Source: a bacterium
GTDB lineage: Bacteria; Patescibacteriota; Minisyncoccia; Phycocordibacterales; UBA9973
DNA: 35,982 nucleotides
Assembly (NCBI GenBank): GCA_021813175.1
Contig: JAKALJ010000002.1
Coordinates: forward strand, 1-35,982
Reading direction: 5' to 3'
Of the stretch, positions 1-35,982 are shown one piece after another. The position numbers and the translations under genes were made by a program. The notes under the pieces were generated by a model. That model ran no database searches and was not told the DNA's origin. It saw nothing but the letters and a program-made list of their open reading frames with translations. How positions within the stretch are numbered: position 1 is the stretch's first letter; every line of letters starts with the position of its first letter.

Positions 1-454
1 AAGTAAAGCTCCAGGAGCCGCCCGGTTCCACCCCCGCGCATTCATCAAAAGCGGTATTGGCCGTATCCGGGCAATGCGCATCAAGAGAGGTGCCGCTATA
101 GAGAGTATGGCTCGGATGGACAGCGGACGCGGTCCACATCGAGTTTGAGCTCTGATTTTTCCAAGTTACAGTATCGCCGGATTTTATGGTAATAGTGCTG
201 GGGAAATAGCCGTTATCAGTATAGGTAACGACATTCTCTTTTTTCTGCGGTTCAGCCTGGCTCTGTTCATTGGCTGGTTGCTGTTCCGTTTGAGAAGAAG
301 CCGTTTGATTGTCAGTCGAAGTTTGCCCGGTGGAATCCTGGTTTTGGGCGGAACTCTGACTTTGGTACGAGGAGGGTGAATTACCGAGTAAGAGATAGCC
401 ACCCAGGACAATCACGGCCAGAACAATGACAGTGGTAATAACTTTTTTATTCAT
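1..454 (-). CDS. Membrane-anchored/secreted cupredoxin-like domain protein (partial, runs off window start)
   Basis: Missing from the ORF track because it has no stop codon in the window. ATG at 454-452 reads MNKKVITTVIVLAVIVLGGYLLLGNSPSSYQSQSSAQNQ...ENVVTYTDNGYFPSTITIKSGDTVTWKNQSSNSMWTASAVHPSHTLYSGTSLDAHCPD... The order is a hydrophobic N-terminal anchor, a Q/S/T-rich linker, then a beta-type segment with GDTVTW and HPSH motifs as in cupredoxin folds. The frame stays open to position 2. Confidence 0.5.
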   Translation of the reverse strand, partial: MNKKVITTVIVLAVIVLGGYLLLGNSPSSYQSQSSAQNQDSTGQTSTDNQTASSQTEQQPANEQSQAEPQKKENVVTYTDNGYFPSTITIKSGDTVTWKNQSSNSMWTASAVHPSHTLYSGTSLDAHCPDTANTAFDECAGVEPGGSWSFT

Positions 455-463
455 AATATATTG

Positions 464-862
464 CTATTGATTAATAATTTTTTTCGACTTTTTTAAGGGA
501 ATTGTCTTAAGAAAATTTTCCGGCAAGCAGTCTATGAAGAGAGCCGCGCTCGCCGCGAAGATGGCGATGTCCCGCACCGTAATATCGGTGATACCGCTTA
601 CGGTGAGAACCACCACCATATGCAGGGCGCCAAGCAGAGCGGCCAGCCATACCAGAGTATCAGTAAGAAGCAAAAATCCGATTAGAATATCCAAAACCGC
701 CGTTCCGAGCATCACCTCTTTTATGGGCACGGTTAAAAGTTTGGCGGCCCAAGGTTGAATATAACCGCTCCAGGCCTCCGGCTGTTTGATAATCAAAACA
801 CCTATCCACAGAAAGGTAACAGCCGTCCCGACTCTCAAGATATGAAATGAGGTTTTTTTCAC
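464..862 (-). CDS. Small integral membrane protein, DoxX-like
   Basis: 132-aa ORF with about 4 hydrophobic helices (VGTAVTFLWIGVLII, LGTAVLDILIGFLLL, LAALLGALHMVVVLTV, IAIFAASAALFI). It is tightly packed between the VKOR and cupredoxin genes. Confidence 0.4.
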   Translation of the reverse strand: MKKTSFHILRVGTAVTFLWIGVLIIKQPEAWSGYIQPWAAKLLTVPIKEVMLGTAVLDILIGFLLLTDTLVWLAALLGALHMVVVLTVSGITDITVRDIAIFAASAALFIDCLPENFLKTIPLKKSKKIINQ

Positions 863-877
863 AATCGTAATATTATA

Positions 878-1282
878 TCACATGCCGGCTAATATTATAA
901 TTCCCATAATCCATATGGTCAGGGCGGACATCAAGCACCAAAAACACCAAGCCCGGATGACTCGCCATTGCAGGAAAGTAAAAAAGAAAGAAAGCATAGC
1001 CGCCACCGCCACTAAAAGATATTGCAAGAAACGCCACAGAGGGACCGGGGCGATGCCGATGACTAAAAATGCGGATAGAATGCCGATGGCCACATAGGCC
1101 AAAAATCCCAGCACATCGTTCGGAAGTATAAAAATCTTCCGATATTTGCTGTCCAACACCACACTGCAATCTTCCCCGATGGGGCACACCGGTTTTTCCG
1201 CGGCTATTCGGGCGCGGATCAAATAAATTGTTTCACTGATACCGATTGCCGACAAAGTAAAAAGTAATGCTAAGGATGTCAT
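878..1282 (-). CDS. Vitamin K epoxide reductase (VKOR) family membrane protein
   Basis: 134 aa with four TM helices, a loop cysteine pair (CPIGEDC) and a CxxC (CFWC) at the start of the last helix. This is the VKOR four-cysteine layout. Confidence 0.7.
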   Translation of the reverse strand: MTSLALLFTLSAIGISETIYLIRARIAAEKPVCPIGEDCSVVLDSKYRKIFILPNDVLGFLAYVAIGILSAFLVIGIAPVPLWRFLQYLLVAVAAMLSFFFTFLQWRVIRAWCFWCLMSALTIWIMGIIILAGM

Positions 1283-1334
1283 ACTGGTTTAGTCTAGCAA
1301 AGTTGTGAGTATGTAGTCGAATTCCATAAAATTG

Positions 1335-1408
1335 TCCGCCCTCTAGGATTCGAACCTAGGACCCCAGAGGTATAAGCTCTGTGCTCTAACCAACTGAGCT
1401 AAGGGCGG
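1335..1408 (-). tRNA. tRNA-Ile with anticodon UAU (no encoded CCA)
   Basis: The reverse complement reads CCGCCCT-TA-GCTC-AGTTGGTTA-GAGC-A-CAGAG-CTTATAC-CTCTG-GGGTC-CTAGG-TTCGAAT-CCTAG-AGGGCGG-A. This gives a perfect cloverleaf: 7-bp acceptor, 4-bp D stem, 5-bp anticodon stem and 5-bp T stem with a TTCGAAT loop. The anticodon loop C-U-UAU-A-C gives anticodon UAU, and the first pair is C1-G72. Confidence 0.9.
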
Positions 1409-1429
1409 ATTTACACTATCTTACAATTT

Positions 1430-3352
1430 CTACCCTTCTATAACAACCTCCGGCTCCTCTTTTTTCTTCAGCATTATGCCGTGGGCCACCAAGATTTTTT
1501 CATATTCATCCTGCTCCAGAGTTTCCACTTCTATCAGTTTTTTGGCAATAGCTTCAAAGACTTTTTTATGCTCCTTCAGCGCTTTTTCCGCCGTCTTGAT
1601 GCCGTTGCCGATAATTTTAGAAACTTCCGCGTCAATTTTTGCCGCTACCGCTTCGGAATACTTATCCTCGCGCATCTCTCCCCAAATCGGTTTTCCTTCA
1701 CTGGGGGTGAGAGATATCGGCCCGATGGCACTGCTCATGCCGAAGCGGGTAACCATGGCCCGAGCTAAATTGCTGGCCATTTCCAGATCGCTTGAGGGGC
1801 CGGTGGTAATATCCCCGAACATGATTTTTTCCGCCACATATCCGCCCAAGGACATGGCAATGTCATCTATAAATTCCTTCCTGGACTGCAGTCGGCGTTC
1901 TTCCAAAGGAAGTTTTAAAGTATAGCCTCCGGCCCGTCCGCGGGCGATAATGGAAACCTTATGCACCGGATCGGCGTGGGGCAAGACCGAAGCCACGATA
2001 GCATGTCCGGCTTCGTGATAGGCGGTGATTTCTTTTTCTTTCTTTGAAAGCAGGTGGCTTTTGCGCTCCGGCCCGAGCATCACTTTTTCAATGGAGCGGA
2101 TCAAGTCAAATTGGAAAACTTTTTTGCGATTCTCCCGGGCCGCCAGAATGGCGCCTTCATTCATGAGCGAATACAGATCCGCTCCTGAAAATCCGGGAGT
2201 GCGCTCGGCGATAAGTTTTAGATTCACGTCTTCGGAGAGAGGCTTTGACTTGGCGTGGATTTTCAGAATTTCTTCGCGGTCGTTTCGGTCCGGCAGATCC
2301 AACACCACTTTGCGATCAAAGCGTCCGGGCCGAATAAGGGCGGGGTCCAACACATCACCCCGGTTGGTGGCCGCCATCACCACGATTTTTTCATTCGGCT
2401 CAAAACCGTCCATTTCCACTAAAATTTGATTGAGAGTCTGTTCTCGCTCATCGTTCCCTCCGCCGAATCCGCCTCCCCGAGTGCGGCCGATGGCGTCTAT
2501 TTCGTCGATAAAAATTATGGCCGGGGCGGATTTCTTGGCATTCCGAAACAGATCGCGCACCCTGCTGCTTCCGACCCCCACGAACATTTCCACAAATTCC
2601 GAACCGGAGATATTAAAGAAAGGGACGCTGGCCTCTCCGGCTACCGCCCGAGCCAGCATAGTCTTGCCGGTACCGGGCGCTCCGGTCAGAATCACACCCT
2701 TTGGGATACGGGCTCCGATGTCCAGGAATTTTTTGGGGTTTTTCAGAAAATCCACTATCTCCTTCAGCTCTTCCTTCGCTTCTTTGCACCCGGCCACGTC
2801 TTTGAAGGTGATGCGGTTGTTGGTGTCCGAAGGATCGGTAATGCGCGCCTTGGATTGGCCAAAAGTGAAGGCCTGCATGCCCGCCCCTTTCACTTGCCGG
2901 GAAATATACCAGAAAAAAATGACGATAAAAATGATGGGTAAGAGATAGGGCAGAATATTAAGAGTCCAATAACCAAAACCGTCTTGGTTTTGAATTGAGA
3001 GTTCAGTGGAATCAAGCGCTTGTTTGCTTACTCCGTAATTGGCTAAGGTGGCGGAGAGAGAGGCCTCCGTTTCTTTTTTGGAATTTTTTACTTCCTTGTC
3101 TTTGTAGAGCACAGTCAGGTCGTTCCCTTGCACCGTTATCTTGGAAACCTTGCCGGCGGAGACGTCCGCGGCCAGCTGAGAAATCGGAATCACGGGATTG
3201 CCCTCGGAAGCGCCGGAAATCAGGAGATATACGGCGATGATGACCATAAATATCAAGATCACCGAAGCGATACTGCCGGCCATGCCGGGCCCCTTGAGAG
3301 GTTTTTTTTTCCCGTCGTCTTTTGGCTTAGGGTTCATAAGATTAAGGTCCAT
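1430..3352 (-). CDS. ftsH: ATP-dependent zinc metalloprotease FtsH
   Basis: 640 aa with two N-terminal TM segments, AAA+ Walker A GAPGTGKT, Walker B IIFIDEID, and the zinc motif HEAGHAIV. Confidence 0.97.
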
Positions 3353-3358
3353 TTTGGC

Positions 3359-3367
3359 AGTATAGCA
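3359..3367 (-). promoter_or_regulatory. Extended -10 box TGcTATACT, 6 nt upstream of the ftsH ATG
   Basis: The minus strand reads TGCTATACT-gccaaa-ATG(3352). The spacing predicts a leaderless or near-leaderless transcript. Confidence 0.45.
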
Positions 3368-3398
3368 CGAAAATCAGCCGAATGAAATCGCCCTAATG

Positions 3399-3407
3399 TG
3401 ATAGAAT
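3399..3407 (+). promoter_or_regulatory. Extended -10 box TGaTAGAAT, 6 nt upstream of the smpB ATG
   Basis: The plus strand reads TGATAGAAT-tgccgt-ATG(3414). This is the same geometry as the ftsH and orf103 boxes. Confidence 0.45.
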
Positions 3408-3413
3408 TGCCGT

Positions 3414-3860
3414 ATGGCTAATTACGCGGAAAACAAAAAAACCCGGTTTGAGTACGAGATTCTGGAAAGATACGAAGCGGGCATAGAGCTCTCCGGCATG
3501 GAGACAAAATCAGCGCGCGAGGGCAAGATGTCCTTGGAAGGTTCTTTCATAATTATCCGGGGAGGAGAAGCATTTCTGATTAACGCCAACATTACTCCCT
3601 TCCAACCGAGAAACGCCGGCGCGGATTATGACCCGCTCCGCAACCGCCGACTGCTCTTGACCAAAAAAGAAATTTTTGAGCTCGCGTCCGTAGAAAAGAA
3701 CAAAAGTTTGACAATTGTGCCTCTGTCGGTGTATAATAAAGGCAAGAAGATCAAGCTCAGTATCGCTATTGCTCGCGGCAAGAAGAATCATGACAAACGC
3801 GAAAGCATAAAGAAGCGCGATACGGAACGCGAGCTTCGTAGAACTTTGAAAGATTACTGA
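3414..3860 (+). CDS. smpB: SsrA-binding protein SmpB
   Basis: 148 aa. The N terminus NKKTRFEYEILERYEAGIELSGMETKS and the basic C-terminal tail are typical of SmpB, and tmRNA lies immediately downstream. Confidence 0.93.
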   Translation: MANYAENKKTRFEYEILERYEAGIELSGMETKSAREGKMSLEGSFIIIRGGEAFLINANITPFQPRNAGADYDPLRNRRLLLTKKEIFELASVEKNKSLTIVPLSVYNKGKKIKLSIAIARGKKNHDKRESIKKRDTERELRRTLKDY

Positions 3861-3883
3861 CACTGAATACGTCAATATGGCAC

Positions 3884-4038
3884 AGCAGTAGGAAAAGATA
3901 ATGCCCTGCTCATCGCGCGTTCCGGCCTGCTGGCCGGCCGCTATGCTCGTCGCTCGAAGAAAATTATGGTCGGAGTACCTCCCTAATTTTCTAAGCTCCT
4001 GCGCAATGATTCGCCGAGCATTATCTTTTCCTACTGCT
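3884..4038. repeat. Nested palindromic intergenic element, copy 1
   Basis: A perfect 21-bp outer stem (3884-3904 agcagtaggaaaagataatgc / 4018-4038) encloses three inner parts. These are hairpin ccggcc-tgct-ggccgg (3922-3937), the core gctcgtcgctcgaagaaaatta, and taattttctaagctcctgcgcaa. Both core segments recur almost identically at 7973-8053. Confidence 0.85.
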
Positions 4039-4061
4039 TACCGAAAAAACAATAACCTCAC

Positions 4062-4476
4062 GGGGATGCCAGGCATAGACAAAAGGCCTGCTCGCCCGAA
4101 TGCATGCCGAGTATGAGCGCAAACTCGCTAAACTTCGCTCAAAACGTTAATTGCAAAATTAACCGCTAAGGCCAAAGCTCTGGTCTCTCCGTACTTCGGT
4201 GCGAAGGACTTCGCTTTCGCTCCGGCTTTCGTTTAAGAAGGCCGGTGTCTCCCCTCTCTACTTCCGATAAAGAGGGAAAGGCATAACATTATCGGAATAG
4301 GAAGAGATTTTTTCCTGGTCTCTCTCCAAATCCGCCAGCTGGCGGATAAGGAATCGGCTTTCGGATATTTGGCTCGCTTCTGAATCCGGGAGCTTAAAAC
4401 CGCAAAGCGCGCTACGCATGTAGACTTTCCGGCGGCACTCTTTTGCACGGGGATTCAATTTCCCCCATCTCCACCA
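4062..4476 (+). ncRNA. ssrA: tmRNA (SsrA), about 415 nt
   Basis: The 5' GGGGAUG pairs with 3' CAUCUCC, including a G3-U70 wobble, followed by A-CCA (4473-4476). The T-arm is GGGGA-UUCAAUU-UCCCC, and the gene follows smpB. The likely tag frame starts at GCA 4153 (preceded by UUAAUU) and ends at TAA 4234-4236, giving AKLTAKAKALVSPYFGAKDFAFAPAFV. A shorter resume at GCG 4201 (AKDFAFAPAFV) cannot be excluded. Confidence 0.85.
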
Positions 4477-4519
4477 TAAAAAAAGAAAGACCTGAACGGT
4501 CTTTCTTTTTTTATGGTGG
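4471..4519 (+). terminator. Intrinsic terminator / 22-bp perfect palindrome overlapping the tmRNA 3' end
   Basis: ccaccataaaaaaagaaagacc-tgaac-ggtctttctttttttatggtgg. The GC core gaaagacc/ggtctttc is followed by a T tract. Confidence 0.75.
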
Positions 4520-4564
4520 TACATAAGCGGGAAATTGAATAGCCGGAGCGAGCAAATTTTCCGT

Positions 4565-4593
4565 TTGACTTCACGGCTAAAATAAGCTAGACT
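4565..4593 (+). promoter_or_regulatory. Putative sigma70-type promoter for infC-rpmI-rplT
   Basis: TTGACT-N17-TAGACT, about 40 nt upstream of the infC start. Confidence 0.45.
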
Positions 4594-4633
4594 GCCAGCA
4601 TAATTCTCCCAGTAAGGAGATTTTAATGTAGGC

Positions 4634-5140
4634 TTGCGAGAAAGAATAAACAATCAAATAAGGGCTAAAGAGCTTCGGGTAATCGGAAGCGGAAACGAAA
4701 ATCTGGGTGTTTTGAGCTTTAAGGAAGCTTTGGCTAAAGCGGAAGAAGCGGGTCTCGACCTGATAGAAATATCTCCAAACGCCTTGCCACCGGTGGCCAA
4801 GATTATGGAGTATGGCAAGTATCAGTACGAAGCAAGCAAAAAACAAAAGAAAGCAAAACGGGGCGGCAAGCCCACCGAAACGAAATCAATCCAGGTAAAA
4901 ATCGGCACCGGGGAGCACGATCTGGCCCTGAAAGCCAAGACTGCCTCCAAATGGCTTTCCGAAGGACACCGGATTAAAGTAGAATTATACTTATCCGGCC
5001 GGTCCAAATTCATGGATCAGAAATTTTTGGAAGAACGCTTGAATCGGGTTCTGCGCTTGATTACCGAAAATTACAAGATTTCAGAAAATTATAAAAAGGG
5101 TCCAAAAGGGCTGTCCATAACCATAGAAAGAGCAAAATAA
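4634..5140 (+). CDS. infC: Translation initiation factor IF-3
   Basis: 168 aa, with INNQIRAKELRVIGSGNENLGVL and the C-terminal domain KSIQVKIGTGEHDLALKAK. The track start is TTG at 4634, with an in-frame stop at 4613-4615. A non-ATG start is expected for infC. Confidence 0.92.
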   Translation: MRERINNQIRAKELRVIGSGNENLGVLSFKEALAKAEEAGLDLIEISPNALPPVAKIMEYGKYQYEASKKQKKAKRGGKPTETKSIQVKIGTGEHDLALKAKTASKWLSEGHRIKVELYLSGRSKFMDQKFLEERLNRVLRLITENYKISENYKKGPKGLSITIERAK

Positions 5141-5325
5141 TGAAAACAAACAAGTCATACACCAAGCGGCTGAAAATCACCCGCAAAGGAAAAATAATCG
5201 CCCGGAAGCCCGGCTTCAACCATTTCAATGCCAAGCAGTCCCGCACCACCCAGCTTGCGGGCCGAAAGGGCAGAAATTTCAAGATAAAGAACAAAGAGAA
5301 AAGTTTTCTATTACCATTTAGCTAA
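5140..5325 (+). CDS. rpmI: 50S ribosomal protein L35
   Basis: 61 aa, basic (MKTNKSYTKRLKITRKGKIIARKPG.NH). It sits in the classic infC-rpmI-rplT order. Confidence 0.9.
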   Translation: MKTNKSYTKRLKITRKGKIIARKPGFNHFNAKQSRTTQLAGRKGRNFKIKNKEKSFLLPFS

Positions 5326-5339
5326 AACATCTTTTAACC

Positions 5340-5684
5340 ATGACTAGGGTAAAAAAGGGCGTGCACGCCCTAAAAAGAAGAAGGAGCATCTTGAAACAAG
5401 CCAAAGGTTTTCGCCACGGACGGAGCAAAAAGGAACGGGCCGCTAAAGAGGCCCTCTTGCACGCCGGGGCCTACGCTTTCGCCCACCGTCGGGATAAAAA
5501 ATCACACAACCGGAAACTCTGGAACATCAAGGTGAACGCCCAAGCGCGGCAGAACGGCATGAGCTATTCAAAACTGATCGGAGCCCTGAAAAAGAAAAAA
5601 ATAATGTTGGACCGGAAGATTCTGGCGGATTTGGCGGAACACCGTCCGGAAACTTTTGCCAGAGTTTTAGAAAAGGTGAAATAA
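5340..5684 (+). CDS. rplT: 50S ribosomal protein L20
   Basis: 114 aa, with MTRVKKGVHALKRRRSILKQAKGFRHGRSK and NRKLWNIKVNAQARQNGMSYSKLI. Confidence 0.95.
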   Translation: MTRVKKGVHALKRRRSILKQAKGFRHGRSKKERAAKEALLHAGAYAFAHRRDKKSHNRKLWNIKVNAQARQNGMSYSKLIGALKKKKIMLDRKILADLAEHRPETFARVLEKVK

Positions 5685-5687
5685 TAG

Positions 5688-5733
5688 CCCGTCCCGCCGC
5701 TATCCGCCGACTGGCGGATAGCGGCGGGACGGG
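5688..5733 (+). terminator. 21-bp perfect hairpin after rplT (no strong U tract)
   Basis: cccgtcccgccgctatccgcc-gact-ggcggatagcggcgggacggg. The inner 16 nt belong to the tccgcc-NNNN-ggcgga hairpin family. Confidence 0.55.
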
Positions 5734-5743
5734 CCCCTTTGGT

Positions 5744-6745
5744 ATGTCTCAAAAAAAGAAAAAAATAGTGACCGTGGGCGGAGGCACCGGGAGCTATACA
5801 GTACTTTCCGGCCTGAAAAATCTTGAAGGAATTTCTCTTACTGCTATAGTGTCCATGGCGGACAACGGCGGATCTACCCGCATCTTGCGTGACGAATTGG
5901 GGGTGCTGCCCCCGGGGGACGTGCGCCAGTGCCTGGTGGCTCTTTCTGAACATTCAGAGGCGGTGCGGAAACTGATGAGCTATCGGTTCGCTCATGGAAG
6001 TTTGAAAAGCCACAGCTTTGGGAACATTCTCTTGGCCGCCCTGGAGAAAGTTACCGGCAGATTCAGCCAAGGGGTGAGAGTGGCCTCGGAAATATTGAAG
6101 GTGAAAGGAGAAGTAATTCCGGTTACCGACAACGAAGCGGATTTGTGTATTTCCCTTACCGGAGGAAAAAAAATAAAAGGACAAATAGAGATTGGGAATA
6201 CCGATTTACAAAAAAAAGGGTTTAAAAAAATTTTTTTCGCGAAGAAAGTAAAACTGAACGAAAGAGCCAGGGAGGCTCTCTTGGCCGCGGATTACGTAAT
6301 CATAGGTCCCGGCACTTATTATGAATCGCTGGTCCCCAATCTGATAGTTCCCGAATTTAAGAAAACCTTGAAAAAGAGCGGAGCAAAAATAATCCTACCG
6401 GTGAATCTAACCAATAAGAAAGGGCACACCCTCTATTGGAAGGCAAGCGACTATGTGAAAAACACGGAAAAATATCTTGGTCGGCAAGTTGACTTTGTTT
6501 TATTAAACAACCAGCCGCCTTCCCTCGCCCAAATACGCAAATATAAGCTCAAAGAGGGAGATGGGGTACTGGTAGAGGACGATTTTTTTGATCCGAGGGC
6601 GGTGCGCAGACCGCTAATTTCCCACGCTTTAATAAAATACGACAAGAATGATGTGCGGCAAAAATTTAGGAGCTTTATCCGGCATGATTCAAAAAAAATT
6701 GCCAAGAGTGTGGCGGAAATAATAAAAAGGAAGATACCGAGATGA
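5744..6745 (+). CDS. YvcK/CofD-like (UPF0052, gluconeogenesis factor family) protein
   Basis: 333 aa. KIVTVGGGTGSYTVLSGLK...TAIVSMADNGGSTRILRDELGVLPPGDVRQCLVALS matches the YvcK/CofD N-terminal signature. Confidence 0.8.
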   Translation: MSQKKKKIVTVGGGTGSYTVLSGLKNLEGISLTAIVSMADNGGSTRILRDELGVLPPGDVRQCLVALSEHSEAVRKLMSYRFAHGSLKSHSFGNILLAALEKVTGRFSQGVRVASEILKVKGEVIPVTDNEADLCISLTGGKKIKGQIEIGNTDLQKKGFKKIFFAKKVKLNERAREALLAADYVIIGPGTYYESLVPNLIVPEFKKTLKKSGAKIILPVNLTNKKGHTLYWKASDYVKNTEKYLGRQVDFVLLNNQPPSLAQIRKYKLKEGDGVLVEDDFFDPRAVRRPLISHALIKYDKNDVRQKFRSFIRHDSKKIAKSVAEIIKRKIPR

Positions 6746-7269
6746 AACTGATTCTAGACTTTGATGATGTGCTGTTCAAGAACACCCCTGAATTCAAGGA
6801 CTGGATGTTTTCGGTAATCGCCGAAGCGGGAGTGATGAGGAAGAAAGCGGAAGCGGAATACAAGAAAGTTCGGATGGACCAGTTCTCTCTGCGCAATTTT
6901 CTGACCGGTTTAATTGGAAACGATGATATTTATAAAAAAATAATATCTATATGCTCAAAGTTGGTAAATGAAGAAATGATAGCGTCAGCGCGCCAAACCG
7001 GCCGGGAAAACTGTTACTTGGTCACCAACGGTGATAGGGAGTTCCAGGAGGATAAGATTAGGAGAAGTGGTATTGTCCCACTTTTTAAGGAAATCCATAT
7101 CTTGCCGGGAAGCAAGAAGGAAGTTATAGAAAAGATATGCCAGAAAAATCCGGGAGAGGAGATAATTTTTTACGATGACAAGGAAAAATTCTTCGCCGAT
7201 CTGGACAGGCGTAAATATCCGAATTTAAAGACTGTTTTGTACAAAAGAGGCGAACCTTTGGAACTCTAG
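6742..7269 (+). CDS. HAD-superfamily hydrolase-like protein
   Basis: 175 aa with motif I DFDDVL at the N terminus, LVTNGD, and a late YDDK acidic motif. It overlaps the upstream gene by 4 nt. Confidence 0.55.
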   Translation: MKLILDFDDVLFKNTPEFKDWMFSVIAEAGVMRKKAEAEYKKVRMDQFSLRNFLTGLIGNDDIYKKIISICSKLVNEEMIASARQTGRENCYLVTNGDREFQEDKIRRSGIVPLFKEIHILPGSKKEVIEKICQKNPGEEIIFYDDKEKFFADLDRRKYPNLKTVLYKRGEPLEL

Positions 7270-7892
7270 ACGTTCACCACTTTATATTCCTCGAGTTTAA
7301 ATTTTTTCAGCAGAGCGATCGCGTCCGCCACCAGTTTTTTGGGGTCGCTGCCGGTTATCACTTTGGCGTTCGGCCGATGGCTCTTTTCCAGAATTTCCTT
7401 CAGTTCCTCTCCCATATCCCAGGGACCTTCGTAAATGCCCACCACCTTGCCGTCTTCAAAGGCCACGGTAAATTCATGGATGGTGCCAATACGCCCGCAC
7501 CCGCAGATTACGATGTCCACCGAGCGGGTCAGGAGCAGATCCCGGCCGGGATAACCGAAGCCGGTATAAATGATCATGTCCATATAGTCAAGCGGCAATT
7601 TGAATGTTTCCGCGTGTTCCTGTTCAGTGGCGGCCGGAGAAAATCCGATGGAGATTCCGCCTTCTTCTTTGGCTCCCATGGCGGCCCAAAAGGGAAAGCC
7701 GGTGGTGGCGCCGGTAACCAGTATGGCTCCCTGGCGCGCTATCTCCCGGCCCAGTTCCTTGGCTTTTTCCAAAGCGCCTATACCGCAGTGGCCGGTCTCG
7801 GCCGCGCCGGAAACGCAAATCTTTATCTGGTCGTGCCCGTGTTTGACAAATAAATCAGCTTCCGGATTGTTTTGCATAACCTGATTATACAC
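7266..7892 (-). CDS. LOG/TIGR00725-family Rossmann-fold nucleotide-binding protein
   Basis: 208 aa, with ICVSGAA...GAILVTGATTG and GCGRIGTIHEF (resembling the LOG PGGxGTxxE motif). Confidence 0.6.
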   Translation of the reverse strand: MYNQVMQNNPEADLFVKHGHDQIKICVSGAAETGHCGIGALEKAKELGREIARQGAILVTGATTGFPFWAAMGAKEEGGISIGFSPAATEQEHAETFKLPLDYMDMIIYTGFGYPGRDLLLTRSVDIVICGCGRIGTIHEFTVAFEDGKVVGIYEGPWDMGEELKEILEKSHRPNAKVITGSDPKKLVADAIALLKKFKLEEYKVVNV

Positions 7893-7913
7893 GATTAAAA
7901 CTATTTCTAAAAG

Positions 7914-8083
7914 CTGAAAAGCAAGTTAGTCATCTCGAAAAGCACGCATATTCGCCTGCTGGCGAATTGCTCTGCTCGTCGCTCAAGAAAATTAGGGCTA
8001 AAAACATGATCCGAATCATGTTTTTAGCTTAATTTTCTAAGCTCCTGCGCAAGGCTTTTCTCAAAGACTAACTTGCTTTTCAG
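7914..8083. repeat. Nested palindromic intergenic element, copy 2
   Basis: A perfect 18-bp outer stem (7914-7931 ctgaaaagcaagttagtc / 8066-8083) encloses a stack of inner pairings. These are stem gaaaagc/gcttttc, hairpin attcgcc-tgct-ggcgaat (7950-7967), core gctcgtcgctcaagaaaatta, a 14-bp inner hairpin (7997-8028) and taattttctaagctcctgcgcaa. The core matches copy 1 while the stems differ. Confidence 0.85.
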
Positions 8084-8094
8084 TAATAATGGAA

Positions 8095-9459
8095 TTAACA
8101 ATCCAAAGTGACGCTGTCTCCTTGTTCCGGGGCGTAGGCTTCGATGCCGAGGTTGTCTCTGACTTTTTGCACCAGAAACATGGATGATTTCGGCTCTCCC
8201 ATTACCATAAACACTTTCTTTAAGGATTCCCGCATTTCTTGGATGAAGCCGAGCAGATGGTCCGAATCTTTGTGGCCGGAATATCCATAAATGTGCGCCA
8301 GATGCGCCCGGACTTGGACATATTCGCCCGCGATTTTCACTGTTTTCACCCCTTCTTCGATGAGTCGGCCGGGAGTACCCACTGATTGGTAGCCGATCAA
8401 AAGCAGGGTATTGTTCGGGTCCGGGAGATATTTCTGCTCATGATACACCACCCGTCCACCGCTCGACATCCCGCTGCCGGCAATGATTATCTTTGGGCTC
8501 TGAGCATCATCGATGGCCCTTGATTCTTCGGCGTTCAAGGTAAAACGCAGACCCGGAAATTTAAACAAACTCTTGTCCTCAATCATTATTTTTTGGGCTT
8601 CTTCATTGAAGTAACTTTTGTATTTCTGAAAAATTTCGGTGAGTCGAATGGCTAAAGGAGAATCCAAAAATACCGGCATCTCCGGTATATGGTCTTCTTC
8701 CACTAAATTATTTATCTCAAAAAGGATTTCCTGGGAGCGTTCCAAGGAAAAGGTGGGTATAATCAGCACACCTTTGCGGTGAAAGTTGTCTTCTATCACT
8801 TCTTCCAAGAGTAGTCGGCGATCTTCTCGCGATTCATGATTCCGGTCTCCGTACACGCTTTCCATCACGAGGTAATCCACCTTTTCCACCCTATCCGAAT
8901 CCGGCAGAAGGGGTGAAGGACTGTTGCCCAAGTCGCCGGTGAAAAGTATTTTTTTGTCGTTGTAAAAGAACTGCACCATAGCCGAGCCGAGAATGTGTCC
9001 CGCGTTCAAAAATACCGCTTGAAGCTTTTCCGATATCGAAATTTTCTGGCGATAATCGGCTGTCTGCCACAGGGAAAAAGCTCGGCTGATATTCTCTTTG
9101 GAATATATTTTATCGAGGTTATATTTGTCGCTTTTGCTTAAAATACCGGCGGTATCCTCAAGCATTGGTTTGGCCAAGTCTTTAGTGGGGGGAGTAGAGA
9201 TTATTTTTCCCTTAAATCCGTCTTCAACCAGTTTCGGCACTCGACCCAGATGGTCCACGTGGGCATGGGTAATGAAAAGAAAGTCAATTTCTTTCGGATC
9301 ATATGGGAAAGGCGCCCAGTTTGTTTCGTCCGCCAATTTTTCCGACTGAGTAAGACCGCAATCCACCAGAATTTTCTTCCCGTCCGCTTCTAAGAGAAAA
9401 TTAGCCCCAGTGACAGTGTTAACTCCTCCGCAAAAAGTCAATTTCACCTTATCTGCCAT
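8095..9459 (-). CDS. MBL-fold beta-CASP family ribonuclease (CPSF/RNase J-like)
   Basis: 454 aa with metallo-beta-lactamase motif FITHAHVDHLGRVP, a beta-CASP middle region, and a C-terminal HSGH-like segment (GYSGHKD). Confidence 0.8.
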   Translation of the reverse strand: MADKVKLTFCGGVNTVTGANFLLEADGKKILVDCGLTQSEKLADETNWAPFPYDPKEIDFLFITHAHVDHLGRVPKLVEDGFKGKIISTPPTKDLAKPMLEDTAGILSKSDKYNLDKIYSKENISRAFSLWQTADYRQKISISEKLQAVFLNAGHILGSAMVQFFYNDKKILFTGDLGNSPSPLLPDSDRVEKVDYLVMESVYGDRNHESREDRRLLLEEVIEDNFHRKGVLIIPTFSLERSQEILFEINNLVEEDHIPEMPVFLDSPLAIRLTEIFQKYKSYFNEEAQKIMIEDKSLFKFPGLRFTLNAEESRAIDDAQSPKIIIAGSGMSSGGRVVYHEQKYLPDPNNTLLLIGYQSVGTPGRLIEEGVKTVKIAGEYVQVRAHLAHIYGYSGHKDSDHLLGFIQEMRESLKKVFMVMGEPKSSMFLVQKVRDNLGIEAYAPEQGDSVTLDC

Positions 9460-9509
9460 TATGTTTACATTATATATTATTTTTCTTTTTCTGGAAACAA
9501 AAAAATCAT

Positions 9510-9528
9510 GGAGCAGTCGGGAATATTC
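9510..9528. repeat. Partial, inverted copy of the Z repeat
   Basis: ggagcagtcgggaatattc is the reverse complement of gaatattcccgac(c)tgctcc found at 13489-13506. Confidence 0.6.
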
Positions 9529-9544
9529 TGTTGAGCTTATTTAA

Positions 9545-9704
9545 AAAGAAAAAATCCTCGCCGGCGAGGATTTTTTCTTAGGGTTATTCGCAATGTATTA
9601 CCGTAGCCAAAAAGCTAGGTGGGTGCCAGACGCTTCACGCCACGGCGCAAAACGATCAAAGCTCCCTAAAAAATACGTACTAGGTAATAATTGGAAATAA
9701 CCCT
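9545..9704 (-). ncRNA. Candidate small RNA (promoter - closed helix - intrinsic terminator), family unknown
   Basis: On the minus strand, TTGTCA-N16-TATACT is followed 6 nt later by AGGGUUAUU. That opens a roughly 20-bp terminal helix: 9704-9696 pairs with 9580-9588, 9693-9690 with 9591-9594, and 9689-9683 with 9596-9602. The helix encloses 80 nt. It is followed by UAAG and the terminator AAAAAAUCCUCGCCGGCGAGGAUUUUUUCUUUUU (9577-9545). Confidence 0.5.
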
Positions 9705-9710
9705 GCTTTC

Positions 9711-9738
9711 AGTATAGACGAACTTTTGAATCTGACAA
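9711..9738 (-). promoter_or_regulatory. Putative promoter of the candidate sRNA
   Basis: Minus strand TTGTCA (9738-9733) - 16 nt - TATACT (9716-9711). The predicted start near 9704 coincides with the first base of the terminal helix. Confidence 0.5.
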
Positions 9739-9802
9739 CTGGACGAGTCCAATTTTTTGTTTCTGAATATAACTTTCTCGGAAAACCCTTGAGAGATAAG
9801 CT

Positions 9803-10387
9803 CTACTCATCCACTCCAAACCGCTTGTAATCATGCAAGGTTGTGTTTCCAAACCAATGCTTTATCTCGTGCTCTGCCTCTTCCGGAGTTTCCGAGCAAT
9901 GTACGATATTCATCACCGCTCTCTTCTCCTTGTTGGCCAGGGCCGGCGAATCTATGGAGAAATCTCCGCGAATGGTACCCATATCTGCCTTGTACGGCAT
10001 GGTATCTCCGGCAATTTTTCGTACTACATCCACCGCGTGCACCCCCTCTACCACCATTTTCACCAGTGGGGCCGAGGTCATGTAATTCACCAGCCATTTA
10101 CGGATCTCCGGGCCGATTTTCTCCGCCTCGGTAGTGCCAAAGTCCGCCAGAGCGTCATAGCCATATTTCTCGTAGGTGTTCAAAGTCTTCTGACCCAAGC
10201 GGGTAATCCAAGCCGGGTCCTTCGGATAATGATTGTCAATCTGCTCGTGAGTGGGCTTGAACATTTCTAGAGCGACGATCTTCAGGTCCCGGCGCTCAAA
10301 GCGGGTGATAATCTCGCCGACCAACCCTTTCATCACGCCATCGGGCTTTACCATCACATATGTCTTTTCTTCTTTCGGGTGTTTCAT
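9803..10387 (-). CDS. ndk: Nucleoside diphosphate kinase (long form with internal insertion)
   Basis: 194 aa, with KTYVMVKPDGVMKGLVGEIITRFERRDLKIVALEM and the active-site region NIVHCSETPEEAEHEIKHWF. There are about 40 extra residues between the HY motif and LVNYMTSAPLVKMVVEG. Confidence 0.85.
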   Translation of the reverse strand: MKHPKEEKTYVMVKPDGVMKGLVGEIITRFERRDLKIVALEMFKPTHEQIDNHYPKDPAWITRLGQKTLNTYEKYGYDALADFGTTEAEKIGPEIRKWLVNYMTSAPLVKMVVEGVHAVDVVRKIAGDTMPYKADMGTIRGDFSIDSPALANKEKRAVMNIVHCSETPEEAEHEIKHWFGNTTLHDYKRFGVDE

Positions 10388-10396
10388 AATGCGCCC

Positions 10397-10425
10397 ATTT
10401 TAGCAGAAAGCAATTTCTTTGGCAA
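10397..10425 (-). promoter_or_regulatory. Putative ndk promoter
   Basis: Minus strand TTGCCA-N17 (ending TGc)-TAAAAT, 9 nt before the ATG at 10387. Confidence 0.45.
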
Positions 10426-10442
10426 AGCTCGGCTATAAAGCT

Positions 10443-10540
10443 CCGCTCATCGCGCGTTCGCGCCTGCTGGCGCGCCGTCCGCCTCCGCCTTCGCCAGCTG
10501 GCGAATGGCGAATGGCGAAGGCGGATGGCGGAGGCGGAGA
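10443..10540. repeat. Partial nested element (X module) plus long hairpin built of GGCGRAK heptamers
   Basis: ccgctcatcgcgcgttc + cgcgcc-tgct-ggcgcg (10459-10474) matches 3906-3937. It is followed by tccgcctccgccttcgcc-agct-ggcgaatggcgaatggcgaaggcggatggcggaggcgga, whose 3' arm carries extra tandem 7-mers. Confidence 0.8.
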
Positions 10541-10544
10541 CAGC

Positions 10545-10578
10545 GACCCCGGAAAAAAATATTCCCGACCTGTCCCCT
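10545..10578. repeat. Z repeat, copy A (diverged)
   Basis: gaccccggaaaaaaatattcccgacctgtcccct, compared with copies at 13464-13508 and 24727-24771. It lies 46 nt downstream of the TraD-like stop codon. Confidence 0.75.
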
Positions 10579-10624
10579 GATTTCAAAATATGAAGCAGAA
10601 AGCAAGGCTCCCTATTTTCGCTCT

Positions 10625-13402
10625 TTAATTTTCTGCCACCTTTTCGTATCGGGACATAATTTCCGCTTCCACTTCCTCGCGGTCCCGGCCGTATTTCGTA
10701 TAGGAAAGCTCTTTCAAACTCTCTACAATATCGGCATTCCCCTTTTCCGGCGGAAGAGTCCTCATATTAAACGGTTTGGATGGTTCTCCGTTTATGAGCA
10801 TATTCACATAGGCGTTGTAATTCTCCAGCCGGGTGATGTCGTGGGCAGAAAAAGTCGGCTTGAACTTCGGCTCCAAGAACTGGGCGTCCTCGGCCCCTAC
10901 CCGAAACGCCGCTATGGAGCCGACGTTCCCGAACACCGCGTTCTTGATTCCCTCTTCCAACTGATTGATGTATTGGTGGGCGATATTGAGGGAGAGCCGA
11001 TATTTGCGCGCCTCGGACAAAATGGAGGAAATAGAGTCTGTGGTGACATTTTGAAACTCGTCAATATAAAGGTAAAAATCGTTCATCTTCTGTCCGAACA
11101 TATCCACCCGGGACAGGGCCGCCATCTGCATTTTGCCCACCAGTACCAGCCCGATCAGGTTCGCGTTGATATCGCCCAGCCGTCCTTTGGAAAGATTTAC
11201 CAATAGAATTTTCTTCTCGTCCATAATTTTACGGAAATTAAATACCGACTTCTGCTGCAGCACCACCGGACGCATAATGTCGTTGGAAATAAAATTGTCA
11301 AATTTGGAAGAAATATACGGCACAAAGTTAGCCAAGGACTGCTCCCCGCTAGTCTGCTCAGCCGAAACCCAGAATTGTTTGATTATCGGATTTTTACATC
11401 GAGCCAGTTTCAAATCCCGGAAATCTTTGTCCGCCAGAACCCGGGTGATTTCAAGCAGCGTGGAACCCGAATCAGGGTCTTCCATCACCAAAAAAGCGGA
11501 GTTACGGAAGTATTGCTCAAACATCGGTCCCCCGCCCACTTTCATATCAAAGAGCTTGTTGAAAATGTTCATCATTTCGTTCACCACGAAAGTCTTCTGC
11601 TCCGGATATTTCGGGTCATACTCCAGCATATTTAGGCCCATGGGCCGAGCGGTGAAGCTCGGGTCAAAATATATTACGTCCTCCATCCGCTCCTTCGGAA
11701 CGCGAGAGAGAATAGTTTGTATGTCCGTGCCGTGCGGATCTATGTAGCATACCCCGTCTCCGTTTTTGATGTCCTGGGTAATCATATTCAGAAGCACATT
11801 CGTCTTGCCGGTACCGGTTTGCCCAATTACATAGAAATGCCGCATGCGGTCTTCCCTCCCCATGCGCACCTCTGTATCTTTTCCGCGATAGCTGTTTAGG
11901 CCGAGCAGTATGCCCTCCTTGCTCATGGCAAGAGGGGCCGGCGCAATGCCGGACTTGGCTTCGCGGAGTTGGGGCATACTGCCCACTCCCACCGGAAAGT
12001 GAAAAATGGAAGAAAGCTCTTTTAGGTTCAGGGGCAAAACATTTTCCGGAGAAAAAGTCCGGTAGGAAAAATCATGATAAAGATGTTTCAGCTTGCTTCC
12101 GGCACATTCCCGAAAATACAGGGAGTTGCTGGCCGGCTCGGTGAACTGATTGAAGGAAGATTCAATTTCCCGCAGGATAGAATCCGCCCGTATTTTAGTG
12201 GGGGCCGAGGCGAGCACCCGGATGTTTGCTTTCATTACGCTGCTTTTGAGTTTGTTCCCTATTTTTTCCATGGCTCCTTCGTCCACTGCCCGGCGTCCAG
12301 GGGTGCTTAGTTCTTTGTTCTCTTTCGGCTCTTCTTTCTTCTTCACCCCAAAAATTACTTCCTTGGAAATGCGCAGAAAAGCTTTGTTAAACTTATACAG
12401 ATTATCATTGGCATGCTTCACGGACATGCCCCCTTTCACGTCGTCCAAGATTTTATGAAATTCGTTTATGTATTTATCTCCGGCCGGCGCCACTACCAGC
12501 TGGATGGCCGCGCCTTCGCCCGCGCTCGCGAGCTTGGAAAAAACGTTCAGGATAGTGTTCATGGGGTCGTGTTCAATATTGTCGTAGGTCTTGAGAGGCA
12601 TTACGGGCCGTTCGGAAAGTTCCGCGTACGCGCCCACGGCAACCCCATTTGGGCTGAAAATATTGTAATCGTCCTTTATTTCGCGCACTTTGGCGTCGTG
12701 GTAATAAGCCAAAATCTGCTTTTCAAAAAGGGAGATAAATTTATCCGGCACGGCGGCATACACCACCACCTCTTCACTGTCGCTTGAGAGAGCCACCTCC
12801 AGGACGAAATAGTTTTCAAATTCATTGTTCCTGCCCAAGGAAATGGAAGACATGCCCGCGTAAAACTGCTCCATGGCCCCGATGAATTCTTTGAAACTTT
12901 TCTGCTTTTCTCCTTCGTCTTCCGGAGGCGGCAAGGTTATCTCAAAGAGAGTCATGCGCAGAGCTTTGTAAAGAGGGGTTCCCTCTTTGAATGGAAAAGG
13001 AATATTGCCGGTTTTCAGGTATTGGATAAGTATCCGGTGAAAATCATCGTCAATGTGCGGATCGTTCATGTCTTCCGCCACCGACATTGCGTTCTTGATG
13101 CCTTTGGATATGACCACCCCGAGGAGCTCTTCCATAATCGTATCGTGCGCTTCCGGTTTCAGAGCAAGCACTATGCCTTTTCTTTCTTCCTCGGATATGG
13201 CGCTATCTTTATGCAGAGTTTCTTCCAGCGGAATTTTTCTGTATACAGAGAGAACATCCTTGGCCGCCTTTTCGCCCGCGTGTTCAAAATGGCCGGCATC
13301 CATCAGAACTTTCTCCCGGCTGGCCACCCGTTCCCGCAGATACGCAAGCTCCTCTTCCGGAGTCTTGAATTTCGGCATCTCGCTTAATAAAAATTCTTCC
13401 AT
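10625..13402 (-). CDS. TraD/VirD4-like (type IV coupling protein / DUF87-type) P-loop ATPase with a roughly 500-aa N-terminal region of unknown function
   Basis: 925 aa. The C-terminal half carries Walker A HFYVIGQTGTGKTN, Walker B-like FYLYIDEFQNV and ARKYRLSLNIAHQYINQL, as in the TraG/TraD C-terminal coupling-protein domain. No TM helix is visible anywhere. I do not recognise any motif in the N-terminal half. Confidence 0.7.
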   Translation of the reverse strand: MEEFLLSEMPKFKTPEEELAYLRERVASREKVLMDAGHFEHAGEKAAKDVLSVYRKIPLEETLHKDSAISEEERKGIVLALKPEAHDTIMEELLGVVISKGIKNAMSVAEDMNDPHIDDDFHRILIQYLKTGNIPFPFKEGTPLYKALRMTLFEITLPPPEDEGEKQKSFKEFIGAMEQFYAGMSSISLGRNNEFENYFVLEVALSSDSEEVVVYAAVPDKFISLFEKQILAYYHDAKVREIKDDYNIFSPNGVAVGAYAELSERPVMPLKTYDNIEHDPMNTILNVFSKLASAGEGAAIQLVVAPAGDKYINEFHKILDDVKGGMSVKHANDNLYKFNKAFLRISKEVIFGVKKKEEPKENKELSTPGRRAVDEGAMEKIGNKLKSSVMKANIRVLASAPTKIRADSILREIESSFNQFTEPASNSLYFRECAGSKLKHLYHDFSYRTFSPENVLPLNLKELSSIFHFPVGVGSMPQLREAKSGIAPAPLAMSKEGILLGLNSYRGKDTEVRMGREDRMRHFYVIGQTGTGKTNVLLNMITQDIKNGDGVCYIDPHGTDIQTILSRVPKERMEDVIYFDPSFTARPMGLNMLEYDPKYPEQKTFVVNEMMNIFNKLFDMKVGGGPMFEQYFRNSAFLVMEDPDSGSTLLEITRVLADKDFRDLKLARCKNPIIKQFWVSAEQTSGEQSLANFVPYISSKFDNFISNDIMRPVVLQQKSVFNFRKIMDEKKILLVNLSKGRLGDINANLIGLVLVGKMQMAALSRVDMFGQKMNDFYLYIDEFQNVTTDSISSILSEARKYRLSLNIAHQYINQLEEGIKNAVFGNVGSIAAFRVGAEDAQFLEPKFKPTFSAHDITRLENYNAYVNMLINGEPSKPFNMRTLPPEKGNADIVESLKELSYTKYGRDREEVEAEIMSRYEKVAEN

Positions 13403-13412
13403 ACCTTAAATA

Positions 13413-13421
13413 ATTATATCA
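13413..13421 (-). promoter_or_regulatory. Extended -10 box TGaTATAAT upstream of the TraD-like gene
   Basis: Minus strand TGATATAAT-tatttaaggt-ATG(13402). Confidence 0.4.
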
Positions 13422-13463
13422 CAACAAGAAAACCCTTCTTTTTTATTTGCTCCTCGGCTCGTC

Positions 13464-13508
13464 AGCCTGCGAGATACCCCGGGAAAGAATATTCCCGACC
13501 TGCTCCCT
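13464..13508. repeat. Z repeat, copy B
   Basis: agcctgcgagataccccgggaaagaatattcccgacctgctccct is 42/45 identical to 24727-24771. It ends 3 nt from the map stop codon. On the minus strand it contains the hairpin cgggaa-tattct-ttcccg. Confidence 0.85.
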
Positions 13509-13511
13509 GTA

Positions 13512-14279
13512 TTATATTTTGGTAAGTATTTCCGGCTCGCCGGGAGTGATCAGAATTGTGTGTTCAAAATGGGCGCTGGGCTTTCCGTCCGCGGTACGGA
13601 AAGTCCATTCGTCGTCGTCAAAGATCACACTCTTCCCGCCCATATTTAGCATCGGCTCTATGGCAATGGTCATGCCGGGCTCTAACAATTCACCCGCGCC
13701 TTTTCGGCCGAAATTCGGCACATACGGATCTTCGTGCAATTTCCGTCCCACCCCATGGCCGGACAAAACATCCACGATCCCGTATTTATAAGGCCGGATA
13801 AAAGTTTCTATGGCATATCCTATATCTCCCACTCTCTTCCCGGCCGCGGCGGCGCGAATGCCTATGTACAGCGCCTCTTCCGTGACTCGCAGAAGCTTTT
13901 CCTTGGCCGGACTGATTATCCCGACCGGCACGGTCACGGCCATGTCCGTGAAAAGTCCGCGATGCTCTATGCCGAAATCCAAGGACACAATGTCCCCTTC
14001 CTTTAGTATCTTCTCCGTCTTGGGGATGCCGTGCACCACCTCGTCGTTCACTGATACGCACAGACTGGCCGGATACGGTCTGCCCGCTCCTTCGGCGCGA
14101 TAATCCAAAAAAGCCGGCTTATCGCCTATTTCCTTTACTAGCTTGAAAGCATAATCGTCCAGTTCCTTGGTGGAAATTCCGGGTCGCACTTTTATTTTCA
14201 CTTTATGAAGCACTTCCGCCAGACGCCGGCCTCCTTCCCGCATTATCTCTATCTCTTTGGGTGTCTTGATAATTATCAT
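13512..14279 (-). CDS. map: Type I methionine aminopeptidase
   Basis: MIIIKTPKEIEIMREGG..., with metal ligands in VVHGIP, DIVSLDFG, SGHGVG and MTIAIEPM. The start is moved to the ATG at 14279; the track start at 14294 is TTG. Confidence 0.93.
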   Translation of the reverse strand: MIIIKTPKEIEIMREGGRRLAEVLHKVKIKVRPGISTKELDDYAFKLVKEIGDKPAFLDYRAEGAGRPYPASLCVSVNDEVVHGIPKTEKILKEGDIVSLDFGIEHRGLFTDMAVTVPVGIISPAKEKLLRVTEEALYIGIRAAAAGKRVGDIGYAIETFIRPYKYGIVDVLSGHGVGRKLHEDPYVPNFGRKGAGELLEPGMTIAIEPMLNMGGKSVIFDDDEWTFRTADGKPSAHFEHTILITPGEPEILTKI

Positions 14280-14291
14280 AAATTGTGGGAA

Positions 14292-14368
14292 CAACCTGCC
14301 AGATTGACCAACCAGCCAACCTATGAGAACAACCTGCCAGGTTGACTAGCTAGTCAACCTGGCAGGTT
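14292..14368. promoter_or_regulatory. Three copies of a 15-bp palindromic site CAACCTG-N-CAGGTTG (operator-like), two of them forming a 38-bp perfect palindrome
   Basis: The sites are caacctgccagattg (14292-14306), caacctgccaggttg (14330-14344) and caacctggcaggtta (14355-14369). Positions 14331-14368 form a perfect palindrome overlapping the pyrH stop codon. The sites lie 13-90 nt upstream of the map ATG. Confidence 0.5.
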
Positions 14369-15039
14369 ATAATTGTACCTTTAAATTTTTTCCCGGCAAG
14401 ATACTGGATAAAATTTTGAAGCGGCTTGCCGTTCATAATGGCCACTTCGATACCGGCCGCTTCCGCTTCCCGGGCCGCGGTGGGATCAAAAGGCGTGGAG
14501 AGGCCCGCTTCCCACCTCTCCGGAATCAGCTTTCGGTACTCAGTCCAGGAAATTTCTTCAATTTTTTTGGCCTTCGGATTTTTCTTCGGGTCTGAATCGT
14601 AGACATAGTCAATATTGGAAAGATTCACCATTCGTTTCGCGCCGAAAGTTCTCGCGGCCAGGACCGCGTCCCAATCGGTGCTGTGTCCGGGTTCATAAGC
14701 GGCTCCGATAATTATCGGTTTGTCCGTGGCTGGTTTTTCGGCTAGGTTTGGCACCACTTTTTCATAAACCGAATTTCCGAAAATAACCCGCAATAATTCC
14801 GCGTTCAATTTAAGCGAGGCGATGCCTATCCAATCCTTGTCTTCTTCCGTAGGCCGGGAAATTTCGGCGGCCGCTTCCTGGTATTGACGGCAAAACTTGC
14901 CTCCGCCCGCCGTAATCACAAATTTTTTTCCTTTCCGGGTTTCAGAAAGAATAAGTTTCCGGAAATCTTTCAGAAATTCTTTGTCTATGCCGTCGGGCAC
15001 AATCAGGGAACCGCCGAGAGATAGGATAATTGTTTCCAT
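14350..15039 (-). CDS. pyrH: UMP kinase, archaeal-type (amino acid kinase family)
   Basis: 229 aa. LSLGGSLIVP, VITAGGGKFCRQY, EPGHSTDWDA, NIDYVYDSDPKKNPKAKKI and FDPTAA follow the archaeal PyrH pattern closely. Confidence 0.78.
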   Translation of the reverse strand: METIILSLGGSLIVPDGIDKEFLKDFRKLILSETRKGKKFVITAGGGKFCRQYQEAAAEISRPTEEDKDWIGIASLKLNAELLRVIFGNSVYEKVVPNLAEKPATDKPIIIGAAYEPGHSTDWDAVLAARTFGAKRMVNLSNIDYVYDSDPKKNPKAKKIEEISWTEYRKLIPERWEAGLSTPFDPTAAREAEAAGIEVAIMNGKPLQNFIQYLAGKKFKGTIITCQVD

Positions 15040-15042
15040 ACT

Positions 15043-15630
15043 TTAGAATCCGAGCCCTCGGATAATATCCTTATGCACCTCCTCAATGTTTTGTTCTCCG
15101 TTAATTGAGAGAATTTGATAGTTCGGTTTACGTTTAAAATATTCCATAGCCGGCATTACATTCTTCACATATTCGTCAAATCTGCGGGCAAGGCCTTCCT
15201 CGGTATCGTCCGCCCTGCCCCGCAGGAGATTCCGCTTCATTGCTTCTTCTCTGCCGATTTCCAAATAAATTATTTTTATATTTTCTCTTCTGAAAAAGAA
15301 CATCATTTTTTCAAACGCTTCCGCTTGGGCCAGAGTGCGGGGATATCCGTCGGCGATCAGGTGTTTCTCCGGAGAAAGTCTGGGAAGCAGGATGTTGGTA
15401 AAGATGGCGTTACTCAAGAAATCTGGCTGAAGCTCGCCCCGGTTTAAGGAATCTTTGATCAGGGACGCCGCGTAGCTTTTTCCTTCAATCAATTTTCTGT
15501 ATTCCGCGCCGGGATAGGCGTATACTGTTTCCTTTCCGTCTTTGTTATTCAGAAATTCAGCCAGAAGCTTCACCTGGGTCCCCTTGCCCGAACCCATCAT
15601 GCCGAAAAATACGAAAGTTTGGGACTGCAT
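15043..15630 (-). CDS. adk: Adenylate kinase (short form)
   Basis: 195 aa with P-loop FFGMMGSGKGTQ, LIADGYPRT, and a short lid RGRADDTEE with no zinc cysteines. Confidence 0.85.
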   Translation of the reverse strand: MQSQTFVFFGMMGSGKGTQVKLLAEFLNNKDGKETVYAYPGAEYRKLIEGKSYAASLIKDSLNRGELQPDFLSNAIFTNILLPRLSPEKHLIADGYPRTLAQAEAFEKMMFFFRRENIKIIYLEIGREEAMKRNLLRGRADDTEEGLARRFDEYVKNVMPAMEYFKRKPNYQILSINGEQNIEEVHKDIIRGLGF

Positions 15631-15682
15631 ATAGCTTAAGAATACAAAATCCGGCTTGAAAAATCAAACTCTTTGCTATATC

Positions 15683-16264
15683 ATGGCTCTAATCATGAAA
15701 AAGGAGATTATCACCATAAACGGTTCGCTCGGCAGCGGAAAATCCAGCACGGCCAAAGGCGTAGCCAAGGAACTGGGTTTTAAACATTTCTCTTCCGGGG
15801 ATTTCTTCCGGCAAGTCGGCCTTGAACTCGGCCTGTCCGTAAACGAAACGAACGTCAGGGCGGAAACCGAACCAGCGATTGACAGGATGACGGACGAAAA
15901 ATTGCGGAATTTGCGGAATTCGGAAAAGATTGTGATTGATTCCCGCACCGCCTATCATTGGATACCGGAATCATTCAAAGTGTATCTCGACCTGCCTCCG
16001 GAAATAGCCAAAAATCGGATATTGGCCAGTCTTAAGGAAGACAAATTGAGGCAAGAGAGCGAGCAAGCGCGCAGCCCGGAAGAAGTATATCAAAAGATGA
16101 AAGAACGTTTTGAGAGCGAGCAAAAAAGGTACTGGGAATTATACAAGATAAGAAACACCGACAAGAGCAATTACGACCTTGTAGTGGACACGGAAAAGAA
16201 TAATCTGGAAGAGGTTATAAATATGGTCGTCTCCGCCTACAAAAAGTGGCTGAAGAAAAAATAA
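15683..16264 (+). CDS. cmk: Cytidylate kinase, archaeal-type short form
   Basis: IITINGSLGSGKSSTAKGVAKELGFKHFSSGDFFR and IVIDSRTAYHWIP. The first ATG is at 15683, with an alternative at 15695; the track start at 15656 is TTG. It is divergent from adk. Confidence 0.7.
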   Translation: MALIMKKEIITINGSLGSGKSSTAKGVAKELGFKHFSSGDFFRQVGLELGLSVNETNVRAETEPAIDRMTDEKLRNLRNSEKIVIDSRTAYHWIPESFKVYLDLPPEIAKNRILASLKEDKLRQESEQARSPEEVYQKMKERFESEQKRYWELYKIRNTDKSNYDLVVDTEKNNLEEVINMVVSAYKKWLKKK

Positions 16265-16274
16265 ACTCTATTTT

Positions 16275-17543
16275 TTAGTACTCCCGCATGGAGATCTGGG
16301 CGTCTATTTTTTTGATCAAATCTATGAGCACCGCCACTACGATGAGGAGGGCGGTGCCGCCGAGGGCCAGAGCGGTGATGCCGGTGAGGGCCCGCATACC
16401 GAGAGGCAGAATGGCGATAAGCCCGAGAAAGATGGCCCCGAGGAAAGTGATCCTGCCAAGCACTTTGGAAATGTAATCCTGGGTGGAAGGGCCCGGGCGG
16501 ATGCCAGGGATAAAGGCGCCGTTTTTCTGCAAATTCTTGGATAGAGTTTCAGGATCAAAGGTAACCGCGGTGTAGAAATAGGTAAAGAGAAATACCAGCA
16601 CGAAATAAATCAGGGCGTATAGAACGGAGGTCTGGGAGAAACCGGCTAAGGACCGGGCAATGGACGCGACGGTCGGATTGGCTGAACCGGCCAAGAAATT
16701 TCCTATCATCTGGGGGAAAAGTAAAATAGAAAGAGCAAAAATAATCGGCATCACTCCGGCTTGATTTACCCGCAAGGGCAGATAAGTGGACCCGCCGCCG
16801 TATATTTTCATGCCCCGCACCTGCTTGGCGTAAGTGACAGGCACCGGACGTTCGGCTTCGGTGGCCACCACCACCCCGGCCGTGATTAGTATGCCCACTA
16901 TCACGAACATGGCGTAAAGAGGAACTTGAGAAGGGTCAAAGGAAAAGGCCAGCTGTCCCACCTCGGAAGGAATACGGGCCACGATACCAGCGAAAATGAG
17001 GAGAGACACTCCGTTGCCGATGCCAAACTCGGACATAAGCTCTCCCATCCAGGTAACCAGCATGGCTCCGGCCACTACCACCACGATGTTTATGAACTGG
17101 TCAAAAGGAGCAAGATTCACCAAAATATTTTGCTTCTCTAAAATAGCCAATAGACTGTAGCCCTGAATAATGGCCAAAGGTATCGTCAGCAATCGGGAAT
17201 ACTGGGTGAATTTCCGGCGGCCCGCCTCGCCTTCTTCTTCATATAAGCGTTTGAGCGAAGGCACCATTATGGTGAGAAGCTGCATGATGATGGAGCTGGT
17301 GATGAAGGGACCCACTCCAAGCATGATGATGGAAAGATTGGAAAGCCCGCCTCCGGCGAAGATGTTCAACACTCCGAAAAATTGGTTGTTGGAAAGAAAA
17401 CGGGAGAGAGCCGAAGCGTCAATGCCGGGAATCGGTATGGCGGCCAAGAGACGGAAGAGAATCAAGGTAAAAAGCACGAAGAGCACCTTTTTTCGCAGGG
17501 CCCGGTCGGTCCAAATTAGTTTTATTTTTTCCCAGAAAGTCAT
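16275..17543 (-). CDS. secY: Preprotein translocase subunit SecY
   Basis: 422 aa with 10 TM segments. IPIPGIDA, GLSNLSIIMLGVGPFITSSIIMQLL and GGSTYLPLRVNQAGVMPIIFA are present. It overlaps rplO by 4 nt. Confidence 0.97.
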   Translation of the reverse strand: MTFWEKIKLIWTDRALRKKVLFVLFTLILFRLLAAIPIPGIDASALSRFLSNNQFFGVLNIFAGGGLSNLSIIMLGVGPFITSSIIMQLLTIMVPSLKRLYEEEGEAGRRKFTQYSRLLTIPLAIIQGYSLLAILEKQNILVNLAPFDQFINIVVVVAGAMLVTWMGELMSEFGIGNGVSLLIFAGIVARIPSEVGQLAFSFDPSQVPLYAMFVIVGILITAGVVVATEAERPVPVTYAKQVRGMKIYGGGSTYLPLRVNQAGVMPIIFALSILLFPQMIGNFLAGSANPTVASIARSLAGFSQTSVLYALIYFVLVFLFTYFYTAVTFDPETLSKNLQKNGAFIPGIRPGPSTQDYISKVLGRITFLGAIFLGLIAILPLGMRALTGITALALGGTALLIVVAVLIDLIKKIDAQISMREY

Positions 17544-17860
17544 TTGATTACTTTAAATTTTATCTTTCCGCCTTTGATTCCCAAACGTTTCCGGAGAGTG
17601 GAGAAAGGTTTCCTTCCTCCAGCCGTAGCGGTTTTTTTGTCCTGATTGATAAAAATTTCTTTCCGGCGCGAATGAAATTTATATCCGCGGCGCTTAGGTA
17701 GGCGCTTGATGATATCCCGCATTTCCGGCCGGCGCTTGTTCCCGGCTCGGGCGGTCTGGCCTTTGCCTCCGCGACCGCTCGTCTTGGCGTGTTTTCCTCC
17801 CCGGCCCACTATGCGGTCCCGCTTATTCTTGTGTTCTCTTTTCAGCTGGTGAATTTGCAT
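17540..17860 (-). CDS. rplO: 50S ribosomal protein L15 (short, 106 aa)
   Basis: VGRGGKHAKTSGRGGKGQTARAG; positioned between rpsE and secY. Confidence 0.88.
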   Translation of the reverse strand: MQIHQLKREHKNKRDRIVGRGGKHAKTSGRGGKGQTARAGNKRRPEMRDIIKRLPKRRGYKFHSRRKEIFINQDKKTATAGGRKPFSTLRKRLGIKGGKIKFKVIK

Positions 17861-17869
17861 ATAAATGGC

Positions 17870-18460
17870 TTAATTATTTTCTTTTTTATTTTTGGAAGAT
17901 TCAGGCTCGGGAGAGAGAAGGGCTTCTTTTTTGACCGGCTTTTTGACGTACTTCCCGGATATTGGAGAAAGAGCCAGCATCACCGCTTTGGCGTTGTTAA
18001 ATTTATTTTTGGTGCTGGAAATCACTTTGCTGGTTATGTCTTTCAGGCCGGCCAAATTGGCGATGTCCCGCACCACCGTTCCGGCAACCAGCCCCCGGCC
18101 GTTGTTTGGCATAATAATTACTTTCGCGCTTCCGAATTTTCCTTTCATCTCATAAGGGATAGACATATTTTTATCCAGTTTTAAGGTTACCATATTTTTT
18201 TTCGCGTTACGCAGGGCTTTGTTTATGGCCAAAGAAGTGTCTCCGGCTTTGCCCAAACCGAGTCCCACCGATCCGCGCCTGTCTCCGGCCGCCAGATACA
18301 CGCTGAAAGAGAACCGGCGGCCGCCGGCCACTACCCGGGTTACCCGGCGAATATCCAGAATTTTTTGATCAAATTCCGGCTTGGGACGCGGGCCGAGCGT
18401 CCGAGGGCGGCCGCCGCCTCTCCCTCCTCTTTCCGCTTTTTTTTCTTCCTTCTGTTCCAT
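17870..18460 (-). CDS. rpsE: 30S ribosomal protein S5 (with Lys-rich terminal extensions)
   Basis: ILDIRRVTRVVAGGRRFSFSVYLAAGDRRGSVGLGLGKAGD. No rpmD lies between it and rplO; the gap is 9 nt. Confidence 0.95.
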   Translation of the reverse strand: MEQKEEKKAERGGRGGGRPRTLGPRPKPEFDQKILDIRRVTRVVAGGRRFSFSVYLAAGDRRGSVGLGLGKAGDTSLAINKALRNAKKNMVTLKLDKNMSIPYEMKGKFGSAKVIIMPNNGRGLVAGTVVRDIANLAGLKDITSKVISSTKNKFNNAKAVMLALSPISGKYVKKPVKKEALLSPEPESSKNKKENN

Positions 18461-18480
18461 ATTTTTTGATTTCTTAAAAA

Positions 18481-18822
18481 TTAAAATTGGAGACCGGCGC
18501 TTCGGGCGGCTTCGGCCAAAAGTTTTATTCGACCCGTATATTTGAAGCCATTCCGGTCAAATACCACTTTTTTCACTCCGGCTTTTTGGCAATTCTTCGC
18601 GATTATGGACCCGATCTCTTTGGCCCTTTCCACTTTGGCGCCGGAAGCAAGCTTCAGGTCGCTGGCTGAAGCCAAAGTTCTTCCTTTAGTGTCATCTATC
18701 ACCTGAGCATAAATGAATTTATTGGAGCGGAACACGGACAGGCGCGGACGCTCCGCCGTTCCCTTAATTTTGGAGCGGATTTTCTTTTTCAAACGGATTC
18801 TTTTTTCTTCTTTTTTTTGCAT
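18481..18822 (-). CDS. rplR: 50S ribosomal protein L18
   Basis: [20 protein letters not shown]...[26 protein letters not shown]. Confidence 0.95.
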
Positions 18823-18830
18823 AAATTTGA

Positions 18831-19364
18831 TTAGGCGGTCTTCTTGCCCTGCTTTCTCCTGACAATCTCTCCTTCATAGCGAAAACCCTTTCCCTTATAC
18901 GGCTCGGCTTTCTTCAAGGCGCGGATGGCCGCCGCAAAACTTCCCACTGATTCTTTGTCTATGCCGGCAATGGTAATAATATTTTTTTCCGCGGTAGCAG
19001 TGATCCCTTCCGGAATAGACATCTTTACCGGATGGGAAAATCCAAGAGCAAATTTCATTTCTTTGCCGGTCGCTTCGGATTTAAAGCCTACGCCTTCCAA
19101 AATCAATTTTTTTTGATAGGGTTCCCGCACTCCCTTGATCATATTTTTGATATGAGCGGCATAGGTGCCCCACAGAGATTTTGAAAATTTGTCGTTTCGC
19201 TTGGCTTTCAAAGATACCGATTTTTCTCCCGCGGTGATAGCGATATCATCGCGAAAATTTCTTTTCAATGAACCTTTGGGACCGGTTACCTCCAAAAGGG
19301 TTCCGTTTATGGAAATTTTCACTCCGGGTGGCACTGGTATTTCTTTTTTTCCGATTCTGGACAT
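18831..19364 (-). CDS. rplF: 50S ribosomal protein L6
   Basis: [33 protein letters not shown]...[13 protein letters not shown]. Confidence 0.95.
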
Positions 19365-19381
19365 AGCTTTTTAATCTCTTC

Positions 19382-19768
19382 TTACCATATTTTGAAAAGG
19401 GCTTCTCCGCCGACCTGCTCCTTCTGAGCGCTTTTTCCGTCCAAAATTCCTTTTGGGGTGGAAAGCACCAAGAGACCCTCCCCGCCGCGCACCCGGTGCA
19501 ATTTTTTTACTCCGAAATACACTCGCCTGGATTGCTTGGAAACCCGTTCCACTTGGGTGATCTTGGGCTTTTTGTTTTCATACAAGAGTTCTATTTCAAG
19601 CATGGGCTGGTTTTTCTTCGATTTTTTGGAAATTTCTCCAGCGTAGCCCGCTTTTCTCAGGCACTCGGCGATGGCATGTTTCAAGGCAGAATACGGCACC
19701 GTCACGGATTCCTTGCCCGCGGCGCTCGCGTTCTTCATCATTATAATCATGTTTGCTATCGGATCCAT
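19382..19768 (-). CDS. rpsH: 30S ribosomal protein S8
   Basis: DPIANMIIMMKNA...GLLVLSTPKGILDGKSAQKEQVGGEALFKIW. Confidence 0.95.
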   Translation of the reverse strand: MDPIANMIIMMKNASAAGKESVTVPYSALKHAIAECLRKAGYAGEISKKSKKNQPMLEIELLYENKKPKITQVERVSKQSRRVYFGVKKLHRVRGGEGLLVLSTPKGILDGKSAQKEQVGGEALFKIW

Positions 19769-19814
19769 AAATAAAATTAATTTTGAGGGACTATTTCAAG
19801 GTTTTCATTTTTCT

Positions 19815-20000
19815 CTACCATGACGATTTTCTCACTCCGGGTAATTTTCCTTCGTTGGCATACTCCCGAAAGCAAATTCGGCACAGGCCGAAATCCCGCA
19901 TGTATCCATTGCCCCGACCACAGCGAAAACACCGATTCTTGGCTCGGGTGGAAAATTTCGGTTTGCGTAAAGCTCTTACTTTTACGGAAGTTTTTGCCAT
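19815..20000 (-). CDS. rpsN: 30S ribosomal protein S14, zinc-binding type Z
   Basis: 61 aa with [23 protein letters not shown] (CxxC...CxxC). Confidence 0.93.
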
Positions 20001-20175
20001 CTTGTTTTTACTAACAACAAAAGAGGGGCCCGCCAGCCGGCGAACTGTCCCGCAATATCGCGCTTTATTCCTCCAATCCTTTGCGGTCTTTGTCGGGAAA
20101 TTTCACCAAAAGATTCAGTGAACCAAAGAATTAAAGGAGAAAAGCGGATTACCGGAACATTCTCCCTTAAATTAC

Positions 20176-20204
20176 ATACTATCAGACAACCTAAGGCAAG
20201 TCAA
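20176..20204 (-). promoter_or_regulatory. Putative internal promoter for rpsN and downstream spc genes
   Basis: Minus strand TTGACT (overlapping the pilin stop codon)-N17-TAGTAT, followed by a structured leader of about 170 nt before the rpsN ATG at 20000. Confidence 0.5.
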
Positions 20205-20722
20205 TTAGCAAAACTTCCAGTCACCCAGCTGAATTCACTTTGCCAATTGCGACTGGGGCAGCTCCATCCCGGACTGGTGGGGTACGGATTTGAACCGTAT
20301 CCATCTGTAGTTCTTATGCCAATCACAAAATATCCTCCTCGGCTTGTATCGCAACCATAGTTTCCGGCGGAATAGAAATAGTAAGCAAAATTTCCACAGG
20401 CACCTTCAAGAGATGCTGTAGGGTCTTTCAGGCCGCTTGGCAGATACTTCCCGGCAGTAAGAGCAACAACAAAATTTCCGGCAGTGTCCGCGCCGCTCGA
20501 TTCCCACCCGCCGCAAGGTCCAAAATTCGGAGTCGGATATGTACCATAATCGCTCATATACAATGCCAGAGCATTTTGAAGAGAATGCATCTCGGACAAA
20601 CGTTCCGCGTCTCTGGCCTTTCCTCTGGCTGTGTTAAGACTGGCCAGTACCACCGAAGCTAATATTCCTATAATTGCTATGACTACAAGCAGTTCTATTA
20701 AAGTGAATCCTCGATTGTTCAT
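20201..20722 (-). CDS. Type IV pilin / pseudopilin-like protein (prepilin N-terminal methylation motif)
   Basis: The start is moved to the ATG at 20722, giving [29 protein letters not shown]. This is a short basic leader with Gly-1, Phe+1, Glu+5 and a hydrophobic helix. The globular part has about 150 aa and 6 Cys. The longer track ORF (to 20854) overlaps the upstream gene. Confidence 0.85.
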
Positions 20723-20742
20723 ACACTTTTGTGTGTATTCTC

Positions 20743-21123
20743 TTAAGGCAAATGCGAGCCCTGTTGATTTATGATGATTTTCTCTATTTGTGTATTGGTC
20801 AAAGGTTTTGCTTTTACACCGCCAATAAAAAGAAATAAAGAAACCACCACACACAAAAAAATGACTCCTAGAAGAACCGCATCCGCCTGTTTTTTTGTTT
20901 TGATCGCGCCGCCGGAGAGTTTTATCACGAGCTTTACCAGGCCGGAGGGTTTTTCATCCGTTTCGGATGGAGCGGCGGCAGAGCGGGGATAGAGGGAGAC
21001 ATCTTGCGGCCCTTCCGCCTCGACCTCAGTCGGGGCGGAAGGGCCGCCTGTCCGCGCCTTCTCTTCCGCTTCAAACTGGCGCAAGGCTCGCGCAATTTCA
21101 TCATTTTGCCCAAGCTGATCCAC
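20743..21123 (-). CDS. Hypothetical single-pass membrane protein (acidic/Pro-rich N-terminal region)
   Basis: 126 aa with a GTG start at 21123 and one TM helix ([22 protein letters not shown]) near the C terminus. No motif was recognised. It is locally GC-richer than its neighbours. Confidence 0.45.
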
Positions 21124-21138
21124 TTTTATATTATAACT

Positions 21139-21705
21139 CTAGTCTTTTTTGAACGGTACCCCGAGAAGTTCATAGAAAGCCAAGCCCTCTTTTTTGTTTT
21201 TAGCAGTGGATACTAAGGTTATGGACAGCCCGAAGACATCCCGAATGTCTTCGTCCGCCGTCTCCGGGAAAATTGTGTGTTCTTTGATGCCGATGGTCAG
21301 GTTTCCGATATTGTCCACCGCGCTCCTTTTCACTCCGCGGAAATCTTTGGTGCGAGGCAGGGCCACATTCAGAAACTTTTCCAAAAATGCGTACATTCGT
21401 TTGCCCCGCAAGGTTACCACCGCTCCAATCGGGTCACCTTGCCGAATCTTGAAAGAAGCCACCGATTTTTTGGCTCCGCGCAGAGCCCCTCGCTGGCCGC
21501 TGATTTTTGCCAGGCGGTCCAGCACCAATTGGTTTGCTTCCTTGTTGGTCTTCTGTTTCGTTCCCGTGCCGGCATTCAGCACAACCTTTTCCAGTCTGGG
21601 CGCGGAAAGCTTCGCTTTGTAATGAAAAACCTCTTTCAGTTTTGGAAAGACTTCCGATTCTTTTTCTTTGACGGTTAGATATTTCATGATATGCGGTTCA
21701 ATCAA
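21139..21705 (-). CDS. rplE: 50S ribosomal protein L5
   Basis: PRLEKVVLNAGTG...KSVASFKIRQGDPIGAVVTLRGKRMYAFLEKF. An alternative start lies at 21687 (MKYLTVKEK). Confidence 0.95.
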   Translation of the reverse strand: MIEPHIMKYLTVKEKESEVFPKLKEVFHYKAKLSAPRLEKVVLNAGTGTKQKTNKEANQLVLDRLAKISGQRGALRGAKKSVASFKIRQGDPIGAVVTLRGKRMYAFLEKFLNVALPRTKDFRGVKRSAVDNIGNLTIGIKEHTIFPETADEDIRDVFGLSITLVSTAKNKKEGLAFYELLGVPFKKD

Positions 21706-21916
21706 CTTTTTTTACATTTGAAACGTGTATAGGCATCGGTATATCGTTCACCGACCCTTTCTCTTTGGTGGTTTTGGGACGGCGGTGCTTTTTGTATATA
21801 TTCGCGCCTTCCACAATGACTTTATCCTCTCTCGGCAGAGCTTTCAGTATTTTTCCGCGCTTGCCTTTGTCTTTGCCGGCGATGATTATTACGTTGTCTC
21901 CTTTTTTTATTTTCAT
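21698..21916 (-). CDS. rplX: 50S ribosomal protein L24 (short)
   Basis: MKIKKGDNVIIIAGKDKGKRGKILKALPREDKVIVEGANIYKKH. Confidence 0.92.
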   Translation of the reverse strand: MKIKKGDNVIIIAGKDKGKRGKILKALPREDKVIVEGANIYKKHRRPKTTKEKGSVNDIPMPIHVSNVKKVD

Positions 21917-21925
21917 AATTTTTTC

Positions 21926-22297
21926 TTATATCACTTCCGGCGCCAGAGAAATTATTTTTTGGTATCCCATTTCCGCGAGCTCTCGGGGAATAGGCCCGAA
22001 AATACGACCGGCTTTCGGATCCATCTTTCCTTTTTCCAAAAGCACCACCGCGTTGTCGTCAAAGCGGATGTATGAACCGTCTTTTCGGCGATAAGCGTCC
22101 CGAGTGCGCACCACCACCGCTTCACTCACCTCTTTTTTCTTCACCAATTTGCGGGGACTGGCCGTTTTTACGGATATGACCACCTTCTCTCCAAGGGAAG
22201 CGTACCGCTTCTTGGAACTGCCGAGAATTTTAAACACTTTTCCGACCGTACCGCCGGCATTGTCCGTTATTTTTACCAATGTTTCCGCTTGAATCAT
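21926..22297 (-). CDS. rplN: 50S ribosomal protein L14
   Basis: MIQAETLVKITDNAGG...YIRFDDNAVVLL...GPIPREL. Confidence 0.96.
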   Translation of the reverse strand: MIQAETLVKITDNAGGTVGKVFKILGSSKKRYASLGEKVVISVKTASPRKLVKKKEVSEAVVVRTRDAYRRKDGSYIRFDDNAVVLLEKGKMDPKAGRIFGPIPRELAEMGYQKIISLAPEVI

Positions 22298-22306
22298 AAT
22301 ATTTTC

Positions 22307-22534
22307 TTAAATTACTTTAAAGCTCTTGTCCTTGGACATCGGCCTGGTGGAAACTATTTCCACCTCGTCTCCTGTTTTGTATTTGTTTTCCGGATCGTGC
22401 GCCTTGTATTTTTTGTTCATCTTATAATATTTTCCGTATTTCGGATGCTTCACGAAGCGGGAAACGGAGACTACCACGGTCTTGTCCATTTTGTCGCTCA
22501 ATACTATTCCTTTTAATCTTTGGATTTTGGGCAT
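22307..22534 (-). CDS. rpsQ: 30S ribosomal protein S17
   Basis: [41 protein letters not shown]. Confidence 0.94.
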
Positions 22535-22535
22535 G

Positions 22536-22739
22536 TTATTTTTTCTTCCGCTTGGGACTGTTTAATTCCGTCAGAACCCGAGCGATTTCCTTTCTTAAAT
22601 TTTTGCTTTCCTTCACGTTTTTTGACTTGGCTCCTTCGGTCTTGAATTGGAGGGCGCGTTTTCTTTCCTGAAGCTCGCTCAATTTTTTCCGAAGCTCTTC
22701 GTCTGTCATTGATTTTAAATTTTCTTTTTTATTTTTCAT
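22536..22739 (-). CDS. rpmC: 50S ribosomal protein L29
   Basis: 67 aa, helical and basic ([25 protein letters not shown]); positioned between rplP and rpsQ. Confidence 0.88.
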
Positions 22740-22765
22740 TTTTTATTCCTTACGGATGGCGGCAA

Positions 22766-23194
22766 TTAACGAGATTCCTGCCGGGATACTATCCGGCTCT
22801 TAAGCGGCAGCTTGCTGCCGGCTTTACGCAGGGCTTCCTTGGCAATATTCTCTTTCACTCCGTCCACTTCAAATATTATCCGGCCCGGATATACCATGGC
22901 GCAATATCCTTCCGGGTCACCCTTGCCCTTGCCCATGCCCACTTCGGCCGCCTTGGCAGTATAAGGACGGTCGGGAAAAATCCGGATCCAGTATTTGCCG
23001 GTCTTAGTGAGAGTCCGAGCCACTACTTTTCGGGCAGATTCGAGCTGATTGGACCGAACCCGAGAGGCGCTGGTCGCCTTTAGGCCGAAAGAACCGAAAG
23101 AGAGCGCGGTGCCGCGGGTTTCCGGAGAGATTTTCTTCGGATTCCGCCGGCCAGTTTGCCATTTTCTAAATTTTACTTTTTTCGGTAAAAGCAT
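22766..23194 (-). CDS. rplP: 50S ribosomal protein L16
   Basis: MLLPKKVKFRKWQTGR...ESARKVVARTLTKTGKYWIRIFPDRPYT. Confidence 0.96.
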   Translation of the reverse strand: MLLPKKVKFRKWQTGRRNPKKISPETRGTALSFGSFGLKATSASRVRSNQLESARKVVARTLTKTGKYWIRIFPDRPYTAKAAEVGMGKGKGDPEGYCAMVYPGRIIFEVDGVKENIAKEALRKAGSKLPLKSRIVSRQESR

Positions 23195-23199
23195 AGTTT

Positions 23200-23877
23200 T
23201 TAGGATTTTACTTCTTTTTTCTTGTCCGCGAAAACTTTCCCGCGGTAGATCCAGACTTTTATACCAATAGTGCCGTAAGGCAGAATGGCTCTCTCCCGCT
23301 TAAAATCTATATCCGCCCGGAAAGTCTGGAGCGGGATAGAGCCGCGTTTCAAATCTTCAGTACGGGCAATTTCGGCGCCTCCCAATCGGCCGGAAAGCAC
23401 TATTCTCGCCCCTTGTACTCCTCCGGCGGCCATCACTTTCTCTAGAGTCTGCTTGATCACTCGCCGGTAAGGCATTCTTTTTTCCAAACCTTCGGCAATC
23501 ATATATGCCACTATGGCGGCATCCGCTTCTGGATTTCCAATCTCTACCACTTCCAGCTTGAAATCTTCCGTCTTGGGAAGTTTGAGCTTATCCATTTTTT
23601 TCAGAATATCGCTTTTTAATTTAGCCGCTCCTTCGCCGCTCCGCCCGATGATCAATCCGGGCCTTGAGGTACGCAAGGTGAAGCGGGTAGTTTTTTGATT
23701 TCTTTCTATTTCAATGGAGGACACATACTGGCCGCGCAATTTTTTTTCCAGATATTCGCGCAAAAGCACATCTCCTCTAAGGTATTCGCGGTACTTTCCG
23801 GCATCGGCAAACCAATGGGATTTCCAATCCCGGAGAATGGTCAGCCTATGAGCGTATGGATGCACTATTTTACTCAT
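23200..23877 (-). CDS. rpsC: 30S ribosomal protein S3
   Basis: KIVHPYAHRLTILRDWKSHWFA...GLIIGRSGEGAAKLK...RLGGAEIARTE. Confidence 0.96.
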   Translation of the reverse strand: MSKIVHPYAHRLTILRDWKSHWFADAGKYREYLRGDVLLREYLEKKLRGQYVSSIEIERNQKTTRFTLRTSRPGLIIGRSGEGAAKLKSDILKKMDKLKLPKTEDFKLEVVEIGNPEADAAIVAYMIAEGLEKRMPYRRVIKQTLEKVMAAGGVQGARIVLSGRLGGAEIARTEDLKRGSIPLQTFRADIDFKRERAILPYGTIGIKVWIYRGKVFADKKKEVKS

Positions 23878-24289
23878 GTTTTTTTTCCATTTTTTTCTTT
23901 TCTAAAACTTTCTTTATGGATTTTTCTTTTTCCGGCCGGCCAGAATTTTTGCCGGAGCGGACCGAAGTTTTTTCTCCGAGCAGGACCAAAACATGACTGG
24001 AACGTTTGTTTATCATTACCCCCCGGCCCATGGCCCTCGGCATCATGCGCTTTAATACCATTCCTTTATCCACCCGCAAATCCTTAATGAAAAGATTTTC
24101 TCTTTGCCTTCCGAGGGAAGCGGCGTTCGCGACCGCGGACAGAATGAGCTTCTTCATCGGAGCGGCCGCGCGCTTCGGCAAAAAATCCAGGTCTGCCACC
24201 GCTCGCTCCACGGACTTTCCTTTCAAGAGGTCAGCCACTAACCGGACTTTTCGGGGAGATTGCCTGTAATTTTTCAAAAATGCTTTCAT
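23870..24289 (-). CDS. rplV: 50S ribosomal protein L22 (Lys-rich C-terminal extension)
   Basis: RQSPRKVRLVADLLKGKSVERAVADLDF...RAMGRGVMINKRSSHVLVLL. Confidence 0.94.
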   Translation of the reverse strand: MKAFLKNYRQSPRKVRLVADLLKGKSVERAVADLDFLPKRAAAPMKKLILSAVANAASLGRQRENLFIKDLRVDKGMVLKRMMPRAMGRGVMINKRSSHVLVLLGEKTSVRSGKNSGRPEKEKSIKKVLEKKKMEKKHE

Positions 24290-24297
24290 AGTCGGGA

Positions 24298-24651
24298 TTA
24301 TTTCTTGCCGGCGCCGGCCGCCTCGGCTGCCGCCGTGGCCGCTTTAGCTTGAGCCATTTCAGTTTCTTTCTTCTTTTGCTCCAGCTCTTTCTGCATCTTT
24401 CCGCCGTGCTTGATGAATTTGCGGGTAGGAGAAAACTCTCCGAGCCGATGCCCGACCATATCTTCGCTCACCAGCACCTCCAAATGGGTTTTACCGTTAT
24501 GCACCCCAAAGGTGAATCCCACCATTTCCGGGGAAATCTGGCTGGCCCGTTTCCAGGTTTTAATAACCGGAGTATTCATTGGATTTTTCCCGGTTATCTT
24601 TTTTAAAAGCTTCGGGTCCACATATATTCCTTTTTTGATTGACCGAGTCAT
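24298..24651 (-). CDS. rpsS: 30S ribosomal protein S19 (Ala/Lys-rich C-terminal extension)
   Basis: [19 protein letters not shown]...[27 protein letters not shown]...[15 protein letters not shown]. Confidence 0.95.
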
Positions 24652-24665
24652 CTAAAATATATGAA

Positions 24666-24689
24666 AACAAGCTCGTTCCCGAGCTTGTT
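24666..24689 (-). promoter_or_regulatory. 5' UTR hairpin plus U tract immediately upstream of rpsS (attenuator- or stabiliser-like)
   Basis: Minus strand aacaagctcg-ggaa-cgagcttgtt followed by ttttcatatattttag-ATG(24651). This is a 10-bp perfect stem. Confidence 0.55.
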
Positions 24690-24691
24690 CC

Positions 24692-24719
24692 ATAATATCA
24701 AAATATGCGGCAAAGTCAA
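24692..24719 (-). promoter_or_regulatory. Putative internal promoter between rplB and rpsS
   Basis: Minus strand TTGACT-N16 (ending TGa)-TATTAT. The predicted start falls at the base of the 24689-24666 hairpin. Confidence 0.5.
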
Positions 24720-24726
24720 ATTTGAA

Positions 24727-24771
24727 AGCCTGCGAGACACCCCGGGAAAGAATATTCCCGACCTGTCCCCT
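24727..24771. repeat. Z repeat, copy C
   Basis: agcctgcgagacaccccgggaaagaatattcccgacctgtcccct. It ends 10 nt from the rplB stop codon, inside a 130-nt rplB-rpsS spacer. Confidence 0.85.
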
Positions 24772-24781
24772 CCCTGTTGGG

Positions 24782-25624
24782 TTATTTCTTCCGGCTCTTT
24801 TTGGCACGGCGGGAGAGAATAAAGATGTTGGAATATTTCTTGGGGTGCCGAGTTTTTCGTCCGCCAGTCACCTTTCCCCACATGGTTTTGGGACGTTTAA
24901 TGCCCCGGCCTTGCCGGCCCTCGCCTCCGCCATAGGGATGGTCCACCGGGTTCATGGCCGTGCCGCGCACCGTCGGGCGGATGCCTTTCCAGCGGGAACG
25001 CCCGGCTTTGCCGTAATTCTCAAGGTGGTGTTCTTCGTTGGAAACCGTGCCGATGGAGGCATAGCATTCCTCTTTCACTTTCCGCACCTCAGAAGAAGGC
25101 ATTTTCAGATTGGTGTACCCATCGGCATTTGCCACCACTTGAGCAAAAACTCCCGCTCCCCGGGCGATTTTGGCTCCACCGCCGGGTTTCAGTTCTATAT
25201 TGTAAACAAAAGTACCGACTGGAATATTTTTAAGAGGCAGACGATTTCCGGCGGAAATTTCCGCTTTCGGAGAAACAAGAAAGGGATTGCCGGGCTTTAC
25301 CGATTTTGGCAAGAGCACGTATCTTTTTTCTCCGTCCTTATACACGGCCAAGCCGATGAAAGCCGAGCGGTTCGGGTCGTATTCCACGCTTTTTATTTTT
25401 GCCGGAATGTCAATTTTATCGTATTTAAAATCCACCCGCCGATATAAGCGCTTGTGTCCCGACCCTTTATGCCGCACCGTAATGCGCCCTTGGCTATTGC
25501 GTCCCACCTTTCGGCGGAAACCAGAGGTCAGGGATTTGTCAGGCTTGGACGCAGTGAGCACTCCGCGGTATTCCACATTACTGGCCTGTCTTCTTGATTT
25601 AGTTGTGGGTTTGTATTTCTTCAT
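24782..25624 (-). CDS. rplB: 50S ribosomal protein L2
   Basis: 280 aa, with GRNSQGRITVRHKGSGHKRLYR and VRGTAMNPVDHPYGGGEGR. Confidence 0.97.
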   Translation of the reverse strand: MKKYKPTTKSRRQASNVEYRGVLTASKPDKSLTSGFRRKVGRNSQGRITVRHKGSGHKRLYRRVDFKYDKIDIPAKIKSVEYDPNRSAFIGLAVYKDGEKRYVLLPKSVKPGNPFLVSPKAEISAGNRLPLKNIPVGTFVYNIELKPGGGAKIARGAGVFAQVVANADGYTNLKMPSSEVRKVKEECYASIGTVSNEEHHLENYGKAGRSRWKGIRPTVRGTAMNPVDHPYGGGEGRQGRGIKRPKTMWGKVTGGRKTRHPKKYSNIFILSRRAKKSRKK

Positions 25625-25628
25625 TTTC

Positions 25629-25907
25629 TTATACTAGATCTATTTTATCTCCTTCTTTCAGATACACTATGGCTTTCTTTCCTCCGCCTTTTACTCCTTC
25701 TTTGCCCCGGGTAAACACTTTTTTTCTTGGAATTTTTAGAATATTCACTCGAGTCGGGCGCACTTTGTAAATATCAAACACCGCTTTGGCTACTTCTTTT
25801 TTGCCGGCCAAGGGCGCTACCTCAAAAGCATAAGCCCGAAGGGCATAAGCCCCGGAGGCTTTTTCGGTGATTCTCGGATTTTTGATTATTTTTGTGGCGT
25901 CCCGCAT
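25629..25907 (-). CDS. rplW: 50S ribosomal protein L23
   Basis: IIKNPRITEKA...FEVAPLAGKKEVAKAVFDIYKVRPTRVNI. Confidence 0.93.
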   Translation of the reverse strand: MRDATKIIKNPRITEKASGAYALRAYAFEVAPLAGKKEVAKAVFDIYKVRPTRVNILKIPRKKVFTRGKEGVKGGGKKAIVYLKEGDKIDLV

Positions 25908-25916
25908 AAAATTAAA

Positions 25917-26579
25917 TTATTTTCCTTTGGATGCTAAAAATTCAAGACTCTCCGCAGGTTTTTCTATCAAAATATATTTGTAATCAAGGACTTCCGCCGG
26001 ATTCAGATTCTTTAACAAGGATACTTCAAGCTGGGGAAGGTTCCTAAAACTTTTCTTTGTTTTCTCATCTCCTTCATACAAAGAGAGAAGGGTTTTTTTC
26101 TTTTTTGAAGAATATATGGGGCCGATGCCGGGAATCTTGGAAAGATTCTTCAATACTTTGGCGGCTTCCTTAGCTTTTATGGCCGGGAGAGCCAGCGAAT
26201 CAATAAATACCACTTCTCCTTCTCGAAATTTTTTTGACAGCGCGGAAAAAAGAGCTTCCGCTCTCATTTTTTTTGAAATTTTTCGGTTATAATTTTTTTC
26301 CGAAAGAGGCCCGTGCGTTACTCCTCCGCCCACCCAGATGGGACTCCGGATGGAGCCGTGTCTGGCCCGACCGGTTCCTTTTTGCCGCCAAGGTTTCTTC
26401 CCGCCACCGGAAACTTCTCCTCGGCCTTTGGCATTCGCGGTACCGGCCCGGCGATTGCTTTTCATACTCATTACCACTTGATGCACCAAATCCGGACGCC
26501 ATTTGGCGGCAAAAACTTTTTCCGGTAAGGATATGCTTCCCGACTCTTTGCCCTCTTGATTGTAGATTTTCGCTTCCAT
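25917..26579 (-). CDS. rplD: 50S ribosomal protein L4
   Basis: RRAGTANAKGRGEVSGGGKKPWRQKGTGRARHGSIRSPIWVGGGVTHGP. Confidence 0.96.
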   Translation of the reverse strand: MEAKIYNQEGKESGSISLPEKVFAAKWRPDLVHQVVMSMKSNRRAGTANAKGRGEVSGGGKKPWRQKGTGRARHGSIRSPIWVGGGVTHGPLSEKNYNRKISKKMRAEALFSALSKKFREGEVVFIDSLALPAIKAKEAAKVLKNLSKIPGIGPIYSSKKKKTLLSLYEGDEKTKKSFRNLPQLEVSLLKNLNPAEVLDYKYILIEKPAESLEFLASKGK

Positions 26580-26590
26580 TTGCTGATTCT

Positions 26591-27205
26591 TTATATCTTC
26601 ACTATCTCCACCAAACTGCCCCGAGCGCCCGGCACAGCCCCTTTTAAGAAAATCACGCCGCTTTCTTTGTCTACCAGTATCACTTCATGGTTCTTTTCCG
26701 TTATTCTCTCTCCGCCCATGCGGCCGGCCATTCTCATGCCTTTCGGCACCCGGGTGCGCAGACCGCCTCCGATGGAACCAGGTTCCCGTTCCGAGTGTTT
26801 CTGCCCGTGGGTACGGGGCCCTCCGTGGAATCCGTGGCGTTTTACCACTCCTTGAAATCCTTTTCCTTTGGAAACTCCGGACACCCGCACTTTGTCTCCG
26901 GCTTTTAAAATATCGGCAGCCGCCAAAGTATCGCCGATTTTTGCTTCCGGAGCGCCGTTATCGCGAAATTCCCGCAAGTAGCGAAAATTACCGAGGTTTT
27001 TCATATGTCCTTTTTGGGCTTTGCTGATATTTTTCTCTTTTTTTTCTCCATATCCGACCTGCACCGCGTCATATCCGTCCCGGTCTTTGGTTTTTATCTC
27101 GGTAACCACCGTCTTGCCGGCGGAAAGCGCCGTAACCGGAATCACTCTTCCATCTTCGGTAAAATACTCGGTCATATTTTTTTTTATACCAAGAATAAAT
27201 TTCAT
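26591..27205 (-). CDS. rplC: 50S ribosomal protein L3
   Basis: VSGVSKGKGFQGVVKRHGFHGGPRTHGQ...GRMGGERIT. Confidence 0.96.
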   Translation of the reverse strand: MKFILGIKKNMTEYFTEDGRVIPVTALSAGKTVVTEIKTKDRDGYDAVQVGYGEKKEKNISKAQKGHMKNLGNFRYLREFRDNGAPEAKIGDTLAAADILKAGDKVRVSGVSKGKGFQGVVKRHGFHGGPRTHGQKHSEREPGSIGGGLRTRVPKGMRMAGRMGGERITEKNHEVILVDKESGVIFLKGAVPGARGSLVEIVKI

Positions 27206-27209
27206 ATTT

Positions 27210-27671
27210 CTATAACATCTTTACATCTATGTCCACCCCGGAAGGCAGAGACATATTGGTCAAGGCCTCCACCGTATTCGCGTTTGGATTCACGATATCT
27301 ATCAGACGCTTGTGCACCCTGATTTCAAACTGCTCGCGTGAATTCTTGTAAATGAAAGAGGAGCGGTTTACCGTGTACTTCTTTATTTCAGTGGGCAGAG
27401 GCACCGGGCCCACAATCTCCGCGTCATAGCGCATAGCGGTATCAATGATTTGCTTTACCGAGGCGTCTAAGATTTTGCTCTCATAGGCGCGAACCCGGAT
27501 ACGCAATATCACTTTGCTCTCTTCTTTTTTCGTCCCTTTAACGGTTTTTTTCACGAAAGAGTCTTTTACTTTCTCCGTCCTTGTTTTAACGGAAACCGAG
27601 GGCGATGCGCTACGGGCTGATTTGCCTGCCGCTTTGACAGGACTTTTCTCTTTTGTACCTGATGTGGCCAT
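27210..27671 (-). CDS. rpsJ: 30S ribosomal protein S10 (with a possible 50-aa Lys/Ser-rich N-terminal extension)
   Basis: The core is ILRIRVRAYESKILDASVKQIIDTA...GPVPLPTEIKKYTVNRSSFIYKNSREQFEIRVHKRLIDI. The ATG at 27671 lies 6 nt after the tuf stop. An internal GTG (KV|ILRIRV, near 27512) would give a canonical-length S10. Confidence 0.9.
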   Translation of the reverse strand: MATSGTKEKSPVKAAGKSARSASPSVSVKTRTEKVKDSFVKKTVKGTKKEESKVILRIRVRAYESKILDASVKQIIDTAMRYDAEIVGPVPLPTEIKKYTVNRSSFIYKNSREQFEIRVHKRLIDIVNPNANTVEALTNMSLPSGVDIDVKML

Positions 27672-27677
27672 TCTTTT

Positions 27678-28871
27678 CTATCCTAAAATTTTAGTGACCA
27701 CTCCGGCTCCCACCGTCTTGCCACCTTCACGAATAGCGAAACGTTGCTGCTCTTCCAGAGCCACTGGGGTTACCAGTTTTACGGTAAAAGTCACAGTGTC
27801 TCCGGGCATTACCATTTCGGTGCCTTGAGCAAGGGTAACCTCGCCAGTCACATCCGTAGTACGAATATAGAATTGTGGCTTATAACCGTTAAAGAATGGG
27901 GTATGTCGTCCGCCTTCCTCTTTTTTCAGTATGTACACCTCCGCCGTAAAGTTATCATGCGGGGTAACGGTACCAGGCTTGGCCAGAACCTGCCCGCGGC
28001 TTACATCTTCTTTTTTTAAACCCCGCAAGAGCACGCCGGCGTTATCTCCGGCCATGCCTTCCTGCAAGCTCTTATTGAACATTTCAATGCCAGTAATAGT
28101 GGCTTTCTGGGTGGGTTTAATGCCGACAATTTCCACTTCCTCGCCTACTTTTACTATTCCTCTTTCAATTTTTCCGGTAACTACCGTGCCGCGTCCTTCA
28201 ATGGAGAAAATATCTTCTACCGGCATCAGGAACGGTTTCTGAGTGTCTCGTTCCGGCACCGGAATGTATGTATCCAGCGCGTTCACCAGTTCAAGCACTT
28301 TCTTTGCCCATGGGTCGTTCACATCCTTGGATTCCAGAGCTTTCAGGGCCGAACCGCGAATGACTGGAGCGCCCGCCCCGTCAAATCCTTGCTTGGTCAG
28401 AAGTTCGCGGATTTCTTCTTCCACCATGTCCAGCATATCCTTATCGTCCACCATATCGCACTTGTTCATGAAAACAATAATCTTTGGCACGCCTACTTGC
28501 CGAGCTAAAAGCACATGCTCCCGAGTCTGAGGCATGGCGCCGTCCGTGGCGGCCACCACCAGGATGGCGCCGTCCATCTGCGCGGCGCCGGTAATCATGT
28601 TCTTGATATAGTCCGCGTGTCCCGGAGCATCGATGTGCGCGTAATGCCGAGCATCGGTGGAATACTCGTTGTGGGAAATGTTAATGGTGATTCCGCGAGC
28701 TTTTTCTTCCGGAGCGTTGTCTATTTGGTCCACTCCGCGCAAGCGGACCTGCTTGCCGGCCATATTGAGCACGTGCAAAATAGCCGCGGTCAAGGTGGTT
28801 TTGCCGTGGTCCACGTGCCCGATGGTGCCCACATTGATGTGAGGTTTATCTCTCTTAAATTCTTCTGCCAT
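27678..28871 (-). CDS. tuf: Elongation factor Tu
   Basis: The start is moved to the ATG at 28871 ([27 protein letters not shown]), giving 397 aa with DAPGHADY and NKCD. The 85 codons upstream in the track ORF are non-homologous read-through. Confidence 0.97.
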
Positions 28872-28877
28872 GTTGTT

Positions 28878-28893
28878 TCCGCCAGCTGGCGGA
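28878..28893. repeat. 16-bp perfect palindrome tccgccagctggcgga in the tuf 5' UTR
   Basis: It ends 6 nt upstream of the tuf ATG. The 19 nt at 28878-28896 are identical to 4331-4349 inside tmRNA. Confidence 0.85.
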
Positions 28894-29001
28894 TAAATAT
28901 TACTTATAAATTGGTTATAATTGACCGCTTTTTTACAAAAAAGCAACAAAAAAACCGCGAAAGTGCAGTTATGGATTATGTTAGCAGATTGGGAAATAAA
29001 G

Positions 29002-29313
29002 TCAAATCGCCAGAGAAGATTCGTGCAATATTGCCCTTGCCAATCTCTCTTCTTCGGCTTCTTTTTCTTCTGCGCTGAAATGTCTGGTGACGAAGATGAG
29101 ATTTTGGAATTTTTCAAACGTCCCAAGCAAATCTCTGTCTCGCAGGATTTCCATTACTTCTTCTTTGCTTTTTTGAGAATAATCAAATTCACCGAGCTCT
29201 ACATTATTTGATAGGGAGATGAATTTCGTCACCCTCGCGAGCAGGTTCTTTTCTTGAGTGGAAAGAGAGCGGAAGACTTCACCGCGCTTATCCGAACCCC
29301 TATTTTCAAGCAT
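29002..29313 (-). CDS. Hypothetical 103-aa protein inserted between fusA and tuf
   Basis: It is an ORF with a balanced, helical-looking composition ([19 protein letters not shown]..., [19 protein letters not shown]...). An extended -10 TGaTAGAAT sits exactly 6 nt upstream of its ATG, the same geometry as smpB and ftsH. No motif was recognised. Confidence 0.45.
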
Positions 29314-29319
29314 GTATAT

Positions 29320-29328
29320 ATTCTATCA
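29320..29328 (-). promoter_or_regulatory. Extended -10 box TGaTAGAAT, 6 nt upstream of the orf103 ATG
   Basis: Minus strand TGATAGAAT-atatac-ATG(29313), located just after the fusA stop codon. Confidence 0.45.
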
Positions 29329-29331
29329 TTC

Positions 29332-31479
29332 TTATTTTCTGGCCGCAATGACAGTCTCGGCTACGTTCTGGGGAACGATGTCATAACGCAGGAATTCCAT
29401 GGTAAAGCTCGCTCGGCCTTCGGTCATGGAGCGCAGAGAGGTCATGTAGCCGAACATCTCGGAAAGGGGCACTACTGCTTTTATAACTTTATTCATCCCG
29501 CGGTCTTCCATCCCCTCAATCAGTCCGCGTTTGGAAGAAAGATTGCCGGTCACATCGCCCATGAATTTTTCCGGGGTAACCACTTCCACCCTCATCATGG
29601 GTTCCAAGATAACCGGCTTTGCTTTTCTACAGGCATCCTGCACCGCCATAGAAGCGGCGATTTTGAAAGCCATTTCGTTGGAATCCACTTCATGATAGGA
29701 ACCATCCCAAAGATCCACGGACACGTTTACCAGTTTGAAGCCAGCCAAAACCCCGCGGTCCAATCCTTCTCGGAAACCCTTCTCACAGGCCGGAATATAT
29801 TCCTGCGGAATCACTCCTCCTTTGATGTTGTTCACAAATTCAAACCCTTCCAAACGTTTGGTGTTTTTCGGCAAATCTTCCAGCTCTTCTTTAGTCAGAG
29901 CTTTCATGGGCGACACCCGAATTTTTACGTGACCGTAATTTCCCCGGCCCCCGGACTGCTTGATATATTTCCCTTCTGCTTCAGATTTATCGGTAATAGT
30001 CTCGCGGTAAGCAACTTGCGGCTTGCCTACGTTTGCTTCCACGGAAAATTCGCGTTTCATTCGATCCACGATGATTTCCAGATGCAATTCGCCCATGCCG
30101 GAGATGATGGTTTCGCCGGCTTCGTTATCGCTCGAAACCTTAAAAGTCGGGTCCTCTTGGGCCAGACGATTCAAAGCCAGGCCCATCTTTTCCTGGTCGG
30201 CTTTAGTTTTCGGTTCTATGCGCATGGAAATGACGGGCTCGGGAAAGACAATGCGGTCAAGTTCTATGGGATGTTCTTCATCGCATAAAGTGTCTGATGT
30301 GATAGTGTCCTTCAGTCCCACCGCGGCGGCAATTTCTCCGGCATATACTTTTTTTACCTCCTCGCGGTCATTGGCATGCATCCGCACGATACGTCCGATT
30401 CGTTCCTTGTTCCGAGTGCGCGGATTGTACACATACGAACCGGCAGAGAGAGTGCCGGAATACACCCGGAAGAAAATAAGCTGGCCCACGAATGGATCGG
30501 CGGCCACCTTGAAAGCCAGAGCGGAAAACGGTTCGGTATCCGAAGCGTGCCGCGTCGCCTGTTCGTCCGTATTCGGGTCTATACCCGCCACCGGCGGAAT
30601 GTCCAAAGGGCTCGGCAGATAATCCACCACCGCGTCCAGCACCAGTTGCACTCCTTTGTTCTTCAAAGCGGAGCCGGCGAACACCGGGAAAATTTGATTG
30701 GCGATGACACCCTTGCGCAAGAGTTTTTTCAGAGTCGGCAATTCCGGGGTCATTCCTTCCAGATATTCGTTCATGGTTGTGTCGTCCTGTTCCACGATTT
30801 TTTCTATAAGCTCGTTCCGATATCTTTCCGCTTCGGCTTTGAATTCGGCCGGAATTTCTGCCTCGCGCACTATACTGCCCATTTCGCCCTCGAAGTAATA
30901 TGCTTTCATAGTGAGCAGGTCTATCACTCCTTCGTGTTTTTCTTCCAAGCCGATCGGAATCTGCGCGCGCACCGCTTTTTTGGTCAGCCGGTCCAAAATG
31001 GTGGCGTAAGAATGCTCAAAGGAAGCGCCGGTGCGGTCCAGTTTGTTAATGAAGCAGATGCGGGGCACTTTGGCCTCGTCCGCGTAGCGCCAGTTGGTTT
31101 CGGATTGGGGTTCCACTCCGGCCACGCCGTCAAACACCACCACCGCGCCATCCAAGACCCGCAAAGACCTCTTCACTTCAACGGTGAAATCTATGTGTCC
31201 GGGGGTATCTATGATATTAAAACGATGTTTCTTGGAAACATCCCCGCCCGCGTAAGTAGGCACCCAGAAGCAAGTAACCGCGGCGGAAGTGATGGTGATG
31301 CCTCGCTCTCTTTCCTGCTCCATCCAGTCGGTGACCGTGTCTCCTTCATGCACTTCTCCGATTTTGTGGGAGACGCCCGTATAGAAAAGCACCCGTTCGG
31401 TAGTGGTGGTTTTGCCCGCATCAATATGCGCGATGATGCCAATATTCCTTACTTTTTCCAAAGGATAATCTCGTTCCAT
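29332..31479 (-). CDS. fusA: Elongation factor G
   Basis: 715 aa, with [28 protein letters not shown] and NKLDR. Confidence 0.97.
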
Positions 31480-31491
31480 ATTGCCTGAATT

Positions 31492-31962
31492 TTACCAGCC
31501 AAAGTGGGCAAAGGCCTTGTTCGCTTCGGCCATTCTGTGCGTATCTTCTTTCTTTTTTACAGCTGCTCCCTCGTTTTTGCTGGCGGCGATAAGCTCGTCC
31601 GCAAGCTTTTCCCGCATAGGCTTGCCCTTTCCTCCCCGGGCCGCGTCTCGGATCCAGCGCATAGCCAGAGCGAGTTTTCTCTCCGGGCGCACTTCCCGAG
31701 GCACCTGGTAGTTTGCTCCGCCGATGCGCTTGGAACGCACTTCGGTAACGGGCCCGGCATTCCTGATGGCCAGATCAAAAATTTCGAGCGGATTTTGGTT
31801 ACCGGTTTTCTTTTTGATAAGCTCAAAAGCGCCATACACCGCTTTGCGGGCGGTTTCTTTTTTCCCGGACCACATAATGTAATTTATGAATTTTCCCAGC
31901 CTCTCCGAGTTGTATACTAGGTCCGGAGCCGTTTTTATTTTGCTTTTTATTTTTCGCCGCAT
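31492..31962 (-). CDS. rpsG: 30S ribosomal protein S7
   Basis: KFINYIMWSGKKETARKAVYGAF...VEVRSKRIGGANYQVP...AHRMAEANKAFAHFGW. Confidence 0.96.
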   Translation of the reverse strand: MRRKIKSKIKTAPDLVYNSERLGKFINYIMWSGKKETARKAVYGAFELIKKKTGNQNPLEIFDLAIRNAGPVTEVRSKRIGGANYQVPREVRPERKLALAMRWIRDAARGGKGKPMREKLADELIAASKNEGAAVKKKEDTHRMAEANKAFAHFGW

Positions 31963-31989
31963 GAATGACTATATATTATTTGTGAAAAA

Positions 31990-32406
31990 TTATTTCCCTC
32001 TAGGTTTCTTATTGCCGTATAGCGAACGTCCTTGCCGGCGTTTTTCCACCCCTTGGGTATCCAAGACGCCGCGCACAATATGATATCGCACCCCGATCAG
32101 GTCTTTTACCCGTCCGCCGCGGAGCTGCACCACAGAGTGTTCCTGCAAGTTGTGCCCTTCGCCCGGGATATAGGCGGTTACTTCCATGCCGTTGGTTAGG
32201 CGCACTCGGGCAATTTTACGCAGAGCAGAGTTTGGTTTTTTGGGAGTGGTAGTAGTCACCTTGGTGCATACTCCGCGCTTAAAGGGAGACGGATAGAAAA
32301 CTGGCCGGTTTTTCAGGAAATTGAAACCGCGCTCCAGGGCCACGGTCTTGGGTTTCCGATACACTTTCCTTCTTTTTTTCTTTACCAGCTGATTAATGGT
32401 CGGCAT
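31990..32406 (-). CDS. rpsL: 30S ribosomal protein S12
   Basis: [13 protein letters not shown]...[54 protein letters not shown]. Confidence 0.97.
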
Positions 32407-32418
32407 GAATTAAAATAA

Positions 32419-32471
32419 AAGAGTCTGGCGACTCTTCCCAAGAATATACTATAACCACTGAAAAAATGCAA
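32419..32471 (-). promoter_or_regulatory. Putative str-operon promoter plus 5' UTR hairpin
   Basis: Minus strand TTGCAT-N17-TATATT (32471-32443), then aagagtc-gcca-gactctt (32436-32419) followed by ttattttaattc-ATG(32406). Confidence 0.45.
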
Positions 32472-32498
32472 TGAGACAACGGCCAAGGGTTAAGTCTA

Positions 32499-33113
32499 TT
32501 ACACGAATGGCACAAATACAAAACCCGGGAACTCTTGTTTTTCAAAAATGCCCTCTGTTTTCTTTTTTTCCTTAAAAATACTCTCTTTTAACGGGTATAC
32601 CATGATTCCTCCTTCTTTCAGCTGTTTTTTCCATACTTCCGGCACTTCTCTCATCCTAGCGGCAGCTATTATTCTATCCAACGATCTATCGGGGATGCCA
32701 GGCACTCCTTCCTTGGCGCTCTCGCAGAAAAAAGAAATATTTTTCTCCAGTCTTGGATATTTTTTCAAATTATTTTTTCCGAAACTGCACAGCTCTTTAA
32801 CTATCTCAAAAGCAAACACTTTGCCTTCTTCTCCGACGATATGGGAGAGCAAAGCGCTCTGCCAACCTGAGCCGAATCCCGCATCTAAAACAATTTGTCC
32901 CTTTTTCACCTCCAGAAGCTCCAGCATAAAAACTACCGTATATGGCTGAGATATCGTCTGTCCGTGTCCTATAGGCAGGGGCACATCATCATAAGCAAAA
33001 ATTTTTTCTTCTTTTCTAACAAAATCCGCCCTGTCCACATTCCAAAGCGCGGAAGTAATAGAATCCGATTTAAGAACTCCTTTTGTCTTGAGCAATTTTA
33101 TAAGCTCATCCAT
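32499..33113 (-). CDS. pcm: Protein-L-isoaspartate O-methyltransferase
   Basis: 204 aa, with PLPIGHGQTISQPYTVVFMLELLEV and the SAM motif VLDAGFGSGWQSALL. Confidence 0.88.
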   Translation of the reverse strand: MDELIKLLKTKGVLKSDSITSALWNVDRADFVRKEEKIFAYDDVPLPIGHGQTISQPYTVVFMLELLEVKKGQIVLDAGFGSGWQSALLSHIVGEEGKVFAFEIVKELCSFGKNNLKKYPRLEKNISFFCESAKEGVPGIPDRSLDRIIAAARMREVPEVWKKQLKEGGIMVYPLKESIFKEKKKTEGIFEKQEFPGFVFVPFV

Positions 33114-33129
33114 AATGGCTTCCCGCGGT

Positions 33130-33750
33130 TTATAAAGCGATGCCGGTAATCAAAGTGTACAGATACGCCATGGCGGGAAAGATCCAGTTGGAAAGGAAAA
33201 AGATGAAGAGAAGCAAAATCAAGAGCGAGTACCTTTCCAGAAAAATTATGACCGGGTAAGCAGACTCGGGCAGAAGAGAAAAAAGAATCCTGGAGCCGTC
33301 CAAAGGGGGAATGGGAATAAGATTAAAAATCCCCAAACCCAAATTGATGAGCACGATGGAAGAGATAATGAAGGCGGCTTGCGGAAACACTCCTTTCATA
33401 AGCAAAAACCGCAGGAGCAATCCGAAAAATACGGCAATAAAAAAATTAGCCAGCACTCCGGCAATGGCCACGGAAAACGTTCCCCACTTTCGATTGGAAA
33501 GGTTGGCGGGAGTATACGGTACGGGCTTGGCCCAGCCGAACAAAACCGGCGATTGGGCCAGGACAAGGAGCAGGGGCAGAATTATGGAGCCGAACATATC
33601 CAAATGTCGGAGCGGATTTAAGGTCAGGCGACCGGCCCGGCGGGCGGTATTATCTCCGAAAAATTCTGCCGCATATCCATGCGAAATTTCATGGATTACC
33701 ACGGACATAATAAGGATGGCTATGAAAAAAAATGTGTTGGCGAACTGCAT
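33130..33750 (-). CDS. Site-2 protease family (peptidase M50) membrane metalloprotease
   Basis: 206 aa, polytopic, with HEISHGYAA (HExxH) in the first TM region and LNLIPIPPLDGSRIL. Confidence 0.85.
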   Translation of the reverse strand: MQFANTFFFIAILIMSVVIHEISHGYAAEFFGDNTARRAGRLTLNPLRHLDMFGSIILPLLLVLAQSPVLFGWAKPVPYTPANLSNRKWGTFSVAIAGVLANFFIAVFFGLLLRFLLMKGVFPQAAFIISSIVLINLGLGIFNLIPIPPLDGSRILFSLLPESAYPVIIFLERYSLLILLLFIFFLSNWIFPAMAYLYTLITGIAL

Positions 33751-33794
33751 AAAATTTTGAAATGGGCGGAAAAACTTTAAAAATAAGGCCTGCG

Positions 33795-33823
33795 TTGCAT
33801 TTCCCGTTCCTTCATGATAGCAT
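33795..33823 (+). promoter_or_regulatory. Putative rpmB promoter
   Basis: TTGCAT-N17 (ending TGa)-TAGCAT, 10 nt before the ATG at 33834. The reverse strand of the same palindromic -10 reads TGcTATCAT, a possible divergent promoter for the M50 gene. Confidence 0.4.
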
Positions 33824-33833
33824 GGAAAGCGCT

Positions 33834-34079
33834 ATGGCGAAAACATGCGCGATAACCAAGAAAGGGTCTCTGGTGGGCGGCGGATATTCCAACCGCACCC
33901 GCGCCACCAAATTCAATCCGACCGGCAAGGCCCGAAAGTATTTGAATCTGCAAAAAAAGAAAATTTTTGTGCCGGAATTAAAGAAATCAGTGATTCTAAC
34001 AATATCCACCCGCGGCCTCCGCACCATCAAGAAGAAAGGAGCCTACGCTACCCTGCGCAAAGCGGGAGTGCTTAGATAG
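33834..34079 (+). CDS. rpmB: 50S ribosomal protein L28
   Basis: The start is moved to the ATG at 33834: MAKTCAITKKGSLVGGGYSNRTRATKFNPTGKARKYLNLQKKKIFVPE...ISTRGLRTIKKKG. Confidence 0.9.
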   Translation: MAKTCAITKKGSLVGGGYSNRTRATKFNPTGKARKYLNLQKKKIFVPELKKSVILTISTRGLRTIKKKGAYATLRKAGVLR

Positions 34080-34090
34080 TCTCTCTTGCG

Positions 34091-34130
34091 GCAAGAAACC
34101 TTGCTTCCCCTTGGAAGCAAGGTTTCTTGC
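34091..34130 (+). terminator. 18-bp perfect hairpin after rpmB (no U tract)
   Basis: gcaagaaaccttgcttcc-cctt-ggaagcaaggtttcttgc. Confidence 0.5.
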
Positions 34131-34133
34131 TGA

Positions 34134-34162
34134 TTGCGCGAAAGGATTCAGGCGGCTATAAT
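34134..34162 (+). promoter_or_regulatory. Putative thyA-folA promoter
   Basis: TTGCGC-N17-TATAAT, 8 nt before the ATG at 34171. Confidence 0.45.
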
Positions 34163-34170
34163 CATGGGAC

Positions 34171-35043
34171 ATGAAAGCCTATCTTGATATAGTCAAAACG
34201 GTTCTGGAAAGAGGAGAGCTCTCGGAGACCCGGACCGGAGAACGGGCCTATACCATGGCCGGAGCGATTTTTGAACATGAAATGTCTCTCGGATTTCCCC
34301 TGCTCACTACCAAAAAAATGCCTTTCCGGCTGATTGCCACCGAGCTGGAATTTTTTATCAACGGAATCACGGACAAGGAGTGGCTCCGAAGCCGGAACAA
34401 TCATATCTGGGACGAATGGGCCAAGCCGCAGAAAGCGCCTTACGGGCACGACGAAGCATCCAAGAAAAAAATGATTGAGGAGCGGGATTTGGGTCCGATC
34501 TATGGCTTCCAGTGGCGGCACTTCAACGCGCTTTATGAAAGCTATGACACCGACTACACCGACAAAGGTGTTGACCAACTGAAAAAAGTGGTAGAAACCT
34601 TGAAGAAAAATCCGCGCGACCGCCGGATGATCGTCTCCGCCTGGAATCCTGAGCAATTCGACGAGATGGCCCTGCCTCCCTGCCACTATTCTTTCCAGAT
34701 TACCACCATCGGCGATAAACTGAACCTGATGTGGAATCAGCGCTCGGTGGACACTATGCTCGGGCTTCCCTTTAATATCGCGAGCTATGCCCTGCTCCTG
34801 CATCTCCTAGCCAAAGAATCCGGATTCAAAGAAGGCAAGCTGGTGGGCTTTCTGGGCGATGTGCATATTTACGAAAACCATCTGGGCGGCGCGAAGGAAC
34901 AGCTCGCCCGCGATCCGAACAAATATTCTTTGCCGAAAATAGAAACAGAAAATTGGAAATCAATCTTTGAGTGGCACGCCGAAAATACGAAGCTCATCGG
35001 CTACGAAAGTTACCCCCGCATTCCGTTTGAAATTGCAGTGTAA
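34171..35043 (+). CDS. thyA: Thymidylate synthase (ThyA type)
   Basis: 290 aa, with RTGERAYTMAGAIFEHEM, RRMIVSAWNPEQFDEMALPPCHYSFQ and DVHIYENH. Confidence 0.96.
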   Translation: MKAYLDIVKTVLERGELSETRTGERAYTMAGAIFEHEMSLGFPLLTTKKMPFRLIATELEFFINGITDKEWLRSRNNHIWDEWAKPQKAPYGHDEASKKKMIEERDLGPIYGFQWRHFNALYESYDTDYTDKGVDQLKKVVETLKKNPRDRRMIVSAWNPEQFDEMALPPCHYSFQITTIGDKLNLMWNQRSVDTMLGLPFNIASYALLLHLLAKESGFKEGKLVGFLGDVHIYENHLGGAKEQLARDPNKYSLPKIETENWKSIFEWHAENTKLIGYESYPRIPFEIAV

Positions 35044-35047
35044 ACAT

Positions 35048-35533
35048 ATGCTTTCCTTTATCGCGGCTATCGGGAAAAATAGGGAACTGGGAGTAAACAA
35101 CGGCTTGCCCTGGAGCTTGCCGGACGACCTCCAGTATTTTCGAGATACCACCCGCGGGCACAGCGTGATAATGGGACGGAAGACCTATCAGGCCATCGGG
35201 CATCTCCTGCCGGGCCGGAAGAATATAATTATCACCAGAGACATATCAAACAAAATAGAGGGTGCCGTCATGGTATCTTCGGTGGAGAAAGCGCTCAAGG
35301 AAGTGGAAGGTGAAGCCGAACCGTTCTTAATAGGCGGAGGAGAAATATTCAAGCTGGCTCTTCCCTACGCCGGCCGGATGTATATCACTGAGGTAAATGC
35401 GAGCGTCCCGGCTGACGCATATTTCCCGGAATTTGATCCAGCTGAATGGAAAACTGTGAAAGAAACGTTCCACCCAAAAGATGAGCGGCACGCTTACGAT
35501 TTCACCTTTAAAATATATGAGAGAAAATCTTAA
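35048..35533 (+). CDS. folA: Dihydrofolate reductase
   Basis: The start is moved to the ATG at 35048: MLSFIAAIGKNRELGVNNGLPWSLPDDLQYFRDTTRGHSVIMGRKTY...FLIGGGEIF. Confidence 0.93.
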   Translation: MLSFIAAIGKNRELGVNNGLPWSLPDDLQYFRDTTRGHSVIMGRKTYQAIGHLLPGRKNIIITRDISNKIEGAVMVSSVEKALKEVEGEAEPFLIGGGEIFKLALPYAGRMYITEVNASVPADAYFPEFDPAEWKTVKETFHPKDERHAYDFTFKIYERKS

Positions 35534-35859
35534 GGATCCTCCGGAGTTTTTATACGGATGAGAATATCCTTGCCCTCGGGCGTCTTTTTCCTCTCATATT
35601 TGCGATTCTTGTTTATCTCTATCTTTCGCACTACTTCTTTCTCCAAGTCATAGCCCAAAATTTCGCACATTCCGAGCAGAAAAATCATCACGTCCGCCAG
35701 CTCTTCCGCCACTCCAGGTAAACCCCGATTGTGTTTGGAAAATGCTTCCGAAAGCTCCTCGTGCGCCCGGCAAAATTCCAAAGCAAGGTCAGTGGTGTTA
35801 AAACCGTGTTTAATCTTGTTCTCCATCACTTCTTCCTGCAGTTTTTTTAGATCTGCCAT
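35530..35859 (-). CDS. MazG-like nucleotide pyrophosphohydrolase
   Basis: MADLKKLQEEVMENKIKHGF...EELSEAF...VAEELADVMIFLLGMCEILGYDLEKEV (an all-alpha EExxE / ExxD pattern). The ATG at 35859 is preferred over the TTG at 35889. Confidence 0.7.
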   Translation of the reverse strand: MADLKKLQEEVMENKIKHGFNTTDLALEFCRAHEELSEAFSKHNRGLPGVAEELADVMIFLLGMCEILGYDLEKEVVRKIEINKNRKYERKKTPEGKDILIRIKTPEDP

Positions 35860-35866
35860 CGCTTTA

Positions 35867-35982
35867 TTATTGGTTATCGTATTTTTCAATCTCTTTATTC
35901 ATAATCTCCAGTTTTACTCCGGCCTCTTTTAGAATTTCCTTACTCCGCTTGCTCGCATGGTAATCTTTTTCGCTTACCACCC
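35867..35982 (-). CDS. C-terminal fragment of an upstream gene, possibly dCMP/cytidine deaminase-like
   Basis: An open frame from the window edge reads ...VVSEKDYHASKRSKEILKEAGVKLEIMNKEIEKYDNQ*. The VV.E..Y......lL.eAGV.l tail and the thyA/folA/mazG context suggest a deoxycytidylate deaminase. The fragment is too short to be sure. Confidence 0.3.
   Translation of the reverse strand, partial: VVSEKDYHASKRSKEILKEAGVKLEIMNKEIEKYDNQ

Follow-up and report, generated by a model that had tools for sequence, protein, structure and literature searches.

Small palindromic elements with a conserved core and copy-specific stems in Patescibacteria, including a copy between smpB and the tmRNA gene

The genomes of the ultra-small Patescibacteria (CPR) are among the most streamlined and are thought to be poor in repetitive DNA. 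Elsewhere, small palindromic repeats are well described. The ERIC (IRU) sequences of Enterobacteria are imperfect palindromes of about 127 bp that lie between genes in either orientation and form a long hairpin when transcribed. Their sequence is conserved across species, their insertion sites differ, and we know of no transposase for them. The Correia elements of Neisseria (CREE/NEMIS) carry conserved 26-bp terminal inverted repeats and duplicate a TA target. Like other bacterial MITEs they are small, non-autonomous, adjacent to genes and co-transcribed with them, and the duplex of their terminal repeats is cut by RNase III. Double-hairpin elements and GC clusters, found in fungal and algal organelle genomes, measure 26-80 nt and have, to our knowledge, no dedicated enzyme. 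Integron attC sites have conserved R''/R' core sites (RYYYAAC / GTTRRRY) at their ends and a variable centre, and lie in a cassette array near the integrase. The REP/BIME/REPIN palindromes with their RAYT transposases are tagged by GTAG and CGTC (PMC3733652).

We compared these systems with an element lying between smpB and ssrA in a patescibacterial window of 35,982 nt, by which we mean the whole stretch of DNA analysed. The smpB open reading frame (3414-3860, + strand; Pfam PF01668 on an identical protein) precedes the tmRNA gene (4062-4476, + strand; Rfam RF00023, 111.3 bits, E = 6.8e-43). Neither the window nor related loci gave a tmRNA with ARAGORN; the window's tmRNA was detected by Rfam. 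A first-pass annotation had described the spacer as a nested-hairpin element, and both copies in the window do fold in this way, closed by perfect outer stems of 21 bp and 18 bp. In copy 1, all of it described on the + strand, the 5' arm of the outer stem (outer P1, 3884-3904) is the exact 21-nt complement of the 3' arm at 4018-4038. Within this stem lie an inner closing segment, CTGCTCATCGCGCG (3906-3919), which in the minimum free energy (MFE) fold pairs partly with 4000-4019, and the P2 hairpin CCGGCC-TGCT-GGCCGG (3922-3937). The junction strand J2/3, TGCTCGTCGCTCGA (3944-3957), contains the conserved strand TGCTCGTCGCTC (3944-3955) and is near-invariant in an alignment of 76 copies (A1). 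It leads into P3 with its apical hairpin and GAGTAC loop (3958-3992), in which a 9-bp helix of AGAAAATTA (3958-3966) and TAATTTTCT (3984-3992) encloses the apical hairpin at 3967-3983. The junction strand J3/1, AAGCTCCTGCGCAA (3993-4006), completes the core. The MFE of copy 1 is -73.1 kcal/mol (z = -7.7), and none of 200 shuffled sequences folded as well. Its 5' arm has no further copy in the window or in L001. A 71-aa open reading frame across the copy (3901-4116) was rejected as spurious because its start sits in the private arm. Several Logan contigs terminate within copy 1.

Copy 2 spans 7914-8083 on the + strand and has the same plan. Its perfect 18-bp outer stem (7914-7931 with 8066-8083) is followed by an inner helix (GAAAAGC, 7937-7943, with GCTTTTC, 8054-8060) and a P2 hairpin, ATTCGCC-TGCT-GGCGAAT (7950-7967). 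J2/3 occupies 7973-7985, with the TGCTCGTCGCTC strand of copy 1 recurring at 7973-7984, and J3/1 (8039-8052) is the same strand as in copy 1. P3 lies between them (7986-8038), its apical hairpin (7995-8029) being longer than that of copy 1. The fold is again strong (MFE -83.3 kcal/mol, z = -11.8; 0 of 200 shuffles fold as well), and the 23-mer TAATTTTCTAAGCTCCTGCGCAA occurs exactly twice in the window against 0 expected from 100 shuffles. The two copies are not alone there. A third, partial relative at 10445-10477 (+ strand) consists of a P2-type module alone, GCTCATCGCGCGTT with CGCGCC-TGCT-GGCGCG, and is followed by other repeat modules. It is 84% identical to 3898-3940 (repeat family D15), and the copy 1 segment 3906-3919 recurs within it at 10445-10458. 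The element is thus modular and does not form a closed two-copy set. The window also holds a palindrome with 43-nt arms that takes in the 3' end of the tmRNA.

Searching for the core beyond the window, which the first-pass annotation had called for, revealed a widespread family, here F1, and not a private pair. The core was found about 80 times across at least 54 species-level genomes of Patescibacteria, chiefly Nomurabacteria/Paceibacterota, nearly always with an outer stem of its own; this distribution excludes the case of two recent duplicates only. Metagenome contigs supplied more than 96 further copies, and 200 copies were recovered by nhmmer with the core; up to 7 match blocks, a lower bound, were seen in one genome (MFWK01). 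That the element matches no named RNA family was borne out by a scan of the spacer (3861-4061) against Rfam 15, which gave no match even at E<=10 with all known ribozyme classes included; the families covered comprise hammerhead, twister, twister-sister, pistol, hatchet, HDV-like and hairpin ribozymes as well as 6S, SRP and Y RNA. Rfam reported tmRNA and tRNA only over the whole window, nothing over the element in 13 related loci, and sub-threshold hairpin-like matches only in the sibling families described below. IMG/VR yielded a single chance match within coding sequence, and the core had no match among PLSDB plasmids or INPHARED phages. L034 contains a LOOT RNA, an unrelated multi-hairpin RNA. 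In the literature on RNA motifs, MITEs and palindromic repeats of Patescibacteria/Parcubacteria we found no description of the core, and F1 is apparently a previously undescribed small repeat.

Across the family the element measures 110-170 nt, with a core of 75-110 nt arranged as a three-way junction. Variation is almost absent from the junction strands CGAACTGCTCGTC and CTAAGCTCCTGCGCAAGG, and from about 30 unpaired core nucleotides in all. P2 is a 7-bp hairpin with an NGCT loop, of which GCT is invariant family-wide, and P3 may be as short as a 3-bp stem-loop or exceed 25 bp. J2/3 was not the search key for the genome copies in the 76-copy alignment. Similarly, among 96 copies picked via the 5' strand alone, 68 carry the exact 18-mer TTCTAAGCTCCTGCGCAA, which contains the J3/1 strand, and 26 carry it with one mismatch. 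The terminal helix is 25-35 bp long. Its outer 8-21 bp are specific to each copy, and its inner 10-20 bp are common within subfamilies, where a bulge and mismatches are kept. In 56 of the 76 copies the pairing of the two outer arms with each other exceeds the 95th percentile of cross-pairings, so the reversed pattern proposed from two copies, a conserved core within private stems, holds family-wide. A source for the arms was sought in the window, L001, L110, L112, L103 and L107, and only the arms themselves matched. In L143 a 385-nt segment replaces the tip of P3; as an autonomous element it was rejected, being a membrane-protein gene fragment that probably reflects a rearrangement or an assembly chimera. 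Two further families, F2 and F3, have unrelated cores and the same private-stem design, which points to a process and not to the P1 of one particular RNA.

The insertion history of F1 is visible in orthologous spacers, for which we saw four alternatives. Some are empty, at 2-50 nt and with no hairpin, and others contain F1 in reverse orientation, an unrelated element built on the same plan, or a plain hairpin. The smpB-ssrA spacer, which carries F1 in the window, is empty and hairpin-free in L116, L139, L117, L118 and L112 (the lengths being 2, 11, 24, 24 and 50 nt), and in L110 it carries an unrelated F2 element with its own 17-bp perfect stem. In both the window and L110 the flanks outside the stems total 46 nt, as in an empty spacer. 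At the site orthologous to that of copy 2, L110 has F1 inverted and with different arms, and L139 is empty. The rpsT-trx spacer is empty (2 nt) in L155. F1 occupies it in the + orientation in four genomes and in the - orientation in two; one further genome has F2 there, and L022 has a plain hairpin. Such presence/absence polymorphism, as expected of MITEs, is found at smpB-ssrA, LDcluster4-RNase J and rpsT-trx, each filled, empty or otherwise filled in relatives. Together these data show a turnover of F1 among related species, in which elements are acquired, disappear and give way to others.

These spacers also bear on the suggestion that the element inserts into pre-existing long hairpins, for example terminators, of which the private stems would be the remains. 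The stems of 15-21 bp are as long as the plain terminator hairpins of the clade, and the L022 ortholog does hold a plain hairpin. The suggestion is nonetheless contradicted at three sites. The five empty smpB-ssrA spacers contain no hairpin to invade, the 46-nt flank sum fits an empty spacer, and the empty rpsT-trx spacer is 2 nt long. Moreover, members of a subfamily share the inner third of the stem, which therefore belongs to the element. The F1 stems are not pre-existing target hairpins, and we regard loop invasion as very improbable.

Evidence of how the element moves was sought at its borders. No direct target-site duplication was found at copy 1, copy 2, the L110 copies or the rpsT-trx series, and no constant flanking motif, the junctions differing at every site examined (...ggcac|, ...ctaaaag|, ...ggcaggc|, rpsT stop codons). 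Arms were never found to be identical between copies at clearly separate loci, and hence no recent transposition was caught. In about 230 loci no open reading frame lay between two F1 halves, and no transposase, recombinase or nuclease partner, RAYT (Y1 HUH) included, was present among the called genes of the inspected loci.

With respect to flanking genes the orientation is random. The 170 distinct copies include 102 that could be fully classified, 30 between convergent genes, 28 between divergent genes, 26 co-directional in sense and 18 antisense. Any replication-strand bias is weak: of 107 copies, which are not independent of one another, 68 have a positive GC skew on the strand of the element and 62 point the same way as most genes. 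Elements fill gene-free spacers and abut the ends of open reading frames. Some loci hold the element across several species, and some orthologous copies are old and vertically inherited. A host-domesticated intergenic structure, spread by duplication and selected at each locus, would account for several of these features, whether as a bidirectional terminator or insulator, as a stabiliser of mRNA ends, or as a cruciform site for a nucleoid or topology protein. Consistent with such a role are the filling of spacers up to the ends of open reading frames, the 30 classified copies between convergent genes, and retention at some loci by several species. The terminators of the clade are, besides, perfect hairpins of 16-22 bp (4471-4519 and 5687-5734 in the window; L117 and L112), the length of the private stems. 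However, about as many copies (28) separate divergent genes, which require no terminator between them, and orthologous spacers work when empty (2 nt) or with an unrelated element. The near-invariant core of about 30 unpaired nucleotides would also be left unexplained, since a plain hairpin would suffice. We therefore consider domestication quite improbable.

The helices covary, as had been claimed from the two copies in the window. Both sides have changed in 13 of 20 pairs, including all 7 of P2. Shuffling lowers the covariation score from 0.485 to 0.116, and sliding the structure yields 0.144 or less; 97.7% of cells pair, as opposed to 78% after shuffling. For each P2 pair, 16-48 sequences have changed on both sides and 0-2 on one side; apical P3 pairs covary too. 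The stronger claim, that this covariation is specifically of the RNA type, drew no specific support. G·U pairs occupy 4 of 532 P2 cells, not above other mismatches, and over P2 and P3 together G·U and A·C number 12 and 14 with one invariant predicted junction pair excluded. Among 2249 cells of the P1 arms, 2031 are Watson-Crick and 17 are G·U, against 68 A·C, an excess concentrated at two conserved positions in subfamily A. Orthologous copies keep their pairing while arm sequences drift, indels are mirrored between orthologous arms (L148 versus L123), and the arms of L023 and L048 extend into native sequence in the region of the rpsT stop. In many copies the P2 hairpin is a perfect DNA palindrome, loop included (AAGCTT, CAGCTG, GAGCTC). 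The near absence of G·U and one-sided intermediates, the mirrored indels, the DNA palindromes and the random orientation all count against that claim. Set against what is expected of a structured RNA, F1 shows compensatory changes, and shows neither wobble tolerance nor a constant orientation; its G·U and A·C counts do not clearly favour one strand.

The core might still be a functional structured RNA, for instance a small RNA freed by cleavage of a private processing stem, a new ribozyme or a protein-binding RNA, present as paralogous copies with compensatory helix changes; mobility would be compatible with this. The three-way junction with its near-invariant strands argues for it, the invariant GCT of the P2 loop being complementary to an AGC in J3/1, as do the variable length of P3 and the strong covariation in P2 and apical P3. 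Conservation of the core does not depend on the search key (94 of 96 copies with at most one mismatch in the 3' 18-mer), orthologous copies stay paired as their arms drift, the A·C mismatches that recur at two positions of the + strand in subfamily A would be G·U pairs on the - strand, and copy 1 most likely lies within a transcribed leader. Set against these points are the scarcity of G·U and one-sided intermediates (4 of 532 P2 cells), the mirrored arm indels and the lack of orientation bias, with 28 of 102 classified copies between divergent genes. In addition, the element is dispensable at a given locus, two unrelated cores (F2, F3) share its private-stem design, its core has no Rfam match, and no constant promoter or terminator was found at its borders, the flanks being private. 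A functional RNA is accordingly a real possibility, although in our view a doubtful one.

The position of copy 1 was evaluated from its gene context. As the first-pass annotation had noted, nothing promoter-like is present in the smpB-ssrA spacer itself. Further upstream, in the 3' part of smpB, lies a sigma-70-type promoter, TTGACA-18-TATAAT (3708-3737, + strand), with a 12/12 consensus match. Its hexamers and spacing are identical in six species, whatever the spacer contains, and judged by this sequence it is probably the ssrA promoter. Given that this consensus promoter stands upstream of the element, copy 1 is most likely part of the 5' leader of the ssrA precursor, as had been proposed, and its insertion there, downstream of the conserved smpB-internal promoter, is most likely lineage-specific. 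The copy would then be transcribed in sense. It may be tolerated there because the 5' end of tmRNA is matured by RNase P, as established tmRNA biology suggests, and its 21-bp duplex would be a plausible RNase III substrate. An 'AATG' subfamily was considered as a marker of a conserved smpB-ssrA location and rejected, no other element locus adjoining smpB or tmRNA.

Compared with the described systems, F1 combines a familiar lifestyle with an unfamiliar layout. Like ERIC it is intergenic, occurs in both orientations, has a similar size, and shares its sequence across species that differ in insertion sites. No sequence relationship was found, however, and ERIC is one long imperfect hairpin with conserved ends, whereas F1 is a three-way junction with private ends and a conserved centre. 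With REP/BIME it shares extragenic palindromes, mosaic modules and stems that covary between lineages. The P2 module of F1 recurs in other elements in a way that resembles BIME motif recombination, and the tetranucleotide CGTC occurs in the invariant J2/3 strand of F1 and again in the P3 loop of a short variant. REPs are nevertheless single hairpins of 20-40 bp, typically in hundreds of copies, in contrast to the 110-170 nt and three helices of F1 and its few copies per genome seen (at most 7 blocks, a lower bound), and private outer stems are a feature of F1 and not of REP. Presence/absence polymorphism between relatives is shared with Correia elements and other MITEs. Unlike those, F1 has copy-specific termini, with only the inner 10-20 bp subfamily-wide, and no target duplication. 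Double-hairpin elements and GC clusters are likewise short, mobile, hairpin-defined and intergenic and invade the same spacers repeatedly, but they lack both the conserved three-way junction at the core and the long private stem that closes F1. The RNase III processing stalks of 16S and 23S rRNA also bracket a core with a long lineage-specific helix in which pairing is kept; they are single-locus and fixed in orientation within their transcription unit, whereas F1 is dispersed, orientation-neutral and dispensable at each locus. F1 junctions, all different, lack the constant tetra- or pentanucleotide target found 5' of the left end of IS200/IS605 elements. Contrary to attC sites, F1 has a conserved centre and private ends, and its copies are solitary between housekeeping genes.

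The reading that we favour, at about an even chance of being right, is that F1, copy 1 included, is a non-autonomous mobile palindromic DNA element of Paceibacteria/Nomurabacteria with a REP/ERIC/MITE-like lifestyle and an inverted conservation pattern. In this case the relevant fold would be a single-stranded or cruciform DNA hairpin, which would also form passively in transcripts, and a putative protein may recognise it by its junction strands and by those imperfections that are conserved. The complementarity of the arms could be maintained at the DNA level by hairpin-templated copying, that is, template switching at quasi-palindromes, and the same copying probably lengthened the arms outward into the local flank. 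Such copying would account for stems that are private and perfect, and for covariation limited to Watson-Crick pairs, with no need for RNA-level selection. Several observations count against a DNA element. Hallmarks of mobility are missing, since neither a partner enzyme nor a target-site duplication, a constant flanking motif or a pair of copies with the same arms at separate loci was found. The most conserved parts are the unpaired junction strands and the loop triplet while the helices and P3 length are free, as is classically seen in the core of a structured RNA or ribozyme, and the recurrent A·C mismatches of P1 would be G·U pairs on the opposite strand. The persistent bulge and mismatches of inner P1 count against unrestrained templated correction, which would erase them, and the old, vertically inherited orthologous copies fit a host function as well.

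The F1 core, and perhaps those of F2 and F3, could alternatively be a new catalytic or protein-recruiting fold, either a self-cleaving ribozyme or a small RNA released by RNase III, riding on a transposase-less palindromic element whose stems are built de novo at every locus by hairpin-templated inverted flank duplication; this we judge unlikely.

At least three families (F1, F2 and F3) of 110-170-nt nested-hairpin elements are thus spread over dozens of species of a streamlined lineage, where the same tiny spacers, including what is most likely the leader of the essential tmRNA, have been invaded repeatedly. F1 elements break short-read assemblies, and their copies offer easy markers for the population genomics of Paceibacteria. 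Covariation of this kind, without G·U pairs, can be mistaken for RNA structure, which pipelines for RNA-motif discovery need to take into account. The inverted conservation, an invariant centre within private, perfect ends, suggests an unrecognised RNA or single-stranded DNA recognition fold, or a process that builds and maintains palindromes at the DNA level. Were the core indeed a new fold of the kind described above, the streamlined patescibacterial genomes would harbour small elements that propagate and build their stems in a new way.

The 201-nt spacer between smpB (3414-3860) and the tmRNA gene (4062-4476; Rfam RF00023, 111 bits) in the window holds copy 1 of the nested-hairpin repeat family that we call F1. 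Its outer stem (3884-3904 / 4018-4038) is perfectly complementary over 21 nt and encloses the hairpin CCGGCC-TGCT-GGCCGG (3922-3937), the strand TGCTCGTCGCTC (3944-3955), a 9-bp helix around an apical hairpin (3958-3966 / 3984-3992) and the strand AAGCTCCTGCGCAA (3993-4006); folding against shuffles gave z = -7.7. The first-pass annotation had described these helices correctly, as it had a second copy with the same core in different but still paired stems. Copy 2 (7914-8083) has the strands of copy 1 and a perfect 18-bp outer stem (z = -11.8), and its outer stem, TGCT-hairpin stem and apical hairpin all differ in sequence from those of copy 1. A 23-nt string of the 3' part occurs twice in the window against zero expected, and a third, partial relative (10445-10477) has only the TGCT-hairpin module in common.

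Alignment of 76 copies provided the general anatomy. The terminal helix P1 is 25-35 bp long; its inner 10-20 bp are common within subfamilies, where a T·C mismatch and a bulged C are conserved and A·C mismatches recur, and its outer 8-21 bp differ from copy to copy. By median local score, an outer arm pairs better with its own partner (13) than with other copies' partners (6), and the own partner exceeds the 95th percentile of the others in 56/76 copies. P2 is a 7-bp hairpin of free stem sequence with an N-G-C-T loop; its 5' module has two interchangeable forms, and the P2 module is found on other cores too. GC-rich hairpins with a CAGCTG centre (e.g. ATCCGCCAGCTGGCGGAT), at 4330-4347 (inside the tmRNA gene), 10491-10506 and 28876-28893, have the same stem-NGCT-stem design. 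The third helix, P3, has a GCT/AGC base and occurs as a short variant (3-bp stem, CGNC loop) or a long form, a AGAAAATAAT... helix with a covarying tip and A-N-T-A loop, at times with extra hairpins inserted, as in copy 2. The junction strands J2/3, CGAACTGCTCG(TC), and J3/1, CTAAGCTCCTGCGCAAGG, are near-invariant. Such invariant junctions, together with an invariant GCT triplet in the P2 loop and a P3 of variable length, would suit a core that functions as a structured RNA or ribozyme. That reading is the main rival to a mobile-DNA view of F1, although compatible with mobility, and we consider it possible but rather unlikely.

We searched one genome per species for exact matches to the 18-mer TTCTAAGCTCCTGCGCAA and obtained 99 stretches, about 80 of which also have the 5' strand; the remainder correspond to a few truncated copies and the ~17 matches that an 18-mer should give by chance. 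The genuine matches come from 54 assemblies, Patescibacteria without exception, labelled Nomurabacteria, Paceibacterota, Parcubacteria or Minisyncoccia and including MAGs labelled Saccharibacteria, with up to 7 match blocks per genome, a number reached in one. A second scan, of metagenomes, used the 5' strand TGCTCGTCGCTCAAGAAAA, chosen against ascertainment bias, and returned at least 120 stretches; among the TGCTCGTCGCTCAAGAAAA matches listed, the 3' 18-mer is exact in 68/96 real F1 copies and has one mismatch in 26/96. With about 80 copies in 54 assemblies and at least 96 real metagenome copies, the notion that only two recent duplicates exist can be dismissed. As the first-pass annotation had surmised, F1 matches no named RNA family, even at E ≤ 10 in Rfam. 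Plasmid and phage collections yielded no F1 match, IMG/VR gave one, by chance, and a literature search that included sequence strings as queries found no description. As far as these databases and this literature reach, the family is undescribed.

The helices covary strongly. Pairing cells of P2 and P3 are 97.7% paired, compared with 78.0% in shuffles and at most 57% with slid partners; 278 cells are changed on both sides (75 in shuffles), and the covariation score is 0.485 (shuffles 0.116). Each P2 pair is changed on both sides in 16-48 sequences and on one side in 0-2, with G·U in 4/532 cells, and many P2 hairpins read as perfect palindromes, loop included (AAGCTT, CAGCTG, GAGCTC). P1 positions comprise 2031 Watson-Crick pairs, 17 G·U, 68 A·C, 133 other mismatches and 91 bulges, the A·C excess lying mostly at two conserved positions in one subfamily. 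Arm indels are mirrored between orthologous copies, GAAGTTGG/CCAACTTC in locus L148 and GAAAGTCTGG/CCAGACTTTC in L123. The covariation proposed earlier is thus real, but it is Watson-Crick-only, and nothing marks it specifically as RNA-type: the spectrum of change is one that DNA-level templated copying between arms produces, not the usual one of a selected RNA helix. This absence of wobble pairs counts against the structured-RNA core, as does neutrality of orientation. F1 copies occupy intergenic spacers, adjoining or slightly overlapping ORF ends, and among 170 distinct copies 30 lie between convergent and 28 between divergent genes, with 26 sense and 18 antisense in co-directional settings. 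In 68/107 copies the element strand has a positive GC skew, a weak bias that is not decisive given that the copies are not independent.

Comparison of orthologous spacers, which we refer to by locus handle (L numbers), also showed F1 to be dispensable locus by locus, a further point against a structured-RNA core. Between smpB and ssrA, F1 is present in the window and in L114/L115, relatives at 97% identity, whereas the spacer is empty in L116 (2 nt), L139 (11 nt), L117 and L118 (24 nt) and L112/L113 (50 nt; SmpB identity 81%), none of which has a hairpin there. L110/L111 (SmpB identity 83%) instead carry F2, a nested-hairpin element unrelated to F1 that has a perfect 17-bp stem of its own. In the window as in L110, the flanks beyond the stems total 46 nt, which matches an empty spacer in size. 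The copy 2 spacer, from the RNase J stop to the LDcluster4 promoter, is empty in L139 (48 nt) and in L110 holds F1 in opposite orientation with other arms and a compensated P3 base; the common left boundary falls on the -35 box of that promoter, which indicates constraint rather than site specificity. Between rpsT and trx we found 2 nt (L155, empty), F1(+) (L048, L148, L023, L123), F1(-) (L072, L099), F2 (L014) or a plain hairpin (L022). A few insertion-tolerant spacers are therefore occupied repeatedly and independently, and insertion into pre-existing hairpin loops, suggested in the first-pass annotation, is ruled out by the empty sites.

Other loci have altered layouts. L136 (3380-3640) and L211 (5740-5980) share flanks of 94-98% identity, and in L136 a solo left arm is followed, after 33 nt, by an oppositely oriented F1 copy, evidence that the region was locally rearranged or that an element inserted anew where one already stood. 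In L143 (2735-3140), with flanks 100% identical to L080/L170/L183, the P3 tip gives way to ~385 nt that include the beginning of a membrane-protein ORF; either DNA was rearranged at the element or the assembly is chimeric. Short-read Logan contigs bearing smpB (L007-L010, L114, L115) stop inside copy 1, 70-100 nt past the smpB stop; de Bruijn assembly evidently fails at its nested inverted repeats.

Copy 1 had been placed in an smpB-ssrA precursor for want of a promoter before tmRNA. A TTGACA-18-TATAAT promoter (12/12 consensus match) does lie within the 3' coding part of smpB (3708-3737), its hexamers and spacing identical in 6/6 species compared (SmpB identity 75-83%), including one with 2 nt between the smpB stop and tmRNA. 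Given this conservation, to which coding constraint may add, it is probably the ssrA promoter, and the precursor position stands: copy 1 would lie in sense within a ~320-nt pre-tmRNA leader. Since RNase P generates the 5' ends of tmRNA, insertions can be tolerated there, and RNase III could plausibly cleave the 21-bp duplex. ARAGORN missed this tmRNA and those of relatives, and ARAGORN-based tmRNA censuses of Patescibacteria may be too low. The window also encodes a tRNA-Ile (1334-1408, -) with anticodon TAT, uncommon in bacteria; most of them decode AUA through a CAT anticodon modified with lysidine. In L110 (2591-5821) and L118 (1-1438), ftsH, which lies upstream of smpB, contains a LAGLIDADG-domain intein; ftsH of the window (1430-3352) has no such intein. 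Upstream of the window on its contig, L001 has a partial tRNA 3'-end duplicate ~170 nt from the intact gene (2015-2035; ~2190-2280, -) with a structured GC-rich repeat between them, which suggests an old integration or rearrangement.

Private stems of this kind are also found around other cores. F2 (core ...TTTAAGGGGTTT-hairpin-TTCAGG-ATTTTTTnAGCnnAAAAAAT-CCGTACCGGCAAAAA; no Rfam family) was seen in L110 (6480-6611), where it fills the smpB-ssrA spacer, L034 (~5800-5920, -), L014, L064, L158 and L221, and often adjoins F1. F3 (core AAAATTTTAAGAGTCGTGGGTCCCCTGTCCTTATGACTCCGAGGGCGAAGGCTCAGAAATTTTT; sub-threshold Rfam matches only) adjoins both in L064 (~470-560), L158 (~10790-10890) and L221. 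A 45-nt repeat, AGCCTGCGAGAYACCCCGGGAAAGAATATTCCCGACCTG..., resembling the F2 3' half, occupies three intergenic sites of the window (10534-10578, 13464-13508, 24727-24771) and is preceded at ~13455-13470 by GGCTCGTCAGCCTGCG, which matches the F1 short variant; together these indicate that intergenic repeats in this genome combine common modules as mosaics.

Given that unrelated cores have the same design, a process, and not the closing helix of one RNA, accounts for the stems. Some F1 stems reach native sequence: the rpsT end AAATAA pairs with far-side TTATTT in L023, and AGTAG with CTACT in L048. The perfect 22-bp hairpin after tmRNA (4471-4492 / 4498-4519) is the centre of a palindrome with ~43-nt arms (4448-4545; centre 4493-4497), in which the functional 3' end of tmRNA forms the left arm and the right arm includes a degenerate inverted copy of the T-arm and acceptor end (4520-4545); its outer part scores 24, compared with a maximum of 20 in 500 shuffles. 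A similarly arranged palindrome occurs at the tmRNA 3' end of L117. Together, the shared design, the stems reaching native sequence and the tmRNA-end palindrome favour a hairpin-templated mechanism, in which the element would nucleate a quasi-palindrome that is corrected and extended outwards by template switching, an established mechanism in bacteria, to yield private stems. Alternatively, the element may bring its arms along from donor copies outside the sample, and neighbouring copies in L099 do have most of their arms in common.

No enzyme was identified for F1, its conservation pattern is inverted and it has no target duplication. With about even confidence, we read it as a family of non-autonomous mobile palindromic DNA elements whose lifestyle resembles that of REP, ERIC and MITE elements.

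Follow-up and report, generated by a model that had tools for sequence, protein, structure and literature searches.

The gap between a beta-CASP gene and a LOG-like gene in a 35,982-nt stretch of bacterial DNA (GCA_021813175.1, JAKALJ010000002.1:1-35982; hereafter the window) is filled by a palindrome of 170 nt, which raises the question whether this sequence is a mobile repeat, a regulatory hairpin, or a functional nucleic acid. A previous interpretation made from the window alone (the sequence-only reading) had recognized it as the second of two copies on the same DNA strand, placed between two minus-strand genes, and sequence and ORF analysis confirm this arrangement. The same interpretation, which is partly supported overall by the comparisons described here, took copy 2 for a tiny element nested in a larger repeat that had entered the loop of a terminator hairpin. 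On balance, we consider it moderately probable that copy 2 is instead a member of a dispersed, non-coding, non-autonomous, and mosaic family of fold-back repeats that is widespread in Patescibacteria of the Nomurabacteria/Paceibacterota type.

Eleven nucleotides separate copy 2 from the stop codon of the beta-CASP gene (8095-9459, minus strand; domains Beta-Casp, Lactamase_B, and RMMBL), and 22 nt lie between its other end and the start of the second gene (7266-7892, minus strand), whose Pfam assignment is SLOG cluster 4 and not canonical LOG and which is referred to as LOG-like. The LOG promoter lies outside the element, and its -35 box abuts the end of copy 2, thereby marking the insertion boundary. 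On both strands, the predicted fold of copy 2 (-79 to -85 kcal/mol, z -11 to -12) combines a long outer stem with a side hairpin, an irregular helix, and a distal hairpin that is also long; the several concentric helices proposed earlier describe it fairly (Table 1). The outer stem of 18 bp that had been noted just after the beta-CASP stop codon is a perfect inverted repeat and extends to 30 nt at 87% complementarity in a repeat search, while the core at 7932-8066 is recognized by the covariance model R1 with 104 bits (E 1e-20). In the 5' arm of P1, the outer 12 nt are locus-specific and the inner TTAGTC is family-typical, as are the other inner parts of the outer stem, namely ATCTC, GAAAAGC/GCTTTTC, TCAAA, and GACTAA; the motif TCTCGAAAAGC / GCTTTTCT(C/T)AA(A/G)(G/A)AC recurs in many copies from other genomes. 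The strands of the junction helix pair as C:G (followed by a bulged A), U:A, G:C, C:G, U.C, C:G, G.U, and so on to GCU/AGC. The tip of P3 is unusually long in copy 2 (GGGCTAAAAACATGAT-CCGA-ATCATGTTTTTAGCT), most copies having a 6-bp tip with an ANTA loop.

Table 1. Coordinates of the two element copies, their parts, and related features in the window.
Feature	Position	Strand	Remarks
Copy 2, whole fold-back element, 170 nt	7914-8083	+	fills gap from beta-CASP stop codon to LOG promoter
P1 outer 5' arm, CTGAAAAGCAAGTTAGTC	7914-7931	+	perfect pairing with 8066-8083
Internal loop ATCTC and P1b 5' strand GAAAAGC	7932-7943	+	motif recurrent in other genomes
5' box ACGCAT, type B	7944-7949	+	kept as CACGCATA in type-B copies
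P2 side hairpin ATTCGCC-TGCT-GGCGAAT	7950-7967	+	7 of 7 pairs covary in 61 copies; loop NGCU
Linker and junction helix 5' strand, TGCTCT-GCTCGTCGCTC	7968-7984	+	pairs with 8039-8053
P3 distal hairpin	7985-8038	+	base AGAAAATTA/TAATTTTCT conserved; pairs covary elsewhere (L074, L096, L097)
Junction helix 3' strand, AAGCTCCTGCGCAAG	8039-8053	+	identical in copy 1
P1b 3' strand GCTTTTC, loop TCAAA, P1 outer 3' arm GACTAACTTGCTTTTCAG	8054-8083	+	
LOG promoter: TTTAGA, 16-nt spacer, TATAAT with TG before it	7884-7911	-	promoter scan
Copy 1, whole element	3884-4038	+	between smpB and tmRNA gene; R1 97.7 bits
Copy 1, P1	3884-3904 / 4018-4038		
Copy 1, P2	3922-3937		
Copy 1, junction	3945-3955 / 3993-4005		
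Copy 1, P3	3958-3992		
Mosaic relative	10435-10580	+	direct repeat 84% identical to 3898-3940; third occurrence of GCCTGCTGGC
Distal and 3' module of another repeat	13455-13508	+	CTCG-GCTCGTCAGC-CTGCGAGA..., then CCCCGGGAAAGAATATTCCCGACCTG

Copy 1 lies between the smpB stop codon at 3860 and the tmRNA gene at 4062-4476, on the same strand as copy 2. Both copies contain an identical 23-nt block, TAATTTTCTAAGCTCCTGCGCAA (two matches vs none expected by chance), the sequence TGCTCGTCGCTC, the inner inverted repeat AGAAAATTA...TAATTTTCT with GCTC on both sides of the inner hairpin, and the hairpin tip GCCTGCTGGC (three matches vs 0.06 expected). In sequence, their outer stems are unrelated and their small-hairpin stems differ, with pairing intact in each copy, and on either strand both copies fold far better than shuffled sequence (z = -8 to -12).

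Further repeats in the window display a modular build. The mosaic relative at 10435-10580 carries the 5' box and P2 as in copy 1 (GCTCATCGCGCGTT-CGCGCC-TGCT-GGCGCG) but continues into a GC-rich distal hairpin of another kind and a 3' module of 45 nt; a 45-nt repeat unit was found at 13464, 24727, and 10534 by a repeat search of the window. The string ctcgtcagcctgcgag at 13458-13473, taken previously for a joined, empty version of the insertion site, is present but belongs to this separate 45-nt repeat: It matches the distal module of another palindromic family seen at loci L008, L006, and L071, where L008 reads ...CTCG-GCTCGTCAGC-CTCGAAACCCC, and R1 detects nothing at 13455-13508 at E<=1. Plain perfect hairpins also occur, one of 22 bp after rplT (5687-5734), where the sequence-only reading had placed it, and another after the tmRNA gene (4471-4519).

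Outside the window, a pattern scan with GCTCGTCGCTC-N25-55-AAGCTCCTGCG over 185,579 species-representative genomes returned 94 loci. About 65 of these are in Patescibacteria MAGs, labeled Nomurabacteria, Paceibacterota, Minisyncoccia, Parcubacteria, or "Saccharibacteria", and share a 58-nt core that is nearly constant; the other loci match by chance and are GC-rich stretches within genes of Sorangium and other organisms. Up to five copies per genome match the exact pattern (MFWK01), and further ones are found by the covariance model. Since most copies were retrieved by a pattern that fixes 22 core bases, decayed copies are under-sampled and the invariance of the core is partly built into the sample.

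The aligned copies measure ~140-190 bp and follow a common architecture. P1, which is variable, is succeeded by an inner stem whose internal loop or mismatch is conserved and by a 5' box that belongs to type A (AATCTATC), type B (ACGCATA, the type found in the window), or type C. Next come the P2 hairpin with its NGCU loop, a linker, the irregular junction helix, and P3, which is composed of a conserved base and a variable tip, usually with an ANTA loop. All seven pairs of P2 covary (for example, CG30/GC16/UA15 at one pair across 61 copies), as do 8 of the 13 pairs of P3, and the closing pair of the junction helix, beside the bulged A, covaries CG50/AU10/GU1. Standard pairs occupy 98.3% of pair cells, compared with 82.6% in shuffles, and double changes are found in 252 cells vs 68 (none of 500 shuffles reaches 252), while slid controls are 36-52% paired; template switching within palindromes can yield such paired changes without selection. 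In each of the 61 aligned copies, the 5' GCT is paired to the 3' AGC, an invariance that the search pattern, by specifying these bases, partly imposed. G.U and A.C mismatches in P2 and P3 number ~10 each and single out neither strand as the functional one. As judged from these alignments, the fold is kept through compensatory changes, and loops, bulges, and junction bases are almost invariant.

Searches with R1 retrieved additional copies together with short forms that carry a mini-hairpin of 9-13 nt in place of the long P3 (...CT-GCTCG-GCTACCCGC-CTGCGC-AAGG...), giving long, short, and extended length classes of P3. Because the short forms and the relative at 10435-10580 carry different distal modules, the distal end is a variable module and the family is mosaic. 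Moreover, the same arm types are joined to type-A or type-B cores at non-orthologous loci, and arm type, 5' box, and distal hairpin are combined differently among copies.

Orthologous gene pairs, found by clustering of flanking ORFs across loci, reveal that the element comes and goes. At least eight such pairs exist in filled and empty states in different species, the comparison that the sequence-only reading had proposed. At four of these sites the spacers measure 167 vs 15, 144 vs 3, 162 vs 5, and 226 vs 36-40 nt, and in each example the difference takes in the whole palindrome, arms included. Presence or absence between genes thus concerns the whole palindrome together with its arms. Mobility is read here from presence and absence between species, the sample containing no recent event. 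Element boundaries were set by anchored extension, as calling based on minimum free energy over-extends into AT-rich flanks.

The beta-CASP/LOG site itself provides such a comparison. In the metagenome relatives L100-L103 (beta-CASP identity 68-70%) and L112 (46%), the spacer from the beta-CASP stop to the LOG start is 24-35 nt long and holds a promoter but no hairpin, and no R1 match is found in these five loci; the LOG promoters of L102 and L103, comparable to that of the window, fill the empty sites. In L074, whose beta-CASP protein is 84% identical, the element lies between the same two genes in inverted orientation. There, the sequences of the outer arms, the P2 stem, and P3 bear no relation to those of copy 2, although all of them still pair, and the LOG promoter flank CTTTTAGAAA...TGTGTATAAT is conserved. 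Since L100-L103 and L112 are empty and lack a hairpin, the element was probably inserted in the lineage of the window and L074, and, as far as these outgroups show, no pre-existing terminator hairpin was entered. The proposal of an insertion into a terminator loop is not borne out: The empty sites have no hairpin and the inner part of the outer stem is family-typical, so the arms arrive with the element.

The orientation of the element is not fixed with respect to its surroundings. Among 48 of the ~60 copies, the flanking genes are arranged (-,+) in 14, (+,+) in 13, (+,-) in 11, and (-,-) in 10 cases, such that ~30% of the copies (14/48) reside between divergent genes. The element takes up essentially the whole intergenic gap, and its neighbors are housekeeping genes (atpD, serS, clpP, recA, dnaK, ftsZ, and others). 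Weak trends are seen relative to local GC skew (39 vs 23) and to the majority coding strand (37 vs 26). Both orientations occur at one and the same orthologous site in four cases, namely (0,4), (2,9), (52,53), and beta-CASP/LOG. Together with the even distribution of flank arrangements, this agrees with the earlier proposal of a DNA-level or orientation-independent element and supports a feature that acts at the level of DNA or of the fold. The (0,4) site is flanked by a DEDD-exonuclease-like gene and by a small gene with the start MLHEQIK; on the tree of the flanking protein, the two orientations of the element at this site are scattered, and its position is constant (44-49 nt). Because orientation is scattered while position is fixed, the comparison points to repeated flipping in place and not to separate insertions.

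Copies also serve as sites of exchange. In sample ERZ27237563, two contigs are reciprocal hybrids through copy 1: One consists of smpB, the 5' arm of copy 1, the core, and a foreign 3' arm, and the other of a foreign 5' arm beside ruvA, the core, the 3' arm of copy 1, and tmRNA. These junctions are probably real, because the shared identical stretch (~96 nt) is shorter than the assembler k of 141. From the hybrids we infer a third full copy beside ruvA, in addition to the two full copies and one mosaic copy in the window. Together, the comparisons reveal an element whose orientation changes repeatedly at a fixed orthologous site and whose copies recombine.

Hallmarks of a conventional transposon were searched for at the same loci. 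No target-site duplication or motif was detected at ~58 computed boundaries, where arm ends are hard to define and flanks are AT-rich. As to terminal inverted repeats, the inner arm is conserved within subfamilies and the outermost 12-20 bp differ between copies; read on either strand, the arms are A-rich 5' and T-rich 3'. The flanking ORFs fall into 75 clusters, none of which resembles a transposase in its N-terminal sequences, read by eye, and no autonomous partner was found among them. A XerD-like recombinase, one of these 75 clusters, adjoins two copies. Plain hairpins occupy some orthologous sites of other genomes (L042, L081, L082).

Constraint was assessed at the (0,4) site, where 11 species with 60-86% identity of the flanking protein can be compared, all copies being selected for an intact 22-nt core. 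Identity is low in the outer arms (53%), the P3 tip (63%), and the P2 stems (75-81%). Outside the search pattern, it amounts to 93-97% in the inner stem, 91.5% in the 5' box (type A), 97-98% in the P3 base, and 100% in both the P2 loop and the linker. Such a pattern marks a structure that is recognized by a sequence-specific partner, and it is hard to square with passive junk. Further, near-perfect conservation of the unpaired core at an apparently vertically inherited site fits a host-beneficial element better than passive selfish DNA.

A functional RNA or a functional single-stranded DNA module is a serious alternative. In its broadest form, which we regard as possible but tentative, the family would be more than selfish DNA and would belong to a so far unrecognized set of functional nucleic-acid modules of Patescibacteria. 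Each would be a folded DNA or RNA strand, active in either orientation, whose three-way junction has invariant loops and bulges that are catalytic or are recognized by a conserved cellular factor, and selection would retain it at orthologous sites throughout a class-level clade. Slightly more doubtful is the narrower view of a structured ncRNA family with several copies per genome, either trans-acting or a protein-binding untranslated or intercistronic module, in which the outer stem would be the closing helix and the behavior at the DNA level secondary. Near-invariant loops, bulges, and junctions beside covarying stems are what classically distinguishes a functional RNA. Also in keeping with this view are a three-way junction in which a bulged A and non-Watson-Crick positions are conserved, a distal stem of varying length, persistence in the 11 species at one orthologous site, and the sense orientation of copy 1 in the smpB-tmRNA spacer. 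However, the element is oriented at random with respect to the genes around it (13 vs 10 where these are co-directional), and repeated flips at one site occur without loss of conservation. In addition, the element fills the whole gap and leaves no room for a promoter of its own, no read-through transcript is expected for the 14 of 48 copies between divergent genes, and the mismatch counts give no strand signal. An essential RNA would also not usually be so sporadic among related species, and Rfam offers no match.

We consider it improbable that copy 2 is a host-selected, orientation-independent cis RNA hairpin, such as a bidirectional terminator, a 3'-end stabilizer, or a ribonuclease processing site in a compact genome. 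Its placement between the beta-CASP stop and the independent LOG promoter directly downstream, the A-rich 5' and T-rich 3' arms on either strand, the long hairpin that both strands can form, and the plain hairpins at equivalent sites of other genomes would suit such a role. Yet a terminator is needless between divergent genes, where ~30% of the copies lie, and in a terminator scan the atypical P3 tip (4 GC pairs of 14-16) is the one part of copy 2 to be flagged, to the exclusion of the ends of the element. A plain role in termination or processing would also leave unaccounted for the P2 branch, the invariant bases of junction and loops, and the many relatives that manage with 3-40 nt at the same sites.

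Very improbable is the nested arrangement of the sequence-only reading, in which a tiny element with 9-10 bp inverted ends (AGAAAATTA...TAATTTTCT) and a GCTC target duplication sits in a larger repeat in a terminator loop, with 13458-13473 as its empty site: The GCTC flanks do stand in both copies and in every long-form copy, short forms without the long inner hairpin exist, and plain hairpins are found at L042, L081, and L082 and in the window after rplT and the tmRNA gene, but GCT and AGC are paired partners in a conserved helix, so that the repeat is structural (direct because AGCT is self-complementary) and not a 4-bp target duplication, the inner hairpin is confined to its usual context throughout ~0.9 Mb of related DNA, the short forms read GCTCG-[9-13 nt]-CTGCGC in place of the predicted join GCTCGTC-GCTC-CTGCGC, the inner two-thirds of the outer stem are conserved family-wide, and, as described above, the empty beta-CASP/LOG sites have no hairpin and the 13458 sequence is part of a different repeat.

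If copy 2 belongs to a dispersed fold-back repeat family, as we favor, the element may work or propagate as a folded single strand, either as DNA during replication or recombination or as read-through RNA, and a putative trans-acting factor would recognize the conserved junction and loops. The asymmetric center could flip by exchange or template switching between the arms, as the loops of chloroplast hairpins do, and template switching between arms may add to the paired changes in the stems. If copy 2 is transcribed, the 3' end of the beta-CASP message would carry its reverse complement. The copy-specific yet self-complementary outer arms would not be explained by a simple cut-and-paste or copy-and-paste MITE.

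Among known systems, the ERIC/IRU elements of Enterobacteriaceae are 127-bp imperfect palindromes, which are intergenic, occur in either orientation, and are present or absent at orthologous sites; they have internal insertion or deletion variants and no transposase of their own, and form long hairpins when transcribed. The present family resembles them in these respects as a small non-coding imperfect palindrome, with no transposase seen among the ORFs that flank its copies. In contrast to ERIC, whose arms are within the consensus, its outer arms are copy-specific and paired within each copy, it has a three-way junction with a covarying side hairpin, and its core is near-invariant across a class-level clade; it is found in another phylum and shares no sequence similarity. 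With the Correia elements (CREE) of Neisseria and with MITEs it has in common a size of ~100-190 bp, inverted ends, several dispersed copies, a location near gene ends and promoters, hairpin RNA if co-transcribed, and the use as a recombination substrate. Terminal inverted repeats of 26 bp are conserved in Correia elements, which also duplicate a TA target, whereas neither a target duplication nor a conserved terminal repeat was found at the boundaries computed here. We know of no IS element related to this family.

The modular mosaic build and stable secondary structure are reminiscent of BOX in pneumococcus and BIME/REP in E. coli. Unlike these, the consensus of the family contains no boxA/B/C, REP sequence, or GTAG motif, no RAYT-type or Y1-like transposase was seen among the ORFs flanking any copy, and the copy number is far lower, at a few per genome by exact pattern. 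Hairpin inversions in chloroplasts and quasipalindrome switching also flip an enclosed segment at a fixed site against the phylogeny; as a mutational process and not an element family, however, this explains neither a conserved core nor spread to new sites. Integron attC sites and the ends of IS200/IS605 share the folded single strand with conserved unpaired bases, variable terminal structure, and stems kept for structure. They differ in that the present loci have no integrase, cassette array, R''/R' core sites (GTTRRRY), or R/L boxes and lie among housekeeping genes, and that no Y1 transposase, no GTAG-type 5' motif of the kind expected in IS200/IS605-derived PATEs, and no clear orientation bias relative to replication is seen. 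On the best-supported reading, the family is closest in kind to ERIC, Correia, and BOX/BIME, with conservation of the fold and junction bases rather than of orientation. Four features set it apart from ERIC, Correia, and BOX/BIME: copy-specific complementary arms, a three-way junction, a class-wide near-invariant core, and frequent flipping in place.

No earlier description of the family was found. Searches of Rfam 15 with the window and 16 loci at gathering score, and with both window copies and a typical type-A copy at E<=10, gave only tmRNA, tRNAs, and chance-level matches, none of them a credible match to the element. Viral contigs give 0 matches, BLAST against phage and plasmid collections gives none, and no description was found in the searchable literature. 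Several other identities were considered and rejected. TIGR arrays are tandem guide arrays and unrelated. A small minus-strand ORF, suggested by an AAGGAGG-like string in one subtype, is contradicted by the absence of this string from other subtypes, the lack of a conserved frame, and the covariation of P2 as CG/GC/UA. Mimicry of the 16S rRNA 3' end (GGATTACCTCCTTT) is confined to one P3 subtype, and the resemblances to retron-like RNA, Y RNA, 6S RNA, and self-cleaving ribozymes are accompanied by neither an adjacent reverse transcriptase nor an Rfam match. The outer palindrome is not an independent plain hairpin repeat, as no core-less copy was found, and at L078 the core that seemed to differ within the same arms is a type-B-like relative in reverse complement that carries another distal module. 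Clustering of intergenic sequences did not reveal many other core families but only a few small extra ones, in a sample biased toward family-1 loci.

The genomes of Patescibacteria (candidate phyla radiation) are tiny and densely packed, and few repeats and little mobile DNA are generally ascribed to them; a widespread, highly structured repeat between core genes such as smpB/tmRNA, ATP synthase, recA, and dnaK is unexpected in such genomes. The family is a source of genome rearrangement, and it breaks metagenome assemblies: Four Logan contigs end inside P2 of copy 1. The element flips, recombines, and comes and goes, and yet its junction bases are almost unchanged across very divergent species, which implies a recognition partner. 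The family thus offers an alignable starting point from which to look, in an uncultured lineage, for a mobilization mechanism or a functional fold of RNA or DNA that would be new.

Two contigs from sample ERZ27237563 (L004:15330-15680 and L154:4437-4846), compared with window 3850-4280, form reciprocal hybrid junctions across copy 1 of family 1, the fold-back intergenic repeat in the smpB/tmRNA spacer, and the arms of these hybrids are non-complementary. The reciprocal hybrids imply that a third family-1 copy adjoins ruvA and that element copies have recombined with one another, rearranging the genome at the strain level. Moreover, four Logan contigs from independent short-read assemblies (L155-L158) stop within the side hairpin P2 of copy 1, at window ~3933, so the repeat breaks assemblies.

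At one orthologous site, a second palindromic family is present both ways round, and L030 carries a family-1 copy there instead. The arms of this second family vary and its core is conserved, a design shared by the additional small palindromic families. These include one whose core reads GGTACGGATTTTTTGAAGCTTAAAAAATCCTGAAATTCTCG-mini-hairpin-CTCGAAACCCC, one with AAGGTCCTCGGTTCCCCGGGTCCCTCCCCCGGCCAGACC and one with CTTGCGCTTTACCATAAAGTGCTCCGACGCGATGGC. Neither the second family nor the separate 45-nt repeat matched Rfam. In L029, the "empty" gap between flanking genes of ORF clusters 15 and 40 comprises 24 nt (GATTTTTGAAATAGTTCTTGAGAT) and closely resembles a single arm of the outer stem P1 of the element filling the same site in L012. 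The gap could be a solo-arm footprint of element loss or a preferred target; TACTTCTTCAAAATG in L076 is a weaker case of such an arm-like empty site.

Within the window, modules are combined in a mosaic element. Its 5' box and P2 resemble those of copy 1 (84% identity across 43 nt); next comes a long GC-rich hairpin carrying a TGGCGAA duplication (10472-10536), and after it the 45-nt module. Copies of this module share 93% and 71% identity, and one occupies the gap that follows rplB within the ribosomal-protein operon. Two of the repeat modules flank a gene whose 925-aa product weakly matches type IV secretion coupling proteins (TraG/VirD4, DUF87) as well as DUF8128. Most remaining intergenic gaps are occupied by plain long hairpins, some of them 22-bp perfect, and nearly every gap >55 nt holds a hairpin or palindromic repeat. 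The window further encodes a tRNA-Ile with a TAT anticodon, which is uncommon in bacteria, where AUA is usually decoded by a modified CAU anticodon.

Coordinates of repeat elements and genes in the window and at related loci (L-numbers)
Feature	Position	Strand	Remark
Mosaic element	10435-10580		
45-nt repeat	13464-13508, 24727-24771, 10534-10578		AGCCTGCGAGAYACCCCGGGAAAGAATATTCCCGACCTGYCCCCT
45-nt repeat, partial copy	~9511-9537	reverse	
Plain long hairpins	4471-4519, 5687-5734, 14293-14368, 9546-9575		
Second palindromic family	L026:6559-6660, L065:3619-3765, L087:3002-3102, L094:5099-5192		core CTGAGCCTTCGCCCTCGGAGTCATAAGGACAGGGGATCCACGACTC
Small palindromic families	L008:1902-2012, L006 ~7260-7330, L071:2094-2185, L083:4423-4533, L030:4136-4223		
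tRNA-Ile	1334-1408	minus	anticodon TAT
925-aa protein gene	10625-13402	minus	
tmRNA gene	4062-4476		Rfam, 111 bits

The tmRNA gene, missed by ARAGORN and found by Rfam, begins 23 nt downstream of the end of copy 1. Consequently, either the ssrA promoter must overlap the 3' arm of copy 1, or the tmRNA must be processed from a co-transcript with smpB.

Follow-up and report, generated by a model that had tools for sequence, protein, structure and literature searches.

The minus strand of positions 9543-9738 of the window (the whole 35,982-nucleotide stretch analysed here, from contig JAKALJ010000002.1 of assembly GCA_021813175.1) very probably carries ssrS of Candidatus Nomurabacteria (Paceibacteria, Patescibacteria), which would encode a compact and divergent 6S RNA. 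Comparative sequence analysis confirms a genuine small-RNA gene here, equipped with a promoter and a terminator of its own; the element is conserved and covaries in more than 100 loci, which excludes a chance origin. A 6S RNA had been raised as a possibility in the original prediction, and it is now supported by reciprocal covariance-model evidence.

Two covariance models and one main alignment are referred to throughout. R1 was derived from 29 sequences of the genus; since it was too narrow to reach the 6S RNAs of other classes, a broader model, R2, was built, which contains sequences of the window RNA family only. Alignment A4 joins the genus sequences with 14 more divergent members found in metagenomes by a pattern scan. 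For the named genomes of other families, matches were available as coordinates and scores, and the sequences are those of metagenomic members. The features of the locus are as follows.

8095-9459, minus strand: beta-CASP RNase gene, downstream of the RNA and on the same strand.
9469-9497, minus strand: promoter-like site TTTCCA-17-TATAAT for the beta-CASP gene, found in the promoter scan and located after the terminator.
9543-9579, minus strand: intrinsic terminator, consisting of an A-tract, the GC palindrome UCCUCGCCGGCGAGGA and UUUUUUCUUUUU; a 15-bp hairpin in the fold.
9575-9706, minus strand: 132-nt core of the 6S-like RNA, delimited with models R1 and R2; row L001 in alignments A1 and A4.
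9580-9602, minus strand: 3' strand of closing stem P1, from the fold, the consensus and the pair counts.
9603-9620, minus strand: 3' strand of the central bubble, ACCUAGCUUUUUGGCUAC, with the mini-hairpin UAGCU/GGCUA at 9604-9617, from the minimum free energy (MFE) fold and covariation.
9621-9666, minus strand: terminal arm P2 (the upstream or '-35' arm), in which 13 of 17 pairs show compensatory changes.
9667-9682, minus strand: 5' strand of the central bubble, UAGUACGUAUUUUUUA, A/U-rich, unpaired in both the MFE fold and the consensus and aligned to the Rfam 6S bubble via L166.
9683-9704, minus strand: 5' strand of closing stem P1, from the fold; helices 1 and 2 are 93-98% paired, and 11 pairs show double changes.
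9704-9706, minus strand: predicted transcription start (G9706 to A9704), placed by its spacing from the -10 hexamer.
9711-9716, minus strand: -10 hexamer TATACT, from the promoter scan; TAnnnT ends 3-5 nt 5' of the core in 112 of 113 homologous loci.
9733-9738, minus strand: -35 hexamer TTGTCA, from the promoter scan, with a 16-nt spacer; TTGnnn, mostly TTGC, occurs at this place in 112 of 113 homologous loci.
9803-10387, minus strand: ndk, the upstream flank, on the same strand as the RNA.

Signals and distribution of the gene

A minus-strand promoter TTGTCA-16-TATACT, with the A that opens the helix 6 nt further on, had been proposed from inspection of the sequence, and both elements were recovered by the promoter scan and by sequence geometry. 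The two hexamers, separated by 16 nt, form a promoter of the sigma-70 type and show 10 matches out of 12 to the consensus, and TATACT is followed on the minus strand by GAAAGC and then by A9704, the first paired base. Judging from this spacing, the RNA likely starts at A9704 or G9706, at the foot of the helix. The same arrangement is found in the relatives, where the spacer between -35 and -10 measures 16-18 nt in 112 of 113 loci and varies freely in sequence, TATACT is the commonest form of the -10 hexamer, and the gap between the -10 hexamer and the core is 4 nt in 106 loci.

In about half of the promoters a GTC(C/T)AG motif is fused to the -35 TTGC, directly upstream of it, and in the window the corresponding positions 9739-9750 read CGTCCAGTTGTCA. 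The promoters that lack this motif have a GAAAAA-rich stretch in its place. From its position, GTC(C/T)AG could be an operator or an UP-like element.

At the other end of the gene the core is followed on the minus strand by AAGAAAAAA, the palindrome UCCUCGCCGGCGAGGA and then UUUUUUCUUUUU. The last two elements occupy 9543-9570, and in the ViennaRNA fold flanking A/U pairs lengthen the hairpin to 15 bp, in agreement with the strong GC-stem terminator that had been described after the helix. Relatives keep the hairpin and a T6CTT tract, with stem letters that differ from locus to locus. A strict script accepted a terminator after the core in 87 of 112 loci, and 24 of the remaining 25 show a hairpin and a T-run by eye. 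The sole exception is L180:4708-4780, where the place of the short terminator is taken by a long hairpin rich in G/C (CCCCCCTCTCCTTAAAGGAGAGGGGGG) that lacks an obvious U tract. A consensus terminator scan called no terminator at the window RNA, though the hairpin is plain in the fold and kept in relatives, presumably because the stem runs into the U tract. No open reading frame of at least 40 codons was found inside the window RNA. Since 112 of 113 loci have a promoter that ends 3-5 nt ahead of the core, and nearly all have a terminator, the locus has the make-up of the dedicated RNA gene of about 160 nt that had been suggested.

Of 36 sampled genomes of the genus, 35 gave a BLASTN match to the element, with identities of 69-81%. 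In 79 of a further 80 loci, filed under names such as Candidatus Nomurabacteria and Paceibacterota, R1 found the RNA ahead of the beta-CASP gene; the loci retrieved with the beta-CASP alignment all had 68-84% protein identity and apparently belong to the same genus. The window core, G000:C5:9575-9706(-), scores 131 bits with R1 and 130.3 bits with R2. At the level of the order (more than 110 families), 89 of 151 sampled genomes have a single full-length R1 match each, and R2 gave matches in 122 of 151, or in 109 of the 134 genomes of high quality.

[quoted passage not shown] By its distribution the window RNA is a single-copy RNA of housekeeping type and not a dispersed repeat. Both tandem pairs lie in other families, with the two copies on the same strand (G071:C5:26912-27042 with 27214-27348, and G184:C10:6909-7043 with 7119-7231), and these duplications recall the 6S-1/6S-2 paralogues.

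Read on the plus strand (9575-9709 in the window), the locus also scores 27-52 bits with R1 and 33.7 bits with R2, a consequence of the nearly palindromic, rod-like form of the RNA. The minus strand is fixed by the G-U pairs and by the promoter and terminator, which are present on one side only. For weak matches to this RNA family, assignment of the strand needs a promoter, a terminator or G-U pairs.

Fold and covariation

In the ViennaRNA fold of the 162-nt RNA the closing helix consists of 10 bp, a 1x1 loop, 4 bp, a 1-nt bulge and 7 bp, and it encloses 80 nt (core positions 25-104). The helix had been read earlier as 9 bp, a 2x2 loop, 4 bp, a 1-nt bulge and 7 bp; its overall form and the 80-nt interior stand, and only the 2x2 loop gives way to an additional pair and a 1x1 loop, a trivial difference. 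The MFE is -67.5 kcal/mol, compared with -38.7 +/- 3.6 kcal/mol in 200 dinucleotide shuffles (z = -8.0), none of which (0/200) folded as well as the window RNA.

Within the closing helix, which amounts to about 22 bp, the folds contain the central bubble that could not be confirmed by eye in the original prediction, with a 5' strand of 16 nt and a 3' strand of 18 nt that carries the mini-hairpin. Beyond the bubble, arm P2 is built from a GGGAG...CACCC base, an A.A mismatch, a UC/U internal loop and a variable stem, and it is capped by CCGUGG in the window and by CCUUGG in most relatives.

RNAalifold predicted 39 pairs on the genus alignment, 12 of them with compensatory changes. On A4, the structure counted was of the MFE type, comprising P1, P2 and the mini-hairpin P3 in the 3' bubble. 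Here 90.4% of the cells pair, against 33-47% when the partners are slid by 1-3 columns, and the covariation score is 0.377, against 0.06-0.12 in the slid controls; the observed values were reached by none of 500 shuffles. Both sides of the pair change in 25 of the 44 pairs, so that the helix proposed from the single sequence proves to be conserved and covarying in relatives, which had been named as a test of the prediction.

Some segments of the RNA do not vary at all. GGGA and ACCCAC of P2 are invariant in A4, as are GGGAG and CACCCACCU, which flank the bubble as in the Rfam 6S consensus and are also present in the window row; since the divergent members of A4 were picked by a 3'-bubble pattern, conservation of the 3'-bubble motif in this alignment is partly built in and agreement at that motif is not independent. 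The order-wide model matches are independent of this pattern.

For the genus alone, RNAalifold chose an extension of P1 in which 5' CUAG pairs with 3' CUA. This form was rejected as the conserved one: the 5' CUAG is missing from divergent members, and covariation supports the mini-hairpin, as seen for the pair in columns 132/142 of A4 (CG in 18 sequences, AU in 8, UG in 2 and UA in 1), so that the mini-hairpin is taken as the conserved form. If the P1 extension forms at all, it does so as an alternative fold limited to the genus and its nearest relatives.

Probable 6S identity and alternative readings

Standard annotation does not recognize this RNA. A scan of the window at Rfam gathering thresholds returned only tmRNA and one tRNA, and in a permissive scan of 9440-9830 all matches, Phe_leader and MicC among them, were due to the terminator. 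The Rfam 6S model, RF00013, gave no match on the window copy even at E <= 10 and none in the genome from which the window comes. Over the 151 genomes of the order it gave eight weak matches of 13-27 bits, five of which (in G092, G038, G088, G089 and G056, representing five other families) share contig, strand and coordinates with R1 matches, an overlap with a chance of about 2e-4 per 0.6-Mb genome. Among the metagenomic members, L166 matches RF00013 with 30.9 bits over the whole model (E = 8.9e-5 in a local search) and L176 with 20.1 bits. Every member of the order that was tested thus lies at 13-31 bits, below the RF00013 gathering score of 46.4 bits, a threshold that is an operational annotation rule and not a biological feature.

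The motifs that define the bubble can be followed directly in the alignment of L166 to the model. There, UUUUUAAGGGAG before the arm, the CUUG loop, and CACCCACCUAG..CUAGGGUAAU after the arm fall on GGG, CUUG and CCCACCU...GGU of Rfam, and the 3' strand of the bubble matches CCCACCUgg..cc.GGU of the 6S consensus. The comparison also holds in the opposite direction. When applied across the phylum, R2 found matches in 25 other genomes, 10 of which coincide with RF00013 matches, and three of these ten are above the gathering score (G326 with 73.2 bits, G308 with 48.2 bits and G295 with 46.8 bits). From the reciprocal overlap of the models and the matching motifs we infer that the window RNA is a homologue of 6S RNA whose divergence and reduced size have taken it below the Rfam threshold. 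The polymerase partner expected for such an RNA is encoded in the same genome, with RpoD at G000:C6:13924-14643 (339 bits).

In its architecture the window RNA resembles 6S/SsrS (RF00013; E. coli 6S and B. subtilis 6S-1, also called BsrA) in its rod shape, where a large central bubble separates the closing stem from the terminal arm, in the GGG...CCCACCU letters around the bubble, in the apical CUUG loop, in the hairpin on the 3' side of the bubble, and in occurring as one copy per genome with a housekeeping-type distribution and reciprocal covariance-model matches. It differs in length; the L166 alignment lacks model positions ~19-31 and ~159-168 (outer part of the closing stem) and ~82-113 (middle of the terminal arm). 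It also differs from E. coli 6S in its expected biogenesis: E. coli 6S is excised from the longer ssrS-ygfA transcript, whereas the window RNA is predicted to be transcribed from the foot of the stem to its own terminator. The 6S RNAs of other Patescibacteria classes that Rfam can detect (e.g. G326:C17:3838-3995) belong to the same phylum, measure 142-197 nt and are matched by R2; they differ in that they pass or approach the Rfam threshold and, in the three genomes checked, lie off the contig that carries the beta-CASP gene.

Besides the failure to reach the Rfam threshold and the selection of divergent members by the 3'-bubble pattern, three observations were counted against the 6S identity. 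The core of 132 nt is short, with both arms truncated relative to the 187 positions of the Rfam model; the RNA ends in a terminator hairpin, which is not usual for a mature 6S RNA; and the synteny with the beta-CASP RNase could point to an RNase-related role. As for the first of these, B. subtilis 6S-1 has been cut down to the bubble with two short arms, and such truncated RNAs go through the whole 6S cycle in vitro: they bound sigma-A polymerase, templated product RNA and were released, with an affinity about 10-fold lower (PMC8876501). A natural form of 132 nt is therefore plausible; the truncated 6S-1 molecules are laboratory constructs, whereas in the window RNA family the short form is natural and conserved across the order. 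In the literature library searched, no paper on 6S RNA in CPR bacteria was found.

The third observation concerns the neighbouring genes. In every locus of the genus, and in all five other families checked, the RNA is followed on its own strand by the beta-CASP gene, at a distance of 55 to ~600 nt, with or without a 132-aa open reading frame in between. The product of the beta-CASP gene is an RNase of the CPSF73 type and not RNase J; the best match in the PDB is TTHA0252 of Thermus thermophilus (E = 7e-78). In most loci of the genus the 132-aa frame, which encodes a hydrophobic (membrane) protein, overlaps the start of the beta-CASP gene (e.g. L098:2119-2517). It is absent from the window, where 9460-9545 is just 85 nt with the promoter-like site. 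The upstream neighbour varies, being ndk in the window and in many other loci, a 575-aa Cys-rich protein at L098:111-1838 and extra DNA elsewhere, and the downstream beta-CASP gene is the only constant linkage of the RNA.

One reading of this linkage makes the RNA a cis-acting leader, either riboswitch or attenuator, that would control the downstream genes for the small membrane protein and the beta-CASP RNase through the terminator. The succession of promoter, structured RNA, terminator and gene is the typical layout of an attenuator, and the constant position of the beta-CASP gene within the genus and in the five other families is in line with it. Yet inspection of the alignments revealed no conserved antiterminator, the terminator stems differing freely while the 3' strand of P1 is nearly invariant. 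The gap to the gene is highly variable in length and in the presence of the intervening frame, and a separate promoter-like site 3' of the terminator in the window argues that the RNA is not simply a leader of the beta-CASP gene. Furthermore, in three genomes of other classes (G210, G243 and G326) the Rfam 6S match and the beta-CASP gene are on different contigs; R2 lands on the Rfam 6S match in G243 and G326, and not in G210, so that the RNA at this match is confirmed in two of the three. The leader reading does not account, either, for motifs that match the 6S consensus, and we regard it as highly unlikely.

We consider equally improbable that the RNA, while of 6S descent, now serves as partner or dedicated substrate of the CPSF73/TTHA0252-type RNase and not of the polymerase. 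The synteny conserved in the genus and the five families and the nature of the neighbouring enzyme speak for such a role, as does the precedent of RNase J1, another beta-CASP enzyme, which matures and degrades the 6S RNAs of B. subtilis (PMC10578484). Against it, gene order is weak evidence in small genomes that have a common gene order, and two genomes with weak Rfam 6S matches that no model match confirms (G122 and G154) have no beta-CASP protein match. The strong constraint on the bubble motifs that define 6S also suggests that polymerase binding has been retained.

A milder version is compatible with a 6S RNA. Judged by gene order alone, a functional link of the RNA with the beta-CASP RNase is possible: the RNase might mature the 6S RNA, for instance by removal of the terminator, or might destroy it or its duplex with the product RNA, and the RNA itself might be the smallest natural scaffold that holds the polymerase. 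We find this combined proposal rather unlikely; if true, it would amount to a dedicated module for 6S turnover in bacteria with genomes of ~0.5 Mb.

The other housekeeping RNAs were set aside in the original prediction, and the genome bears this out. The tmRNA sits at 4062-4476 of the window, and the RNase P RNA gene is on another contig, at G000:C6:1110-1493. Its score of 77.4 bits is below the RF00010 gathering score of 100, making it another housekeeping RNA of this genome that standard thresholds would miss.

The reading as a highly divergent SRP (4.5S) RNA is effectively refuted. The place for one might seem vacant, given that RF00169 has no match in this genome or in 40 others of the genus, but the proteins of the SRP are absent as well. 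In the genome of the window no SRP54 GTPase domain, Ffh M domain or TIGR00959 match was found, and the Ffh M domain was detected in one of 61 relatives (a genome with 5% contamination) and in none of 151 genomes of the phylum. The absence of two SRP subunits in many CPR bacteria has been reported in the Vampirococcus paper (PMC8080830). The candidate was dropped since Ffh and FtsY were not found, and neither RF00169 nor RF01854 identified an SRP RNA in this genome, the sole RF01854 match (16 bits) lying inside an open reading frame. In addition, the window RNA has no domain IV motif, and P2 is a continuous helix with a CUUG cap and not GNAR.

That the locus is a copy of a mobile fold-back hairpin repeat, MITE- or REP-like, and not an RNA gene has next to no probability: its nearly palindromic form and the R1 scores of its reverse strand would suit such an element, but it occupies a single locus per genome at a fixed syntenic site, has promoter and terminator on one strand only, and contains many G-U pairs that are valid on the minus strand only.

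Proposed mode of action and biological meaning

For the 6S reading, which we prefer, a mode of action can be outlined by homology. The rod with its open bubble would mimic an open promoter and fill the DNA channel of the RpoD holoenzyme, and housekeeping transcription would be damped when nutrients are scarce. In this mimicry, the closing stem would stand for downstream DNA, the bubble for the open -10 region and the 46-nt arm for upstream DNA toward -35. [quoted passage not shown] Alignment to the U44 region of E. coli 6S places the predicted start of this product near CCUAGUAC, so that its sequence would be approximately 5'-(G)UACUAGGUAAUAA. The product RNA would free the GGU of the 3' strand, which could then pair with ACC of CCCACC and extend the mini-hairpin, and the longer mini-hairpin may lead to collapse of the bubble and release of the polymerase.

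6S RNA is a near-universal global regulator of bacterial transcription, and its Rfam model remains below threshold in all tested genomes of this order. A model of the R2 type would annotate ssrS in about 80% of the genomes of the order. The natural 132-nt form, in which both arms are short, is an evolutionary counterpart of the truncated 6S-1 constructs, and it may mark out the minimal RNA sufficient for open-promoter mimicry. If the proposed action is correct, obligately host-dependent cells with genomes of 0.5 Mb would keep a growth-phase brake on their polymerase despite the loss of SRP.
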